Assembly: GCA_944358695.1 (NCBI GenBank) | Contig: CALVRM010000012.1 | Coordinates: 11,471-75,470, forward strand | Reading direction: 5' to 3' | Length of the DNA stretch: 64,000 bases | Source: an uncultured Bacilli bacterium | GTDB taxonomy: Bacteria; Bacillota_I; Bacilli_A; RF39; UBA660 | Shown here: one piece after another, positions 1 to 64,000 of the stretch | Numbering within the stretch: position 1 is the stretch's first letter | Layout: the number at the start of each line of letters is the position of its first letter | Made by a program: the position numbers and the translations under genes | The notes under the pieces: model-generated | Seen by the model: the letters and a program-made list of their open reading frames with translations, nothing else | The model's database searches: none | What the model was told of the DNA's origin: nothing

Positions 1-1166
1 CCCTTCAAATGTCAATCGCCGGTATTCGTAGTTTGTCAATGCTAGAAACTCCGCCAGTTGATCGTTATCCAATTCAAACTTACGTTCTTGCGGAAAATAA
101 TCAGATAATTAAAGAAGCTATATATAAGGAACTTGCAAGAAAAGGACAAACATTTATTTTATTTAATCAAATTAAAAACATGAATACAAAATTAAGTCAA
201 TTACAAGCCTTAGTTCCTGAAGCAAAAATCGAAATAGCCCATGGTCAAATGACAAAAAATGAGTTAGAAGATGTTATGGTTAGATTCAATAATCGTGAAT
301 TTGATGTTTTACTCTGTACAACAATAATTGAAACCGGCATTGATATTCCAAGCGCTAATACTTTAATTATTATCGATGCTGATCGCTTTGGCTTATCACA
401 ACTATATCAAATTAGAGGGCGTATCGGCCGTAGTAATAAAATAGCATATTGTTATTTAATGTATGACAATAAAAAAATATTATCAGAAATTGCTGTTAAA
501 CGGTTAAAGGTTATTAAAGATTTCACTGAATTAGGTAGTGGGTTTGCTATTGCTATGCGAGATTTATCAATAAGAGGCGCTGGTGATATTCTAGGTAGTC
601 AGCAAGCCGGTTTTATTGATAGTATTGGTATTGAACTTTTTTTAGAAATGCTAAATGAAGCAGTTCAAAAACTTCAAGGAAAAGAAATAATTAAAGAAGA
701 AGATAGTAGTAGTAACCCACTTATAGAGGTAAAGACAGCGATAGATGATAATTATGTATCCGAAGAAGAATTAAAAATAGAAATTCATAAAAAAATTAAT
801 AGCATAAATTCATATAATAGATTAAATGAAGTTAAAAATGAATTAGAGGATCGTTTTGGTAAAGTGTCGGAAGATTTAATAATTTATATGCATGAAGAAT
901 GGTTTGAAAAATTAGCTACTAAGCTTGGTATAAAACAAATAAGGCAAACCAAAAACTTTATTGAAATTACTTTAAATAAAGAGTTAACTAAAAAAGTAGA
1001 TGGTGAAAATTTGTTCTATGAAGCCAGTAATTTAAGCCGCATGTTTAGATTTAGTATGAAATTTGAACGATTAATAATCACTTTAGATACTATTAAATTA
1101 GATAAACATTTTATTTATTATTTAATCGATTTAATGAAAATATTAGAAAATAGTATTAAAAAGTGA
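1..1166 (+). CDS. mfd: Transcription-repair coupling factor Mfd, C-terminal part (5' end outside window)
   Basis: ORF is open to the window edge. Helicase C-terminal motifs (TTIIETGIDIP, QLYQIRGRIGR) are followed by a TRCF-like C-terminal domain. spoVT lies downstream as in Bacillus. Confidence 0.9.
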   Translation, partial: LQMSIAGIRSLSMLETPPVDRYPIQTYVLAENNQIIKEAIYKELARKGQTFILFNQIKNMNTKLSQLQALVPEAKIEIAHGQMTKNELEDVMVRFNNREFDVLLCTTIIETGIDIPSANTLIIIDADRFGLSQLYQIRGRIGRSNKIAYCYLMYDNKKILSEIAVKRLKVIKDFTELGSGFAIAMRDLSIRGAGDILGSQQAGFIDSIGIELFLEMLNEAVQKLQGKEIIKEEDSSSNPLIEVKTAIDDNYVSEEELKIEIHKKINSINSYNRLNEVKNELEDRFGKVSEDLIIYMHEEWFEKLATKLGIKQIRQTKNFIEITLNKELTKKVDGENLFYEASNLSRMFRFSMKFERLIITLDTIKLDKHFIYYLIDLMKILENSIKK

Positions 1167-1243
1167 GTTAATAAAATAAAAATATTACAACTTGACATAA
1201 GTAAAAAAAAGTAATAATATATCCGAACTAGAAAGGAGCAAAA

Positions 1244-1759
1244 ATGGACATAAAAATATTTAATAAATTTACAGAGTGCCAAAACCCCAATGTTGTAAAG
1301 GAAGATACTTCAAAACCCCAAATGGTCAAAGGATTATTTATGTCTGGTCTTTTAGCACTAGCCATCGGAAGTTTTATTCCCGAAGAACCGACTACTTATT
1401 GGTTTAATGGCCCAGATATGGCTGATGCTGTTTTGGAAGATAACACTTATAATATTACTTTTGAAGATGGAACGTCAGCCACGGTTACTAAAGAAACATT
1501 AGCTAATGAAGATTTTAGCTATTTCGGATATAATTCTTATCCAATAAATGGTCATCAATGTTCCGTAACACCAAGACAAGAAATTGGAATTAAAGATTTA
1601 ACATTTTGCTCAGCAGTCACTTTATTAATGGGTGGTGTTGGAACGGCGCTTTCTTTATTCAACGACAAAAGAAAAAATAATATAAATCAGAAAAAACAAG
1701 AAGAACAAACGAAAAGAAGAAAATATGCAAGGCAAAGAGCAGCTAATATAATAAAATAA
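1244..1759 (+). CDS. Hypothetical membrane protein with basic C-terminal tail
   Basis: 171-aa ORF with SD AGGAGC 7 nt upstream. Two hydrophobic segments and a K/R-rich tail. TTGACA-17-TAATAT promoter-like sequence upstream. No recognisable family. Confidence 0.5.
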   Translation: MDIKIFNKFTECQNPNVVKEDTSKPQMVKGLFMSGLLALAIGSFIPEEPTTYWFNGPDMADAVLEDNTYNITFEDGTSATVTKETLANEDFSYFGYNSYPINGHQCSVTPRQEIGIKDLTFCSAVTLLMGGVGTALSLFNDKRKNNINQKKQEEQTKRRKYARQRAANIIK

Positions 1760-1783
1760 CTGAGAACTAAATCCCAGTTATTT

Positions 1784-3406
1784 TTATTTATTATCTAAAT
1801 AATTCATTATCTTTGGAACCATCTGTTTTTTGCGTGATACTAAACCATCAAAGAAATGTCCTTCTTCAATATTTTCAATACCAAAAGAATCACTAAAAAT
1901 ATGTTTACTATTTTCATTAAATAAAATATAAGAACCATTATTTAAGATATCAGTTACAAATAAAGCTACTGCTGTATAATCTTCATTTTTAGCCATATCA
2001 TTTAACGTATCGATAAACTCTTGTTTCTTATTCATAATTTCTTCAGTACTCATTGTTGAAACCTGTCCAATTCCTAGTTTTTGGTTATCAATAGTAAAGT
2101 TTTTAAAGTCACCATGGATAACATCACTTATACTCATGCCTTCAATTGAAGAACCAGCTTTAAACATTTTCATCCCGTATTCTTCATATTCAATTTCAGC
2201 AATTTTCGCAAGTGCTTCTAAAGCTTGTTTGTCAATTTCGGTTGTTGTTGGCGAAGTTAATAATAAAGTATCAGAAATAATTCCTGACATCATTAAACCA
2301 GCAATATTTTTAGGAATATCAACATTGTTTTCTTTATACATTAAATAAAGAATAGTTTCGGTACATCCAAGAGGCATATTTCTAAAATTAATGGGTGTAG
2401 ATGTTCCAATATTGCCAATTTTATGATGGTCAACAACTTCTACAATTTCTGCTTCATCTAAACCAATAACGCTTTGTTCTCTTTCATTATGATCGACTAA
2501 AATAACTTTTTTAGGATGTTTATTATCGGAAATATTAGCTCTAAATATTCCCAAGCATTTCCCTTCGTTATTTAAAACCGGGTAATTACTAAACTTTTTC
2601 TTATTAGCTAATTCTAAAACATCATATAAAGAGTCATTTTCATTAACTGTAATAATCTCATTACTTTGAATTTTATCTTTTATATAATTACTTAAAACGA
2701 CTAAATTTGCCGTAGTAATACCGTCAAAATCAGTACTAATAACATCGACGTGATTTTTCTTTGCAATCTCTAAGTGCTCTGGCTTCATTTCAATACCATT
2801 AGTTAAAATAATAATTGAGGCAGAATTATTAACCGCATATTCGATAATGCTGTGACGGTCACCAACAATTAAAACACTATCTTTATCAATTTTAATAAGC
2901 TCTTTAAATGTTGTACTTCTGTAAGAAGGGACAATAATATTTCCCGTAATTTCTTTATCAAAACGTAAAATTTCTTTGGCTTTTAAAGCTTCTAGTAAAT
3001 TATCGTAAGATGTATTAATATATTCTAATTTTCCAGAAATTAAGTTTCCAGCTACATCTTTCATTGAAACTGCACCTAAATATTTTCCGTCTTTAGAAAC
3101 AACCGGAATAGTTCCAATTTTAGTTTCATTCATGTAGTTATAGCCTTTATAGATTGAATCATTTTCCTGTAAGAAACAGTCAGTTACATAATCGACATCT
3201 TTAATTTCTAATCTAACATCGTTTAAATATTTTGGTACTTCAAAGTTAAAATAGTCTAGTACAAATTTAGTTTCTTTATTGATACTGCCTAAAACTCGTG
3301 GTTCTGTATTTTCTCCTAATTGATTTTTTAAATAAGACAAAACAATCGCCGAAGTTACACTATCAGTATCTGGCTTTTGATGTCCAAATATTAAAGTTTT
3401 TTCCAT
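1784..3406 (-). CDS. ppaC: CBS-domain-containing family II (Mn-dependent) inorganic pyrophosphatase
   Basis: N-terminal FGHQKPDTDSV DHH motif, later VDHHK, and C-terminal DHHA2 region. An inserted CBS pair makes it 540 aa. SD GGAGGA upstream. Confidence 0.85.
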   Translation of the reverse strand: MEKTLIFGHQKPDTDSVTSAIVLSYLKNQLGENTEPRVLGSINKETKFVLDYFNFEVPKYLNDVRLEIKDVDYVTDCFLQENDSIYKGYNYMNETKIGTIPVVSKDGKYLGAVSMKDVAGNLISGKLEYINTSYDNLLEALKAKEILRFDKEITGNIIVPSYRSTTFKELIKIDKDSVLIVGDRHSIIEYAVNNSASIIILTNGIEMKPEHLEIAKKNHVDVISTDFDGITTANLVVLSNYIKDKIQSNEIITVNENDSLYDVLELANKKKFSNYPVLNNEGKCLGIFRANISDNKHPKKVILVDHNEREQSVIGLDEAEIVEVVDHHKIGNIGTSTPINFRNMPLGCTETILYLMYKENNVDIPKNIAGLMMSGIISDTLLLTSPTTTEIDKQALEALAKIAEIEYEEYGMKMFKAGSSIEGMSISDVIHGDFKNFTIDNQKLGIGQVSTMSTEEIMNKKQEFIDTLNDMAKNEDYTAVALFVTDILNNGSYILFNENSKHIFSDSFGIENIEEGHFFDGLVSRKKQMVPKIMNYLDNK

Positions 3407-3446
3407 AAGATCCTCCTTTAAAAAATAAACATTTACATTATAACAT

Positions 3447-3484
3447 GTTTATTACTAAAATAAAAGAAACATTATTTGTTTTCC
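3447..3484 (+). repeat. Left copy of a 37-38-bp direct repeat flanking the repeat-protein cassette
   Basis: GTTTATTACTAAAATAAAAGAAACATTATTTGTTTTCC matches 4590-4626 with 2 substitutions and 1 indel. Confidence 0.85.
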
Positions 3485-3509
3485 AGCCTGTTGTCAAGCG
3501 TGAGTGAAG

Positions 3510-3537
3510 TTGACAAAAAAAATATAAGTGTTAGAAT
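3510..3537 (+). promoter_or_regulatory. Sigma-A-type promoter of repeat-protein gene copy 1
   Basis: TTGACA (3510-3515), 16-nt spacer starting with an A8 run, then extended -10 TGtTAGAAT. The same architecture occurs at 45042-45069. Confidence 0.55.
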
Positions 3538-3565
3538 AAGCTTAATTTCCAAAGGAGAGGGTATA

Positions 3566-4447
3566 GTGGTAGTGCTAAATAAAAAAAAGATAGAAAAAAT
3601 TAGAGAAGTTTTAAAAGAAGAATTGCAAAAAGTTCCAGAATTTGATGTGGAAAGAGCTTACGATGAAAGTTATAGATACAAGCGAATTAAATTAAGCACG
3701 GGCATATTAGAAAAAGTAATTTTTGGTGAAAAGAAAGATTTATTTGGTTACAATCGACTATGCTTAATATTCCCTGTAAGTGAATTAAGAAAACTAGATT
3801 TATCAGAAATAGATTTTGCTGGTATTTATATAAGCTTCGCTAATTTAAGCTATACAAATGCCAATATAGACCCACAAAAAGTCTGTGATAAAAGTTTATG
3901 GGGAACAAACTTGACTGGTTTAGATTTAAAAGGAAAAGATTTTACTGATGTTCATATAGAAGAAGCAGATTTAAGTAATACAGGTGTCAATATAGATCCG
4001 CAAACAGTTCGTGGCAAAAGTTTATGGAGAACAAACTTAACTGGCTTAGATTTAAGCGGTAAAGACTTTACTGATGTTGATATAAGCTTCGCTAATTTAA
4101 GCTATACAAATGCCAATATAGACCCACAAAAAGTCTGTGATAAAAGTTTATGGGGAACAAACTTGACTGGTTTAGATTTAAAAGGAAAAGATTTTACTGA
4201 TGTTTATATAGAAGAAGCGGATTTAAGTAATACCGGAGCCGATATAGATCCGCAAACAGTTTTTGGCAAAAATTTGCTGGGAACCAACTTAACTGGTTTA
4301 GATTTAAGAGGAAAAGATTTTACTGATGTTATTATATGCGGTGCTAATTTAAGTAATACAGGAATCAGAACCGAAGAAGAGGTGGTTGATGAATTTATCA
4401 GTACCGTCAAAGAATTGGTAAAATCAAAAAATACCAAAGCGAAATAA
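3566..4447 (+). CDS. Pentapeptide-like repeat protein, paralog 1 (4 full 42-aa units)
   Basis: GTG start 5 nt after SD AAAGGAGAGG; the ORF-track TTG at 3476 lies upstream of the promoter. A(D/N)LS(N/Y)T..IDPQ.V..K.L.GTNL(T/S)GLDL.GKDFT.V units. Paralog at 45101-46108. Confidence 0.8.
   Translation: MVVLNKKKIEKIREVLKEELQKVPEFDVERAYDESYRYKRIKLSTGILEKVIFGEKKDLFGYNRLCLIFPVSELRKLDLSEIDFAGIYISFANLSYTNANIDPQKVCDKSLWGTNLTGLDLKGKDFTDVHIEEADLSNTGVNIDPQTVRGKSLWRTNLTGLDLSGKDFTDVDISFANLSYTNANIDPQKVCDKSLWGTNLTGLDLKGKDFTDVYIEEADLSNTGADIDPQTVFGKNLLGTNLTGLDLRGKDFTDVIICGANLSNTGIRTEEEVVDEFISTVKELVKSKNTKAK
3839..4363 (+). repeat. In-frame tandem array of 126-nt (42-codon) units, 4 full plus 1 partial
   Basis: Units start at 3839, 3965, 4091, 4217 and 4343. 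A stretch of about 120 nt at 3829-3952 recurs almost exactly at 4081-4204 (252-nt super-period). Confidence 0.9.
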
Positions 4448-4589
4448 TTAGTATAATTACAGTAAGAAGAATAAATAGTCAAGATGATTAATTATTCTTT
4501 TTTTATTTCTTTTTTGCGGCAAAAATCCTTTTGTGATTTTCTGATATTTTTACCTAAAAATTTATTATTGACAAATCTTAGAATGTCAC

Positions 4590-4626
4590 GTTTATTACCA
4601 AAATAAAAGAAACACTATTTGTTTCC
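4590..4626 (+). repeat. Right copy of the direct repeat; overlaps the 3' end of the minus-strand gene 4615-5307
   Basis: GTTTATTACCAAAATAAAAGAAACACTATTTGTTTCC; see 3447-3484. Confidence 0.85.
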
Positions 4627-5307
4627 ATAATAAATTATCGCAAAAATCCATAAAATAAGTAGACAAATAACTAAAGTGAAAGAAAAACCGATTATAAAAA
4701 GGCCAAAATTAGTATTCTTTCTTTTTCTTCTAGAAATTTTCTTTTTCGCTTCAGGACGAATGATAAATTGTTCATAGTTAAAATTACCTACTAGATCACT
4801 CCATACCAAAATTTCAGTTCCCGCTTGACTCTGTTTTATATTATCGGTGATATTTAGATTGTCAAGTGGTTTTATTTCTTTCAAAGTATATTTTTCATAA
4901 TCTTTATCTTCATCATCTTTGCTTTCTAAAACGTTAACTAAATTTACTGCGGCAAATGTTGTTAAGTTATTATAATTTTCGAAAGTATATTGGCCTTGAA
5001 TTTCTTTTAACACAGTTTCATAATAATACCATTTTAATCCACTGTGAAAGGCTAAAAACCAATGAAAATTTTGAATTTCTTTTTTATTTCCTATATTTTT
5101 TTCTTTTTCTATATAAAGGCGGATAACTTCAAATCCCAATGCTTCTAAAAAAGGTGCCATAAATTCCATAGTTTCATTACTGTTATTTAAATTATAGTTT
5201 GTATTATCAAGTATTGCTTCATTATTATTAATTAAAAATTCATATAAACCATTTTGTGAATTAATTCCTATTTCAGCATACTTTTGTAAAACAATTTCCT
5301 TTTCCAT
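4615..5307 (-). CDS. Hypothetical protein with C-terminal transmembrane anchor
   Basis: Start taken at MEKEIV (SD AAAGAGG 7 nt upstream) rather than the ORF-track start at 5355. K/R patch then a hydrophobic C-terminus. No recognised family. Confidence 0.55.
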   Translation of the reverse strand: MEKEIVLQKYAEIGINSQNGLYEFLINNNEAILDNTNYNLNNSNETMEFMAPFLEALGFEVIRLYIEKEKNIGNKKEIQNFHWFLAFHSGLKWYYYETVLKEIQGQYTFENYNNLTTFAAVNLVNVLESKDDEDKDYEKYTLKEIKPLDNLNITDNIKQSQAGTEILVWSDLVGNFNYEQFIIRPEAKKKISRRKRKNTNFGLFIIGFSFTLVICLLILWIFAIIYYGNK

Positions 5308-5424
5308 ACGAAAACCTCTTTTTATTACTTTTTTTAATAATAACATAATCTTCAAAAAAAGGCAAAATATAATAGTATAATTTTACCATTTAATCACACA
5401 ATATTTTTAGAAAGAAGGTAATCT

Positions 5425-5958
5425 ATGAAAGCAACAGGAGTTGTAAGAAGAATCGACGATTTGGGCAGAATTGTTATTCCAAAAGAAATAAGAAAAAATC
5501 TAAGAATTAAAAATGGAGAAAATCTAGAGATATTTATTGACGGAAGCGATAATATTATTTTAAAAAAATATAGCCAACTTGATAAATTAAAAGATGTTGC
5601 TGAAGAAGTAGCTGAATCTATTTATTCTATCACTAAAAAAAATGTTTTAATTACTAATACTGATGCATTTCTTTCAATTAGTGGATCCCTAAAGAAAGAT
5701 TATTTGAAGCAACCATTATCGGAAAAAATTATTAAAATAATGCAAGATCGTAAAGAAATATTTCAGCCAGAGATAACTGATGTTGAAATAGCAGACGGTA
5801 AAATAGAAAAGGCTAGTTATATATTTTCACCGATAATCGCTGGCGGTGATGTTGTAGGAGCAATTATGATGTTATCACAAAAAGGAGAAGTAACTGAAAG
5901 TGATTTAGAGGCCACAAAAATTGTCGCCAACTTTCTTGCTAAGCATATTGAAGGGTAA
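5425..5958 (+). CDS. spoVT: Stage V sporulation protein T (AbrB/SpoVT-type regulator with GAF-like C-domain)
   Basis: MKATGVVRRIDDLGRIVIPKEIRKNLRI is the canonical SpoVT/AbrB swapped-hairpin N-terminus. 177 aa. mfd-spoVT synteny. Confidence 0.9.
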   Translation: MKATGVVRRIDDLGRIVIPKEIRKNLRIKNGENLEIFIDGSDNIILKKYSQLDKLKDVAEEVAESIYSITKKNVLITNTDAFLSISGSLKKDYLKQPLSEKIIKIMQDRKEIFQPEITDVEIADGKIEKASYIFSPIIAGGDVVGAIMMLSQKGEVTESDLEATKIVANFLAKHIEG

Positions 5959-6197
5959 AAAAAAATATGCTATAATGAACAAAGAAAAGCGACGAAAGAG
6001 AGAAAAATAGGTGACTATATAGAGAGTTTATGGTTGGTGGAAATAGACAAGGTGACTATTGGAAATGGCTCTGGAGCTTTCTAATCGATATTTAGATTAG
6101 AACGATAGCGTGCGTTAAACGTTTGAGGTAAGTGTTTACTTACGAATTAAGGTGGTACCACGTTGAATCACGTCCTTATATTAAGGATGTTTTTTTG
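5948..6197 (+). promoter_or_regulatory. Promoter plus T-box leader (Met specifier) with terminator/antiterminator
   Basis: TTGAAG-17-TGcTATAAT (5948-5976). AGAGAG (6021-6026) and GGUUGGUGGAAA (6032-6043) are stem I elements. GAA-AUG-G specifier context (AUG 6065-6067). T-box AAUUAAGGUGGUACCACG (6145-6162). 9-bp terminator 6170-6190 plus a U-run. Confidence 0.85.
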
Positions 6198-6212
6198 TTA
6201 AGGAGTGATCAA

Positions 6213-6707
6213 ATGCGTAAGTTTGAAAAAATTAGTTTAGAAGAATTCATTAAAAGCACCGGCTTAACGGAACAAGAATATGATAAATATAGTATTCCAA
6301 AAAGAAGCACTAAGCATAGTGCTGGCTATGATTTTAGTTTATTATTTGATTTGGATTTAATACCCGGCGAAATAAAAAAGATTCCCACCGGTATTAAAGT
6401 AAGTATGGGAACGGATGAAGTTTTAATGGTCTTTATTAGAAGTAGTCTTGGCTTTAAATATAATATTCGAATGTGCAATCAAGTTGGTATTATTGATAGC
6501 GATTATTATAATAATGAAGATAATGAAGGACATATCTTTGTTAAAATTCAAAATGAAGGAACAGAAAAGGTCCATTTTAACAAGGGCGAGAATTTTGTTC
6601 AAGGCATTTTTACCAAATTTTTGATAACTAGCGATGAAACTGAAATAAAAACTGAAAGAACTGGTGGCTTTGGCAGTACTAATAAGGAGGGAAAAAATGG
6701 AAGATAA
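6213..6707 (+). CDS. dut: dUTP diphosphatase (trimeric dUTPase family)
   Basis: Start MRKFEK after SD AAGGAGTG; the ORF-track start at 6132 lies inside the T-box leader. Motifs SAGYDF, GIIDSDY and C-terminal RTGGFGST. Confidence 0.85.
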   Translation: MRKFEKISLEEFIKSTGLTEQEYDKYSIPKRSTKHSAGYDFSLLFDLDLIPGEIKKIPTGIKVSMGTDEVLMVFIRSSLGFKYNIRMCNQVGIIDSDYYNNEDNEGHIFVKIQNEGTEKVHFNKGENFVQGIFTKFLITSDETEIKTERTGGFGSTNKEGKNGR

Positions 6708-7650
6708 GAAATTACTTATAATTACTCATGTCGCTGATCCTGATGGGATCACACCTTTAATTTTAGCCAAACTAGTTTATAAGGATTTTGATAGCTTATT
6801 ATTAAATCCAAAAGAAGTCGATAAAAACTTAAAAGAAAACCTTGATAAATATGAAGAGATTCATGTTATTGATCTATCGATGTCTGAAGAATTGGCCCAA
6901 GAGATTAATAATCATAATGAGTGGAAGAAGAAAATTAAGCTTTTTGATCATCATAAAAGTGCCCTTCCATTAAATAAATATGAATTTTCAACGGTCGTTG
7001 ATGAAACTGAAAGTCAAAAAGAAAGTGCAACAAGTATTTATTATAATTATTTAAAAAGTATTTCAGATAATCAAATTCTTCATAAAAAAGTAACAAATGG
7101 TTTAGTAAATCAAGTACGTATTATTGATACATATGATTTTAAAGATGAAGAAGATAAAATTGCGCATAACCTTGATGCTTTGTTTAGTATTTTAGGCCGA
7201 AATAACTATATTGAGTATTTTTCAAAATTTTTAGAAACTAATAAAGAATTTAAATATAATGAACAAGAACTTTTTTTAATAAAATTAGAACAAGACAAAA
7301 TGAATAATTATCTTGAAAGAAGAGAAAAGGAAATAATAAAAGCTAAACTAGATGGTTACCAAGTAGGAATTGTTTACGCTGAAAGATATCGTAGCGATTT
7401 GGGAAACTATTTAGCCAGCAAGAACCCTGATTTAGATTTTATTATTATAATTAATGTTTCACAAAGCATTAGTTATCGAAGTGACAATAAAGTAGATCTT
7501 TCTGTATTTTCAGCCAAATATGGTGGTGGTGGTCACAAAAATGCTTCAGGAAGTCCACTGCCAGACAATCTATTAAAAAATATAACTAAATTAATTTTCA
7601 ATGATATTGAATTTTTTGAAGAATCAAAGGAGGAAGAAAAACATGAATAA
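6697..7650 (+). CDS. DHH/DHHA1 family phosphoesterase (NrnA-like)
   Basis: Start MEDKKLL after SD AAGGAGGG, overlapping the dut end by 11 nt. Motifs THVADPDG, FDHHKS and GGGGHKNASG (DHHA1). Confidence 0.8.
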   Translation: MEDKKLLIITHVADPDGITPLILAKLVYKDFDSLLLNPKEVDKNLKENLDKYEEIHVIDLSMSEELAQEINNHNEWKKKIKLFDHHKSALPLNKYEFSTVVDETESQKESATSIYYNYLKSISDNQILHKKVTNGLVNQVRIIDTYDFKDEEDKIAHNLDALFSILGRNNYIEYFSKFLETNKEFKYNEQELFLIKLEQDKMNNYLERREKEIIKAKLDGYQVGIVYAERYRSDLGNYLASKNPDLDFIIIINVSQSISYRSDNKVDLSVFSAKYGGGGHKNASGSPLPDNLLKNITKLIFNDIEFFEESKEEEKHE

Positions 7651-9193
7651 AACATTTTACATAACGACCCCAATATTTTATGCCTCAGGCAAACCTCAAA
7701 TAGGCAATGCTTATACTGCTGTTTTAACTGATGCGATTGCTAGATATAAAAAAATAACCGGCTATGATGTTATTTTTCAAACTGGCATGGATGAACACGG
7801 ACAAAAAGTTGAATTAAAAGCTGAAGAACAGAATAAAAAGCCTCAAGAATTTGTCGATGAAATCGTTTTAGAAGTAAAGCGAATATTAGAAACGGTTAAC
7901 GTTGATTATGACCGCTTTATTAGAACAACCAACAATAAACATAAAGACGTGGTTCAAAAAATATTCCAAAAATTATATGACCAAGGAGATATTTATAAAG
8001 GAAAATATGAAGGACTTTATTGTACACCATGTGAATCGTTTTTCACTAAAGCTCAACTTGTAAATGGCAAATGTCCAGATTGTGGAAGGGAAGTACATCA
8101 AACTAGTGAAGAAGCTTATTTTCTAAAACTAAAAAAATATGAAAGCTGGTTAAAACAACATATTTTAAACAATCCTGATTTTATTGTTCCAAGTACTAGA
8201 CGTAACGAAATGCTTAATTTTATTGATAAAGGGTTAGATGATTTATGTGTTTCAAGAACAACTTTTGACTGGGGAATTAAAGTTCCATTTGATGAAAAAC
8301 ATGTTATATATGTTTGGTTAGATGCCCTAACCAACTATATTACTTTTGCTGGTTATCTAACTAACGATGAAGAGTTTAATAAATATTGGCCGGTGAATGT
8401 TCATGTAGTTGGCAAAGATATTTTAAGATTTCATTCAATTTATTGGCCAATTATGTTAAAAGCCCTAAATCTGCCAATTCCTAAGCAAGTATTTGCCCAC
8501 CCATTTTTTGTTGATGCAAAAGGGGAAAAGATGAGTAAATCTAAAGGTAATACTTTATATGCTGATGATTTAGTAAACTATTTTGGAACTGATGCTGTAA
8601 GATATTATTTATTAAGTGAATTGGGAATAGCCCACGATGGGAATATTGGAATTGATTTAATAATCGATAGATACAATTCTGACCTTGCTAACACTTTAGG
8701 TAATTTAGTTAATCGAACTATTACCATGGCGCATAAATACTTTGATGGTGTTGTTTATGAACCTTTAGAAAAAACAAAAGAAGATGAAGAACTTATAAAC
8801 TTAGCCAAAGACTTAAAAAATAAAGTCGAAACTAAAATGAATGAATTAAAAGTATCAGAAGCTATTGATGCCATTTTTGACGTTTACCGAAGAAGTAATA
8901 AATATATTGATGAAACGACACCTTGGATATTGGCCAAAGACAACGAAAAAGAAGAACGGTTAAAAACTGTTATTTACAACTTGTTAGAAGCTATTAGAAC
9001 TGCGACTGTATTTTTACAAGCCTTCTTACCAGAAACAGCTGATGAAATATTTAAACAATTAAATACCCAAAATAGAGCTATTGATTCGGTTGATAATTTC
9101 GACGGTATGGATAGTGGTATTAAATTAAATGAGCCAAAGGTTTTATTTGCCAGAATTGATAAAGAAAAAAAACTCGAAGAAATTAACAATTAA
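7643..9193 (+). CDS. metG: Methionine--tRNA ligase (short form, no C-terminal tRNA-binding domain)
   Basis: Start MNKTFYITTPIFY after SD AAAGGAGGAAG. Class I motifs (KPQIGNAYT region, KMSKS) and a Zn knuckle CTPCE..CPDCG. Confidence 0.95.
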   Translation: MNKTFYITTPIFYASGKPQIGNAYTAVLTDAIARYKKITGYDVIFQTGMDEHGQKVELKAEEQNKKPQEFVDEIVLEVKRILETVNVDYDRFIRTTNNKHKDVVQKIFQKLYDQGDIYKGKYEGLYCTPCESFFTKAQLVNGKCPDCGREVHQTSEEAYFLKLKKYESWLKQHILNNPDFIVPSTRRNEMLNFIDKGLDDLCVSRTTFDWGIKVPFDEKHVIYVWLDALTNYITFAGYLTNDEEFNKYWPVNVHVVGKDILRFHSIYWPIMLKALNLPIPKQVFAHPFFVDAKGEKMSKSKGNTLYADDLVNYFGTDAVRYYLLSELGIAHDGNIGIDLIIDRYNSDLANTLGNLVNRTITMAHKYFDGVVYEPLEKTKEDEELINLAKDLKNKVETKMNELKVSEAIDAIFDVYRRSNKYIDETTPWILAKDNEKEERLKTVIYNLLEAIRTATVFLQAFLPETADEIFKQLNTQNRAIDSVDNFDGMDSGIKLNEPKVLFARIDKEKKLEEINN

Positions 9194-9197
9194 AGTG

Positions 9198-9219
9198 AAA
9201 GCCAATTGGCTTTTTTTGT
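9198..9219 (+). terminator. Intrinsic terminator after metG
   Basis: AAAGCCAATTGGCTTT hairpin followed by T7. Confidence 0.8.
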
Positions 9220-9254
9220 TTAAAGTACCAATTAACATTATATTAAAACAGGAC

Positions 9255-9282
9255 TTGACATCAAAATTAGACATGCTATACT
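9255..9282 (+). promoter_or_regulatory. Sigma-A-type promoter of the AMP-ligase gene
   Basis: TTGACA, 16 nt, TGcTATACT. Confidence 0.5.
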
Positions 9283-9346
9283 ATAAATGTAGTAAATTAG
9301 AATAAAAAGTTGGCTATGGTATTATAACATTGGAGGGGGAATACAA

Positions 9347-11329
9347 ATGAGTATACAAAAAGAAAAAACAGGTTATCCATCAAAGGATAGGAATCATGAA
9401 GATTTCTATGATCCAGAGGTATTATCACGAGAAATACCAGATATGTCATTATATGACTTTCTTCTTTATCAAAATTCAGGACGATTAAATTTACCGGCAA
9501 TAAATTATTTTGATAATAGAATTTCATATCGAAACTTTTTAGACAAAAGTACGCAAGCTGCTTTAGCTTTAGATCATTATGGTGTAAAAGAAGGAGATTA
9601 CGTTACTGTTGTCGCTCCTAGTTTACCAGAAGCATTTTATTTATTGGTAGGAGCAAGTCGAATTGGAGCCGTAGCTAGTTTAGTTGATCCAAGATATGGA
9701 GAAAAAGCCATCGAGCATAAAATCAATAAAGCTGGGTCAGACCTAGTAATTGGTTTTGACGGTGCTGTAAAAACATATAACAGAAGAACAAAAAAATATA
9801 AAAAACAACATGTTTTAGATAAAATAGGAAACATTATTGAAAACACGCCAGCAAAAACCGTTATTGGTTTACCGGCAAGCAACTCAATATCTTTAAATTC
9901 TATTTTAAAAAATGATACGATTAGAGCTGCGATGTTTGACAAACAAAAAAGTGATTTTAAAGATTATTATTCGTGGAAAAAATTTATAAAAGCTGGATCA
10001 CATAGTCGAGGTTTAGTTTTTCCAGATTATACATCTGATATGCCAGTGGCAACTGTATCAACTGGCGGGTCTACAACAGGGTTGCCAAAAAACGTAGTGC
10101 TATCTAGTAAAAATATTATTACGGCTGTAACACAATGTATGTTAACCGGAATTTTTCCAGAAGAAGCACGATGGTATGATATTATGCCAGTTTCAATCGC
10201 TTACGGAATGGCTGACGGTTCTATGTTGCCATTTGCTCTTGGAAACGAAGTTCGATTAAATCCAGATCCAACGGCAATGAGTTTAAAAAATCCTAATCAA
10301 TTACAAATGGTTGAAGACCTTGTAAGATTTGATCCACACACTTTAGCTTGTGCACCAAATCATGTGTTCGCACTTTTAAACAGCCGTGAATGGAAAGAAA
10401 ATCCTCATAGCATGATTAATTTTATTGTTGGTGGAGATTCTTTAAACAAAATGCAATTAGTTCGTGCAAATAAAGAATTGGAAAGCATAAAAAGGCCAAA
10501 AGATTTCGATAAAGAAAGATTTTATGGAGACCAAGAGGATAAACTAGTTATAAATATAGGGTATGGTGAAAGTGAAGGAACCGGTGCCAATAGTGTCGCT
10601 CCCGGAAATCATCGTGTAAAAGTTGGTTCCGTTGGTCAAATTTTACCATTAGAGAATATGGGCGTATTTAAAAAGAACGAAGAAACCGGTGAATATGAAG
10701 AATTAAAATATGTTCCAAACGATCAAGTTGATAATGTAAGTGAAGATCAAATTGGTGAACTATGTGTTCAAGGTGGAAATGTAATGGTTGGTTATCAAAA
10801 CGATGAAGAAGCAACAAACATAGCCAAACAGACACATAGTGATGGTGAAGAATGGCTACATACTGGCGATCTAGGTTATATAGATGAGGACGGTTATGTT
10901 TATTTTGTAGATAGAGAGAAATACGTTAGCGTAGGACATGATGGTTTTAAAATAACCCCACTTGAAATAGAAGATGTTATTTTAAGAGATGGACGTATTG
11001 ATGCTTGTAAGGCTATTGTTTATGATGACCCAGATGAAGATAGGGGTACTGTTATAAAAGTATATTATACTTTATTAAACAAAGATTTGCCTCAAGACAT
11101 TCGTGATATTGAGGAAACTGCCAACTTAATGTGTGAAAGAGAACTTGCTGATTATAAATGCCCACTTGATTATGAATGTTTACCTACTTTACCACTTACT
11201 AACTCTGGAAAGATAGATGTTTTAGCCCTTCGTGAAGATGCCGAAGCTAAGTCAAAAGCCGAAAAAGAAGGCAACCATGTTTATAGTAGGGGGGCTTTAA
11301 TTAGAAATTCTACTACGAAAATGAGTTAA
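9347..11329 (+). CDS. AMP-dependent synthetase/ligase (acyl-CoA synthetase-like, long form)
   Basis: Adenylation motifs STGGSTTGLPKNV, GYGESEGTG, WLHTGDLGYIDEDGYVYFVDREK and C-terminal SGKID. SD GGAGGGGG. Confidence 0.8.
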   Translation: MSIQKEKTGYPSKDRNHEDFYDPEVLSREIPDMSLYDFLLYQNSGRLNLPAINYFDNRISYRNFLDKSTQAALALDHYGVKEGDYVTVVAPSLPEAFYLLVGASRIGAVASLVDPRYGEKAIEHKINKAGSDLVIGFDGAVKTYNRRTKKYKKQHVLDKIGNIIENTPAKTVIGLPASNSISLNSILKNDTIRAAMFDKQKSDFKDYYSWKKFIKAGSHSRGLVFPDYTSDMPVATVSTGGSTTGLPKNVVLSSKNIITAVTQCMLTGIFPEEARWYDIMPVSIAYGMADGSMLPFALGNEVRLNPDPTAMSLKNPNQLQMVEDLVRFDPHTLACAPNHVFALLNSREWKENPHSMINFIVGGDSLNKMQLVRANKELESIKRPKDFDKERFYGDQEDKLVINIGYGESEGTGANSVAPGNHRVKVGSVGQILPLENMGVFKKNEETGEYEELKYVPNDQVDNVSEDQIGELCVQGGNVMVGYQNDEEATNIAKQTHSDGEEWLHTGDLGYIDEDGYVYFVDREKYVSVGHDGFKITPLEIEDVILRDGRIDACKAIVYDDPDEDRGTVIKVYYTLLNKDLPQDIRDIEETANLMCERELADYKCPLDYECLPTLPLTNSGKIDVLALREDAEAKSKAEKEGNHVYSRGALIRNSTTKMS

Positions 11330-11345
11330 AAGCTCATTTTTTTAT
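11319..11345 (+). terminator. Intrinsic terminator overlapping the stop of the AMP-ligase gene
   Basis: AATGAG-ttaaaag-CTCATT followed by a T-run. Confidence 0.7.
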
Positions 11346-11426
11346 TATAATTGTTGTAAAATCTAGTTAATAAATTTACTTATGAAAGTAAGAGTGTTAT
11401 AATGTAAATAATTGGGGAGGTAAAAA

Positions 11427-13262
11427 ATGGTTATAGGTGTTTCAGTAATAAGTTGTTGTTTAATTTACAGTGTCATGTTATTAATTTTGTATTTTTCAAA
11501 AAGGCGAATTGATAATATGGAAAATAAAATATATAGTATATTAGTTATAATTAATGTTTTTGGCTTGTTATTAGAACTAGCTTGCTGCTATTTTACATAT
11601 ACAAATGGAACTACTACCTTTAATACATTAATGTGCATAATTTGTAATAGATTCTTTATAATATATATGTTAACTTGGTTATTTGTTTTTACTTTCTATA
11701 TTTTCTATGTAACTTTTAGCCAACATAAAAAAATAAAAAAAGAGCTTGATAAATATCGTCGCCGATTCATTCTAGTTGCGGGTATTATATATTTAGTTCT
11801 ATTTGTTTTAGCGCTCATCTTGCCACTTGAATATTTTAATGACGGAACTTATGTTTATAGTTATGGCCCAGCGACATCGCTATTAGTCATTTTTGGTGGC
11901 CTTTCAATTATTTTTGATATTTTCTGCGTAATAAAAAATCGAAAAAACATTAGAGATAGACAATATTATCCGCTATTTGTATTAATAGTATTAATGATTA
12001 TTGTATTAATAATTAGAAATGTTAATCCGGGAATAATTTTAATTAATTCTACATTTGCCTTTATAACCGCTTTAATGTTTCATACTATTGAAAATCCTGA
12101 TGCCCAATTAATTGGCGAATTGTATAAAAATAAAAAATTAATTGAAAAGTCAAACGAAGATACTTCTAAATTTTTATTTAGAATTACTCAGGATATTAAA
12201 AACCCCGTGAAACAAATAACCACAATCAGTAGAGAAATGTTTACAAACGGTGATGCCGACTCATTAAAAAACGATGCAAAATTGATAAATAATTATAGTA
12301 ATCAAATTGATTATTTCATTAATAAAGCTTTAAATATTTCTAATATGGATACTCAGAAAATAAAAATCTTTGAAAACAAATATAATGTTAATAATCTATT
12401 CAAAGAAATGAGTTACCGAATAGCTGACAACTTGCCACCAGATATAAAATTCAATTTTACTATAAGTAATAATATTCCCGAATATTTATATGGTGATACG
12501 ATTAAATTAAAACAAGCCTTATCTTCATTACTATATAATGCCTCTATTAATACTAAACAAGGTTTTATTAATTTAGATGTTAGTTCGATAGTTAAATATA
12601 ATGTATGTCGATTAATTATAACCGTAGAAGATTCTGGAAAAGGTATGAATATAGAAGAAGTAAATGATATTTTGAGTAATAATCAAGATAATATGCCTAA
12701 AATAGATCTAGCCAAAGCTGAAAAAAACAATTTAAATTTAAAAACTATTAAAAAATTAATTAATATTTTAGGAGGAAACCTGCTAGTAAAAAGCGAAGAA
12801 AATGTCGGAACCACAGTCATCATAACTTTAGATCAAAAAATCGTTGAAAATGAAGAAACAGAATTATCGAAAAAGTTAGAAAGTTACGAACAAACATTAT
12901 ATGGTGATAAGAGAATTTTGGTTATCGATGACGATGAACGTGAGTTAGCCCAAATAACTTCACTTTTAGAAGCAGATGAAGCAATTGTTAGTTCCTCAGT
13001 ATACGAACGTGATTGTATTGAAAAAGCTCGTGCTAAAGTAAAATATGATTTAATTATTATCGATGACGAAATGCCAAATTATAGCGCACTTGCAGTTTTA
13101 CAAGAATTACAAAAGATAAAAGGTTTTAAAACTCCTGTTGTTGTCATGATTAATGATAATAAAGAAGGAATTAAACTTCATTATTTAAAAGATGGCTTTG
13201 CTGATTGTGTCATGAAGTCAAAATTAGATTCAGAAATTAAAAGAATAATGAAAAGATTTTAA
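11427..13262 (+). CDS. Multi-pass membrane hybrid histidine-kinase-like protein with C-terminal receiver domain (degenerate H-box)
   Basis: About 6-7 TM segments. DHp-like FLFRITQDIKNP (Q where the conserved His is expected). HATPase N-box LLYNASINT and G1 EDSGKGM. Receiver ILVIDDDE...DLIIIDDEMP...CVMKS. Confidence 0.75.
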   Translation: MVIGVSVISCCLIYSVMLLILYFSKRRIDNMENKIYSILVIINVFGLLLELACCYFTYTNGTTTFNTLMCIICNRFFIIYMLTWLFVFTFYIFYVTFSQHKKIKKELDKYRRRFILVAGIIYLVLFVLALILPLEYFNDGTYVYSYGPATSLLVIFGGLSIIFDIFCVIKNRKNIRDRQYYPLFVLIVLMIIVLIIRNVNPGIILINSTFAFITALMFHTIENPDAQLIGELYKNKKLIEKSNEDTSKFLFRITQDIKNPVKQITTISREMFTNGDADSLKNDAKLINNYSNQIDYFINKALNISNMDTQKIKIFENKYNVNNLFKEMSYRIADNLPPDIKFNFTISNNIPEYLYGDTIKLKQALSSLLYNASINTKQGFINLDVSSIVKYNVCRLIITVEDSGKGMNIEEVNDILSNNQDNMPKIDLAKAEKNNLNLKTIKKLINILGGNLLVKSEENVGTTVIITLDQKIVENEETELSKKLESYEQTLYGDKRILVIDDDERELAQITSLLEADEAIVSSSVYERDCIEKARAKVKYDLIIIDDEMPNYSALAVLQELQKIKGFKTPVVVMINDNKEGIKLHYLKDGFADCVMKSKLDSEIKRIMKRF

Positions 13263-13445
13263 AAGTCAAATTATTTTGGCTTTTTTATTGCTAATAAAAG
13301 ATGATAAGCACTTTTTAATCACTTCGTTTGTTTGCCGCAAGTTTACGTAATCGTTGTAAAGTGTAGGAAATTGTCGAAGAGAAATAATTGAAAATATTAC
13401 CATTAAGTGTTATATTTAAATGGGGCTTGTATAGAAGGAGAGACT

Positions 13446-13610
13446 ATGATTACGAAAGATAGGGCAAGTAGTATCATTAGTTTATTATTTGTAATGATAA
13501 TAATAGTATTAATAATTAATTTAATCAGTCAATTCGCATTAATCGATCTTGCTTATTTAATGTTTTTAATTGGTTGCTTTGTAAGGTTCATTTATATTAA
13601 AACACATTAA
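13446..13610 (+). CDS. Small hydrophobic membrane protein (54 aa)
   Basis: ATG 6 nt after SD GAAGGAGAG. Two predicted TM helices. No family assignment. Confidence 0.4.
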   Translation: MITKDRASSIISLLFVMIIIVLIINLISQFALIDLAYLMFLIGCFVRFIYIKTH

Positions 13611-13652
13611 AGATTATATCAATTTGTGGTATAATCTTTTTAGGTGATTTAA

Positions 13653-14411
13653 ATGATGATAGATACCCACTGCCATTTAAGCAGTAAAGATTACGAGAAT
13701 CTAGACGAAGTCATAAAACATATGGAAAATAATATTATGATAGTAAGTACGGCTAGTCCTTGTGATATTGATGAAACCATTAGTCTTTGTAATAAATATC
13801 CTAATGTTTATGGGACAGTCGGGATACATCCAGAATTTGCTGATACATATAATAAAAAAGATTTAGAAAAAATTGAAAATAGCCTAAAACACCCTAAAAT
13901 CGTTGGTATTGGCGAAATTGGCCTAGATTATTATTATAAAAAAGATAACGCCGAAAAGCAAAAAGAATTATTTATTAGACAAATTGAGCTAGCAAATAAA
14001 TACCATAAACCCATAGTTATTCATAGTCGAAGTGCCATAGAAGATACCTACAATATTATAAAAAAGTATAAAAAAACCGGCATTAAATGTGATTTACATT
14101 GTTATAGTGGTAGTTTAGAAATGGCAAAGCGATTTATTTCTTTAAATACCTTTTTAGGAATCGGAGGCGTTTTAACTTTTAAAAACGAAAAAAAATTAAA
14201 AGAGATCGTTAGAGAAATAGATTTAGAATATTTAGTTTTAGAAACTGATAGTCCATATTTAACGCCTGAGCCATTTAGAGGACATAAAAATGAACCATAT
14301 AATATAAAGTTTGTTGCTGAGAAAATATCAGAAATAAAAGGTATAGATTTAGAAGAAATTCTTATAATCACGACCCAAAATGCTTTAACCTTATTTGACA
14401 TCAATATATAG
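13653..14411 (+). CDS. tatD: TatD family metal-dependent hydrolase/DNase (YabD-like)
   Basis: MIDTHCHL, GEIGLDYY, VIHSR and ETDSPYL motifs. Position after metG as in B. subtilis yabD. Confidence 0.9.
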   Translation: MMIDTHCHLSSKDYENLDEVIKHMENNIMIVSTASPCDIDETISLCNKYPNVYGTVGIHPEFADTYNKKDLEKIENSLKHPKIVGIGEIGLDYYYKKDNAEKQKELFIRQIELANKYHKPIVIHSRSAIEDTYNIIKKYKKTGIKCDLHCYSGSLEMAKRFISLNTFLGIGGVLTFKNEKKLKEIVREIDLEYLVLETDSPYLTPEPFRGHKNEPYNIKFVAEKISEIKGIDLEEILIITTQNALTLFDINI

Positions 14412-14457
14412 TTATGTTATAATAGGCGACGGTTTCAATTTTGAGATGGAGGTATTT

Positions 14458-15159
14458 ATGAATACATATTTACTGGGGCTGATTTCAAAATGGATATCAA
14501 TTGTATCCCTTTCAGTCGCAGGATTATTTAATTCTGGATCGCTATTTTCAGAAGAGAAAATCGAAGTTAATAATATAAATCAGACAAAAAATTCGGCCGC
14601 TGGAGTTTCCGAGTTGGCCTATAATACAACAACTATATATAATAGCAAATTACCAAAAAATATAACCATAACTAAAAAAGAAGGACAAAATGGATTAGCG
14701 TACAAGGATGATTCCGATAATACGGTTGAAATTATTGAAAATCCCGTTGACGCAATTGTCGAAATTGGAACTGGAGATTATGGAGAGTTTGTTGGTAAAA
14801 TGACAGGATATGGCGCTGATTGCTCTGGCTGTACTGGTAATTTGTCATGTCGCACCAAATCTGGGAAAACATGGAATTTAGCAAAAGATGGCGAAACCTA
14901 CACAGATGATGAGTTCGGTAAAGTTAGAATTTTAGCTGCTGCTTTGAGCAAATTTCCCTGCGGTACAATTATTAAAGTTCAAAATCCCGGACTAGATACT
15001 TTTAACGCTGTTGTTATGGATACTGGCGGTGCTATGAAAGCTGCTTGGCAAAATGGCATCGTACATATGGATTTAGCATTCATCAGCGAAACAAGCAGTG
15101 GTATTCATTCTGTTACTAATTCAAATGTTAAATATAGTGTACAAAGATGGGGATGGTAG
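14458..15159 (+). CDS. 3D-domain (RlpA/MltA-like barrel) secreted protein, YabE-like
   Basis: Start MNTYLL after SD GGAGG. N-terminal signal/anchor. C-terminal GYGADCSGC...GTIIKV...VVMDTGGA...VHMDL is 3D-domain-like. Synteny tatD-yabE-rsmA. Confidence 0.7.
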   Translation: MNTYLLGLISKWISIVSLSVAGLFNSGSLFSEEKIEVNNINQTKNSAAGVSELAYNTTTIYNSKLPKNITITKKEGQNGLAYKDDSDNTVEIIENPVDAIVEIGTGDYGEFVGKMTGYGADCSGCTGNLSCRTKSGKTWNLAKDGETYTDDEFGKVRILAAALSKFPCGTIIKVQNPGLDTFNAVVMDTGGAMKAAWQNGIVHMDLAFISETSSGIHSVTNSNVKYSVQRWGW

Positions 15160-15170
15160 ATCCCTTTTTT
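15148..15170 (+). terminator. Intrinsic terminator overlapping the yabE-like stop
   Basis: GGGAT-ggtag-ATCCC followed by T6. Confidence 0.55.
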
Positions 15171-15228
15171 GTTGTAGTTTATTGAAGAATAAGTTATAAT
15201 ATATTTAATTAAAGAAGGAATGATAATA

Positions 15229-16050
15229 ATGGACTATTCATCAAAAAAAATGAAAGAAAATCTGCAAAATGAAAAATTCAACTTTAAAAAAAAATTTGGG
15301 CAAAATTTTATTGTGGATAAAAATATTATTCATAATATAGTGACTAAAGCGGATATAGCTAAAGAAACATTAGTTATTGAAATAGGCCCTGGAGCAGGTT
15401 CGCTAACATATGAATTAGGTAAAGCCGCGAAAAATGTTTTAGCTTATGAAATAGATGTAACTTTAAAACCAATTTTAGAAGAAAATATCCAAGCGAATAC
15501 AAAAATAATTTATGATGATTTTTTAAAAAGAGATGTTTCAAATGATCTAAAAGCATATAATTATAAACACCTTTATGTTGTGGCCAACTTACCTTATTAT
15601 ATAACTACCCCGATTATTATTAAATTGATCAATGACAAACTTCCCGTCGACAAAATCGTAGTTATGGTTCAAAAAGAGGTGGGAAATCGTTTTAAAGCAA
15701 AGCCTAATTCTAAGGAATATAATTCACTGTCTATTTTTTTAAATTATTATTTTACTGTAACTAAAATTATGGATGTCAGTCGCAACGTTTTTATACCCAA
15801 GCCTAATGTAGATAGTATTGTCCTTTGTCTTACTAAAAAAGAAAATAAATTACCTTTGAAAAACGAAAAAATTTTCTTTCAATTAATTAAGGATAGCTTC
15901 AAACAAAAAAGAAAAACTTTAAAAAATAATCTTAAAGATTATGATTTAAAAAAAGTCGCCGCCGTCTTGAATAAACATAACATGGATTTAAATATTCGAG
16001 CCGAAGCTATTTCTATTGAACTTTTTGTTGAAATAGCTAATAATTTATAG
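15229..16050 (+). CDS. rsmA: 16S rRNA (adenine1518/1519-N6)-dimethyltransferase
   Basis: KKKFGQNFIVD, EIGPGAGSLT and NLPYYITTPII motifs. Start chosen at the ATG 9 nt after GAAGGA. Confidence 0.92.
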   Translation: MDYSSKKMKENLQNEKFNFKKKFGQNFIVDKNIIHNIVTKADIAKETLVIEIGPGAGSLTYELGKAAKNVLAYEIDVTLKPILEENIQANTKIIYDDFLKRDVSNDLKAYNYKHLYVVANLPYYITTPIIIKLINDKLPVDKIVVMVQKEVGNRFKAKPNSKEYNSLSIFLNYYFTVTKIMDVSRNVFIPKPNVDSIVLCLTKKENKLPLKNEKIFFQLIKDSFKQKRKTLKNNLKDYDLKKVAAVLNKHNMDLNIRAEAISIELFVEIANNL

Positions 16051-16080
16051 TTTTTACTTTTCCATCATATAAATATTTTC

Positions 16081-16116
16081 AATCACCAAAGCATAAAATA
16101 GTTTTGGTGATTTTAT
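16081..16116 (+). terminator. 10-bp hairpin between rsmA and the transporter gene; its 3' arm contains the transporter SD
   Basis: AATCACCAAA (16081-16090) pairs with TTTGGTGATT (16103-16112), followed by TTAT then ATG 16117. Confidence 0.5.
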
Positions 16117-17400
16117 ATGCTTGAAAATATCAACGCCGTGCTCTGGGCCGTAGTAACAGCCTTAATTATTTTCTTTGGCGTTTATTTTAGTAAAAGACTT
16201 ACTTTTCCACAGCTAAATTTCAAAAAAATTATCAAATCACTAAAAAATACCGATTACCAAGGTATCAGTCCATTAAAAACTTTATTTTTAACATTAGCTG
16301 GGAGAATTGGCGTCGGTAGTATTGCCGGTGTAGCTTTAGCTATTTACATAGGCGGTCCAGGAACGATCTTTTGGATGTGGATAATTGCTATCATTTCTGG
16401 AGTTTTAGCATACACTGAAACGTTACTTGCCATTAAATATAAAGTGACTGACGGTAAAGAAAGTTTGGGAGGACCATCTCATTATATAAAAAAAGGATTA
16501 AAAAGCAAACCCTTAGCGATTATTTATTCGTTAATAGTTATTTTTGCTTATTTAAGTGGATTTATACCAATTCAATCTAATACCATTGTTAAATCGATGG
16601 ATATGCTTTTCACCAGTAACCATTTTTTAATAGGTCTAGTTTTAGCTATTTTATCGTTTGTCATTATAAGTGGTGGAATAAAAAAAATAACAAAAGTAAC
16701 GGATAAACTAGTGCCTTTTATGACTATTATATATATATTGATGGCCTTTTTTACCATAGCTACAAATTATGAAAAATTTCCAGAAGTTATTAAATTGATT
16801 ATAACCAGTGCTTTTGAAGTAAAACCGTTTTTAAGTGGCTTTTTAGTTAATATGCTAATTGGCGTTCAAAGAGGAATTTTTTCTAACGAATCGGGGCTTG
16901 GGTTAGGTGCAATTGCGGCTAGTAGCTCTAATAGTACTAACGGAAATAAAAGTGGATATATTCAAGTTTTAGGGATTTATATAACAACGATTCTTATTTG
17001 TACTGCTACCGCTTTTATGATTTTAATTTTTGATTATAAAGATGTTTTTATTAATAATCCTAATGGCATTGAACTAACTAATTTAGCCTTTAATTACCAT
17101 TTTGGGAATATTGGCAATCTTTTGTTAGTCTTATGCATATTACTTTTTTCATTTTCAACTATTTTAACCGGCTACTATTACTGTGAATCCAGTTTAAAAT
17201 TTCTTTCTAAAAAAGTAAATATTAATTTATTAAAAGTAATTGTCCCATTAAGTGTTTTATCTGGAACTGTTACTTCGCCAAGTGTAATTTGGCAGGTAGT
17301 AGATATTTTAGTTGCTATTTTAGCGCTCATTAATATCTATACAATGTATAAATTAAAGGAAGAAATTGTTAAATATCATCAAAAATATGATAGAATATAG
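16117..17400 (+). CDS. Alanine/glycine:cation symporter (AGCS family)
   Basis: GRIGVGSIAGVALAIYIGGPGTIFWMW is the AGCS signature region. About 11 TM segments. Confidence 0.85.
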   Translation: MLENINAVLWAVVTALIIFFGVYFSKRLTFPQLNFKKIIKSLKNTDYQGISPLKTLFLTLAGRIGVGSIAGVALAIYIGGPGTIFWMWIIAIISGVLAYTETLLAIKYKVTDGKESLGGPSHYIKKGLKSKPLAIIYSLIVIFAYLSGFIPIQSNTIVKSMDMLFTSNHFLIGLVLAILSFVIISGGIKKITKVTDKLVPFMTIIYILMAFFTIATNYEKFPEVIKLIITSAFEVKPFLSGFLVNMLIGVQRGIFSNESGLGLGAIAASSSNSTNGNKSGYIQVLGIYITTILICTATAFMILIFDYKDVFINNPNGIELTNLAFNYHFGNIGNLLLVLCILLFSFSTILTGYYYCESSLKFLSKKVNINLLKVIVPLSVLSGTVTSPSVIWQVVDILVAILALINIYTMYKLKEEIVKYHQKYDRI

Positions 17401-17415
17401 CCAGAGGTGTTATAA

Positions 17416-18081
17416 ATGATCAATAAAAAATGGGATGAAGTCCTAAAAGAAGAATTGCAAAAACCGTATTTTAAAGAACTTGGTATTTTTATAAAAAACG
17501 AATATAATAAAAAAATCATATATCCGGAATATCAAAACATTTTCAACGCATTAAGATATACCGATTACGATGAAGTAAAAGTTGTAATTTTAGGGCAAGA
17601 TCCGTACCATGGCCCTAAAGAAGCCCATGGATTATCTTTTTCAGTAGAAGCCGGTGTTAGAAGACCACCATCATTAGACAACATTTTTAAAGAATTATAT
17701 AATGATTTAGGAATTAAACGTAATAATAATAATTTAACCGACTGGGCCAAGCAAGGCGTATTTCTTCTAAATTCGATCATGACCGTCGTTAAAGACACCC
17801 CTTTAGCTCATAAAGGCAAAGGCTGGGAAATATTTACTGACAACTTAATAAAATATCTAAATAAGAGAAAGCAGCCCATTGTTTTCATTTTCTGGGGCGC
17901 ATATGCGAGAAGTAAAAAAGAGTTAATTACTAATCCTGATCATTATATAATTGAAAGTCCGCATCCTTCACCATTATCAGCCAGTCGTGGATTTTTTGGA
18001 AGTAAGCCTTTTTCAAAAACCAATAATTTTTTAGTTGAACATGGTATTAAACCAATCAATTGGGGTGACAATAATGAATGA
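17416..18081 (+). CDS. ung: Uracil-DNA glycosylase
   Basis: VVILGQDPYHGPKEAHGLSFSV and HPSPLSA motifs. TGA stop. Confidence 0.95.
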   Translation: MINKKWDEVLKEELQKPYFKELGIFIKNEYNKKIIYPEYQNIFNALRYTDYDEVKVVILGQDPYHGPKEAHGLSFSVEAGVRRPPSLDNIFKELYNDLGIKRNNNNLTDWAKQGVFLLNSIMTVVKDTPLAHKGKGWEIFTDNLIKYLNKRKQPIVFIFWGAYARSKKELITNPDHYIIESPHPSPLSASRGFFGSKPFSKTNNFLVEHGIKPINWGDNNE

Positions 18082-19387
18082 AGCATTAGATAAGTTAAGA
18101 GAAAATTTAAAAAACGAAACAGTTGTTGTCGCCACCTCTGGCGGGCCAGATTCTATGGCATTATTAAATCTTGTCAATAGTTTAAAGGACGAATTAAATT
18201 TAAAAGTTGTTTGTGCTCACGTAAATCATAAACTTAGAGTTGAAAGTGAAGCTGAAGCCGCTATGGTAGAAGAATTTTGTACAAAAAATGATATATTTTT
18301 CGAATTTATGACCATTGACTCCTATAAAAATGACAATTTTCATAACGATGCCAGAGAGCAAAGATATGATTTTTTCGAGCAAACTGTAAACAAGTGTAAA
18401 GCCAGACATCTTTTGACAGCCCACCACGGGGATGATTTAACGGAAACAATACTTATGCGTATTGTTAGAGGGTCAAGCTTTAAAGGCTATGCTGGATTCT
18501 CTGAAAAATTACAAAAAAGTAATTATATAATTTTAAGACCACTTATTACTTATACCAAAGAAGAAATCTTAACCTATGTCAAAAATAATAAAATACCTTA
18601 TGCTGTCGATAAATCCAATGAAAAAGATAGTTATACAAGAAATCGTTTTCGTAAATACATTTTACCTCCATTAAAAGAAGAAGAAAAAAATGTCCATCGT
18701 AAATTTTATAAATTTAATAAGACTTTATTAATGTATAATGATTACATTAATAAACAAACAATGAAATATTTAGATCAAGTTTATCAAAATGAAGCTTTAA
18801 ATATTTCAAAGTTTCAAGCCTTAGATCAAGTAATTAGAGATAGAATTATTAATAAAATCTTAGAAAAATATTACCATGATGATTTGAGGAGAATAACGGA
18901 TAAACACACTGAACTTATTGAAAAACTAATTTTTAGTTCAAAGCCCAATCAAACACTTAATCTTCCGAATAATAAATACGCTGTTAAATGTTATAATGAA
19001 TTAAGTATTCAAGAAAATAAAAAAACAGAAAACTATATACTAGAATTAACCGAAGCGATTACTTTACCAAATAATAAAACAATAAAAATAGTATCACAAA
19101 CCAATTGTACCAGTAATAATATTTGTCGTTTAAATACTAAAGAAATAAATTTACCACTTTATATCAGAAACAAAAAAGACGGTGATAAAATCGAACTTAA
19201 AGGTTTAAATGGTACCAAAAAAATTAAAAATATTTTTATTGATGAAAAAGTTCCCATAGCAGAAAGAAATCTTTGGCCACTTCTTGTAGATAGCGAGGAT
19301 ACCGTTCTTTGGATCCCTGGCCTTAGAAAATCGAAATTTGATAAACAAAAAGACGAAAATTATGATATAATATTGGAGTATATCTAA
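18074..19387 (+). CDS. tilS: tRNA(Ile)-lysidine synthetase
   Basis: Start MNEALDK overlapping the ung stop by 8 nt. PP-loop VATSGGPDSMAL. tilS-ftsH synteny. Confidence 0.9.
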   Translation: MNEALDKLRENLKNETVVVATSGGPDSMALLNLVNSLKDELNLKVVCAHVNHKLRVESEAEAAMVEEFCTKNDIFFEFMTIDSYKNDNFHNDAREQRYDFFEQTVNKCKARHLLTAHHGDDLTETILMRIVRGSSFKGYAGFSEKLQKSNYIILRPLITYTKEEILTYVKNNKIPYAVDKSNEKDSYTRNRFRKYILPPLKEEEKNVHRKFYKFNKTLLMYNDYINKQTMKYLDQVYQNEALNISKFQALDQVIRDRIINKILEKYYHDDLRRITDKHTELIEKLIFSSKPNQTLNLPNNKYAVKCYNELSIQENKKTENYILELTEAITLPNNKTIKIVSQTNCTSNNICRLNTKEINLPLYIRNKKDGDKIELKGLNGTKKIKNIFIDEKVPIAERNLWPLLVDSEDTVLWIPGLRKSKFDKQKDENYDIILEYI

Positions 19388-19405
19388 AAAGAAGGGAGTT
19401 TTGTT

Positions 19406-21397
19406 ATGAACAAAAACACTGTGAAAAGAGGATTATTACCTTATCTGTTTTTATTAATTTTTCTATTTGGAATTATGTTTCTCTTTAACACGTTAAATAA
19501 AGAGGTTCATCAAATAACTTATGGTGAGTTTGTTGATGCCGTAGAAAATAAACAGGTAAAAGAAATAAATGTTACTCCACGAAGTCGTGCTAGTATATAT
19601 ACAATCAGTGGAAAATTAAAAGATTATAAGAGTAATGAAACATTTACTTTCAATATGCCTCTTACCAATGAAACGATGGTTAAGTTATTAGAGGCTGAGG
19701 ATCAACAGGGCTTTAAAATGACGACGACTACCGACCCAGAGTCAAGCACATTACTATTATTTATCATGAATGTTTTACCAATGGTATTATTAATAGGTTT
19801 AGGTTTCTACTTTATTACTAGACAAATGGGTGGTAATAATAAATCGATGGATTTTGGTAAAAGTAAAGCTAGATTAACAACCGGCGAAGGAAAAGTTACT
19901 TTTGAACAAGTAGCTGGTCTTACTGAAGAAAAAGAGGAAGTGTCAGAATTAATAGACTTCTTAAAAAATCCTAAAAAATTCCAAAAAATGGGTGCACGAA
20001 TACCAAAAGGCGTTTTATTAGTTGGGCCTCCGGGAACCGGTAAGACTTTACTTGCTAAAGCTGTCGCTGGTGAAGCCAACGTTCCTTTCTACTTTATTAG
20101 TGGTTCTGAATTTGTAGAATTATTTGTTGGAGTTGGAGCCTCACGTGTTCGTGATATGTTTAAACAAGCTAAGCAAAATGCTCCATGCTTAATCTTCATC
20201 GACGAAATAGATGCTGTTGGAAGACAAAGAGGCGCTGGATTAGGTGGCGGTCATGATGAACGTGAACAAACCTTAAACCAATTGCTAACTGAAATGGATG
20301 GATTTGGTGCTAATGAAGGAATTATTATAATTGCTGCGACCAATCGTCCAGATGTTTTAGACCCTGCTTTATTAAGACCAGGGAGATTTGATAGACAAAT
20401 TACTGTAAATTTGCCTGATGCTAAAGGTCGCGAGGAAATATTAAAAGTTCATGCAAAAGGCAAAACCTTTGCTAAAGATGTGACCATGAAAAACGTCGCT
20501 AAAAGAACTGTCAGTTTTAGTGGAGCTGATCTAGAGAATTTATTAAATGAAGCCGCATTACTAACTGTAAGAAGAAACAAGGCGGCAATAACAATGGACG
20601 AAATTGATGAAGCCCAAGATCGCGTTCTTATGGGACCTGCTAAAACCACTCGAAAAATCAGTGATAACGAAGCTAAAATTACAGCCTATCATGAAGCCGG
20701 ACATGCAATTATCGGTTTAAAATTAAATGGCGCTAATGATGTTCATAAAATAACGATTATTCCAAGAGGTCCTGCTTTAGGATATAATATGATGTTACCT
20801 AAAGAAGATCGAGTTTTAGCTACCAAAAAAGATTTATTAGAAGAAATTGCTGGATTATTAGGTGGTCGCGTAGCTGAGGAATTATTATTTAAAGAAAAAA
20901 CCAGTGGTGCTAGTAACGACATCGAAAGAGCGACAAAAATTGCTAGAGCAATGGTTACCGAATATGGTATGAGTGATTTAGGACCAATTCAATTTGAAAG
21001 TCAAGAATCATCAAATGTTTTCCTCGGTAGAGATTATAACAAAAAACAAAACTTTTCATCAGCTGTGGCTAATGAAGTAGACGAAGAAGTTCGAAAAATT
21101 ATTTTGGGTCAATATGAAGTTGCTAAACAACTGATTAAAGACAATATGGATTTATTAGAATTAATTGCGCAGTCTTTATTAAAATATGAAACCATTACCA
21201 AAGAACAAATTGACTACCTTGTAGAAAATGGTCATATGCCAGAAAGTATTGAAGAGGAAGAAGAATCAAATGAGTCTTTAACTGATTTATCAATTGAGGA
21301 GCTAAAAGAAATGGCCAAAGAACAAAAAATAAAAGGCTATACTAAAATGACACAAGAAGAATTAGTTAAAGCACTAAACAACAACAAAAAAGATTAA
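19406..21397 (+). CDS. ftsH: ATP-dependent zinc metalloprotease FtsH
   Basis: Two N-terminal TMs, Walker [12 protein letters not shown] region and HEAGHA zinc site. Confidence 0.97.
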
Positions 21398-21404
21398 TTA
21401 TAAA

Positions 21405-21436
21405 AAATGCAGACCAAACTAAGGCTGCATTTTTTA
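21405..21436. terminator. Bidirectional intrinsic terminator between convergent ftsH and gpsA
   Basis: A-run, AATGCAG...CTGCATT hairpin, T-run. Confidence 0.75.
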
Positions 21437-21469
21437 TAAACCATTTTTTAATATTTAGCTGTATATTTA

Positions 21470-22441
21470 TTATGGTTTTTCAATTAGAAACTCTACTAAA
21501 TCTTTTGGTTTTTTATTTCCATAAATAATTTCGTCAATCAAATCAATAATTGGCATTTCGACATTACGGCCTTGAATTAATTGATGAATTGATTTTAAAG
21601 TATATAAACCTTCAATTGTTGTGTTTTTAATATAATCGGCAATTTCTTCTTGACTAGCTCCACTACCAATTAGATGTCCAAAAGAATAGTTACGACTCTT
21701 CGGACTAGTAGCTGTCAATAGTAAGTCGCCAAATCCGGCAAACGATAAAATAGTACTACCATTTCCGCCTAATCCTTTGACCAGTTCTTTAATGTCATGG
21801 ATTGACTCGGTGATAAACATTGCCGAAGTGCTTTCAGGCATTCCCATTCCATCTAAAATTCCAGCTGCAATAGCAATAACATTTTTAATCGAGCCACAAA
21901 TTTCTGTGCCAATTATATCACTACAAACTCTTAGCTTAAAATGGTCATTACAAAAAGCTTGAGTAATTATTTCAGTTGTCTCCTTGTGCTGGCAAGCTAA
22001 AGTAAGACCAACGGGAACTTTATTGGCTACATCTATTGCAAAAGAAGGGCCAGAGAAAGCAGCAATTTTGTCAGTATTTAAAATTTTTTGAACAATATCG
22101 GAAATAAATAGACAGCTGCCTTGTTCAATTCCCTTAGAAGCAATACATATTGGTATATTTTTAATAAACTCTTTCGCTTTTATTAAGGTTTCCGTGACAA
22201 AAGCCGTTGGAATAGCTATTAAAATAAATGCCGCACCATCGCAAGCTTCCTTTAAATTATTAGTAAATTTAATATCTTGTGGCAAAACAACCCCTGGCAG
22301 TTTAGGGGCAATTCTTGTTTTGTTAAGTTCTTTGGCTTCTTCTTCGAAAGCAGTCCATGCCACAACTTCATTTTTATTTTCGCTTAAAATCATTGATAAT
22401 GCTGAACCATAAGCTCCGCATCCTAAAACACATACTTTCAT
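21470..22441 (-). CDS. gpsA: NAD(P)H-dependent glycerol-3-phosphate dehydrogenase
   Basis: MKVCVLGCGAYGSALS Rossmann N-terminus, GSIKNVIAIAAG motif, 323 aa. Confidence 0.9.
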   Translation of the reverse strand: MKVCVLGCGAYGSALSMILSENKNEVVAWTAFEEEAKELNKTRIAPKLPGVVLPQDIKFTNNLKEACDGAAFILIAIPTAFVTETLIKAKEFIKNIPICIASKGIEQGSCLFISDIVQKILNTDKIAAFSGPSFAIDVANKVPVGLTLACQHKETTEIITQAFCNDHFKLRVCSDIIGTEICGSIKNVIAIAAGILDGMGMPESTSAMFITESIHDIKELVKGLGGNGSTILSFAGFGDLLLTATSPKSRNYSFGHLIGSGASQEEIADYIKNTTIEGLYTLKSIHQLIQGRNVEMPIIDLIDEIIYGNKKPKDLVEFLIEKP

Positions 22442-22579
22442 AACATCACCCTAAAATTAATTATACAACAACTGAAAGTCTTAATCAATAGACACTATAA
22501 TTGTCAATTAAATTTAAAAGCACTAAAAGAAAAAGCTAGCTATGATATAATAAAAAATAAGAATGGAGGTAATAAAAAT

Positions 22580-23422
22580 ATGCCAAGTATAAATAAATCT
22601 TTAAACCGAAAAAGATGCAATAGATCCAAAAAACAAAAAAACTTTATTGTTATTATTATCTTTTGTCTTTTAGGAGTTGTTGGTTATTTTATTTATGATA
22701 GTTTTTTCGGCAAAGAAAATGGCGAAAATCTAAAGGATAAAAATCAAGAAATACAAGAAGAAAACTTGAATACTGTTGCCGAAAAGCTAGTTACGGTAAT
22801 AGAAGATAGTAATGTATGGCGGATGATTGCTATAAAGCAAGATGTTAAAAGATTAGATTTTAATAGAGATTTTATCGATAATGATATATTAACAGCAGCT
22901 ATTTATGCAGTGGGTAATTGTTTAAATAATCGAAGTTGTTCTTCTTTACCAGCTTCAACTTTGGATAATTACTTTAAAACAAACTTTGGAATATCCAATA
23001 TAGACTATAAAACAATTATTTGCCCTATTGATAAGAAACCAATTTATAAATACAATAATTTAACTCAAGAATATATTTTTACCGGTGATCACCCGCATGA
23101 CGGATTAGCTAAAGGCAGTCAACCGATCTATATAAAAATAAATAATATTGAAAATGATAAAAACAATTATATATTAACGACAACGGAAATTTATAATAAT
23201 ATGCGTGATAATGAATTTATATCTGCTGATCAAACAGGAAAGGTAAAAATTGCTGATTATTCTGACTATATTAACGACGAAGGAAATATAAATATTAATA
23301 AGTTAATCACTGATTATGAAAATGATTTTGGAAACCAAAGTTTTAACTATCCCAAGTATAAGTACACTTTTAAGAAAGTTCGCGGGGAATATTATTTAAC
23401 AAAATATGAGATTATAAGCTGA
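22580..23422 (+). CDS. Hypothetical N-terminally anchored extracytoplasmic protein
   Basis: Basic N-terminus plus one TM (FIVIIIFCLLGVVGYFIY). SD GGAGGT. No family recognised. Confidence 0.5.
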   Translation: MPSINKSLNRKRCNRSKKQKNFIVIIIFCLLGVVGYFIYDSFFGKENGENLKDKNQEIQEENLNTVAEKLVTVIEDSNVWRMIAIKQDVKRLDFNRDFIDNDILTAAIYAVGNCLNNRSCSSLPASTLDNYFKTNFGISNIDYKTIICPIDKKPIYKYNNLTQEYIFTGDHPHDGLAKGSQPIYIKINNIENDKNNYILTTTEIYNNMRDNEFISADQTGKVKIADYSDYINDEGNININKLITDYENDFGNQSFNYPKYKYTFKKVRGEYYLTKYEIIS

Positions 23423-23453
23423 AAAACAAGATCTTAGATGAACTTGTTTTTTT
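23423..23453 (+). terminator. Intrinsic terminator
   Basis: AAACAAG-loop-CTTGTTT followed by a T-run. Confidence 0.7.
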
Positions 23454-23498
23454 GTGCAAAAAAATGTCAAATAAATTTAAAAAAGTTCTAAAAAAGCC

Positions 23499-23661
23499 TT
23501 GATTTTCATAGAATAATCATGTATACTTTTGAATGTGTGGCGTGCGATGATGTGTGAGGTTGCCGAGACGCTAGGTTAAGTTGCAAACGTTTGCAATGGC
23601 ATACTCGGGTTTTTACACGGAGCAGTCTATACTAAAGATATAGGCGAAAGGAGGATACAAT
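23499..23661 (+). promoter_or_regulatory. S10-operon promoter and structured, locally GC-rich 5' leader
   Basis: TTGATT-17-TATACT (23499-23527). The leader contains the palindromic hairpin UUGCAAACGUUUGCAA nested in CCGAG...CUCGG followed by GUUUUU. Confidence 0.5.
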
Positions 23662-23970
23662 ATGTCTAAAACTAAAGTTCGTATCAGACTTAAGGCGTTT
23701 GAACACAAAAACTTAGATAAAGCTTGTGCTAAAATCGTTGAGACTGTAAAAAGAACTGGCGGTGAAGTAAGTGGACCAATTCCACTACCAACTGAAATTG
23801 AAAAAATAACAATTTTAAGAGCTGTTCATAAATATAAAGATTCACGTGAACAATTCGAAAAAAGAACACACAAGAGACTTATTGATATCAATAACCCAAG
23901 CAAGGAGACTATCGATGCTCTATCGCATCTAGATATTCCAAGCGGCGTTGATATTCAAATTAAATTATAG
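23662..23970 (+). CDS. rpsJ: 30S ribosomal protein S10
   Basis: [14 protein letters not shown]...DSREQFE...HKRLIDI; first gene of the S10 operon. Confidence 0.97.
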
Positions 23971-23981
23971 GAGGAATGGAA

Positions 23982-24743
23982 ATGAAAGGAATCTTAGGTC
24001 GTAAAATTGGGATGACTCAAGTGTTTGATCAAGATGGTAAATTAACGCCAGTAACCGTTGTTGAAGTAACACCAAACGTTGTTACGCAAATTAAAACTAA
24101 AGCCAACGATGGTTATGATGCTATCCAACTTGGATTTGACACAAAGAGAGAAAAGTTAGCGACAAAAGCTTCAGCTGGGATTACAGCTAAAGCAAACACT
24201 ACACCTAAGCGCTTCTTTAAAGAAATTAGAGGTGTTAATGTTGAAGACTATACTTTAGGTGAGGAAATCACAGCTGATATCTTTGCTAGAGGAGAAGTCG
24301 TTGATGTAACTGGAACTTCAAAAGGTAAAGGGTTCCAAGGTGTTATTAAAAGACACGGACAACACAGAGGCCCTATGGGGCACGGTTCACACTACCATAG
24401 ACGTCCAGGTAGTATGGGAACAATGAGACCAATGCGTGTATTTAAAGGTAAAAAATTACCAGGTCATATGGGAGTTAACACTGTAACTATTCAAAATTTA
24501 GAAATCGTTGCAGTAGATGTTGAGAATAATGTAATTTTAGTTAAAGGAAATATTCCTGGACCTAAAAAAGGATTAGTAATCATTAAAAGTGCTGTTAAAA
24601 AACCTAATAAAGTTAACGAAAGACCTGAATTAATTTCTTGGGTTACTGAAGAAACTCCAGTAGAAGCCTTAGAAACAGTAGAAACTGAAGCACCTTTAGA
24701 AAACGCAGAAGCTCAAGTTGAAACTACTGAGGAAGAAAAGTAG
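23982..24743 (+). CDS. rplC: 50S ribosomal protein L3 (with acidic C-terminal extension)
   Basis: [15 protein letters not shown]. The second ATG is chosen for SD spacing. The E/T-rich tail is not typical of L3. Confidence 0.95.
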
Positions 24744-24754
24744 GAGGATAAAAC

Positions 24755-25378
24755 ATGAAAAAGAATTCTGTATTAAATATTAAAGGCGAAAAAGTTGGCG
24801 ACATCACTTTAAATGAAACAGTATGGGGAATTACTCCTAATGATGCTGTATTATATGATGCTATTACTTTAGCTAGAAATTCTCAAAGGCAAGGTACTCA
24901 TAGTACAAAAACACGTAGTGAAGTAAGTGGAGGCGGCAGAAAACCTTGGAGACAAAAAGGCACTGGACACGCAAGACAAGGTAGCACTAGAGCTCCACAA
25001 TGGCCAGGAGGCGGAATAGTCTTTGGACCAAAGCCAAGAACTTATAATAAAAAGATGAACAGAAAAGAAAGAGTGTTGGCTCTTAAATCTGCTTTATCTT
25101 ATAAAGCTCAAGATAAAGAAATTATTGTATTGGATAATTTAAATATTGAAACAAACAAAACAAAAGATATGCTTAAAATTTTAGAAGCAATCAAAGCAAA
25201 AAAGAACGTTTTAATCGTAGTTAGTGAACTTACAGATAATGTAATTTTGAGCACTCGTAATATTCCAAATGTTGTATTATTACAAAATAATGAAATCAGC
25301 ACATTGGATATTATTGCTGCTGACACTTTAGTAATCACTGAAGATGCGGTTAAAGCAATAGAGGAGGTGCTTGCATAA
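24755..25378 (+). CDS. rplD: 50S ribosomal protein L4
   Basis: [19 protein letters not shown] motif; operon order. Confidence 0.97.
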
Positions 25379-25653
25379 TGGAACATAGAGACGTTATAAA
25401 AGCTCCAATCATTACAGAAAAAACTTCTGATTTAGCAAACAATAACACAATCGTCTTTAGTGTCGACACTAGAGCCAACAAAACGCAAATTAAACAAGCG
25501 GTGGAGGCTATTTTCGATGTTAAAGTTGAAAGTGTAAATACTATCAACGTCAAGCCTAAGAAAAAAAGAGTAGGTCGTTACGCTGGTAAAACTAATAGAG
25601 TAAAAAAAGCAATTGTTAAATTAAAAGAAGGAAGTTCAATCGAACTTAATTAA
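25378..25653 (+). CDS. rplW: 50S ribosomal protein L23
   Basis: TAATG overlap with rplD; [12 protein letters not shown]-terminus. Confidence 0.95.
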
Positions 25654-25671
25654 ACTTAAGGGAGGATACAT

Positions 25672-26502
25672 ATGGCGATCAAATCATATAAACCAACAAC
25701 TAATGGTCGACGTGGCATGACAACTTTAGTTAACGAAGAAATTACGAAAACAACCCCAGAAAAATCATTAGTTGTTACAATTAAGAAAAAAGCTGGTCGT
25801 AACAACCAAGGTCGAATCACTGTAAGACACCAAGGTGGTGGAGCTAAAAGAAAATATCGTATCATCGATTTCAAAAGAAATAAAGATGGTGTTATTGGAA
25901 CCGTAGCTTCAATTGAGTACGACCCAAACAGAAGTGCTAACATTGCTTTAATTAATTATGCCGATGGAGAAAAAAGATATATTATTGCTCCAAAAGGTTT
26001 AAAAGTTGGAATGAAAATTGAAAGTGGAGAAAATGCCGATATTAAAGTTGGTAATTGTCTTCCGCTAGCAAACATTCCAGAAGGAACTTTAGTTCACAAT
26101 ATTGAAATGAGACCTGGCAAAGGTGGCCAAATGGCAAGAAGTGCTGGAGCTAGTGTTCAAATATTAGGACGCGAAGGCAACTACACTTTGCTACGTTTAA
26201 CAAGTGGTGAAGTTAGAAAAGTCTTAAGCGTATGCCGTGCAACAATCGGCGAAGTTGGCAATGCTGATTATGAATTAGTAAACATCGGTAAAGCCGGAAG
26301 AAAAAGACATATGGGTGTTAGACCAACTGTTCGTGGTTCAGTTATGAACCCTAATGACCATCCACACGGTGGTGGTGAAGGACGCGCGCCAATTGGACGC
26401 AAAGCGCCAATGACTCCATGGGGTAAACCAGCCCTTGGATATAAGACACGTAATACTAAGAAAGCTTCAAGTAAGTTAATTGTACGTCGTCGTAAAAAAT
26501 AA
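25672..26502 (+). CDS. rplB: 50S ribosomal protein L2
   Basis: [14 protein letters not shown]...HPHGGGEGR motifs. Confidence 0.98.
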
Positions 26503-26518
26503 GAAAGGATGATTATAA

Positions 26519-26797
26519 ATGGCTAGAAGTTTAAAAAAAGGACCTTTCGTTGATGAACACTTAATGAAAAAGGTTGCTGCATTAAATGAATCTGGAAAAA
26601 AAGAAGTAATTAAAACATGGTCTCGCCGTTCTACAATTTATCCTGAATTTATTGGACACACATTTGCTGTTCATAATGGTAAAGAATTTATTCCTGTTTA
26701 TGTAACAGAAGATATGGTTGGACATAAATTAGGAGAATTCTCATTAACACGTAAATTTGGTGGTCACGGCGACGACAAGAAAAAAGGTAAAAAATAA
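26519..26797 (+). CDS. rpsS: 30S ribosomal protein S19
   Basis: [15 protein letters not shown]...HNGK.F.PVY. Confidence 0.98.
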
Positions 26798-26815
26798 CCA
26801 GAAAGGATGATATAA

Positions 26816-27151
26816 ATGGAAGCAAAAGCAATTGCTAAGGGCGTTAGAATCGCTCCAAGAAAAGCTCGTCTGGTTATCGATTTAATACGTGGTAAGGACG
26901 TAGCTGAAGCTGATAAGATTTTAGCAAACCTTAATAAAGAAGCTTCAAGATTAATTCGTAAAGTTTTAACATCAGCTACCGCTAATGCTGAAAATAACTT
27001 AGAGTTAGACAAAGAAAATCTTTATGTTAAAGAAGCTTATATAAATGAAGGTAAAACAATGAAAAGAGGTAGGGCAGGAGCAAAAGGAAGCCCTAAACCT
27101 ATTTTAAAAAGAACAAGTCATATTACAGTAGTTGTAAGTGAAAAAAATTAA
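26816..27151 (+). CDS. rplV: 50S ribosomal protein L22
   Basis: [17 protein letters not shown] motif; operon order. Confidence 0.97.
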
Positions 27152-27168
27152 ACGAAGGAGGTAAACTG

Positions 27169-27849
27169 ATGGGTCAAAAAGTTAGTCCGGTCGGACTTAG
27201 AATTGGTATCAACAAAGGTTGGGAATCAAATTGGTATGCCGAAGGTAAAGATTTTGCTAAATACTTAAATAATGATTACCAAATACGTAAATTTCTAGAG
27301 AAGAAATTAAAAGACGCAGCAGTTTCAAATATTCTTGTTGAAAGAAGCGCCGGTAAAACTGAAGTTATTATCAACACCGCTAAACCAGGTGTGGTAATTG
27401 GTCACGGCGGAGATGAAATTGAAAAGTTAAAAAAAGAATTATCTAAAGTTGTTAATGAAGATATTCATATTTCAATTAAGGAAATTAAAAACCCTAATAT
27501 GGTAGCGGCACTAGTAGCTGAAAATATTGCTCATCAAATTGAAAATCGTGTATCATTTAGAGTAGCTCAAAAGAAAGCGATTAGAAATGTAATGAAATCA
27601 GGAGCAAAAGGAGTTAAGACTTTAGTATCTGGACGTTTAAATGGCGCAGAAATTGCTAGAAGCGAAGGATATACTGAAGGAACAGTTCCACTTCATACTT
27701 TAAGAGCTGATGTAGATTATGCTCACAAAGAAGCAAATACCGTTTATGGTAAAATCGGCGTTAAAGTATGGATTTATAAAGGAGAAATCCTTCCTGAAAA
27801 GAAAAATAAGGGAGGTAATAACGATGGCAGTCATTCCAAAGAAAACTAA
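27169..27849 (+). CDS. rpsC: 30S ribosomal protein S3
   Basis: [14 protein letters not shown]...KH domain...[10 protein letters not shown]. Confidence 0.98.
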
Positions 27850-28255
27850 ATATCGTCGTCCACATCGTTTAAGATATGATGGCGAAACTAGAGGAAACAA
27901 AGTAGTCCATTTTGGAGAATATGGTTTACAAGCCAAAGAAGGCGCTTGGATTACTCAACGCCAAATCGAAGCAGCTCGTGTAGCCATGACTCGTTATATG
28001 AAACGTGGCGGAAAAGTTTGGATTAACATTTTCCCACACTTGTCATTAACCAAAAAACCTCTTGAAACACGTCAAGGTAAAGGTAAAGGAGCTCCAGAAG
28101 AATGGGTTGCAGTAGTGAAAAAAGGGAAAGTTATGTTCGAAGTAGCCGGAGTAAGTGAGGAAGTAGCACGCGAAGCTTTGCGTTTGGCAATGCATAAACT
28201 TCCAATCAAGTGTAAGTTTGTAAAGAAAGAAAGTGGTGAGGCCGATGAAAAGTAA
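27824..28255 (+). CDS. rplP: 50S ribosomal protein L16
   Basis: Start [15 protein letters not shown] after SD AAGGGAGG, overlapping the rpsC end. The ORF-track start at 27719 lies inside rpsC. Confidence 0.95.
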
Positions 28256-28439
28256 TGAATTAAGAGAATTAAGCGATGAAGATTTAAAAGCTAAAATCGC
28301 TGAATGTAAAGAAGAATTATTTAATCTACGTTTCAGCCAAGCTACTGGTAGTCTTGAAAAGCCAGCTAGAATTAAAGAACTTAGAAAGGCTGTCGCACGT
28401 ATGAAAACGATCTTACGTGAACGCGAAATGCAAGACTAG
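28245..28439 (+). CDS. rpmC: 50S ribosomal protein L29
   Basis: [18 protein letters not shown]...ELFNLRFQ-like; overlaps the rplP stop. Confidence 0.95.
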
Positions 28440-28448
28440 GAGGTTATT

Positions 28449-28703
28449 ATGGAAAGAAAACATGAATTAATCGGAAAAGTAGTAAGTGCTTCTAATGACA
28501 AAACAATCACAGTTTTAGTTGAAACTTACACAAAGGCAAAACTTTATGGTAAAAGAGCAAAATACTCTAAAAAATATGCTGCGCACGATGCAAAAAATGA
28601 AGCTGCTGTTGGGGACACAGTAAAAATTGTCGAGACTAGACCACTATCAAAAACTAAACACTATCGTTTAGTAGAAATAGTTGAAAAAGCAGTTATTTTA
28701 TAA
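28449..28703 (+). CDS. rpsQ: 30S ribosomal protein S17
   Basis: [17 protein letters not shown]...HDAKNEA.VGD.V.I.ETRPLSK. Confidence 0.97.
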
Positions 28704-28725
28704 CTCAAAATAAAGGAGGAATAAT

Positions 28726-29094
28726 ATGATTCAACCAGAAACCGTATTAAAAGTAGCTGACAATTCTGGTGCTCGCAAACTGTTAGTCATTGGAGTATTA
28801 GGAGGCAGCAAAGTTAAAACCGGTAATATTGGAGATATAGTTGTCGGAACTGTTAAACAGGCAACACCAAACGGTACTGTTGGCAAAGGAAAAGTTGTTA
28901 AAGCAGTCATCGTTAGAACAAAACAAGGTTTAAGAAGAGAAGATGGGTCTTATATCAAATTTGATGACAATGCATGCATTATTATCAAAGACGATAAATC
29001 GCCAGTTGGAACTCGCGTTTTTGGACCTGTCGCACGTGAATTACGTGAGAAAGATTTTATGAAAATAGTATCACTTGCTAAAGAAGTACTATAA
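28726..29094 (+). CDS. rplN: 50S ribosomal protein L14
   Basis: [18 protein letters not shown]. Confidence 0.98.
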
Positions 29095-29111
29095 TCGTTT
29101 GGAGGAATAAT

Positions 29112-29420
29112 ATGAAATTAAAACAAGGAGATAAAGTAGTTGTCATTGCTGGTAAAGACAAAGGCAAAGAAGGCAAAATTATAAAAACCCTTAAAGCCGA
29201 TGATAAAGTCATCGTTGAAGGTGTTAATATCGCCCATAAGCATATTAAACCAAACGGTGGACAAAATGGTGAAATTATCGAGATCGAAAGACCTATACAC
29301 GTATCAAATGTTATGATAGTTGATCCAAAAACAAAAAAAGGAACTAGAATCGGACACACTACGACAAAAGATGGTAAGAAAATAAGAATGTCAAGAAAAT
29401 CCGATGAAAAACTTGACTAA
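29112..29420 (+). CDS. rplX: 50S ribosomal protein L24
   Basis: [26 protein letters not shown] motif. Confidence 0.97.
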
Positions 29421-29439
29421 ACCTGAAAGGAGGGTATAT

Positions 29440-29979
29440 ATGAACCGCCTACAAGAAAAGTATAGTAAAGAAATCGTACCTAGTTTAAGAGAAAAATATA
29501 ATTATAAAAGCGTAATGGAACTACCTAAATTAGATAAAATTGTTGTAAATATGGGTGTTGGTGATGCTACTTCCAATAGTAAGCTATTAGATGCGGCTAT
29601 TGAAGATTTAAAAATTATCACTGGGCAAAAGCCTGTTATTACTAAAGCAAAAAAAGCGATCGCTGGATTTAAAGTTCGTGAAGGCCAAGCAATTGGTTGT
29701 AAAGTCACTTTAAGAGGTGCAAATATGTACAACTTTTTAGACAAACTAATTAGTATTACATTACCAAGGGTTAGAGATTTTAGAGGAATTAGTCCAAAAT
29801 CATTCGATGGTAGAGGAAACTACACTTTAGGTCTTAATGAACAATTAATTTTCTCAGAAATAGAATATGATAATGTTGTTAAAGTGCGTGGAATGGATAT
29901 CGTATTTGTAACGACTGCAAAAACTAATGAAGAAGCATTAGACTTACTTAAAGGTTTCGGTATGCCATTTAAAAAATAA
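29440..29979 (+). CDS. rplE: 50S ribosomal protein L5
   Basis: Start MNRLQEKY after SD GAAAGGAGGG; VVNMGVGDA...RGMDI motifs. Confidence 0.97.
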
Positions 29980-29996
29980 CAAATTAGGAGGAAATT

Positions 29997-30182
29997 ATGG
30001 CTAGAAAAAGTATGATTGTAAAAGCTAATAGAAAGCCAAAGTACAAAGTACGTGCTTATACACGTTGCCAAATTTGTGGAAGACCACATTCAGTACTTAA
30101 AAAATATGGAATTTGCCGTATTTGCTTCAGAAATTTAGCTTATAAAGGACAAATACCAGGAGTTACTAAATCAAGTTGGTAA
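29997..30182 (+). CDS. rpsN: 30S ribosomal protein S14 type Z (zinc-binding, 61 aa)
   Basis: CxxC...CxxC (CQICGRPHS...CRICFR). Confidence 0.97.
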
Positions 30183-30211
30183 TCACTTGGTAAAATGAAG
30201 GGAGGATATAG

Positions 30212-30607
30212 ATGGTATCAGATCCAATCGCTGATATGCTTACGAGAATTCGTAATGCTAATCAAATGCGATACATCGAAGTTGAAGTACCCGCTTCAAA
30301 CATCAAAGAAGAAATCGCAAGAATTTTAAAAGAAGAAGGATATATCGCTAACTACAAAATTGTAGAAAAGGATATTCAAAATACAATAGTATTAACTCTA
30401 AAATATGGAGATAAAAAACAGCGCGTAATTACTGGACTAAAAAGAATTTCTAAGCCAGGGTTGCGTGTCTATGCTAAAGCTGCTGATATGCCACAAGTTT
30501 TAAATGGACTTGGCATTGCTATCGTCTCTACATCACAAGGTGTTATGACTGGTAAGGATGCCAAAGCTAAATCACTAGGCGGCGAAGTTTTAGCATACGT
30601 TTGGTAG
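30212..30607 (+). CDS. rpsH: 30S ribosomal protein S8
   Basis: [13 protein letters not shown] motif. Confidence 0.98.
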
Positions 30608-30624
30608 AAAGTGAGGAAAGGAAA

Positions 30625-31155
30625 ATGAGTCGAATTGGAAACAGAGTACTTTCATTACCTGAAAATGTTACATTAACTACTGATGGAAACATCGTTACGG
30701 TTAAAGGTCCAAAGGGAGAACTTTCTACTGAAATAAATAAAAACATTACGGTTAAAGTAGAAGGAAATGAAGTTATCGTTGAAAGAAAAAACGATGAATA
30801 TAAAAACTTCCATGGAACAGCTAACGCTAACATTCAAAATATGATTGTTGGTGTAACAGAAGGTTTTGAAAAGAAATTAGAATCAGTTGGTGTTGGATAT
30901 CGTTTTACTATAAAAGGAAATGAATTAGTTGTAACTGCCGGATATTCTCATCCAGTAAATATGGAAATTCCAGCAGGTATCACTTTAGAAAGTCCAAGCA
31001 ACACTGAACTAACAATTAAAGGAATTGACAAACAATTGGTTGGTGAATTCGCGGCAAATGTTAGAAAAATTAGAAAACCAGAACCATACAAAGGAAAAGG
31101 TATTCGTTATAAAGATGAACACATTATCCGTAAAGTTGGTAAAAAAGCTGCTTAA
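30625..31155 (+). CDS. rplF: 50S ribosomal protein L6
   Basis: Start MSRIGNRVLSLP after SD GAGGAAAGGA; KPEPYKGKGIRY motif. Confidence 0.97.
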   Translation: MSRIGNRVLSLPENVTLTTDGNIVTVKGPKGELSTEINKNITVKVEGNEVIVERKNDEYKNFHGTANANIQNMIVGVTEGFEKKLESVGVGYRFTIKGNELVVTAGYSHPVNMEIPAGITLESPSNTELTIKGIDKQLVGEFAANVRKIRKPEPYKGKGIRYKDEHIIRKVGKKAA

Positions 31156-31180
31156 TTAAAAAAGTAAAGGAGAAGATATT

Positions 31181-31543
31181 ATGATAAAAAAAGAAAATCG
31201 TAATAAAGTACGTCTTGCTAGACACGACAGAGTTAGAGCAAAAATCGCTGGAACTGCTGAAATCCCTAGATTAAACGTGTTTAGATCTAATAGCAATATC
31301 TTCGCTCAAATCATTGATGACAGTGAGGGTAAAACTTTAGTAAGTGCTTCTTCAATCGATAAAGAGTTGAATCTAGATAATGGTGGAAATATAGAAGCAG
31401 CTACCAAAGTCGGAGAATTAGTGGCTATTAGAGCAAAAAAAGCAAAAATTAAAAAAGTAGTATTCGATAGAGGCGGATACTTATATCATGGACGTGTTAA
31501 AGCATTAGCTGATGCTGCTCGCGAAAATGGATTAGAATTCTAA
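31181..31543 (+). CDS. rplR: 50S ribosomal protein L18
   Basis: [15 protein letters not shown]...[21 protein letters not shown]. Confidence 0.97.
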
Positions 31544-31556
31544 AGGAGGGAAAGAA

Positions 31557-32063
31557 GTGGAGACTAGAAGAAGAGAACCTCGCCCAAAATTATATGACGA
31601 AGAAGTTATTAATATTGGACGTGTTACAAAAGTAACAAAAGGTGGTCGTCGATTACGTTTTGCTGCTACTGTGGTCGTAGGAGACAGAAAAGGCAAAGTT
31701 GGCATCGGTTCCGGCAAAGCTGCTGAAGTACCAGATGCTATTAAAAAAGCCGTTGCTGCTGCTACTAAAAATATTACAAAAGTAGCATTAGTAGATGAAC
31801 ATACTATCCCACATGAAGCTATCGGTAGAAGAGGGGCAAGTAAAGTTATGCTTAAGCCAGCTTCTAAAGGTACAGGAGTTAAAGCCGGGGGACCAGTGAG
31901 AGCTGTCCTAGAACTTGCCGGAGTTAAAGATATTTTATCTAAATCATTAGGTTCAAATACCAAAGTTAATATGGCATATGCCACTTTGGATGCTTTAAAA
32001 CAGCAAAAAACAGCTAGTCAAGTAGCTAAATTACGTGGTAAAAAAGTGGAGGAGATTTTATAA
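31557..32063 (+). CDS. rpsE: 30S ribosomal protein S5 (GTG start)
   Basis: GTG 7 nt after AAAGGAGGGAAAG; [14 protein letters not shown] motif. Confidence 0.97.
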
Positions 32064-32506
32064 TGAAATTACATACAGTAAAACCAAATCCAAACGCAAC
32101 TAAAGCTCGTAAAAGAGTAGGTCGTGGACCAGGGAGCGGAACAGGTAAGACTGCCGGTCGTGGTGAAAACGGTCAAAACTCAAGAAGTGGCGGCGGTGTA
32201 AGAGTTGGCTTCGAAGGTGGTCAAACACCATTATTCAGAAGACTTCCAAAAAGAGGCTTTTCAAACGCCAGATTCAAAAAAGTATATGCTATTATGAACT
32301 TAGATGATTTAAATAAATTTGAAGACGGAGCAGAAGTTACTCCAGAAATCTTAAAAGACATGGGATTAGTAAAAAACACCTTAGATGGACTTAAAATTTT
32401 AGGAAATGGCACTTTAGAAAAAAAATTAACTGTTAAAGCTAATAAGTTCTCTAAAACTGCTAAAGAACAAATAGAAAAATTAGGTGGAAAAGCAGAGGTG
32501 ATCTAA
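32063..32506 (+). CDS. rplO: 50S ribosomal protein L15
   Basis: TAATG overlap with rpsE (no rpmD in between); [17 protein letters not shown] motif. Confidence 0.97.
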
Positions 32507-33769
32507 TTGTTTAAATGGGTCAAGCAGATCTTTAGCCCAGCTAACAAAGATTTGCGTAAAAAAATATGGTTTACCTTAGCATGCCTATTTATCTTTAAAT
32601 TAGGAACAGCCGTTGTTGTTCCCGGGGTTGATAACGAAAACTTAAATGTTGGATTTTTACAACTGCTAGATATGATGGGCGGTGGCGCTATGCAAAATTT
32701 CTCAATTTTTGCTCTAGGCGTTATGCCATACATCACGGCATCAATTGTTATGCAACTTTTGCAAATGGATATAATTCCATATTTTACCGAATTATCGAAG
32801 CAAGGACAAACTGGAAGAAATAAAATTAATCAAATTACCAGAATCCTAGGTATCGTTTTAGCGTTTGTTCAAGGTTATATGTTCTCATTTGCCTTTATGC
32901 CAGAAGGTGAGGTAATTGATTACTTAGAAGTATCTTTAGTATTGACCGCTGGAACTTCATTACTACTTTGGATTGGTGATCAAATTACTACCAAAGGTTT
33001 AGGAAATGGTATTTCCATGATTATTATGGCCGGTATTTTAGCTAGTACTCCTTATATGTTTACTGAAGCTTGGGGAACTTTAGTTGATACCGCTACAACC
33101 CAGAGCACTTTCTTAGGTGTTGTTTCGTTTATTGTTTTCGTTCTTGTTTATGTTGCAATTATTTTAGGGGTTTTATATGTTCAGCTAGCTGAAAGAAGAA
33201 TTCCCGTACAATATGCCAATAAAACTACTAATAGTTATGGCAGTAATCAAACATATATGCCATTTAAATTAAATTCAGCAGGAGTTATACCAGTTATCTT
33301 TGCATCAGCCCTAATTTCAGTTCCAGCCTTAATCGCTCAATTTTCAAAGAACGATTCATGGATGGCATTTGTCAATAAGTGGCTAAGTCTTTCATCAGTA
33401 ACTGGATTTATCTTATTCATTATCTTTATTGTCGCTTTCTCATATTTTTATACATTTGTAACGATCAAACCAAAAGAATTATCAGAAAACTTACAAAAAA
33501 ATGGTGGATATATTCCCGGTGTTAGACCAGGGGAAGAAACTGAAAAATATGTTAGTAAAGTGCTAATTAGAATTACGATTGTTGGCTCAATCTTCTTAGC
33601 AGTTGTAGCTGGGCTTCCATATATCTTCGGCGCAATTTCAACTTTACCAACAACTGTATCACTAGGGGGTACAGGGCTTATAATCGTGGTTGCCGTTGTC
33701 TTAGAAGCCTATAAACAGCTAGAAAGTAATCTAATTAGTCGTAGCTATAAGAAAAGAAGAGGTCACTAA
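32507..33769 (+). CDS. secY: Preprotein translocase subunit SecY (TTG start)
   Basis: 10 TM segments, ALGVMPYITASI motif; position after rplO. Confidence 0.96.
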   Translation: MFKWVKQIFSPANKDLRKKIWFTLACLFIFKLGTAVVVPGVDNENLNVGFLQLLDMMGGGAMQNFSIFALGVMPYITASIVMQLLQMDIIPYFTELSKQGQTGRNKINQITRILGIVLAFVQGYMFSFAFMPEGEVIDYLEVSLVLTAGTSLLLWIGDQITTKGLGNGISMIIMAGILASTPYMFTEAWGTLVDTATTQSTFLGVVSFIVFVLVYVAIILGVLYVQLAERRIPVQYANKTTNSYGSNQTYMPFKLNSAGVIPVIFASALISVPALIAQFSKNDSWMAFVNKWLSLSSVTGFILFIIFIVAFSYFYTFVTIKPKELSENLQKNGGYIPGVRPGEETEKYVSKVLIRITIVGSIFLAVVAGLPYIFGAISTLPTTVSLGGTGLIIVVAVVLEAYKQLESNLISRSYKKRRGH

Positions 33770-34416
33770 TGAATATAACTTTTATCGCCCCGCCAGCGGC
33801 AGGTAAGGGGACACAGGCAGTTAAAATAAGTAGAAAATATGAGTTACCTCATATTTCTACTGGAGACTTGCTTCGAAAAGTTGATGATGAAGATTTACAA
33901 AAAAAATTAAATCAAGGACAATTTGCTAGTGATGAATTAGTTTCTAAGCTATTAGAGGAAAGACTAGAAAAAGCTGATTGTGCTAAAGGGTATGTCTTAG
34001 ATGGTTTTCCAAGAAATCTTAAGCAAGCACAAATTTACGATAAATTGCTAGAAAAATTTCACAAAGATAAAGGTATTGTTATTGTACTAGATTTAGATAA
34101 AGAAATTGCCGCTAAAAGAATAATTGGTCGCCAAACATGTCCAAACTGCGGTGAAGTTTTTAATGATTTAATCGAGGAGAATAAACCCAAACAAAAAGGT
34201 ATTTGCGATAAATGTCATGAGGCTTTAATAAAGCGAAAGGATGATAACGAGGAAACGTTTGAAAAACGCTACCAAATTTATCAAAAAGAAACTGCCCCAC
34301 TAATCAAATATTATGAAGCTAAGAATATGGCTTATCATGTTGATAGTAGTAAAGGTTCAGATTATGCTTTTAAAAATATCGAAAAAATTATAGGAGGCCT
34401 TTATGATAAGCATTAA
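33769..34416 (+). CDS. adk: Adenylate kinase (zinc-lid type)
   Basis: [20 protein letters not shown] and lid CPNCG...CDKCH. The P-loop reads APPAAGKGT instead of GPPGAGKGT. Confidence 0.93.
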
Positions 34417-35158
34417 GACTCCAAGAGAAATCGAACTCTTAAGAATCGCTGGTGAAATAACTGGAAGTACCCACAATTATTTAAAACCATTTATTAAACC
34501 AGGGGTTACCACTAAAGAATTAGACAATTTAGCGTACAATTATATAATAAAAAGAGGAGCAACTCCATCATTTAAAGGATATGATGGTTTTCCAGGAACA
34601 ATCTGCGCTTCAATAAATGAAGAGGTTGTTCATGGAATACCGAGTAATCGGAAATTAAAAGAAGGAGATATTATTTCTATTGATATTGGGGCCTGTTATA
34701 AAGGTTACCATGGGGATTCCGCTTGGACTTACCCAGTTGGAAAAATATCTGAAGAAAAAGAGTATTTACTAAAACACACTGAGCAATCTTTATTTGAAGG
34801 ACTTTCTGTTATTAAAGATGGTATCAGAGTAGGTGACATTGGCCATGCCGTTAGTAAATATGCTGAAGCTCATAATTTGGCAGTAGTTCAGGAATTAGTT
34901 GGTCATGGTGTTGGAACCGATGTTCATGAACAACCAGACGTTCCTAACTATGGCAACCCACATACCGGTCCGATCTTAAAAGAAGGAATGGTCATTGCGG
35001 TTGAACCAATGCTTAATTTGGGCACTAGAAAAATATACATTTTAGATGATGACTGGACGATAGTAACTGCCGATGATAAACCATCCGCACATTTTGAACA
35101 TACAGTTCTCATTACTAAAGATGGATATGAAATATTAACTACTAGAACCAGGAGGTGA
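34403..35158 (+). CDS. map: Type I methionine aminopeptidase
   Basis: Metal ligand contexts DIGA, HGVG, VIAVEP and EHT. Confidence 0.95.
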
Positions 35159-35162
35159 TAAG

Positions 35163-35378
35163 ATGGCCAAACAAGACGTTATAGAAGTAGAAGGACTAGT
35201 CGTGGAAGTAATCCCAGGCGGGGAATTCGTCGTAACCCTTGAAAACAAACACGTTATAAAAGCTCGCGTTTCTGGTAAAATGCGTATAAATCATATCCGC
35301 ATTTTAAAAGGTGACAAAGTAACTGTGGAATTATCACCTTATGACTTAACACGCGGGCGTATAACCTATAGAAAATAA
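35163..35378 (+). CDS. infA: Translation initiation factor IF-1
   Basis: [11 protein letters not shown]...SGKMR...[18 protein letters not shown]. Confidence 0.98.
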
Positions 35379-35391
35379 TAGGAGGTATATT

Positions 35392-35505
35392 ATGAAAGTA
35401 AGACCATCAGTCAAAAAAATATGTGACAAATGTAAAATAATTAGAAGAAAAGGAAAAGTTTACGTAATATGTGACAATCCAAGACATAAACAAAGACAAG
35501 GTTAA
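35392..35505 (+). CDS. rpmJ: 50S ribosomal protein L36 (37 aa, not in the ORF track)
   Basis: Own translation gives [45 protein letters not shown] 8 nt upstream. Confidence 0.95.
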
Positions 35506-35518
35506 TAGGAGGTGTTTT

Positions 35519-35884
35519 ATGGCACGTATAAAAGGTGTAGATGTACCAAACAATAAAAGAATTGAAATAGCTTTAACTTATATCTATGGTATTGGTAGAA
35601 GTTTATCAAACCAAATTTTGAAAGATGCTAAAATAAATAAAGATAAAAAAGCTGGTGATTTAACTAATGAAGAATTAGTAGCTATTCGTGACGAAGTTAA
35701 TAAATACTTAACAGAAGGTGACTTACGTCGTGAAACTAGCATGAACATCAAAACAAAAATGGAAATCAATTCTTATGAAGGTACTCGTCATAAAAAAGGT
35801 TTACCAGTTAGAGGACAAAGAACCAGTAGAAATGCTCGTACTCGTAAAGGTAAAGCCGTAACAATTGCCAATAAGAAAAAATAA
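35519..35884 (+). CDS. rpsM: 30S ribosomal protein S13
   Basis: Start [14 protein letters not shown] after SD AGGAGG; the ORF-track start at 35471 lies inside rpmJ. Confidence 0.97.
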
Positions 35885-35908
35885 TAAATGTGAAGGAGGT
35901 TATTATAT

Positions 35909-36292
35909 ATGGCTTATAAAGCAAGAAAACGTAAAGTTAAGAAAAATATTCCAGAAGGAAAAGCCTTTATTCATTCAACATTTAACAATACAATCGTAAC
36001 ACTTACTGATAAAGAAGGAAACGCTATTAGCTGGGCATCCGCTGGAACATTAGGATTTAAAGGCAGCAAAAAATCAACCCCATTCGCTGCTGGCCAAGCT
36101 GCTGAAGCCGCTGGAAGAGCTGCTGCTGAAATGGGAATGAAAAAAGTTGAAGTATATGCTAAAGGATTAGGTTCTGGACGTGAAACAGCAATTCGTTCAT
36201 TACAAACAGCAGGGTTAGAAATCACTTCAATTTCTGACACAACACCTATCCCACACAATGGATGTCGTCCACCAAAACGACCACGTGGATAA
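35909..36292 (+). CDS. rpsK: 30S ribosomal protein S11
   Basis: [15 protein letters not shown]...WASAG motif. Confidence 0.98.
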
Positions 36293-36307
36293 AAGAAGGG
36301 AGTCACT

Positions 36308-37258
36308 ATGTTAAATTTTGAAAAACCAGTATATAAAATAACAGAATATGTTGAAAATAATAATTATGGAAAATTCGAATTAGAACCTTTAGAAAGAGGT
36401 TTCGGAACTACATTAGGTAATGCTTTAAGAAGAGTAATGCTTTCAAGCATGCCAGGAAGTGCTATTGTTGCTGTTAAAATCGACGGTGTCATGCATGAGT
36501 TTCAAACTATCGAAGGTGTAGTTGAAGATGTTACCGCTATTGTTTTAAACTTAAAAGGTATCGTTATTAAGAACCATTCTGAAGAAGTCAAAACAGCTCA
36601 TTTGTCAGTTCACGAAGAAAGAGTTGTAACTGCTGCGGATATCGAATGCGATGCTGATATTGAGATTATCAACCCTGATCATGTAATTGCTTCTTTAGCC
36701 AAAGGCGGAAAATTAGATATGGAATTTATTATCGCAAATGGTAGAGGCTCAGTATTATCAGCTGACAATAAAAAATATGTGGAAAGCGATAAAATAGGAT
36801 TTATTCCGATCGATGCTTTATATTCACCAATCGAAAGAATTAATTCCTATGTTGACAATGCCCGCGTTGGTCAAGATGCTTCATATGATAAACTAACAAT
36901 GGAAGTTGAAACAAATGGTTCAATTAGACCTGAAGAAGCAATGGCACTAGGTGCTAAAATATTAATTGAACATTTAAATATCATTACCAATTTAAGTGAA
37001 ATTGCTGATATTACAGGAATTATGAATGCTAAACAAGAAGATAGTAAACTTAAAAAATTAGAAACATCAATTGATGACTTAGACTTCTCAGTTAGGGCTT
37101 ATAACTGTTTAAAACGTGCGAATATTAATACTTTAGGTGACTTAACTGAAAAAACCGAATTAGAAATGATGAAAATACGTAATTTAGGTAAAAAATCTTT
37201 AAAAGAAGTTATGGATAAGATTAAAGATATGGGACTTAAATTCCGCGATGAAGATTAA
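36308..37258 (+). CDS. rpoA: DNA-directed RNA polymerase subunit alpha
   Basis: GTTLGNALRRVMLSS N-terminal domain; C-terminal domain LDFSVRAYNCLKRANI. Confidence 0.98.
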   Translation: MLNFEKPVYKITEYVENNNYGKFELEPLERGFGTTLGNALRRVMLSSMPGSAIVAVKIDGVMHEFQTIEGVVEDVTAIVLNLKGIVIKNHSEEVKTAHLSVHEERVVTAADIECDADIEIINPDHVIASLAKGGKLDMEFIIANGRGSVLSADNKKYVESDKIGFIPIDALYSPIERINSYVDNARVGQDASYDKLTMEVETNGSIRPEEAMALGAKILIEHLNIITNLSEIADITGIMNAKQEDSKLKKLETSIDDLDFSVRAYNCLKRANINTLGDLTEKTELEMMKIRNLGKKSLKEVMDKIKDMGLKFRDED

Positions 37259-37276
37259 TTAGTTAGGAGGAATATT

Positions 37277-37633
37277 ATGGCTTATAGAAAACTAGGACGC
37301 GATAACAAACATAGAAGAAGTATGCTTGCCAATCTAACTAGAGATATTATCAATAACGAAAAAGTAGTTACAACTGAGACTAGAGCCAAAGAAGCTCGTA
37401 AGTTCGTTGATAAAATGATTACTTATGGAAAAGATGGTTCACTAGTTGCTAGAAGAAAAGCATTAGCATTCTTAGAGAATGATAAAGCCACTGTTAAAAA
37501 AGTTTTTGACGATTTAGCAGTTCGTTATGCTACTAGAAAAGGTGGTTACACGAGAATCTTAAAATTAGATGAACGCAGAGGCGATGATGCCTTAATGGTT
37601 CAAATTGAACTTGTAGAAGGAGATGCCAAATAA
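37277..37633 (+). CDS. rplQ: 50S ribosomal protein L17
   Basis: [21 protein letters not shown]-terminus. Confidence 0.97.
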
Positions 37634-37697
37634 GCATTTCTTTTTATGTGCAATTTATACTGAAATGTGATATAATAAATTCTCAAGAGGTGGTATC

Positions 37698-38048
37698 ATG
37701 ACTAATTTTAACGTTTTATGGAAACGCTACGATGATAAAATCACATGTGTGATCGGTTACTTAAATTACGATGGCCAGTGGGTATTTTCATATGACAGTG
37801 AAGGTGTTGGTATTGCCAGCCAAATAGGTTTTGTTGGCTTTCCAGAGTTTCCTGACATTGATCAGGAGTATCAAAGCGACAATTTATTTTCGACTTTTGA
37901 TAGCCGAATTAGAAGAAACAAAAATGCTGCAAGTGAGGAAGATAAAATAAAACTTTTAGAATCCAATAATGGCATTTTAATGACGGATAATATTGAAATT
38001 ATTAAACAAGAAAATTTAACAAAAGGAAGACAAAAAACTTATGGATAG
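37698..38048 (+). CDS. HipA N-terminal-subdomain-like small protein (HipS-like)
   Basis: 116 aa. The pattern V.GYL.....W.F.Y......FPEFP......SDNLFSTFDSRI resembles the HipA N-terminal coupling domain. Its stop overlaps the downstream ATG (ATGGATAG). Confidence 0.5.
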   Translation: MTNFNVLWKRYDDKITCVIGYLNYDGQWVFSYDSEGVGIASQIGFVGFPEFPDIDQEYQSDNLFSTFDSRIRRNKNAASEEDKIKLLESNNGILMTDNIEIIKQENLTKGRQKTYG

Positions 38049-38895
38049 AATCGATATATCACCATTATAAAAAACTTTTGAAGAACCACGTGGATATAGT
38101 ACAAAATATTGGGTTAATGATACCCCTAAAAGACTAATAAAATATAACGATGTAACCGCGCCAGATGCGGATGTTATGGAAAGTCTTGCTGCCACAATAC
38201 TAAACAGCTTACATATCGATAGCGTAAATGCTAGATTAGGAATTAATACGAATAGTAAGCAATTAGAAGCTTTAGGCATAACAAATCCAAATTGTTGCAT
38301 TATTGATAGTTTTTTAATTGATGAAGCCGATGTCACAATTAGTCTTACACATCATAATTGGGTTAAGGCTAAAAATACTGATGAACAAAAAAGTATTAGT
38401 ATATGTTTTTATAAAATGTTTACTATTTTTAGCGATTTGATGGGAATAACTGAAGCAGATTTAGAAGCAATGAAGACTCAGTATATTAGAATGGTATTTG
38501 GCGATTGTATCATTGATAATGAAGATCGTCGCTTGAAAAATATCGAAGCGATTTATAACGAAAGGACATTTAGCTACCGATTAGCCCCCGCTTTTGATAA
38601 TGCACTAGCATTTAACGCCTTTAATATTGGTGATACTGATGGTTTCTGTTTTATTGGAAATCAGGAATTTCCAGTTACGTCGATTATTAATTATATTATA
38701 AATCACCATTACTCTGAAGTTGCAGATATTATTGAAAATCTTGAATATCTTCAAGCTGGCGGCCTCGAAGCGATTTTAAGTCAGTATAAAGATGAAATAA
38801 CTTCAGATAAGGCGATGTTTATATGTGATTATATCACTAATATTAATGAAAAAGTTTACGAAAGCAAGCAATTGGATAGTCAAAGAAAAAGATAA
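38041..38895 (+). pseudogene. HipA/HipT-like Ser/Thr kinase core interrupted by an in-frame TAA at 38068-38070
   Basis: ATG 38041 is coupled to the upstream stop. Codon 10 is TAA, and the frame then continues KTFEEPRGYSTKYWV... into ORF 38176-38895. Catalytic region GDCIIDNEDRRLKNIEAI...YRLAPAFDNALAF resembles the HipA_C motif GN.D.H.KN...LAPAYD. Confidence 0.55.
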
Positions 38896-38990
38896 TAGTT
38901 AGTTAACTGATTAATAAACAAAGAATAAAAGAAAGTGTTTACAAATAAAATACCTTGATATATAATAAATAATTAGAAAAGGGTGATGTT

Positions 38991-39743
38991 ATGAAAGCAT
39001 TAATAACCGGAGCAAGTTCAGGCTTAGGTGCCGATATGGCTAGAGTATTAGTAGAAGAAGGTTATGATGTGATTTTAGTCGCCCGAAGAAAAACAAAGTT
39101 AGAAAAATTAGCTAAGGAATTAGGCGATAAAGCAGAAGTTATCCTTATGGATGTTTCAAGTACTTTTAATTGTATGAAACTTTATAATAAGGTCAAAAAA
39201 GAAAAAATAGATATTTTAATTAATAATGCTGGATTTGGTCTATTTGGGGAATTTGCCGAATCAAATATTGATAAAGAATTAGATATGATTGACTTAAATA
39301 TTAAAGGTGTTCATACTTTGACTAAACTATTTTTAAAAGATTTCAAGAAACGTGATAAAGGGTACATTTTAAATGTTGCTTCTTCCGCCGGATTTACCCC
39401 GGGACCACTTATGGCTACCTATTACGCCTCTAAAAGCTACGTTTTAAATTTAAGCGAAGCAATTTACGAAGAATTAAAAAAAGAAGGAAGTAATGTTTCC
39501 ATAAGCGTTTTATGCCCTGGACCAGTTGATACTGAATTCAATAGGGTGGCTAATGTTTCTTTTGCTATTAAAGGTCAAAACAGCATGGAAGTTGCTAAAT
39601 ATGCTATTAAGAAAATGTTTAATGAAAAATTAATAATTATTCCAAGTTTTAAAATAAAAGTAGCTGTTTTCTTAACAAGAATTATCCCAAGAAAATTGCT
39701 TTTAAAAATTGTCTATAAAATTCAAAAAAATAAAAATGCATAA
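38991..39743 (+). CDS. Short-chain dehydrogenase/reductase (SDR) family oxidoreductase
   Basis: ITGASSGLG cofactor motif, NNAG, and catalytic S...YYASK. Confidence 0.85.
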   Translation: MKALITGASSGLGADMARVLVEEGYDVILVARRKTKLEKLAKELGDKAEVILMDVSSTFNCMKLYNKVKKEKIDILINNAGFGLFGEFAESNIDKELDMIDLNIKGVHTLTKLFLKDFKKRDKGYILNVASSAGFTPGPLMATYYASKSYVLNLSEAIYEELKKEGSNVSISVLCPGPVDTEFNRVANVSFAIKGQNSMEVAKYAIKKMFNEKLIIIPSFKIKVAVFLTRIIPRKLLLKIVYKIQKNKNA

Positions 39744-39838
39744 TTAAGTAAAATTATGTGTTTTTTAATGCCAATCCCTTCTATCAAGTTGTAAATAAAA
39801 GCTTTTTATATTATAATATAAACTGTGGTGATCGGTGG

Positions 39839-40648
39839 ATGAAAAACATAATTGAAATAGATGGATTAGATTTTAAATATAAAGATATTTCCGTTTTTAA
39901 TAATTTAACATTAACCATCAAAGAAGGTTCATTTACGACTGTTTTAGGCGCCAATGGTAGCGGAAAAACCACTTTAATTAAACTTATTTTAGGTTTAATT
40001 TACGGAAACTCAGTAGTGATGTGTAACTCTATTCCCGTTACTAAGGAAAATTTTAAAGAAATAAGAAAAGTGATTGGCTTTGTTGGCGAGAATCCTGAAC
40101 AAAACTTTGTAGCTGAAACCGTGATGGATGAAATTGCCTTTTCATTAGAAAATTTGCAAATGTCACCACAATATATAAAAGAAAAAGTTATGACCCTAGC
40201 TAGGCAATTGCATTTGGAAAATGATTTAGAAAAAGAGCCTCATACTTTAAATGTTCAAAAAAGGCAATTAGTTGCTTTAGCCTCCGCTTTAGCTGTTGAT
40301 CCTAAAATATTAATTATGGATGAAGGCCTCAATAATTTAGATAGTAAATTTCGCGAAGAAGTTTTAAATATTATCAAAAAGTTAAATAAAGAAAATAACA
40401 TGACAGTTATTCAAACAACTGATAACTTAGAAAACTGTTTATTCGGTGATAGCATTATTGTTTTAGACGAAGGCCATGTAGTTCTATCGGGATTAAAAGA
40501 AGAAGTACTGGAGTATGAAGATATAATTGACAAAGCAAAACTCGATTTACCATTTATTGTTGCTTTGTCGAATAAATTAAAATTTTATAATTTGATTGAT
40601 AAAACTTATTTTGATCAAGAAAAGTTGGTTGATGATTTATGGAAATAA
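39839..40648 (+). CDS. ecfA1: ECF transporter energy-coupling ATPase EcfA1 (divergent motifs)
   Basis: Start MKNIIEIDGL. Walker A GANGSGKTT and Walker B ILIMDE. The signature reads LNVQK. Synteny rplQ...ecfA1-ecfA2-ecfT-truA. Confidence 0.85.
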   Translation: MKNIIEIDGLDFKYKDISVFNNLTLTIKEGSFTTVLGANGSGKTTLIKLILGLIYGNSVVMCNSIPVTKENFKEIRKVIGFVGENPEQNFVAETVMDEIAFSLENLQMSPQYIKEKVMTLARQLHLENDLEKEPHTLNVQKRQLVALASALAVDPKILIMDEGLNNLDSKFREEVLNIIKKLNKENNMTVIQTTDNLENCLFGDSIIVLDEGHVVLSGLKEEVLEYEDIIDKAKLDLPFIVALSNKLKFYNLIDKTYFDQEKLVDDLWK

Positions 40649-41490
40649 AGTTTGAAAATATTAATTACTTTTGTAATGAAAAAACGCCGCTAAAAACAGA
40701 AATTTTAAAAAATATAAATTTTACTATCAAAGAAAATACTATTACTAGTATAATTGGTCCAAATGGCTCTGGGAAAAGTACAATATTAGAATTAATTGGA
40801 GCCTTAAAATTTCCAAGTAGTGGAATTATTACAATTGGCAACTACCAAATAAAGTCAAAAAAACAAATAGGTGACATAGAAAAATTAAGACCAAGTATCG
40901 GACTTGTTTATCAAGATCCGGAAAAACAATTTTTTTTAAAAACGGTTAGAGAAGAGATAGAATTTGCTCTTCAAAATTTTAACTTTAAATTAACTGAAAA
41001 AGACAAAAGAGTTAGTGATTCTTTAAGAATGGTTGGTTTAAATGATGATTATTTAAACCGCTCACCATTAGAATTGAGCCGCGGAGAGCAAAGAAAAGTA
41101 GCACTTGCTATGATATTGTCCTTTAATCCTAAACTAATTTTATTAGATGAGCCAACTATGGGATTAGATGCTTCTAGTCGTAAACATTTAATGAAGTTGT
41201 TGAAAATGATGAAACTTAGGTATAATAAAACGATTGTTATTGTTAGTAGTGATACCGATGTTTTGCACACCGTTTCCGATCAAGTATTGGTTCTTAACGA
41301 AGGACGCATTGTAACTTCCGGTGATAAATATACCATTTTTGGTGATTATGATTTATTAAATAAATATCATATAAATATCCCAAAAATCATCGAGTTTTCT
41401 AATTTAGTGAAACATAAAAAGAATATTAATATTGGATATAGAGATGATATTAATGATTTAATGAAGGATGTATACCGATATGTTAAATAA
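40639..41490 (+). CDS. ecfA2: ECF transporter energy-coupling ATPase EcfA2
   Basis: Walker A GPNGSGKST, Q-loop VYQDPEKQ, signature LSRGE and Walker B LILLDEPT. Confidence 0.88.
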   Translation: MEIKFENINYFCNEKTPLKTEILKNINFTIKENTITSIIGPNGSGKSTILELIGALKFPSSGIITIGNYQIKSKKQIGDIEKLRPSIGLVYQDPEKQFFLKTVREEIEFALQNFNFKLTEKDKRVSDSLRMVGLNDDYLNRSPLELSRGEQRKVALAMILSFNPKLILLDEPTMGLDASSRKHLMKLLKMMKLRYNKTIVIVSSDTDVLHTVSDQVLVLNEGRIVTSGDKYTIFGDYDLLNKYHINIPKIIEFSNLVKHKKNINIGYRDDINDLMKDVYRYVK

Positions 41491-42232
41491 TGTCTCCGTG
41501 GGTAGATATTTTCCCATTAAGTCTAACATTCATGAAATGAATCCGCTTTCCAAAATTATTTGTACAACTATTTTTATAATATCAATTTTAATTGCCCAAG
41601 ATTTTCAAGCGATCTGTATTTTGACATTATTAGTAATGGTTATGATTATGAATACCAACATTCCACTGACTATTTATTATCAGATCATTAAAAATTTAAA
41701 GTATTTTTTCCTAGTTGTTTTTCTTTCAAGTTCTATAATAACACTATCCTTTTCAGCAGGATTAACAATCCTAATTGATATTGTTTTAATTGTTCTTTAT
41801 TTGTCAATTTTAACATTGACTACACCACAGACAGAAATAGTTTATGGATTAGAAAAATTATTATGGCCTTTAAGTTATTTAGGTGTTAAAGTAAATACTT
41901 TAGCGCTAAATATTAGCTTAGCTTTACGATTTATTCCAACAATCATTGATGAAAGCAATTATATTTTAAAGGCAGAAGCTAGCCGAGGTATTGATTATAG
42001 AGTAGGTGTAAAAACATGGTGCATTGCCGTAAAAGATATGATTAAACCTGCTATAATGTTATCTTTAAAACATCTAAATGACTTAAAAAACTCAATGGTT
42101 ATAAGATTATTTAGTATTGAAAATAAAAGAACAAATTTTAGAATAAATAAATGGCAAATATTTGATAGCTATTTACTAGTAATACATATAGCTATAGTAA
42201 TAGTTATTATAATGAGAGGAGTAATATTGTGA
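41480..42232 (+). CDS. ecfT: ECF transporter transmembrane component EcfT
   Basis: Start MLNNVSVGRY. Multi-TM protein with the ARG-type coupling-helix region (EASRGIDY). Overlaps the ecfA2 end. Confidence 0.85.
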   Translation: MLNNVSVGRYFPIKSNIHEMNPLSKIICTTIFIISILIAQDFQAICILTLLVMVMIMNTNIPLTIYYQIIKNLKYFFLVVFLSSSIITLSFSAGLTILIDIVLIVLYLSILTLTTPQTEIVYGLEKLLWPLSYLGVKVNTLALNISLALRFIPTIIDESNYILKAEASRGIDYRVGVKTWCIAVKDMIKPAIMLSLKHLNDLKNSMVIRLFSIENKRTNFRINKWQIFDSYLLVIHIAIVIVIIMRGVIL

Positions 42233-42972
42233 GATATTTTATGACATTTGCTTATGATGGGTCCAGGTATAAAGGATATCAAAAGCAACCGAAATTAAAA
42301 ACAGTTCAAGGTGAAATTGAAAAGGCTTTAAAAACCATTAATGGAGGAAAAAAAGTTGATATTCATGCTTCAGGAAGGACTGATGCAGGAGTCCATGCTT
42401 ATAATCAAAAAGCTCATTTTGACTTGGACATGAAACATACTACACCAGAAAAATTAAAGGATGGTTTAAACAGTTTAATGCCTAAAGACATTTACATTAA
42501 GAATATTGAAATAGTAGATGATGATTTTCATGCTAGATACAATGTTAAGGCTAAAGAATATATTTACATTATTAACATGGGAGAATATAATCCGATAGAA
42601 AAAGACTATATTTACCAATATAATCGAAAATTAGACGTTGTAGAAATGGAAAGAGCTTTAAAATATTTAGAAGGTACACATAATTTTAAATCATTTACTA
42701 AAGCTGACGACGAAAAAGAAGACTACACAAGAAGCATTGTACAAACCAATTTGATTAGAGATATTAAAAACGTTAATAAAATAACACTGTCTTTTTTAGG
42801 GACTGGTTTTTTAAGATATCAAGTAAGAAATATGATTGGAACATTAATTGAAATCGGTGAAGGCAAAAGAAAAAGCGAAGACATTATTGATATTTTAAGA
42901 GAAGAAGACCGAAGAAAGGCTGGTAAAACCGCGGCCCCGGAAGGCTTATATCTCAAAGATGTTTTATATTAA
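42229..42972 (+). CDS. truA: tRNA pseudouridine(38-40) synthase
   Basis: GTG start after GAGGAG. FAYDGSRYKGYQKQ and catalytic GRTDAGVHA. Confidence 0.93.
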   Translation: MRYFMTFAYDGSRYKGYQKQPKLKTVQGEIEKALKTINGGKKVDIHASGRTDAGVHAYNQKAHFDLDMKHTTPEKLKDGLNSLMPKDIYIKNIEIVDDDFHARYNVKAKEYIYIINMGEYNPIEKDYIYQYNRKLDVVEMERALKYLEGTHNFKSFTKADDEKEDYTRSIVQTNLIRDIKNVNKITLSFLGTGFLRYQVRNMIGTLIEIGEGKRKSEDIIDILREEDRRKAGKTAAPEGLYLKDVLY

Positions 42973-43065
42973 GAGCCTGTTTATAAAATATAATTATAAC
43001 AATCTTTATAAGCTACAAAAGTAATAGCCTTATCAAAACAAACTAAAAGTTAAAACCCAACGCAT

Positions 43066-43122
43066 AAAAGTCAATAAAAAACATATAATTTTATTGACTT
43101 TTATAATGATTTTTAGTAAAAT
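43066..43122 (+). promoter_or_regulatory. 14-bp perfect inverted repeat (truA terminator) overlapping the rplM promoter
   Basis: AAAAGTCAATAAAA (43066-79) pairs with TTTTATTGACTTTT (43089-102). TTGACT (43094-99), 17 nt, TAAAAT (43117-22). Confidence 0.6.
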
Positions 43123-43199
43123 CATTATTGGTACATTTATTTATCCCACATAAGTAAGTCTTGGGAAAACTTACTAATGTAAAGGAGAAAGGAAAAATT

Positions 43200-43631
43200 A
43201 TGAAAACATACATGCAAAGAAAAGAAGATGTAGCTAGAGATTGGTATGTTATTGATGCTGAAGGTGAGACTTTAGGTCGTTTAGCTACAAAAGTTGCTTC
43301 TATTTTAAGAGGTAAACATAAACCAACTTATACTCCACATATCGATGGAGGAGATTACGTTATTGTTGTTAACGCTAGTAAAATTAATTTAACTGGTAAC
43401 AAATTAAACGACAAGATTTATTACAATCATAGTAGATATACTGGTGGATTAAGAGAAAGAACTGCTCGTGAAATGAAAGAAAAATATCCTGTTGAAATGA
43501 TTGAAAGAGCTGTAAAAGGCATGCTACCAAAAGGTAGACTAGGAAGACAAATGTATAAAAAATTATTTGTATACGCAGAAGGAGACCATCCACATAGTGC
43601 TCAAAAGCCAAAAGCACTTAAGATGGATTAG
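43200..43631 (+). CDS. rplM: 50S ribosomal protein L13
   Basis: Start [20 protein letters not shown] after SD AAAGGAGAAAGG; the ORF-track start at 43161 lies in the leader. Confidence 0.96.
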
Positions 43632-43641
43632 GAGGGTTTAA

Positions 43642-44061
43642 ATGGCAGAAAAAAGAGAATTTATTGGAACTGGTAGAAGAAAAGCAGCTGTTGCTAGAGT
43701 TAAACTAATTGCCCCAGGGAAAGGGACTGTTACTGTTAACGGCAGAGATGTAAAAGACTTCATGCCATATGACACTAATATTAAAGATTTAATGCAACCT
43801 TTAGTTGCAACAAATAATGAAAATACATTTGACATTGTTGTTAAAGTAAATGGTGGTGGTTCAACAGGCCAAACAGGAGCTATTAGACTAGGAATAACAA
43901 GAGCTTTATTAGAATATGATAAAGAAAATGAAGCTAATGAAGATAGTTATAGAAAAATTTTAAAAAGAGCGGGCTTTGTTACAAGAGATCCAAGAGCAAA
44001 AGAAAGAAAGAAACCTGGACTTAAAGGGGCTCGTCGTGCACCACAATTCTCAAAACGTTAA
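43642..44061 (+). CDS. rpsI: 30S ribosomal protein S9
   Basis: [12 protein letters not shown]...C-terminal RRAPQFSKR. Confidence 0.97.
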
Positions 44062-44077
44062 ATTTTATATATCATAC

Positions 44078-44115
44078 AAACATTGGAATTACTTATATTT
44101 CAATGTTTTTTTTTT
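44078..44115 (+). terminator. Intrinsic terminator after rpsI
   Basis: AAACATTG-loop-CAATGTTT followed by T10. Confidence 0.7.
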
Positions 44116-44639
44116 AAGGTATCATATAAACACGACTAAAATTAGTATGTAGCACACATCAAATAAAACTGAAATTAATAGTTTAATTTGTAGATTATAT
44201 TTATTAGTATATTATACAATAACCTAATTAACTGAATAGGCAGTGATGGAATATTAACACATTTTATATAGATAAATCTGGGAGTATAACTAAAAAAATT
44301 AAACTATTACAAAAACAAATATTTTGTCATTTGTATTATGCCTAAAAATACAGATAGATTAAAAAGAGTATTTAAAAGATTTATAAGCAGTAATTTGGCA
44401 ATTTAAAAAAATGGATAAAGATAATAAACGGTTCTATGATAACGGAAAGTTTAAAGAATAAAAAGGAAGTTGTCTTTCTGGTAATATGAAGAGAAAATTT
44501 GTCAACTTTCTTTGTTAAAATGCACTGTTCGAAATTTATTATATAATTTGTGATAACAAGAGAGTCAAAGATTGTTTTTATAATAATACTGCAAGAACAT
44601 TTAATTATCTTTTAAAATTAAACCTTGGACATTTTAGCA

Positions 44640-44892
44640 AGTATAAACAAATATATGTCAAAGAAAACTATCTATTTATTGACGAAAGGAATGTTAGAAC
44701 TAAAACAAGGCAGCATTTAGATGAATATTTAAACACAGATTAGTTACAGGGAGTCATATACAAAAATGATTTTATGTTGAACACTGTCAATCTGAAATTA
44801 GAAAATTAATACAAATAGCAGATGTATTGTCTAATATTTATTATACAAATTTAATTGCAAATAATTGCTTTTTTATGAAATTAAGAAAATGA
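44640..44892 (+). pseudogene. Decayed coding remnants (possibly a DUF3800-like gene)
   Basis: No ORF of 60 aa or more exists in 44062-45000. Broken frames read YLFIDERNVRTKT... and EHCQSEIRKLIQIADVLSNIYYTNL, the latter reminiscent of the DUF3800 Q.AD motif. Weak. Confidence 0.25.
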
Positions 44893-45041
44893 AAATTGAA
44901 AAGATATATATTAGGAGAGTTTGTTTTCCCAATAATATGGCTATATAGGTAAATTCAAATGATAAAAAGTTTGATATAACATGTATGACAGGTAGTGCCA
45001 GTTGTTGTTAGGTGTGTTGTTGGTTACTGTTGTTGGTGTAC

Positions 45042-45069
45042 TTGACAAAAAAAATATTTGTGCTAAAAT
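45042..45069 (+). promoter_or_regulatory. Sigma-A-type promoter of repeat-protein gene copy 2
   Basis: TTGACA, 16-nt spacer starting with A8, then TGcTAAAAT. Homologous to 3510-3537. Confidence 0.55.
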
Positions 45070-45100
45070 AAGATTTGTTTTTAAAAAAGGAGAGGGCATA

Positions 45101-46108
45101 GTGGCAGTACTAAGTGGGAAAAAGATAGAAGCAATTAGAGCAATTTTAAAAGAAGAATTGCAAAAAATTCCAGAATTTGACGTGGAAAGAGCTTACGATG
45201 AAAGTTATAGATATGAGAGAATTAAGTTAAGCACGGGCATATTAGAACAAGTAATTTTTGATGAAAAGAAAGATTGTTTTCGTGACAGTCGACTATGCTT
45301 AATTTTCCCTGTAAGTGAATTAAGAAAACTAAATTTATCAGAAATAGATTTTACAGGTGTTGATATAGGAGAAGCAGATTTAAGCTATACAAATGCCAAT
45401 ATAGATCCACAAACAGTTGATAACAAAAGTTTAATTGGAACAAACTTATCAGGTTTGGATTTAAGAGGTAAAGACTTTACTGGTGTTGATATAATACGCG
45501 CTAATTTAAGCAATTCAGGAGCCGATATAGATCCGCAAACAGTTTCTGGTAAAAGGTTAAGTGGAGCAAACTTATCAGGCTTGGATTTAAGAGGTAAAGA
45601 CTTTACTGATGTTTTTATAGTAGGAGCAGATTTAAGTAATACAGGTGCAGATATAGATCCGCAAACAGTTTCTGGTAAAAGTTTATGGGGAACAAACTTA
45701 TCAGGCTTGGATTTAAGAGGTAAAGACTTTACTGGTGTTGATATAATACGCGCTAATTTAAGCAATTCAGGAGCCGATATAGATCCGCAAACAGTTCGTG
45801 GCAAAAGTTTATGGAAAACAAACTTAACTGGTTTAGATTTAAGAGGTAAAGACTTTACTGATGTTTTTATAGAAGGAGCAGATTTAAGTAATACAGGAGC
45901 CGATATAAACCCGCAAACAGTTTATGATAAAAATTTATATGGAACAAACTTAACTGGCTTAGATTTAAGAGGTAAAGATTTTACTGATGTTTTTATAGTA
46001 GGAGCAGATTTAAGTGATACAGGAGCCGATATCGAAGAAGATATTGCAGAAGAATTTATCAATACAGTCAAAGAATTAGTAAAATCAAGAAATGCCAAAG
46101 CAAAATAA
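45101..46108 (+). CDS. Pentapeptide-like repeat protein, paralog 2 (5 full 42-aa units)
   Basis: GTG start after SD AAAGGAGAGGG. The N-terminal domain, repeat units and C-terminal tail are homologous to 3566-4447. Confidence 0.8.
   Translation: MAVLSGKKIEAIRAILKEELQKIPEFDVERAYDESYRYERIKLSTGILEQVIFDEKKDCFRDSRLCLIFPVSELRKLNLSEIDFTGVDIGEADLSYTNANIDPQTVDNKSLIGTNLSGLDLRGKDFTGVDIIRANLSNSGADIDPQTVSGKRLSGANLSGLDLRGKDFTDVFIVGADLSNTGADIDPQTVSGKSLWGTNLSGLDLRGKDFTGVDIIRANLSNSGADIDPQTVRGKSLWKTNLTGLDLRGKDFTDVFIEGADLSNTGADINPQTVYDKNLYGTNLTGLDLRGKDFTDVFIVGADLSDTGADIEEDIAEEFINTVKELVKSRNAKAK
45374..46039 (+). repeat. In-frame tandem array of 126-nt units, 5 full plus 1 partial
   Basis: Units start at 45374, 45500, 45626, 45752, 45878 and 46004. 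Units 1/3 and 2/4 are near-identical (252-nt super-period). Confidence 0.9.
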
Positions 46109-46337
46109 TTAGTATAATTACAGTAAGAAGAATAAATAGTCAAGGTGATTAATTCTTCTTTTTTTATTTTGTTAAAGTTTTTTGTAATTTGTTAAACATA
46201 GATAAAAATTTGTTAGTGCAAAAGTTCTCTTGACAAATATCAATTTTGGCACCCAAATAATGACATACAATACATGTACACTCCACTAAAATTTTTGGAA
46301 AGGTGTATGATAATATAAAACAAAAAAAGGGGAGAGA

Positions 46338-46665
46338 ATGTTTACAAATTATCAAGAAATGTACTATTCAGCAAAATCAATGGGTATAATTGTTAGAAAA
46401 AGATTAGATATAGTACATATGCATTTGAATGTGGATTTAAACCAACAGCAAGATTCTATAATACGGATAGGAATATAGGTGTAGATGTTATGCACTAAAA
46501 GGAATTAAAGGGCTTAGGGATAGAAGCAAAAGACCTATCCACAGTTCTATTAAAATTGATCAAAAACATATAGATAAAATTACCAAAACAGGTAAATATA
46601 TTACTGTTAATAATATTAGAACAAAAATAAAAAATATTCTGATACTACTATTAACAGATATATAA
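46338..46665 (+). pseudogene. Transposase N-terminal (HTH) remnant, IS481/IS3-like, frameshifted and truncated
   Basis: Frames read ...ECGFKPTARFYNTDRNIGVDVMH* then GIKGLRDRSKRPIHSSIKIDQKHIDKI, the typical G(I/L)(E/K)GL.DRS.RP junction of IS481/IS3 transposases. No DDE core follows. Confidence 0.5.
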
Positions 46666-46788
46666 GAAAAGCATTAAACAATAAGTATTATGAATTAACT
46701 ATTTTTTATGTAAAATTTGTTGTAAAGTAGCAACCTTTACTATAAATATCCTTGAAGAAATTAAAATTTATTCATATAATTTAAAATA

Positions 46789-46862
46789 AGGAAGGATTCC
46801 AAAAACTTATAAGGGGCTGGCGTATGCCAATTTAACATTTGGAATAACAGCTTCCTTTTTAT
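46789..46862 (+). terminator. Long nested hairpin followed by a T-run
   Basis: GGAAGG ATTCCAAA ... TTTGGAAT ... CTTCC then TTTTT; inner TGGC-gta-GCCA. Confidence 0.4.
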
Positions 46863-46906
46863 TTGCCTAAATATCTAAAATTAGATATAATGTATATGGT
46901 GATTTT

Positions 46907-47779
46907 ATGCTTAAAGTAAGTAAAGAATGGAAAGATTACACGTGCATAGATGCCGGAAACGGTGAAAAATTAGAAAAATGGGGTAAATACATTTTAAGAA
47001 GACCCGATCCACAAGCAATGTGGGAAACTAAATTTGATAAAAGGTGGGCTACTGTTGATGGGTATTATCACCGTTCTAACAAAGGCGGTGGCTATTGGGA
47101 ATTTAAAGAAAAACTTCCAGAATGTTGGACGGTATCTTATAAAGACTTAACGTTTAAAGTAACCCCAACAAACTTTAAACATACAGGATTATTTCCAGAA
47201 CAGGCTATTAACTGGGATTTTATGATGAACAAAATCAAAAATGCTAAGCGACCAATTAAAGTTCTTAATTTATTTGCTTATACAGGCGCAGCTACTATGG
47301 CTTGTGCCAAAGCTGGAGCCGAAGTTGTCCAAGTAGATGCTTCAAAAGGAATGACACTGTGGGCTAAAGAGAATATGAGGTTGTGTCATTTAGAAAATCA
47401 GAAAATTAGATTTATAGTTGATGATTGTTTAAAATTTGTTGAACGCGAGTACCGCAGAGGTAATAAATATGATGCCATCGTTATGGATCCTCCAAGCTAT
47501 GGAAGAGGTCCAAACAAAGAAATATGGAAATTCGAGAAAAATATAGCTGTATTGTTAGAAGCATGTTTAAAAATATTAAGTGATAACCCATTGTTTTTAT
47601 TAATTAATTCTTATACCACTGGTGTATCTAACATTGTTCTTGGAAATATGCTCAAAACTACTATGTTGAAATTGTACCCACAAGGAACTGTTGAAACAGG
47701 AGAAGTAGGCTTGCCTGTTATTAAAAATAGCTTAATACTGCCTTGTGGAATATATGGAAGATGGGAAAGCAGTGATTAA
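46907..47779 (+). CDS. Class I SAM-dependent methyltransferase (RlmI/RlmK-type catalytic domain)
   Basis: VLNLFAYTGAATMA (motif I), VDAS, VMDPPSYGRG (motif IV). Confidence 0.75.
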   Translation: MLKVSKEWKDYTCIDAGNGEKLEKWGKYILRRPDPQAMWETKFDKRWATVDGYYHRSNKGGGYWEFKEKLPECWTVSYKDLTFKVTPTNFKHTGLFPEQAINWDFMMNKIKNAKRPIKVLNLFAYTGAATMACAKAGAEVVQVDASKGMTLWAKENMRLCHLENQKIRFIVDDCLKFVEREYRRGNKYDAIVMDPPSYGRGPNKEIWKFEKNIAVLLEACLKILSDNPLFLLINSYTTGVSNIVLGNMLKTTMLKLYPQGTVETGEVGLPVIKNSLILPCGIYGRWESSD

Positions 47780-48425
47780 GGTTGTTTATGAAGATAACCA
47801 TTTATTAATAGTTAATAAGCCAAGTAATATTCCTGTTCAAGCAGATCGTAGTACAGATAAAGATTTATTAACTATGTTAAAAGAACTTTTAAAGGAAAAA
47901 TATCAAAAACCAGGAAATGTCTATCTTGGTTTAATTCATCGTTTGGATAGGCCGGTTGATGGAATTATGGTTTTTGCCAAGACCAGTAAAGCAGCTTCAA
48001 GATTGAGCGAGCAAATCAGAAATAATACGTTTAAAAAAACTTATTTAGCAGTAGTACAAGGAAGAGTACCTAGTAAAGGTGTTTTGAAAGATAAGTTAAC
48101 AAAAGATAGGAAAAACAATATAACAAGAATATCTTCAACAGGGAAATATTCAGAATTAGATTATGAATTATTAAAATATAAAGAAAATTTATCTTTAATA
48201 AAAATCAATTTAAAAACTGGGCGTTCCCATCAAATAAGAGTACAATTTTCTTCACGTAATCATCCATTGTATGGTGATCAAAAATATAATCCCAATACGC
48301 CAAAAGATCAAATTGCATTATTTGCCTATCAAATAGAGTTTATCCATCCAACGACTAAGCAATTAGTTAGATTTTCATTACCAAAGCCAAATAGATATCC
48401 ATTTAATATTTTTAAATGGAATTAA
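47754..48425 (+). CDS. RluA family pseudouridine synthase (no S4 domain)
   Basis: HRLDRPVDG catalytic motif, KTGRSHQIRVQ. Overlaps the methyltransferase end. Confidence 0.85.
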   Translation: MEDGKAVIKVVYEDNHLLIVNKPSNIPVQADRSTDKDLLTMLKELLKEKYQKPGNVYLGLIHRLDRPVDGIMVFAKTSKAASRLSEQIRNNTFKKTYLAVVQGRVPSKGVLKDKLTKDRKNNITRISSTGKYSELDYELLKYKENLSLIKINLKTGRSHQIRVQFSSRNHPLYGDQKYNPNTPKDQIALFAYQIEFIHPTTKQLVRFSLPKPNRYPFNIFKWN

Positions 48426-48581
48426 TTTGTTTAAATATTGTTAGTAAAATTAAAGCTAGTAAAAATTAAAATAGTTTTTTGTTATAACTTAACTGTTTAT
48501 ACTAATAGTAAAGATTTAAGAAAAATATTTATAATAAAATTAGTTGCTCGTGAGAGCAGTTTAAAATTATTTTTTACATTA

Positions 48582-48615
48582 AACTTTAGTTAAAATAAAT
48601 AACTAAAGTTTTTTG
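48582..48615 (+). terminator. Intrinsic terminator
   Basis: AACTTTAGTT-loop-AACTAAAGTT (10 bp) followed by a T-run. Confidence 0.75.
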
Positions 48616-49015
48616 TGACTTTTGATAGCTTTAGTATTGATATGCATTTACAAGACTAATGCATAATACAACCTACAACATAAAGATATGAGTTACAAGT
48701 GGAGTAAGTAGGAAGACTACATCAGCAACGGGAGCAACAAAACTAATACAATTAAAATGCCACTTTTAGTGAAACAAATAACGGCAAACATAAACTATAA
48801 CATATCCAAGTGGAAGTGATAGTCAATAATATCCTTATAATATTGAATAAATATATATTAATAAAAATGCTGAAAATTTTTATTTTACTGACTATATACT
48901 TAGAAATTATTTTTAATTTTTCGAAATAAGGAATACAATGTGCCATATAGTAAGCTCTACTACTTGACATAACAAGGTAGCTGTATTATACTTGTTAATA
49001 CAAGGAGAAATTATT

Positions 49016-49699
49016 ATGAAAAAAATATTATATATAATTGGCACATTAATTCTATCGGTGATTATTGTTTATTTGTTCACTCATTCTAGCAACAAAATTC
49101 CGGTAAAACAACAGCTAAAGAAAACAGATTTAACTAATATAAATAAAGTTATGATAATTGCTCATCCAGATGATGAATCAATCTGGGGTGGTGCCCACTT
49201 GTTACAAGATAATTATCTTGTTGTATGTATAACTTGCGGAGGGAATAGTACAAGGGTTAATGAAATCAATAAAGCTATGGATTATACAAAAGATAAGGTT
49301 ATTATGCTAGATTACCCAGATAAAGTCTGGAACAAGCGTAGTGATTGGAGAGCCGAAAAAAGCTTAATCAAGCAAGATATAAAAACAATTTTAAAATATA
49401 AGGATTGGAAGCAAGTGATTACTCATAACCCTGATGGGGAATATGGTCATATACAACATATGATCACTAGTCAAATTGTTACTGATATCTATGGCGCTCA
49501 GGAAAATCTTTATTATTTTGGCAAATATTATACCAAAAAAGCTTTAAATAAACTAGATAAAGAAACAACAATTGATAAAAAAATCTTAAAACAGAAAATT
49601 AAAATTTTACTTCCTATATATAAAAGTCAAAAATTTATTAATGATAAATTTGGACATATGTATCCATTTGAAGATTGGATTAAAAGCACTAATTGGTAA
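49016..49699 (+). CDS. PIG-L/LmbE family deacetylase with N-terminal membrane anchor
   Basis: Start MKKILYII after SD AAGGAG. AHPDDESIWGG motif and later HNPDGEYGH. Confidence 0.8.
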   Translation: MKKILYIIGTLILSVIIVYLFTHSSNKIPVKQQLKKTDLTNINKVMIIAHPDDESIWGGAHLLQDNYLVVCITCGGNSTRVNEINKAMDYTKDKVIMLDYPDKVWNKRSDWRAEKSLIKQDIKTILKYKDWKQVITHNPDGEYGHIQHMITSQIVTDIYGAQENLYYFGKYYTKKALNKLDKETTIDKKILKQKIKILLPIYKSQKFINDKFGHMYPFEDWIKSTNW

Positions 49700-49762
49700 A
49701 ATAAAAATTTGATAAAAGCATAAACAATTGTACTAGAGTAAGTAACACAAGGAGGCAGTAAT

Positions 49763-52318
49763 ATGAGCAAGCTCAATAGAAAAGATTATTTAAACATTAG
49801 TTTTTTAGTCTTACTATATTTAATAATAGTTTTAGTACTTACTCATGGCCAATATTTATATGGTTCTACCGTAGATTGGGAAACTCAACATTGGGCCATT
49901 CCAGAATATTTTCGTAATCTTTTTTATTATACTAATGAATTATTACCTAATTTTGCCCCCAATTTAGGTGGCGGACAAAATATCTTCTATTTCGCATATT
50001 ATGGCTTTTTAAGCCCTATAATTTTAATTTCTTATTTATTTCCGAATGTTCAAATGCATGATTATATTAGTCTAAGCAGCATGCTCATGGTGATATTAAG
50101 CGTAATATTGCTTTATAAATGGTTAAAAAATAATAATTTTAAAACTAGTATCTGTTTCGCAGTATCGTTATTATTTTTATGTGCTGGACCTTTAATTTTT
50201 CAAAGCCATCGCCATATTATGTTTATGAATTATATGCCCTTCCTCATAATGGCTTTTATGGCTATTGATAGTTATTTTCAAACAGGGAAACGAGCATTGC
50301 TCATTGCTAGTACATTTTTAATCATTATGACAAGTTATTTTTATAGTGTTGGAGCTTTACTTAGTATTATTATATATGGCGTTTATATTTATTTAAGGAA
50401 AAATCGTAATACCAATATTAAACAGTTCGTCAAAGCAGCGTTTTTATTCGCCATACCAATAATTGTCGCGATTTTAATGGCCTGCATACTCCTATTGCCT
50501 GTAATATATGTCTTATTAAATGGTCGCATTCACGGGGATGTTCCTCTTAATATCTTTAATCTTATTATTCCTCATTTTGGATTAGAATATATTTTGTATA
50601 GTCCATATTCAGTTGGATTAGGGGCCATTGTTGTTATTGCTTTATTTTGTAATTTAATGTTTAGAAAAATTGATAATTTATTTTTAAACATTACCTTAAT
50701 CGCTATCGTTACCGCAAACGTTTTTGTATACATTTTAAATGGTACATTATATTTGGATGGAAAAGCACTAATTCCGTTATTGCCATTATATTGTTTAGTA
50801 ATTGCCAAGTTTTTAAATCGTGTTATTTCTAGAAGATTAGCTTTTTACAATATATTATCAATGTTTGCAATAACTGTAATATTGGCTATTATTTTTGCTA
50901 GTAAAGAATATGCACTATTGTATATAATTGATGGATTATTTGTTATTTATTTAATAAATTTTTATTATAAATCGCGTAGTGAGCAGCGCTTATTTATACC
51001 TTTAATTATAGTTTCTCTAATCATCTGTCTAGGTGTTAATGTTAAGGACCAACTTGTTGAAATCCATCAAAAACAAAATAATGAAGAGATAACGCAACTA
51101 GCCAAATATGCGCTAGATCACGACAATGACTATTATCGTATTTACAGCGACATTAAAGGTACTACACAAAGTGTTAACCGAATTTTAGATCCAAGGCAAA
51201 ATTTATTGACGCTATACTCTTCAACATATAATAAAGAATATAATCGCTTTTTCTATCACACATTTAATAACAACATTAAATATCGAAACTCTGTTATTAC
51301 CCATGAAAACGACAATATAATGTTTGAAACATTTATGGGTGTGAAATATTTGATAACTAATAAAGTTCCTTCTATTGGATATCAGGAGGTAAGAAAGGGG
51401 AGCAATTATACTCTCTATGTTAACGAAAATTCATTGCCGATTGGTTATGCAAGCAATCAAATATTAAGTGAGGAACAATATAATGCTTTAAAGTATCCAT
51501 TTAAGTTAGAAGCTTTAATGAATAACATTATTGTTCCACAAGCTGAAAATAAAACTATAATGTCACATATGGAAAAAATAAAGCTGCATTTTAAAAAAGA
51601 AGAAATTATAAATCTTGATATTGATAAGCAAGGAAAAACTTTTCACGTAAAAACTAAAAATGATAAACCAGGATATATTAATTTAACCCTTAACCAACAA
51701 ATAAAAAATAAACTATTACTAATCAGAGTTCATATTTCGAATCCTCAATCGTGCACCCTAGGTGATACTTCAATTACAATCAATGGTGTAAAAAATAAAT
51801 TAACTTGCCGTGAATGGAAATACTATAACCATAATCAAACTTTCGACTACACTTTATCTAGTCCAAAGACAATTGAAAATTTAAAAATAAAATTTGCCAA
51901 AGGAGAATATACGATTAATAACATTCAAATATATACCATAGATTACAACCGCATATCCAGCTTAAAAGAAAATGTTGATGAATTTCAAATTAATACTAAA
52001 AATACATATGGTGATAAAATAAGTGGGATAGTCGATGTTAAAAACGATGGATATTTTGTTTTAAGCATTCCTTATGACGAAGGTTTTACTATTAAAGTTG
52101 ATGGTAAAAAAGTTTATTATGAGAAGGTAAATGGAGCTTTTATAGGATTTCCAATAAAAAAAGGTTATCATACAGTAGATATTACTTATGTATCCCCAAA
52201 CTTTAAGTTTGGTAAAAAAATAAGTATTATAGGACTAGCTTTATTTATTATTATTGTTGTTTACGATTTTTATTTTAAAAATAAAAAAAGGCGCCGAAAA
52301 AAGACTAAAAATGTATAA
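49763..52318 (+). CDS. YfhO family polytopic membrane protein (glycosyltransferase-C-like)
   Basis: 851 aa with about 13 or more TM segments. N-terminal Y.GSTVDWETQHW...GGGQNIFYFAYYGFLSP resembles the YfhO family. Large extracytoplasmic C-domain plus a terminal TM. Confidence 0.65.
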   Translation: MSKLNRKDYLNISFLVLLYLIIVLVLTHGQYLYGSTVDWETQHWAIPEYFRNLFYYTNELLPNFAPNLGGGQNIFYFAYYGFLSPIILISYLFPNVQMHDYISLSSMLMVILSVILLYKWLKNNNFKTSICFAVSLLFLCAGPLIFQSHRHIMFMNYMPFLIMAFMAIDSYFQTGKRALLIASTFLIIMTSYFYSVGALLSIIIYGVYIYLRKNRNTNIKQFVKAAFLFAIPIIVAILMACILLLPVIYVLLNGRIHGDVPLNIFNLIIPHFGLEYILYSPYSVGLGAIVVIALFCNLMFRKIDNLFLNITLIAIVTANVFVYILNGTLYLDGKALIPLLPLYCLVIAKFLNRVISRRLAFYNILSMFAITVILAIIFASKEYALLYIIDGLFVIYLINFYYKSRSEQRLFIPLIIVSLIICLGVNVKDQLVEIHQKQNNEEITQLAKYALDHDNDYYRIYSDIKGTTQSVNRILDPRQNLLTLYSSTYNKEYNRFFYHTFNNNIKYRNSVITHENDNIMFETFMGVKYLITNKVPSIGYQEVRKGSNYTLYVNENSLPIGYASNQILSEEQYNALKYPFKLEALMNNIIVPQAENKTIMSHMEKIKLHFKKEEIINLDIDKQGKTFHVKTKNDKPGYINLTLNQQIKNKLLLIRVHISNPQSCTLGDTSITINGVKNKLTCREWKYYNHNQTFDYTLSSPKTIENLKIKFAKGEYTINNIQIYTIDYNRISSLKENVDEFQINTKNTYGDKISGIVDVKNDGYFVLSIPYDEGFTIKVDGKKVYYEKVNGAFIGFPIKKGYHTVDITYVSPNFKFGKKISIIGLALFIIIVVYDFYFKNKKRRRKKTKNV

Positions 52319-52325
52319 TTAATTA

Positions 52326-52353
52326 AAAAACATTGCACAAAATGTTTTTTTTA
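52326..52353 (+). terminator. Intrinsic terminator after the YfhO-like gene
   Basis: AAACATT-gcacaa-AATGTTT followed by a T-run. Confidence 0.7.
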
Positions 52354-52429
52354 ATAATTAAGGTGAAAAAGCAGGAAATAATAAATTGCCGCTGTATGAT
52401 TTAAATAAAGGGGCAAGGAAGGAGAAAAA

Positions 52430-53311
52430 ATGAAGAAATTCAGAGTTTTAATTTTAGGAATTATATTGTTTGTTTTATCGGTAGAAGGAATAAAAGCAGA
52501 GACTATTAGCTATAAACGACTAGATAATATTTATTTTAACCTTACAGTTGACGGGCGCACTACTTCAAATCATGTTACTATGTTTTATCTAGACGATAGG
52601 CTAGCCTATTGTATTGAACCAGGGAAAGATATTACCACCAAGGTTTATAATGCCCTGCCTAATTGGAATGGAACTAATCTCAGTTTAGAAACACAAAAAT
52701 ATATAGAAAAAATAGGTTATTATGGTTATGAGTATCCCAATCACCAAACACCTAAATATTATATCGCCACCCAAGAATTAATTTGGCGTGCTATCAAAAA
52801 TGTCGATATATATTTTACAACTCAAAAGGATGGTCGGGGTGATATTATAGACCTTAGCGCCGAAAAAAGAGAAATATTGTCGCTAGTAGAAAAGCACGAT
52901 GTAATTCCATCATTTACTAATACGACCATTGAAGGAAAAGTTAGTGAAACTTTAACTGTTTTTGATGATAACAATGTATTAGAAAATTTTAATATTAGTG
53001 AAAGTAAATACCACCAAATTGTAAAGAAAGATAATCAATTAGATATTACTTTTAATAAAGAAGTAAAAGAAGAAGAACTAACTTTAAGTAGAAACAATTA
53101 TGATAATTTAACTTTATTAGTTTATCACATGCAAGACTCGCAAAAACTAGCTGCTTTGAGGTTTTCAATAAAAGAAGATTACAAGTTTCAGTTAAAAAGT
53201 GTCGAAAAGCCTAAGGAGATTGTTAAAGTTCCTAGTACAAGCATTTCTAAAAGTTCAGTTCAATTTGGCGTGTTAAAATTTTATCAAAATGATAGCAGCC
53301 ACTTTAATTAA
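52430..53311 (+). CDS. Secreted thioester-domain-like (TQXA) surface protein lacking a canonical sorting signal
   Basis: Signal peptide. The only Cys lies in LAYCIEPG (Cys61), and ATQELIW (Gln115) matches the Cys-Gln thioester motifs YC(I/L).. and TQxA(I/V)W. Sortase gene adjacent. Confidence 0.5.
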   Translation: MKKFRVLILGIILFVLSVEGIKAETISYKRLDNIYFNLTVDGRTTSNHVTMFYLDDRLAYCIEPGKDITTKVYNALPNWNGTNLSLETQKYIEKIGYYGYEYPNHQTPKYYIATQELIWRAIKNVDIYFTTQKDGRGDIIDLSAEKREILSLVEKHDVIPSFTNTTIEGKVSETLTVFDDNNVLENFNISESKYHQIVKKDNQLDITFNKEVKEEELTLSRNNYDNLTLLVYHMQDSQKLAALRFSIKEDYKFQLKSVEKPKEIVKVPSTSISKSSVQFGVLKFYQNDSSHFN

Positions 53312-53807
53312 AATGTCTTTTATGCTTAATCAAATAACCTTCGATATTAAGAAAATAGAAGTTGCCAAGCCAACTATTAAAATTGAACAATATTATTATC
53401 AAAATCCTGTTTTAGAAATTCCTAAGATTAATTTGAAAAAAGAAGTATATCCAAACAATCAAGAAAAAAACACAGTTTCGAAAAATATTCAAGTAATAGA
53501 AGGGTCCAATATGCCTAATATTCAAAATGGCAATTTCATTTTAGCCGCACATAGTGGTAATTCAGATATTGCATATTTTAAGGATTTAGATAAAATATCA
53601 CAAAATAATGAAATATATGTATACTATCAAAATCGAAAGTATCGCTATATTATTGGTGATATTTATGATGTATTAAAAACTGGATATGTTGAAATAAAGC
53701 GTAATAGAAATAAATCTACAATTACTTTAATAACATGCAAAAAAGGGACGAATCTACAAACGGTATATATTGGGTACTTAATTAATACAACGGTAATCCC
53801 AGCATAA
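53289..53807 (+). CDS. Sortase family transpeptidase (short; start uncertain, alternative ATG at 53313)
   Basis: LAAHSG (His) and TLITC (Cys) motifs. No clear N-terminal TM. Confidence 0.7.
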   Translation: MIAATLIKMSFMLNQITFDIKKIEVAKPTIKIEQYYYQNPVLEIPKINLKKEVYPNNQEKNTVSKNIQVIEGSNMPNIQNGNFILAAHSGNSDIAYFKDLDKISQNNEIYVYYQNRKYRYIIGDIYDVLKTGYVEIKRNRNKSTITLITCKKGTNLQTVYIGYLINTTVIPA

Positions 53808-53846
53808 ATTAGTTAAATAAATAACGAATAAATTACAATAAAAATG

Positions 53847-53926
53847 AGCACTAGATTAAATTATAACCAATCAGTTATATTAAAAAGAGCTTTATAGGTT
53901 ATATTTAATTTTAAGTGCTATTTTTT
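53847..53926 (+). terminator. Long imperfect hairpin plus T-run after the sortase gene
   Basis: AGCACTAGATTAAATTATAACC ... GGTTATATTTAATTTTAAGTGCT followed by T6. Confidence 0.6.
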
Positions 53927-54072
53927 ATAAAAAACTTACTTTCATCATATTATTCGCACGGAAATATTTTATATTAAAAATAATTGAACCATATATATAA
54001 TTCAAAATTTAGTCATGTCTAGATTTTTTCATTTGAAGCTAAGAACACACATATACTTTAATAGGTGATTTA

Positions 54073-54735
54073 ATGTTTAACTATAAAATAGGTGTATTTC
54101 TAGCTTTTATAGCATTATTATGTGCATTTAATTTTGTTAATGCTGAAAATAAAAATTTACCCCTTTTATCTAAGGTCATATATTTAGACCCAGGACATGG
54201 TGGGGCAGATAGTGGTGCTTATTACAAAGGTATTAAGGAATCGGATTTAAATTTACAGTTAAGTAAAAGGATAATGAAAGCATTAAAAGAAGATGGGGCA
54301 ACAGTATATTTAACTCGTTATGATGATTATGACTTGGCGGTTAATAACGCCTATAACCGTAAACGCAGTGATTTATCTAGACGAGCTAATATAATTAATA
54401 AATCCGGCTGTGATATGTTTATATCCGTGCACTTAAACGCTGACTCAACAGAAAGTTGGTATGGAGCGCAAGCTTATTATGATAATATTAATTCAAAAAA
54501 TGAACAAATAGCCAAAGTATTTCAAGAAGAATTAAAACGCTATTTAAATACAGAGCGCGAATATAAAGAAAACAATACAAAATACATGCAGCATCGAATT
54601 AATCGGCCAGGAATATTATTGGAAGCCGGCTTTTTATCAAATCCTAATGAACGGTATCTTTTGCAAAAAAGATCGTATCAGGATAAAATAGCAGAAGTAG
54701 TTAGAAAAGCTGTTGTCAAATATTATAGTAGTTAG
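54073..54735 (+). CDS. cwlD: Germination-specific N-acetylmuramoyl-L-alanine amidase CwlD-like
   Basis: VIYLDPGHGGADSGA...ESDLNL...ISVHLNA...LLEAGFLSN (Amidase_3). Size and N-terminal anchor match CwlD. Confidence 0.85.
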   Translation: MFNYKIGVFLAFIALLCAFNFVNAENKNLPLLSKVIYLDPGHGGADSGAYYKGIKESDLNLQLSKRIMKALKEDGATVYLTRYDDYDLAVNNAYNRKRSDLSRRANIINKSGCDMFISVHLNADSTESWYGAQAYYDNINSKNEQIAKVFQEELKRYLNTEREYKENNTKYMQHRINRPGILLEAGFLSNPNERYLLQKRSYQDKIAEVVRKAVVKYYSS

Positions 54736-54800
54736 ATCTTTTCAAATGTTTATCACAAAAGCATGCTAAAATATGTTATAATTAATAATAGGTGATAGGC

Positions 54801-55742
54801 ATGACAAAATCGTCTAGTAAAATATTTAGAACAATAGATGAACAAATTAGCATATTGAGAAGAAAAGGATTAATCATCGAAAATGATTCTAAGACTAAAG
54901 ATCTATTATTAAGAGAAAATTATTTCTTTATAAGTGGATATCGTCATTTGTTTATGACTTCAAAAAAACCCGGAGTATTTTTACCAGGGACAAAATTTGA
55001 AGAGCTATATGCAGTTTTTGTTTTTGATCGTAAAATTAGAAACATCTTTTTTAAAAACATTTTAATAGTCGAAAACAACATTAAATCCATTATAAGTTAT
55101 CAATTATCAAAAAAATATGGTTTTAGGGATAAGGATTATTTAAATCCCCAAAATTTTACTCAGGACAAGCTGGCTAGTAGACAAGTTCATGATATTTTGA
55201 ATAAAGTACGCCGACAAATCAGAGTAAATGGGCGACAACACACCGCCACTCAACACTATATTGATAACTATGGATATATTCCAATGTGGGTATTAGTTAA
55301 AGTTTTATCATTTGGTATTGTAGCAGAATTTTACGGAATTTTAAAAGCCGATGATAAACAAGGTATTGCTAATTTCTATAAAATAGACGGCGAAGTTCTA
55401 GAACGTTATTTAACTTTACTATCGAATTTTAGAAATGTTTGTGCCCATGAAGACATTTTGTATGACCATCGTACTCAAAGATTCATTCCTGATAACAAAT
55501 ATCACGAAGCCTTGAATATCGAAAAGGTTGACGAAATTTATAAATACGGAAAAAACGACTTATTTAGCCTAGTTATAATGTTAAAATATTTGCTTAGAAA
55601 AGAAGAATTTTCTGAAATGCTTGACGAAATAGCCATCGAGGTGGAAATTTTAGATGAAGCAGTAGATACCATTTCGTTAGAAGCTATTTTAAATAAAATA
55701 GGCTTTCCTAACAATTGGAATGATATTGCTGATTTGGAATAG
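54801..55742 (+). CDS. Abi_2 (AbiD/AbiF-like) abortive-infection family protein
   Basis: FRTIDEQISILRRKGLII...LLRENYFFISGYRHLF...FRNVCAHED is typical of Pfam Abi_2. Confidence 0.75.
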   Translation: MTKSSSKIFRTIDEQISILRRKGLIIENDSKTKDLLLRENYFFISGYRHLFMTSKKPGVFLPGTKFEELYAVFVFDRKIRNIFFKNILIVENNIKSIISYQLSKKYGFRDKDYLNPQNFTQDKLASRQVHDILNKVRRQIRVNGRQHTATQHYIDNYGYIPMWVLVKVLSFGIVAEFYGILKADDKQGIANFYKIDGEVLERYLTLLSNFRNVCAHEDILYDHRTQRFIPDNKYHEALNIEKVDEIYKYGKNDLFSLVIMLKYLLRKEEFSEMLDEIAIEVEILDEAVDTISLEAILNKIGFPNNWNDIADLE

Positions 55743-55751
55743 GAGGAAATT

Positions 55752-56834
55752 ATGCGCGAAAAAATAATTTGGTTAATTATTATTTTAATAGTATTAACTG
55801 TCGGTATTATAGGAACTTTATATTTTGTTACAAAGGAAAACGAGGTTCAAACTGAAGGAACACACAAAAATGTAACAATTGAAGAAAATGATTCTATTAA
55901 CGAGGCAGTCAATAAAATATATAACGCTGTTGTAGTGGTTGAAGCATATAATCAAGGAAGACAAAGTAGCTCTGGAAGCGGTTTTGTCTATAAAAAAGAT
56001 AGTAAATATGGTTATATATTAACTAATTATCATGTAGTAGATGGTGCTTCCTCTTTAAAAATTGTGGATATGAATGGCAATGATGTTGAAGCAACTTATC
56101 TAGGCGGTGATAGTTATGCTGATATAGCGGTTATTAGAATCGATGCTAAAGCTGTTCTTGATGTTGCTTCAATCGGTGATAGCACTAAAGCAAAATTGGG
56201 AGATACAGTATTTACAGTGGGTACACCAATTAATAGTGAGTATATGGGTTCAGTAACAAAAGGTATTCTTTCGGGTGAAAATAGAACTATTACTGTTTCA
56301 GATCAATCTCAAGGTAGTTATATGATGGAGGTTTTACAAACTGATGCTTCGATCAATCCTGGAAATAGTGGTGGGCCACTGGTTAATATTAACGGTGAAG
56401 TGATCGGTATTACCTCAATGAAATTAGTCACTGATTCTATTGAGGGAATGGGATTTGCTATTCCAATTGAAATTGCGATGACCAGCGTAGATAAGCTTGA
56501 AAAGGGCGAAGAAATAAACCGTCCTTACATAGGTGTTTCTTTATATGATGCCAGTAATACCTCTATGCTATATCGCAACAATTTACGTTTAGATGATGAT
56601 CTAACCGAAGGAGCAGTTGTTGCTTCGGTTGAGGAGAATTCACCAGCTAGTGAGGCCGGATTAAATATCAATGACGTTATTTTGGAAGTTGATGACGTTA
56701 AAGTAAAAAGTACTGCTCATTTTAAATTTATGCTTTATAAACATGATATCGGTGATACGGTAAAATTAACAATTAGCCGCGATGGTAAAGAAAAAGATAT
56801 TTCGTTAAAACTTAATAAAACCTTGGGGGAATAA
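55752..56834 (+). CDS. htrA: HtrA/DegP-family serine protease with PDZ domain
   Basis: N-terminal TM, TNYHVV (His), DIAVI (Asp), GNSGGPL (Ser) and a C-terminal PDZ domain. Confidence 0.92.
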   Translation: MREKIIWLIIILIVLTVGIIGTLYFVTKENEVQTEGTHKNVTIEENDSINEAVNKIYNAVVVVEAYNQGRQSSSGSGFVYKKDSKYGYILTNYHVVDGASSLKIVDMNGNDVEATYLGGDSYADIAVIRIDAKAVLDVASIGDSTKAKLGDTVFTVGTPINSEYMGSVTKGILSGENRTITVSDQSQGSYMMEVLQTDASINPGNSGGPLVNINGEVIGITSMKLVTDSIEGMGFAIPIEIAMTSVDKLEKGEEINRPYIGVSLYDASNTSMLYRNNLRLDDDLTEGAVVASVEENSPASEAGLNINDVILEVDDVKVKSTAHFKFMLYKHDIGDTVKLTISRDGKEKDISLKLNKTLGE

Positions 56835-57023
56835 AATCCCTTTTTTATTTTGTTAAGAAGTTTCAAACTTATAAATTATAATATTAATAGACTTAATTCT
56901 CGAATATTGTAAGTTGGTTAAGTAGTGGGTTATTTTAAAACGTAATGGAAATTTAGTTTATATATAGCTATCTTTTAAACAAAGATAAATTTTTTAAATC
57001 ATTTGTTGTTTATTTTAATATAA

Positions 57024-57049
57024 TAAAAAACATAGGTAATTAGCCTATG
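57024..57049 (-). terminator. Intrinsic terminator of the minus-strand gene 57045-57605
   Basis: On the minus strand: CATAGG-ctaatta-CCTATG followed by T7. Confidence 0.7.
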
Positions 57050-57605
57050 CCTTTGTATTATATGTAATACCATCTCCCATATTTGGATGGTACTGAGTGT
57101 AAATAAAATCTATTACAAATAGAAAAATAAAAATAGTAACGATAACCAGTTTTACAGTGAAAGGTATTTTCGAAAATAAGTTTGTGAGAAAAGGTTCCAC
57201 AAAATATATAAGCAAACATCCGGCTAAGCCGAACACGATAGCTCCTTCTAAGCAAACCCGTCCGTTTATATTAATTAAATAATTGCTATAATCCCACCAA
57301 CGCATTCCTTTAGTAATTTCCAAATAATAACTAATAAAATATTCTAGTGTAGTACAGATCAACAAGGATGCTATGAATATTACAATGGGATGTTTTTTAA
57401 ATCGTTTTAAACATAACAGCACGAGAGTCCCCCCGAAACCATATATTGGTATCCAAGGGCCATATAAAGTGCCACTATTAACAAGCATACCCGTTGTTAT
57501 TAGTTTGATTACAACTTCCCAAAGATAACCAATAAAAGAAAAGATTAAGAAAAGTAAAATATAATTTGCTATATTATTAACTATCTCCTTTTTCAAACTA
57601 ACCAC
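57045..57605 (-). CDS. Polytopic membrane protein, PF06541 (DUF1113/CmpB-like) family
   Basis: YGPWIPIYGFGG and RWWDYS motifs typical of this family. GTG start. Confidence 0.65.
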   Translation of the reverse strand: MVSLKKEIVNNIANYILLFLIFSFIGYLWEVVIKLITTGMLVNSGTLYGPWIPIYGFGGTLVLLCLKRFKKHPIVIFIASLLICTTLEYFISYYLEITKGMRWWDYSNYLININGRVCLEGAIVFGLAGCLLIYFVEPFLTNLFSKIPFTVKLVIVTIFIFLFVIDFIYTQYHPNMGDGITYNTKA

Positions 57606-57681
57606 TCACTTCCACTATTACTATTTTAACAAAAAAACTAATAAAATAATAGTATATAAAAAAACAATACTAAATTGTTTC

Positions 57682-58107
57682 TTAATGTAGTTCCTTGCAT
57701 TCCCCAGCTGCTGGTTGGTAAAAGCAATGCCCTTTATAACGACCTGACAATTCTTGCCCCCACCAGGTCGATTGGCAGGATTGATTAGAAGAAGGTGCAT
57801 AAAACCATAATGCATTGGTAGCTGGATAGTAATATTCTCCCCTGATAACACGATCGGCTAAATTTTGTTCTAAAGTTGTCGGGTTACTGTAAAATAAAGG
57901 ACTATTTACACCTGAAAAACCACCTGGAGATTGATAGGCAACTTCGGGAATGGTACGCGTATTTTTAAAATCTAAACAGTTAGCAATAGCTCTATTAACT
58001 ACAACATTACCAACCATCAACATACCTAAATCGCCTTCACCAACAGCTTCAGCTCGCATTAATCGTGCCAGCATGTCACGATCTTTAGTAGTTGTTTGAA
58101 TAATCAT
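57682..58107 (-). CDS. SleB-type cell wall hydrolase (Hydrolase_2 catalytic domain only)
   Basis: LARLMRAEAVGEGDLGMLMVGNVVVNR...ALWFY...HCFY resembles the SleB/CwlJ catalytic domain. Confidence 0.8.
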   Translation of the reverse strand: MIIQTTTKDRDMLARLMRAEAVGEGDLGMLMVGNVVVNRAIANCLDFKNTRTIPEVAYQSPGGFSGVNSPLFYSNPTTLEQNLADRVIRGEYYYPATNALWFYAPSSNQSCQSTWWGQELSGRYKGHCFYQPAAGECKELH

Positions 58108-58289
58108 ATCATCACCTAATATAATATATGAAAAAAAATAAAGTTATTGAATAAAATATCAGTATATGGTATAATTAACATGCTTGAACGTTTACAGTAA
58201 ACTGTCAAGTCGATTAAGCCAATTTTGATATAATTTAATTTTTGTTAATAAATTTTAATTGATTTTGATCGATTTTGTCTTTGGACATA

Positions 58290-58319
58290 TTGATTAAGAT
58301 TAGTAAAATTTGTTATAAT
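58290..58319 (+). promoter_or_regulatory. Putative promoter of the tRNA gene
   Basis: TTGATT, 18 nt, TGtTATAAT, about 25 nt upstream of tRNA position 1. A second TTGAAT-17-TATAAT lies at 58148-58176. Confidence 0.45.
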
Positions 58320-58343
58320 AGATTTGCTTGAAAAAGCAATTAT

Positions 58344-58678
58344 AGGGAAATAGTTCAGTTGGTAGAACGTCGGTGGATAAACGGCCGACCTAACAAAATT
58401 GTTAGTAAAAAATCGAGGAAGAAATCTGGAAAGCTAAACCTTTGTGGCAAGCCAATCAGAGTGGAAGTTAATATTTAAAAGTATTAACACACGCAACGCA
58501 TAGATAGTGAACCTATTAATTTAGAATATAATCTATCCACGAGGCCTCGACATCTATATAAGATGAAAAGATATGCTGAACTTATACGAAAGTATAAGAA
58601 GTAGAAGATAAAAAGCTTTTACGATAACAATTGCTCCAAAACCGAATGTCGTGGGTTCAAATCCTGCTTTCCCTGCCA
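58344..58678 (+). tRNA. trnW: tRNA-Trp(CCA) gene split by a 259-nt intervening sequence (exons 58344-58374 and 58634-58678)
   Basis: The joined exons give a 76-nt cloverleaf: AGGGAAA/UUUCCCU acceptor, GUUC/GAAC D stem, UCGGU/ACCGA anticodon stem, loop CUCCAAA, GUGGG-UUCAAAU-CCUGC T arm, G73 and encoded CCA. Confidence 0.85.
58375..58633 (+). ncRNA. Group I-like intron inside tRNA-Trp
   Basis: Exon ends in U, intron ends in G. P1 pairs GUCGGU (58369-74) with GCCGAC (58384-89), closed by a U.G wobble. P2 hairpin 58390-58405. P3 candidate 58413-18 with 58545-50. GAAA-capped hairpin 58581-98. No ORF, TIR or TSD. Confidence 0.6.
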
Positions 58679-58717
58679 GATGTGAATACACTCCAACTTT
58701 TGGAGTTCAAACATAGA

Positions 58718-58756
58718 GAAAACCGTGATTTTATAAGGGATTTCACGGTTTTTTGT
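58718..58756 (+). terminator. Intrinsic terminator downstream of the tRNA
   Basis: AAAACCGTGA-loop-TCACGGTTTT followed by a T-run. Confidence 0.75.
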
Positions 58757-59245
58757 TTGAATAAAAAAAGGAGTGAAAAAATATGGATTTTATGATAAAA
58801 TATTATGTAGATAAAACAGTTTAACTATTTGTGAAATGGGTGAGTAAAAATTACAAAATAAATAGTTTGTAATCTTTTGAATCACGAGATCATATGTGAT
58901 GTCAGTAGTGCTTAAAAAATTTACTAGAAAACTTGAAATATTGTAGACACAAATAAAAAAGCCGTTCGAATAAAAAGGTGATAAAATACGCTTTCGAAAA
59001 GAGGCGCTTTCTTATGATTTCTATATTTTGATTAACTATATTTAATTTTGTAAAAATCACATTTTGAGAAATTTTTAAATCATTACTAATATTGTATATA
59101 AAATAACATACTTCTATCATTTGATAAGAGTAACTACTATAAATAGTATATGTTTAATACCAAACAAAAGCTGTAACATTTAATCGACTTATAACGTATT
59201 TTTCAATCACTTATGTTAATTTTAGATTTAGAAGAGGGTGACTAT

Positions 59246-59695
59246 ATGTTTGGAAGTAGACTAAAGTCGCTAAGAGAAAACGCGGGAAAAGAACAATATT
59301 TTATAGCTAATAAATTAAATATTGCTAGAAACACATATACTGAATATGAAACCAGCAAAATTACTCCGCCAATTAAAGCATTATGTACTTTAGCACTATT
59401 CTATAACGTTAGTCTTGATTACATTCTTGGCATAAGTAATTCAAGGACACCATATGGGAAAATGAAAGATTATGATGAACAAATATTTATAAGAAACACC
59501 AAATTGATTCGCCAAAAACTAAAATATAACCAAAGTTTTTTTGCAAAACTTGTTAACTGTCACAGAGTTACACTTGCAAGATATGAAATTGGTAAAACCA
59601 GTATTCCCGTAGACTACTTAATCAAACTTTCGAGCCTTTCTAAAATTCCAAGTGATTATATCGTAGGAATAATTGCCCAAAAATGGGAAGACTAA
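59246..59695 (+). CDS. XRE-family regulator with two tandem HTH domains
   Basis: Start MFGSRLKSLRE after SD GAGGGTG. Two Cro/C1-type HTH units (..LRENAGKEQ...SLDYILG and ..IRQKLKYNQ...PSDYIVG). Confidence 0.8.
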   Translation: MFGSRLKSLRENAGKEQYFIANKLNIARNTYTEYETSKITPPIKALCTLALFYNVSLDYILGISNSRTPYGKMKDYDEQIFIRNTKLIRQKLKYNQSFFAKLVNCHRVTLARYEIGKTSIPVDYLIKLSSLSKIPSDYIVGIIAQKWED

Positions 59696-59835
59696 ATACT
59701 TATAATATATTTTAATATTAAATAGCCCATATTCAACTATTGGGCTTTTAAAGTGTTTATAAATTAAAAAAAGATATTTTTTTCTGTCAGATTCATTTAT
59801 TAAAAAGACTTGTTTTTTGTGTTTGTATATATCAA

Positions 59836-60288
59836 TTACTTATAGTTTTTGATTTTGCTTTTACCCAATAACCAATCTAAAGAAACATTATAATTTTGTG
59901 CAAATGTCTTGAGTATTAATGTTTGTGGGAAATATTTACCGTTTTTATAATTTCTATAAGAAGACGGTGAGATATCTAATAGTTTAGCAAACTGTTTTTG
60001 GTTTAAATTCATATTTTTTCTTATGATTTCCAAATTTTGACCAACTATCTTAGGAGAAATATCTATCAAATCTATTTTAATATTTCTGTTCTCCCTAACA
60101 ATTAACTTAGTGGCATAATTTAAACTTACTTTAAAAAGGTTACAAAATAGATTAAGTTTTTTTAAAGGAATGTTGTCATTTTCATTTTCCCAGCCTTTAT
60201 AAGTGTTTACGTTTACATTTATTTTATGTGCCACATCAACTTGTAATAAGTCATAATCATTGCGTATTTTTTTTAGTCTGTAATTCAT
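59836..60288 (-). CDS. XRE-family regulator with two tandem HTH domains (convergent paralog-like)
   Basis: Start MNYRLKKIRND. Two HTH units (...SLNYATK and ..IIRKNMNLNQKQFAKLLDIS...SLDWLLG). Confidence 0.75.
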   Translation of the reverse strand: MNYRLKKIRNDYDLLQVDVAHKINVNVNTYKGWENENDNIPLKKLNLFCNLFKVSLNYATKLIVRENRNIKIDLIDISPKIVGQNLEIIRKNMNLNQKQFAKLLDISPSSYRNYKNGKYFPQTLILKTFAQNYNVSLDWLLGKSKIKNYK

Positions 60289-60523
60289 AGTTATCACCAA
60301 ATAAATCATTTTATTCATTTTTTTAACCTGCCGTGTGGTATCCCATCATATGGTTATTTCGGCTTTCTTATTAACAATTGTCAACAATCTAAAAACAGCT
60401 CATATTGAGCTGTTTTCCAAAGACTCATAAAGAGTCAATTTTACAACTTACAACATAAAGCTAATTACTTAAAACTAACTACAACTTTATTATAGCAAAA
60501 TTTGTCGAAAAATGCAATAAAAT

Positions 60524-62005
60524 TTATTCAATCATGAAAAGATTATTTGAATAAAAGATCGGTTCACAGGTTAAGTTGATCTTTAATCTTTTTAACATCT
60601 GAAAATCTCCATTATAGACCATAAACGATGCGTGAGCTTCGCAGCCATTTAATTTTTCTAGATTTTTTAGTGCTTTTTCGGCCATTGGATTAGTTACTGA
60701 ACAAATACTTAAAGCGATTAAAACCTCTTCTAAATTTAACGAGTTTGTTTCTCGATTAGTTCTAGGTTTAATATTCAAAATTGGTTCTAAAACGTTAGGT
60801 GCTAGCAAATATACTTCATCAGGAATATGTGTCAGCTCTTTAAGCGCATTTAAAATCAAACTACTAGCCGGACTTAATAAATCCGTTTTTTTACCAGTGA
60901 CAATTTTTCCATTAGGTAATTGAAGAGCAATAACGGGAATGTTCTCATTTCGGCTTTTATTATTGGCAACATTAATTACTGGCCTTTTTTCTAACGCATC
61001 AATTTTTAGTTCGTTCATTAATATTTTAATACGCTGTGCGGTTTCTTCTTCATCTGTTCCCGTTTTTGCTTCACACATTGCTTTGTAATAGCGTCTTATT
61101 ATTTCTTGTTTGCCAGCTTCAGATACAATTTCATCATTTTCAATACAAGAACCAATCATATTTACTCCCATGTCCGTAGGGGAATGATAAATGTCAGTCC
61201 CAGTAATTTTATTTAATATTGCCTTAAGTACTGGAAAGACTTCTAGATCCCGATTGTAGTTAATTGAAGTAACTCCATATTTTTCCAAATGAAAAGAATC
61301 AATCATATTAACATCTTTTAAGTCGGCTGTTGCTGCCTCATAGGCAATATTAACAGGATGTTTTAATGGTAAATTCCAAACCGGAAACGTTTCATATTTT
61401 GCATAACCAGCTTTAATACCTTTTTTATACTCATGATATAATTGTGACAAACAGGTTGCTAATTTTCCGCTCGCTGGGCCAGGGGCTGTAACAACGACTA
61501 AAGGTCGTGATGTTTCAATATAATCATTTGCGCCATACCCTTTATCACTTACGATAATGTCAACATCTGTTGGATAGCCAGCAGTCGGAGTATGAATATA
61601 GGTTTTTATATTTCTTTTTTCTAATTGTTTCCTAAATTTATTCGCACTTTCTTCACCTTTATATAAAGTTATAACTACACTATTAACTAAAAGGCCAAGG
61701 TTTTTAAATTCATCAATTAATCTTAAAACTTCCATATCATAAGTAATACCATAATCAGCACGAACTTTTCTTCTTTCAATATCACCAGCGTTAATGCACA
61801 TGATAATTTCTGTAATATCCTTTAGTTCCGATAACATTTTAATTTTTGAGTCCGGTTTAAAACCAGGGAGTACTCGGCTAGCATGATAGTCATCAAATAA
61901 TTTTCCGCCAAACTCTAAATATAATTTATCAAACTGTTTAATTCTTTCTTTAATTTTTTTACTTTGAACATTTACATATTTTTCGTTATTAAATCCATAA
62001 TTCAT
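60524..62005 (-). CDS. DUF1846 (UPF0371) family protein
   Basis: GFNNEKY...QSKKI.ERI..F..LYLEFGGKLFDDYHASRVLPGF is the characteristic UPF0371 N-terminus. 493 aa. Confidence 0.85.
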   Translation of the reverse strand: MNYGFNNEKYVNVQSKKIKERIKQFDKLYLEFGGKLFDDYHASRVLPGFKPDSKIKMLSELKDITEIIMCINAGDIERRKVRADYGITYDMEVLRLIDEFKNLGLLVNSVVITLYKGEESANKFRKQLEKRNIKTYIHTPTAGYPTDVDIIVSDKGYGANDYIETSRPLVVVTAPGPASGKLATCLSQLYHEYKKGIKAGYAKYETFPVWNLPLKHPVNIAYEAATADLKDVNMIDSFHLEKYGVTSINYNRDLEVFPVLKAILNKITGTDIYHSPTDMGVNMIGSCIENDEIVSEAGKQEIIRRYYKAMCEAKTGTDEEETAQRIKILMNELKIDALEKRPVINVANNKSRNENIPVIALQLPNGKIVTGKKTDLLSPASSLILNALKELTHIPDEVYLLAPNVLEPILNIKPRTNRETNSLNLEEVLIALSICSVTNPMAEKALKNLEKLNGCEAHASFMVYNGDFQMLKRLKINLTCEPIFYSNNLFMIE

Positions 62006-62193
62006 TCTCTCACATCCTACTTCCTAAATCATACCATACTATTAAGTATTTGTTAATCAGTTTTTTAGAAATTGCCGTTTTTAGGCAGAAATATAAAGAA
62101 CATACCCTTGTTAAATATAGTAATGAGCAAATTTTGTCAATTACTGCTCATTTTCTGTTATAATAATAATTAGAAGACATTAGGAGGATCAAC

Positions 62194-63267
62194 ATGCAAA
62201 CTGTTTTTGATTATTTAAATTATTATAATGATGTTTCATTTAAAGACTGTTGTTGGAATGACATGGATAACATCATATGTTCTACTTTAGTATACCTTCC
62301 TTTAGAACATGTAATAGATAAAAAAACAATTAATATTCGTGAGGTAAACCGTCTTATAAAATATAGAAATAATCACCAATATGGTGATAAATCTTTACGA
62401 AGCCAAGCAATTAAAATATTAGAAAAAATATCTGGGGGACTTCGATATAAAAATACTACTTTTTCTAATTTTACATATATTCTTAACGATCAAACTCAAT
62501 TTAGTGCTTTAACTATTAGATTAGGTCGCGGTATTTGCTATATTGCTTATCGTGGGACAGATAATTCTCTATCAGGCTGGAAGGAAGACTTTGAACTTTT
62601 ATATAAATACCCAGTCAAGGCCCAAGAATTAGCCGCGGATTATTTAAAAAATTCAGTTAAATTTACTGATAAAACAATTTTTGTTGGTGGTCACTCCAAA
62701 GGCGGGAATTTAGCTATGTCAAGCGTGATGGAGGTAGAAGACAGTATATATCGAAAGATTAAAGTCATTTACAATAATGATGGTCCAGGTTTTTTACCTG
62801 AAGAATTTAAATCTACTAAATTTAAAAAGATAACTAAGAAATTAAAAATGTTCATGCCAGAAGATAGTAGAGTAGGAACTATTTTATTGCACACCAAAGA
62901 CGTACAATTTGTTAAATCAATAAATAAGGGTACTCAGCAACACGATCTTACTTCATGGATTTGCTTTGGAGGTTTTCTCGTTCACGGCAGACAGAGCCAA
63001 CATAGCATCAAAAAACAAGAACAAGTAAATGCTATTTTGAAAAAAATTAGCAGACAGGATAAAGAAAAGATAGTAAATACTTTTTTCACCGTTTTAAAAG
63101 AAAGTAAAATAAAGTATTTTTACCAGTTAAAAGAATTAAAGTTTCCGCAAATATCAGCGATGATTAAAGAAGCACACAATATAGATGAAGCATCTAAACA
63201 ATTGTTACTTGAAACTTTTAAAACCTTATTTTCAAAAGAATCTCAAAAAGAAGAAAAAGAACTATAA
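62194..63267 (+). CDS. DUF2974 (Mbeg1-like) alpha/beta-hydrolase-fold protein
   Basis: IAYRGTDNSLSGWKEDF and the nucleophile-elbow-like VGGHSKGGNLA. Confidence 0.8.
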   Translation: MQTVFDYLNYYNDVSFKDCCWNDMDNIICSTLVYLPLEHVIDKKTINIREVNRLIKYRNNHQYGDKSLRSQAIKILEKISGGLRYKNTTFSNFTYILNDQTQFSALTIRLGRGICYIAYRGTDNSLSGWKEDFELLYKYPVKAQELAADYLKNSVKFTDKTIFVGGHSKGGNLAMSSVMEVEDSIYRKIKVIYNNDGPGFLPEEFKSTKFKKITKKLKMFMPEDSRVGTILLHTKDVQFVKSINKGTQQHDLTSWICFGGFLVHGRQSQHSIKKQEQVNAILKKISRQDKEKIVNTFFTVLKESKIKYFYQLKELKFPQISAMIKEAHNIDEASKQLLLETFKTLFSKESQKEEKEL

Positions 63268-63278
63268 AGGAGTAATAT

Positions 63279-63800
63279 ATGTTAACACCCACTATAATAA
63301 CATCAATAATTATTGCAATTATAACTTGTCTTTTTGGCTTTAGATTAAATAAATGGTTAATAGCCATAGTTGGTTTTGGGCTTGGTTATTATTTATGTAG
63401 CACCGGTTTATTTAATATGCTAGGAGAAGGCTTGATGAATTTTATCATTTCAATTTTAGTTGGATTATTGACTGGATTTGTATCATTCAAACTTTATTTA
63501 GCAGGTATTTTCATTTTATGTTTTGTATTATCTTATACAGGGTGTATAAGTTTTATTGAGACTGGCACTTTTAGTACAATTTTAAGTATTGCAATCGGTA
63601 TCATAGTAGGTATACTTGGAATTTGGTTTACAAGGCCCATTATAATTATTTCAACTAGTATAAGTGGCGCCTTTGTTATTGCCGATAATATTTTACCATT
63701 ATTAAATCTAAATACGCCAATTGTCAACTTAATGGTAGGATTAATTATTGCTACGTTTGCGATGAATTATCAATTTAGAACAACCAAAGATTTAGAATAA
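63279..63800 (+). CDS. Hypothetical polytopic membrane protein (5-6 TM)
   Basis: 173-aa highly hydrophobic ORF. SD AAAGGAG 8 nt upstream. Confidence 0.55.
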   Translation: MLTPTIITSIIIAIITCLFGFRLNKWLIAIVGFGLGYYLCSTGLFNMLGEGLMNFIISILVGLLTGFVSFKLYLAGIFILCFVLSYTGCISFIETGTFSTILSIAIGIIVGILGIWFTRPIIIISTSISGAFVIADNILPLLNLNTPIVNLMVGLIIATFAMNYQFRTTKDLE

Positions 63801-64000
63801 TTATTATACAAATAACAATCATCACATATTGCGAAGCATAATTAGTATCTTTAATAAAAAATTTAAGTAAATTTACAATATGAAGTCTCAAATAATTAAA
63901 AATAAAACGCATATAATTTGTTAAATTGGACATTGTAAATAATGAAAGTTTATATTTTTAGCACTTGTTGTTGACAAGTGCTAAAAATAGTGATATATTT

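Follow-up and report, generated by a model that had tools for sequence, protein, structure and literature searches.

How is UGG read in a bacterium whose tRNA-Trp gene is split in two? We analysed a 64-kb stretch of DNA from an uncultured member of the Bacilli (hereafter the window), in which the two parts of a tRNA-Trp(CCA) gene are separated by 259 nt, and asked what this insert is and whether the gene around it is likely to work. A first-pass annotation of the window had read the insert as a group I intron that divides the tRNA between nucleotides 31 and 32. This central reading is supported by covariation of the core, similarity to the introns of phage Twort, homologous introns in phage genes, conservation among bacteria and an empty site. 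Judging from sequence, we put at roughly 0.85 the probability that the insert is a functional, ORF-less, phage IA2-like group I intron residing in an apparent housekeeping tRNA-Trp(CCA) gene of uncultured low-GC Bacilli.

A tRNA-Trp gene in two parts

With default settings, ARAGORN reported zero tRNAs over the whole 64-kb window. With introns allowed, a check that the first-pass annotation had suggested, it called the unspliced region as tRNA-Trp i(32,259), and the two exons joined (Table 1) were recognized as a 76-nt tRNA-Trp(cca). The pieces, length and identity proposed earlier therefore hold, although the cloverleaf is not flawless as had been claimed, its T stem containing two G.U pairs. 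All the tRNA-Trp identity features listed at that stage (A1-U72, G73, the encoded CCA and the anticodon loop CUCCAAA) were found in the joined exons. Exon 2 also supplies the anticodon-stem 3' strand, variable loop, T arm and acceptor 3' strand. The acceptor stem is AGGGAAA/UUUCCCU, and splicing is predicted to join ...GGUAGAACGUCGGU to CUCCAAAACCGA.... The boundaries cannot slide, since the last bases of exon 1 and of the insert differ (T and G), as do the first bases of the insert and of exon 2 (G and C).

The split gene is flanked by a promoter-like site, 25 nt 5' of the tRNA start, and by a terminator-like hairpin that was read by eye, having been overlooked by the scanner (its loop is 14 nt, against a scanner range of 3-8 nt). 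The genetic code in the window is standard, and UGG therefore needs a tRNA-Trp; an alternative code with UGA as Trp, which would make this tRNA dispensable, was ruled out on the same grounds.

Table 1 Features of the split tRNA-Trp locus (positions in the window; helix numbers and percentages refer to the covariation analysis)
Feature	Position	Strand	Evidence and remarks
Promoter-like site	58290..58319	+	TTGATT-18-TATAAT with TG extension; 10/12 consensus matches; putative function
tRNA-Trp exon 1	58344..58374	+	31 nt; acceptor 5' strand, D arm, anticodon-stem 5' strand; last nt U31
P1 5' strand GUCGGU (tRNA G26-U31)	58369..58374	+	Sequence and MFE fold; U58374 is U-1 of the 5' splice site
Probable group I intron, IA2-like, without ORF	58375..58633	+	259 nt; ARAGORN, family homology, covariation, 3'-domain model
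Internal guide sequence GCCGAC (P1 3' strand)	58384..58389	+	G58384 pairs with U-1; MFE fold, phage covariation
P2 hairpin CUAACA-AAAU-UGUUAG	58390..58405	+	MFE fold; in five aligned bacterial copies, stem invariant and loop variable
P3 5' strand UCGAGG	58413..58418	+	Helix 1: 94.7% paired; compensatory changes in 5/6 pairs
P4-P5 domain	58425..58460	+	Helix 2; some members with canonical CCUAAG...UAUGG receptor
P4 UCUGG/UCAGA	58425-29 with 58456-60	+	J4/5 is AAA
P5 GCU/AGC	58433-35 with 58450-52	+	Tetraloop-receptor-like internal loop; J5/4 is CAA
P6 GUG/CAC (58461-63 with 58490-92) and P6a hairpin (58467-73 with 58482-88)	58461..58492	+	Helices 3, 4; every pair covaries
J6/7 GCAAC and P7 5' strand GCAUA (58498-58502)	58493..58502	+	Helix 5: 100% paired
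P7.1 (58503-07 with 58533-37) around P7.2 (58513-15 with 58522-24)	58503..58537	+	Helices 6, 7: 99.3% and 92% paired; all covary
P3 3' strand CCUCGA	58545..58550	+	Conserved joining segment CACGAGG (58538-44) directly 5'
P8 hairpin CAUCU-AUAUA-AGAUG	58551..58565	+	Helix 8
J8/7 AAAAGA, P7 3' strand UAUGC (58572-76) and J7/9 UGAAC	58566..58581	+	Most conserved block of the family
P9 hairpin, GAAA tetraloop (58588-91)	58582..58597	+	Helices 9, 10
P9.1 hairpin GUAGAAG/CUUUUAC	58601..58622	+	Conserved loop AUAAAAAG; helix 11: 95.4% paired; 7/7 pairs covary
Conserved 3' tail GAUAACAAUUG	58623..58633	+	G58633 is omegaG; Twort 3' end is ...GUAACAUAAUUG
tRNA-Trp exon 2	58634..58678	+	45 nt; anticodon loop CUCCAAA through CCA end
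Terminator-like hairpin	58720..58757	+	AAACCGUGA...UCACGGUUU, then U run; read by eye; putative function

The ends of the insert

The P1 helix proposed at first, GUCGGU with GCCGAC and a closing U.G, can be seen at U58374.G58384, agrees with the MFE fold and has compensatory changes in phage copies of the insert (described below). Among these, exon and guide covary with the U.G kept, as UUCGGU/GCCGAA, CUCGGU/GCCGAG and UGCGGU/GCCGCA, and several carry the same GUCGGU/GCCGAC as the tRNA-Trp gene. The P2 hairpin was likewise recovered in the MFE fold and lies outside the alignment used for covariation. At the other end, the last insert base is indeed G58633, the predicted omegaG; its boundary is set by the tRNA, and the phage junctions that restore an ORF likewise carry G. 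Every tRNA-Trp copy has a P10 of 1 bp (C58634-G58383), whereas six phage members have one of 5-8 bp; several natural group I introns can do without this helix. The insert (58375-58633) contains no ORF that reaches 50 aa.

Covariation of the core

The pre-tRNA MFE fold recovers, unaided, every helix named in the first-pass annotation and is more stable than all 100 shuffles (0/100 as stable; z = -4.28). That annotation had also proposed an alignment of homologues to look for covariation in P3-P9. Ours (alignment A1, 54 non-redundant sequences) spans P3-P9.1, including the P7 pseudoknot, with P1 and P2 excluded. The 56 proposed pairs, in 11 helices, were 91.4% paired, and 49 of them had compensatory changes; in the controls, shuffling lowered the paired share to 66.4%, and sliding the partners lowered it to 33-44%. 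P3 and the hairpins first seen at 58467-88, 58551-65 and 58581-98 (GAAA) emerged from both the fold and the covariation.

P7 was missing from the earlier list of helices. We dropped our first guesses, GAGG or GGC beside P3', in favour of GCAUA/UAUGC, which is fully paired and covaries. Two of its pairs change together across the family, to GACUA/UAGUC (the classical form) and to GAGUA/UACUC, whereas G58498-C58576, the guanosine-binding pair, stays G-C in all 54 sequences. Next to it stands a C-G pair where A-U is usual, a departure in sequence and not in architecture. J6/7 GCAAC and J8/7 AAAAGA(U) are near-invariant across the family. The covariation in A1 yields the topology of a group I core, with a P4-P6 stack, a P3-P8 stack and a pseudoknot between P7 and P3.

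Between P7 and P3' lies an IA-type insertion made of P7.1, in which five of five pairs covary, and P7.2. Such an insertion is a feature of the phage-type subgroup IA2, and here it occupies the same place as in the alignment of the Twort introns. The first-pass annotation had likened the P4/J4-5 and J5-4 segments to the IC3 core of tRNA-borne introns; we rejected an IC3 assignment because P7.1/P7.2 is present, and the insertion at 31/32 is also outside the anticodon loop. By layout, the intron would instead be of the phage IA2-like type. A structure-aware family model of the 3' domain, R1, matches two of the Twort introns from end to end, at 35.9 bits (E 7e-6) and 31.4 bits (E 7e-5), and also an Rfam-called intron at another locus, L179 (44.9 bits). 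A full-length, sequence-only family HMM gave no match to the Twort introns.

A family of introns in phage genes

Over almost its whole length, the insert is homologous to at least 100 sequences on phage contigs (E down to 5e-32). The productive probe for this family was a 17-mer from J8/7-P7'; a P4-P5 pattern tried on viral sequences returned 55 loci, about the chance expectation, with few genuine. Removal of the insert at U-1/omegaG from one phage member yields an 868-aa ribonucleotide reductase ORF, in which positions 3-523 of the 523 of the Ribonuc_red_lgC profile run unbroken across the junction NPCG/E. In another it yields a DnaB-like helicase, with the junction within Walker A (GVG/KS). 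As ORF continuity alone was ambiguous, only loci whose guide matched at 5-6 of 6 positions were kept when phage splice sites were placed. One locus with a clear guide match, L163, was left out for want of a convincing ORF. The P1 target GUCGGU is common to the phage DnaB-like helicase, a portal gene and a third phage ORF (L101), and hardly any position that is invariant in the phage family has changed in the tRNA-Trp intron. Searches of IMG/VR with two sequence patterns found no phage tRNA gene bearing an intron of this type, and the matched stretch is not annotated as an intron in any phage GenBank record among the best 40 BLAST matches listed.

The Rfam group I model, RF00028, had no match in the window at the gathering threshold, nor in 58250-58780 at E<=10, giving only chance matches downstream. 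The first-pass annotation had named such an outcome, along with the lack of a consistent P3-P7 core, as counting against a group I intron. The same model finds no member of the family among about 20-23 homologous loci (seven of them tried at E<=1) and gives the three introns of Twort orf142 scores of 64-101 bits. As the whole family escapes RF00028, we read its silence on the tRNA-Trp intron as a false negative, a blind spot of the model.

Copies in other Bacilli and an empty site

The same intron is found at the same tRNA-Trp site in five other Bacilli species known from MAGs, complete in four and, in the fifth, as the 3' part up to the contig end. The complete bacterial copies are about 95% identical to one another, with compensatory changes in the acceptor stem, P6a and P9.1, and exon 1 is invariant in the five aligned copies bar one compensated change in the acceptor stem. 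A syntenic contig from the human gut (L302) carries an intronless tRNA-Trp that lacks exactly the intron, cleanly. This synteny with the intronless locus of a relative argues that the split gene is the ancestral, working tRNA-Trp gene. Close metagenome contigs, reached through neighbouring proteins, are 100% identical at the tRNA locus and offered no variation to use.

Discussion

Established group I chemistry suggests how this gene could be expressed. Transcription from its own promoter would give a precursor of roughly 335 nt, in which the 5' strand of the anticodon stem (G26-U31) would pair with the guide GCCGAC as P1 instead of with A39-A43; with the insertion at 31/32, P1 takes up the whole of that strand. 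The P3-P8 and P4-P6 domains would fold round the P7 pseudoknot, which holds the invariant guanosine-binding G-C pair. An external guanosine would attack 3' of U31, at the U.G wobble, after which the terminal G58633 would enter the guanosine site and the free 3'-OH of U31 would attack 5' of C32. Ligation of the exons would leave the anticodon stem free to close. The tRNA body, with the acceptor stem joining the exons and the D and T arms, probably holds the 3' exon and so stands in for the near-absent P10.

Whether the gene works is the point on which other readings differ. The window gives a view of only 64 kb, in which there is no other tRNA at all, and the split gene could be a decayed relic, a pseudogene in a genome whose Trp codons are read by an intact tRNA-Trp elsewhere; the missing P10 and the lack of an Rfam match would fit such decay. 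We consider this improbable, since both exons and all core helices are intact, nearly all invariant positions of the phage family are retained, and about 95% identity is kept in five other species-level genomes by changes that are compensatory, not random, and extend to the acceptor stem. The synteny with an intronless tRNA-Trp and the promoter-like and terminator-like signals also speak against a relic. A stronger contender, if still an unlikely one, is a genuine group I intron that is inefficient alone and needs a host chaperone or cofactor, or whose splicing has been co-opted, with the supply of tRNA-Trp tied to guanosine nucleotide or Mg2+. At 33% GC, this is a very AU-rich RNA, and many group I introns of such composition depend on proteins in vivo; in addition, its P4 has just 4-5 bp and P10 is lacking. 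On the other hand, there is no candidate maturase or cofactor gene within or beside the intron, and related Twort introns reportedly self-splice in vitro, according to work by Landthaler and Shub from 1999.

The insert is also small, non-coding and AT-rich, as a MITE, an IS fragment or an archaeal-type protein-spliced tRNA intron lodged by chance in a tRNA might be. Such an unrelated element is hardly credible here, given the covariation behind the group I core, the whole-length homology to introns that precisely interrupt phage ORFs and the empty site in L302, which corresponds to exactly the intron. The first-pass annotation had stated that the insert has no ORF, terminal inverted repeat or target duplication, and we saw none either (with an ORF cut-off of 50 aa), nor a transposase. 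Archaeal and eukaryal protein-spliced tRNA introns have a bulge-helix-bulge at their splice sites, usually at 37/38, whereas in this insert, at 31/32, one splice site lies where P1 ends and the other in an unpaired tail, with no bulge-helix-bulge.

The intron most likely has its origin in a phage gene and would have entered the tRNA ectopically, where nothing but the 6-nt P1 target GUCGGU matched, to be inherited vertically since. A P1 that is the same as in phage copies, together with a P10 of 1 bp, fits ectopic insertion guided by P1 alone. We more tentatively suggest, with the odds against it, that the move from a phage mRNA or gene to the host tRNA took place by reverse splicing, the P1 target being matched perfectly and that of P10 not at all, and that the intron was then fixed in what may be the sole tRNA-Trp gene of a gut Bacilli clade. 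According to a 2014 review (PMC3984707), there was no direct experimental evidence for the spread of group I introns to new sites by reverse splicing. If true, this would be a natural, datable case of RNA-guided ectopic group I transposition across the phage-host boundary, for which donor-type and empty-site sequences are known, and it would have left the host reliant on a ribozyme for reading UGG. The phage-identical P1, the lack of P10 and the empty site offer a ready test system for such spread.

From a biological perspective, the find would extend the bacterial tRNA introns to tRNA-Trp, to the stem-loop junction 31/32 as an insertion point and to uncultured gut Bacilli as hosts, all three of them new. 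Should the tRNA-Trp gene be single-copy, these organisms would need a ribozyme to read any UGG codon. There is a practical side as well, as default tRNA finders report no tRNA-Trp here and RF00028 misses this intron and at least 100 phage introns with an altered P7. Such genomes would be scored as being without tRNA-Trp, and the phage genes would be annotated as fragments.

The first-pass annotation had judged an intron in tRNA-Trp at 31/32 to be new. A 2020 preprint (bioRxiv 10.1101/2020.01.27.920355), the largest survey consulted, gives 21 tRNA/position classes of bacterial tRNA introns, so that the annotation's account of the known introns was outdated; the novelty itself stands as far as the classes covered here go, neither Trp nor 31/32 being among them. 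Neither 'Trp' nor '0Ug' occurs in the supplementary files of the preprint, to which this comparison extends.

The classical IC3 examples are the cyanobacterial tRNA-Leu(UAA) and tRNA-fMet, the Azoarcus tRNA-Ile(CAU) and the Agrobacterium tRNA-Arg(CCU) introns. Like the tRNA-Trp intron, they draw P1 from the 5' strand of the anticodon arm with a U-1.G pair, are without an ORF and are vertically inherited within a clade. They are without P7.1/P7.2 and, in the material of Williams covered here, lie within the anticodon loop at positions 2, 3 or 5 of his numbering, whereas the tRNA-Trp intron appears IA2-like and sits before loop nucleotide 32 (position 0), in Bacilli. A non-IC3 tRNA intron is not unprecedented, judging from the Williams 2020 seed alignment, where Lys.2Ug, Asn.4Ug, Phe.2Ug and Leu.1Ug have a P7.1/P7.2-type insertion after P7, as here. 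Those IA-like introns differ in having the classical P7 and J8/7 (AGAGACUA / GAUAUAGUCC) and in being found by Rfam-derived models, and none of them is at Trp or position 0. The group I intron in the T-loop of tmRNA (Clostridium botulinum and others; rows Cbo40.tmRNA and Tsu4.tmRNA in the same alignment) also interrupts a tRNA-like gene of Firmicutes and has a P7.1-type insertion, but it differs in gene, in its T-loop site and in its classical P7 sequence.

The orf142 introns of Staphylococcus phage Twort (IA2; AF132670.1) share with the tRNA-Trp intron the order P3-P4-P5-P6-J6/7(GCAAC)-P7-P7.1/P7.2-P3'-P8-J8/7-P7'-UGAAC-P9(GAAA)-P9.1-UAACA..AAUUG-omegaG. The GenBank record itself says only that orf142 has group I introns. 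The motifs common to Twort and the core of the tRNA-Trp family are GCAAC-G..., GAUAU..C-UGAAC, the P9 GAAA hairpin and the UAACA..AAUUG end, and both groups are phage-borne and without an ORF. They differ in P7, which is GACUA/UAGUC in Twort and GCAUA/UAUGC in the tRNA-Trp intron, in J8/7, which is shorter in the latter, and in the host gene, a phage protein gene for Twort and a bacterial tRNA here.

A split tRNA-Trp(CCA) gene

The two exons lie where the first-pass annotation had placed them. ARAGORN reads them, once joined, as a 76-nt tRNA-Trp(cca), and in intron-allowing mode it returns tRNA-Trp i(32,259) from the genomic sequence. The cloverleaf, initially called flawless, is canonical (A1-U72, G73, CCA, loop CUCCAAA) but has two G.U pairs in the T stem. 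Neither intron boundary can be moved, since the exon base and the insert base are different at both junctions. The insert is 259 nt long, has a G+C content of 33% and, as first described, holds no ORF (none of at least 50 aa). Default-mode ARAGORN finds zero tRNA genes in the whole 64-kb window, and default annotation would make the genome seem to be without tRNA-Trp.

A promoter-like site and a terminator-like hairpin flank the gene; the terminator scanner missed the latter, whose 14-nt loop exceeds its limit. Each of the five long ORFs of the window that end in TGA meets a TAA or TAG 0-21 codons further on, which shows use of the standard code; the window's long reading frames contain 125 UGG codons. 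The T-box and S10-Clostridia leaders are both in keeping with a Firmicute chromosome.

Features of the window and P1 pairings of the intron family
Feature	Position in window	Partner or sequence	Remark
T-box leader	5983-6180 (+)		118 bits
S10-Clostridia ribosomal-protein leader	23539-23647 (+)		35.9 bits, barely over threshold
Promoter-like site	58290-58319	TTGATT-18-TATAAT	TG-extended; 25 nt ahead of tRNA-Trp gene
tRNA-Trp exon 1	58344-58374	AGGGAAAUAGUUCAGUUGGUAGAACGUCGGU
P3	58413-18	58545-50	long-range
P4	58425-29	58456-60
P5, P6a, P7.2			also scored on the core alignment
P6	58461-63	58490-92
P7	58498-502	58572-76	pseudoknot with P3
P7.1	58503-07	58533-37
P8	58551-55	58561-65
P9	58582-87	58592-97	GAAA loop
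P9.1	58601-07	58616-22
tRNA-Trp exon 2	58634-58678	CUCCAAAACCGAAUGUCGUGGGUUCAAAUCCUGCUUUCCCUGCCA
7-bp hairpin	58690-58706	ACUCCAA-CUU-UUGGAGU	12 nt past tRNA 3' end, ahead of terminator-like hairpin
Terminator-like 9-bp hairpin and U run	58720-58757		3' of tRNA-Trp gene; read from sequence
160-aa ORF	59213-59695 (+)		two XRE-type HTH domains (HTH_19/HTH_3); directly downstream of tRNA gene
160-aa ORF	59836-60318 (-)		same domains; convergent with preceding; pair also on metagenome contig copies of window
P1, L179		UUCGGU / GCCGAA	exon end / guide, as in rows below
P1, L176		CUCGGU / GCCGAG
P1, L178		UGCGGU / GCCGCA
P1, L163		GGCGGU / GCCGCC	set aside; joined ORF unconvincing
P1, L129, L053, L101 and window		GUCGGU / GCCGAC

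An intron family on phage contigs

The Rfam scan proposed in the first-pass annotation, which took the lack of a significant group I hit as refutation, returned no Intron_gpI match in the window at the gathering threshold, nor in 58250-58780 at E<=10, and relatives were therefore sought. Metagenome contigs with the neighbouring genes carry an identical tRNA locus and thus no informative variation. One exact 17-mer, presumed to be the J8/7-P7' segment (GAAAAGATATGCTGAAC), matches at least 120 IMG/VR viral contigs, about 100 of which are homologous across nearly the whole insert (nhmmer, exon plus insert as query; E down to 5e-32). The block GAAAAGAUAUGCUGAAC, together with GCAUA/UAUGC as P7, is common to at least 100 phage-contig introns (IMG/VR loci L060-L179; e.g. 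L082:748-980, L110:5075-5323, L178:3358-3707), in a set that under-samples P7 and J8/7 diversity because it was fished with that single 17-mer. RF00028 detected none of the approximately 20 phage-family loci tested, even at E<=1; the P7 sequence variant hides the entire family from this model. Partial BLAST matches occur in GenBank phages of Staphylococcus, Bacillus, Clostridium, Clostridioides, Listeria and Yersinia, and none of the best 40 phage matches listed has an intron annotated on the matched stretch.

Two phage genes each carry two family introns ~380-430 nt apart (L060:3776-4161 and 4154-4539; L165:6764-7113 and 7191-7548). One copy of each pair has a P7 of GAGUA/UACUC or GACUA/UAGUC and the other GCAUA/UAUGC, a difference that may prevent cross-pairing of the ribozymes or skipping of the short middle exon. 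The 16.7-kb phage contig L179 carries three group I introns (1452-1711, 5153-5386, 11248-11408): one classical (Rfam 80 bits), one family member, and one with the family 3' domain and the classical GAUAUAGUCC motif. On another phage contig, a family intron is preceded, at a distance of ~400 nt, by an uninterrupted tRNA gene (L072:8579-8649; Rfam tRNA, 39 bits), so phage tRNAs and family introns can adjoin; the IMG/VR scan, made with two patterns, yielded no phage tRNA gene carrying this intron.

Covariation supports a group I core

The group I structure was written on the window sequence and scored on 54 non-redundant cores, the window and 53 phage-contig copies. The suggested comparison of homologues bore it out, with standard pairs in 91.4% of cells across P3-P9.1 and compensatory double changes in 49 of 56 pairs. 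Shuffling the 3' letters gave 66.4% paired and no shuffle in 500 reached 91.4%, statistics that overstate independence since the sequences are related. Sliding the partners by 1-3 columns left 33-44% paired; this drop, and how many different pair types occur, argue for a real covariation signal. P3 is 94.7% paired, with covariation in five of its six pairs. P7 is 100% paired; its G-C pair is invariant (54/54), and two members switch two pairs at once, from GCAUA/UAUGC to GACUA/UAGUC or GAGUA/UACUC. The minimum-free-energy fold of the full precursor (z = -4.28) independently recovers the acceptor, D and T arms of the tRNA and returns P1, P2, P3, P4, P5, P6, P6a, P8, P9 and P9.1.

The phage relatives behave as introns, in that removing the insert joins long ORFs. 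Copies with a clear guide match were cut 3' of the U paired to the G of the guide, and 3' of the G that follows UAACA... The joined L178 encodes an 868-aa ribonucleotide reductase whose Ribonuc_red_lgC profile (Pfam) runs unbroken, 3-523 of 523, across NPCG/E; L129 gives a DnaB-like helicase with the junction in the Walker A motif GVG/KS, and L053 a P22-like portal protein. L176, L101 and L151 give joined ORFs of 378-564 aa, with no Pfam family found for the two scanned, L176 and L151. P1 covaries among copies while U.G is retained. P10, formed by the 3' exon and the nucleotides immediately 5' of the guide, has 5-8 contiguous pairs in six phage copies, whereas in every tRNA-Trp copy it amounts to one pair, C32-G58383; it is well matched in each phage context and unmatched in tRNA-Trp.

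Bacterial distribution and an empty site

Scanning one genome per GTDB species for the intron 3' end followed by CTCCAAAAC gave nine loci. Five are in MAGs named 'uncultured Bacilli' or 'Bacillales': four have the same split tRNA-Trp (ARAGORN i(32,259-263)), and the fifth has the 3' part up to the contig end. The remaining four loci match by chance. Among the window copy and the four complete MAG copies, identity is ~95%, with differences mostly in loops or compensated (acceptor stem A5-U68 to G-C and one P9.1 pair in copy L182, P6a in copy L186). The family HMM finds no second intron copy in the window.

The spliced junction GGTAGAACGTCGGTCTCCAAAACCGA occurs at no fewer than 120 metagenome loci, which shows that intact tRNA-Trp genes containing this exact target are common. 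On the human-gut contig OPVV01000172.1 (L302), the tRNA-Trp is intronless; it matches the spliced L182 tRNA exactly and departs from that of the window at 3 positions out of 76. Its neighbours are those seen in the window, namely Hydrolase_2 (75% identical in amino acids), the HtrA-like protease and the Abi-like ORF; L252 is a second syntenic intronless case. The shared neighbours mark this as the orthologous tRNA-Trp locus, which holds the intron in one sub-lineage and lacks it in a relative.

Discussion

The intron directly displays a group I architecture, U-1.G, omegaG, the invariant P7 G-C pair and conservation. By established group I chemistry, an external guanosine would attack after U31 in P1, omegaG would then dock and U31 attack before C32, and with exon ligation the anticodon stem would form. 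P1 takes up G26-U31, the complete 5' strand of that stem, so the two helices are mutually exclusive; the guide, G-CCGA-C, imitates the stem's 3' strand, A-CCGA-A. In place of P10, the 7-bp acceptor stem would hold the 3' exon, together with the tertiary fold of the tRNA.

Identity between the tRNA-Trp intron and its closest phage copies is no more than 75-79%, so the proposed transfer would not be recent. GUCGGU, the target in the tRNA, also serves several phage copies in different genes as P1 target, and a shared target combined with an unmatched P10 is the trace that insertion guided by P1 alone would be expected to leave. Reverse splicing, reverse transcription and recombination have been proposed for such moves, with 4-6 nt of complementarity needed and direct evidence lacking (PMC3984707). 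Alternatively, an endonuclease encoded in a relative may have brought about illegitimate homing.

A query for the ribozyme of Staphylococcus phage Twort matched GenBank AF132670.1 at 99%. This record has orf142 joined from four pieces, with the remark 'contains group 1 introns', and its three introns score 64-101 bits with Rfam. The Twort core, as aligned by Rfam, runs ...GUGCAAC-GACUA-[P7.1/P7.2]-AAU-P3'-P8-..GAUA-UAGUC-UGAAC-P9(GAAA)..., whereas the window intron has ...CACGCAAC-GCAUA-[P7.1/P7.2]-CACGAG-P3'-P8-AAAAGA-UAUGC-UGAAC-P9(GAAA)...; both share the end UAACA(U)AAUUG. The sequence-only family HMM did not reach Twort. A covariance model of the family 3' domain (P3' to omegaG) matches two Twort introns end to end, with rough E-values (35.9 bits, E 7e-6; 31.4 bits, E 7e-5), and also the 3' domain of an Rfam-called intron in L179 (44.9 bits). 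P7.1/P7.2 inserted between P7 and P3' is an IA trait; of the IC3 likeness noted in the first-pass annotation, the P4-P5 segment fits but this architecture does not. In some members P5 contains the canonical CCUAAG...UAUGG receptor, which together with the P9 GAAA loop suggests the usual L9-P5 contact.

A 2014 review lists bacterial tRNA introns, and the phage introns then known were all in protein genes (PMC3984707). Williams, who searched first with Rfam Intron_gpI (minimum score 18 bits) and afterwards with a derived model, expanded the tRNA/position classes to 21; there had been 4, all of them IC3 (bioRxiv 10.1101/2020.01.27.920355). The seeds of that work are Leu.1/2/3, Arg.3/5, fMet.2/5, Met.2, Ile2.2/5, Thr.2/3/5, Lys.2/3/4, Ser.3, Tyr.4, Asp.4, Asn.4, Phe.2 and tmRNA; 'Trp' and position '0' are absent from its supplementary files, Table 1 aside. 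P7.1-type insertions are present in four of the seeds, which means that tRNA introns of IA-like type were already known. Full-text literature searches for a group I intron with tRNA-Trp or tRNATrp returned nothing relevant. Compared with these seeds, supplementary files and searches, we therefore rate as unusual the position 31/32, the missing P10 and the P7 variant.
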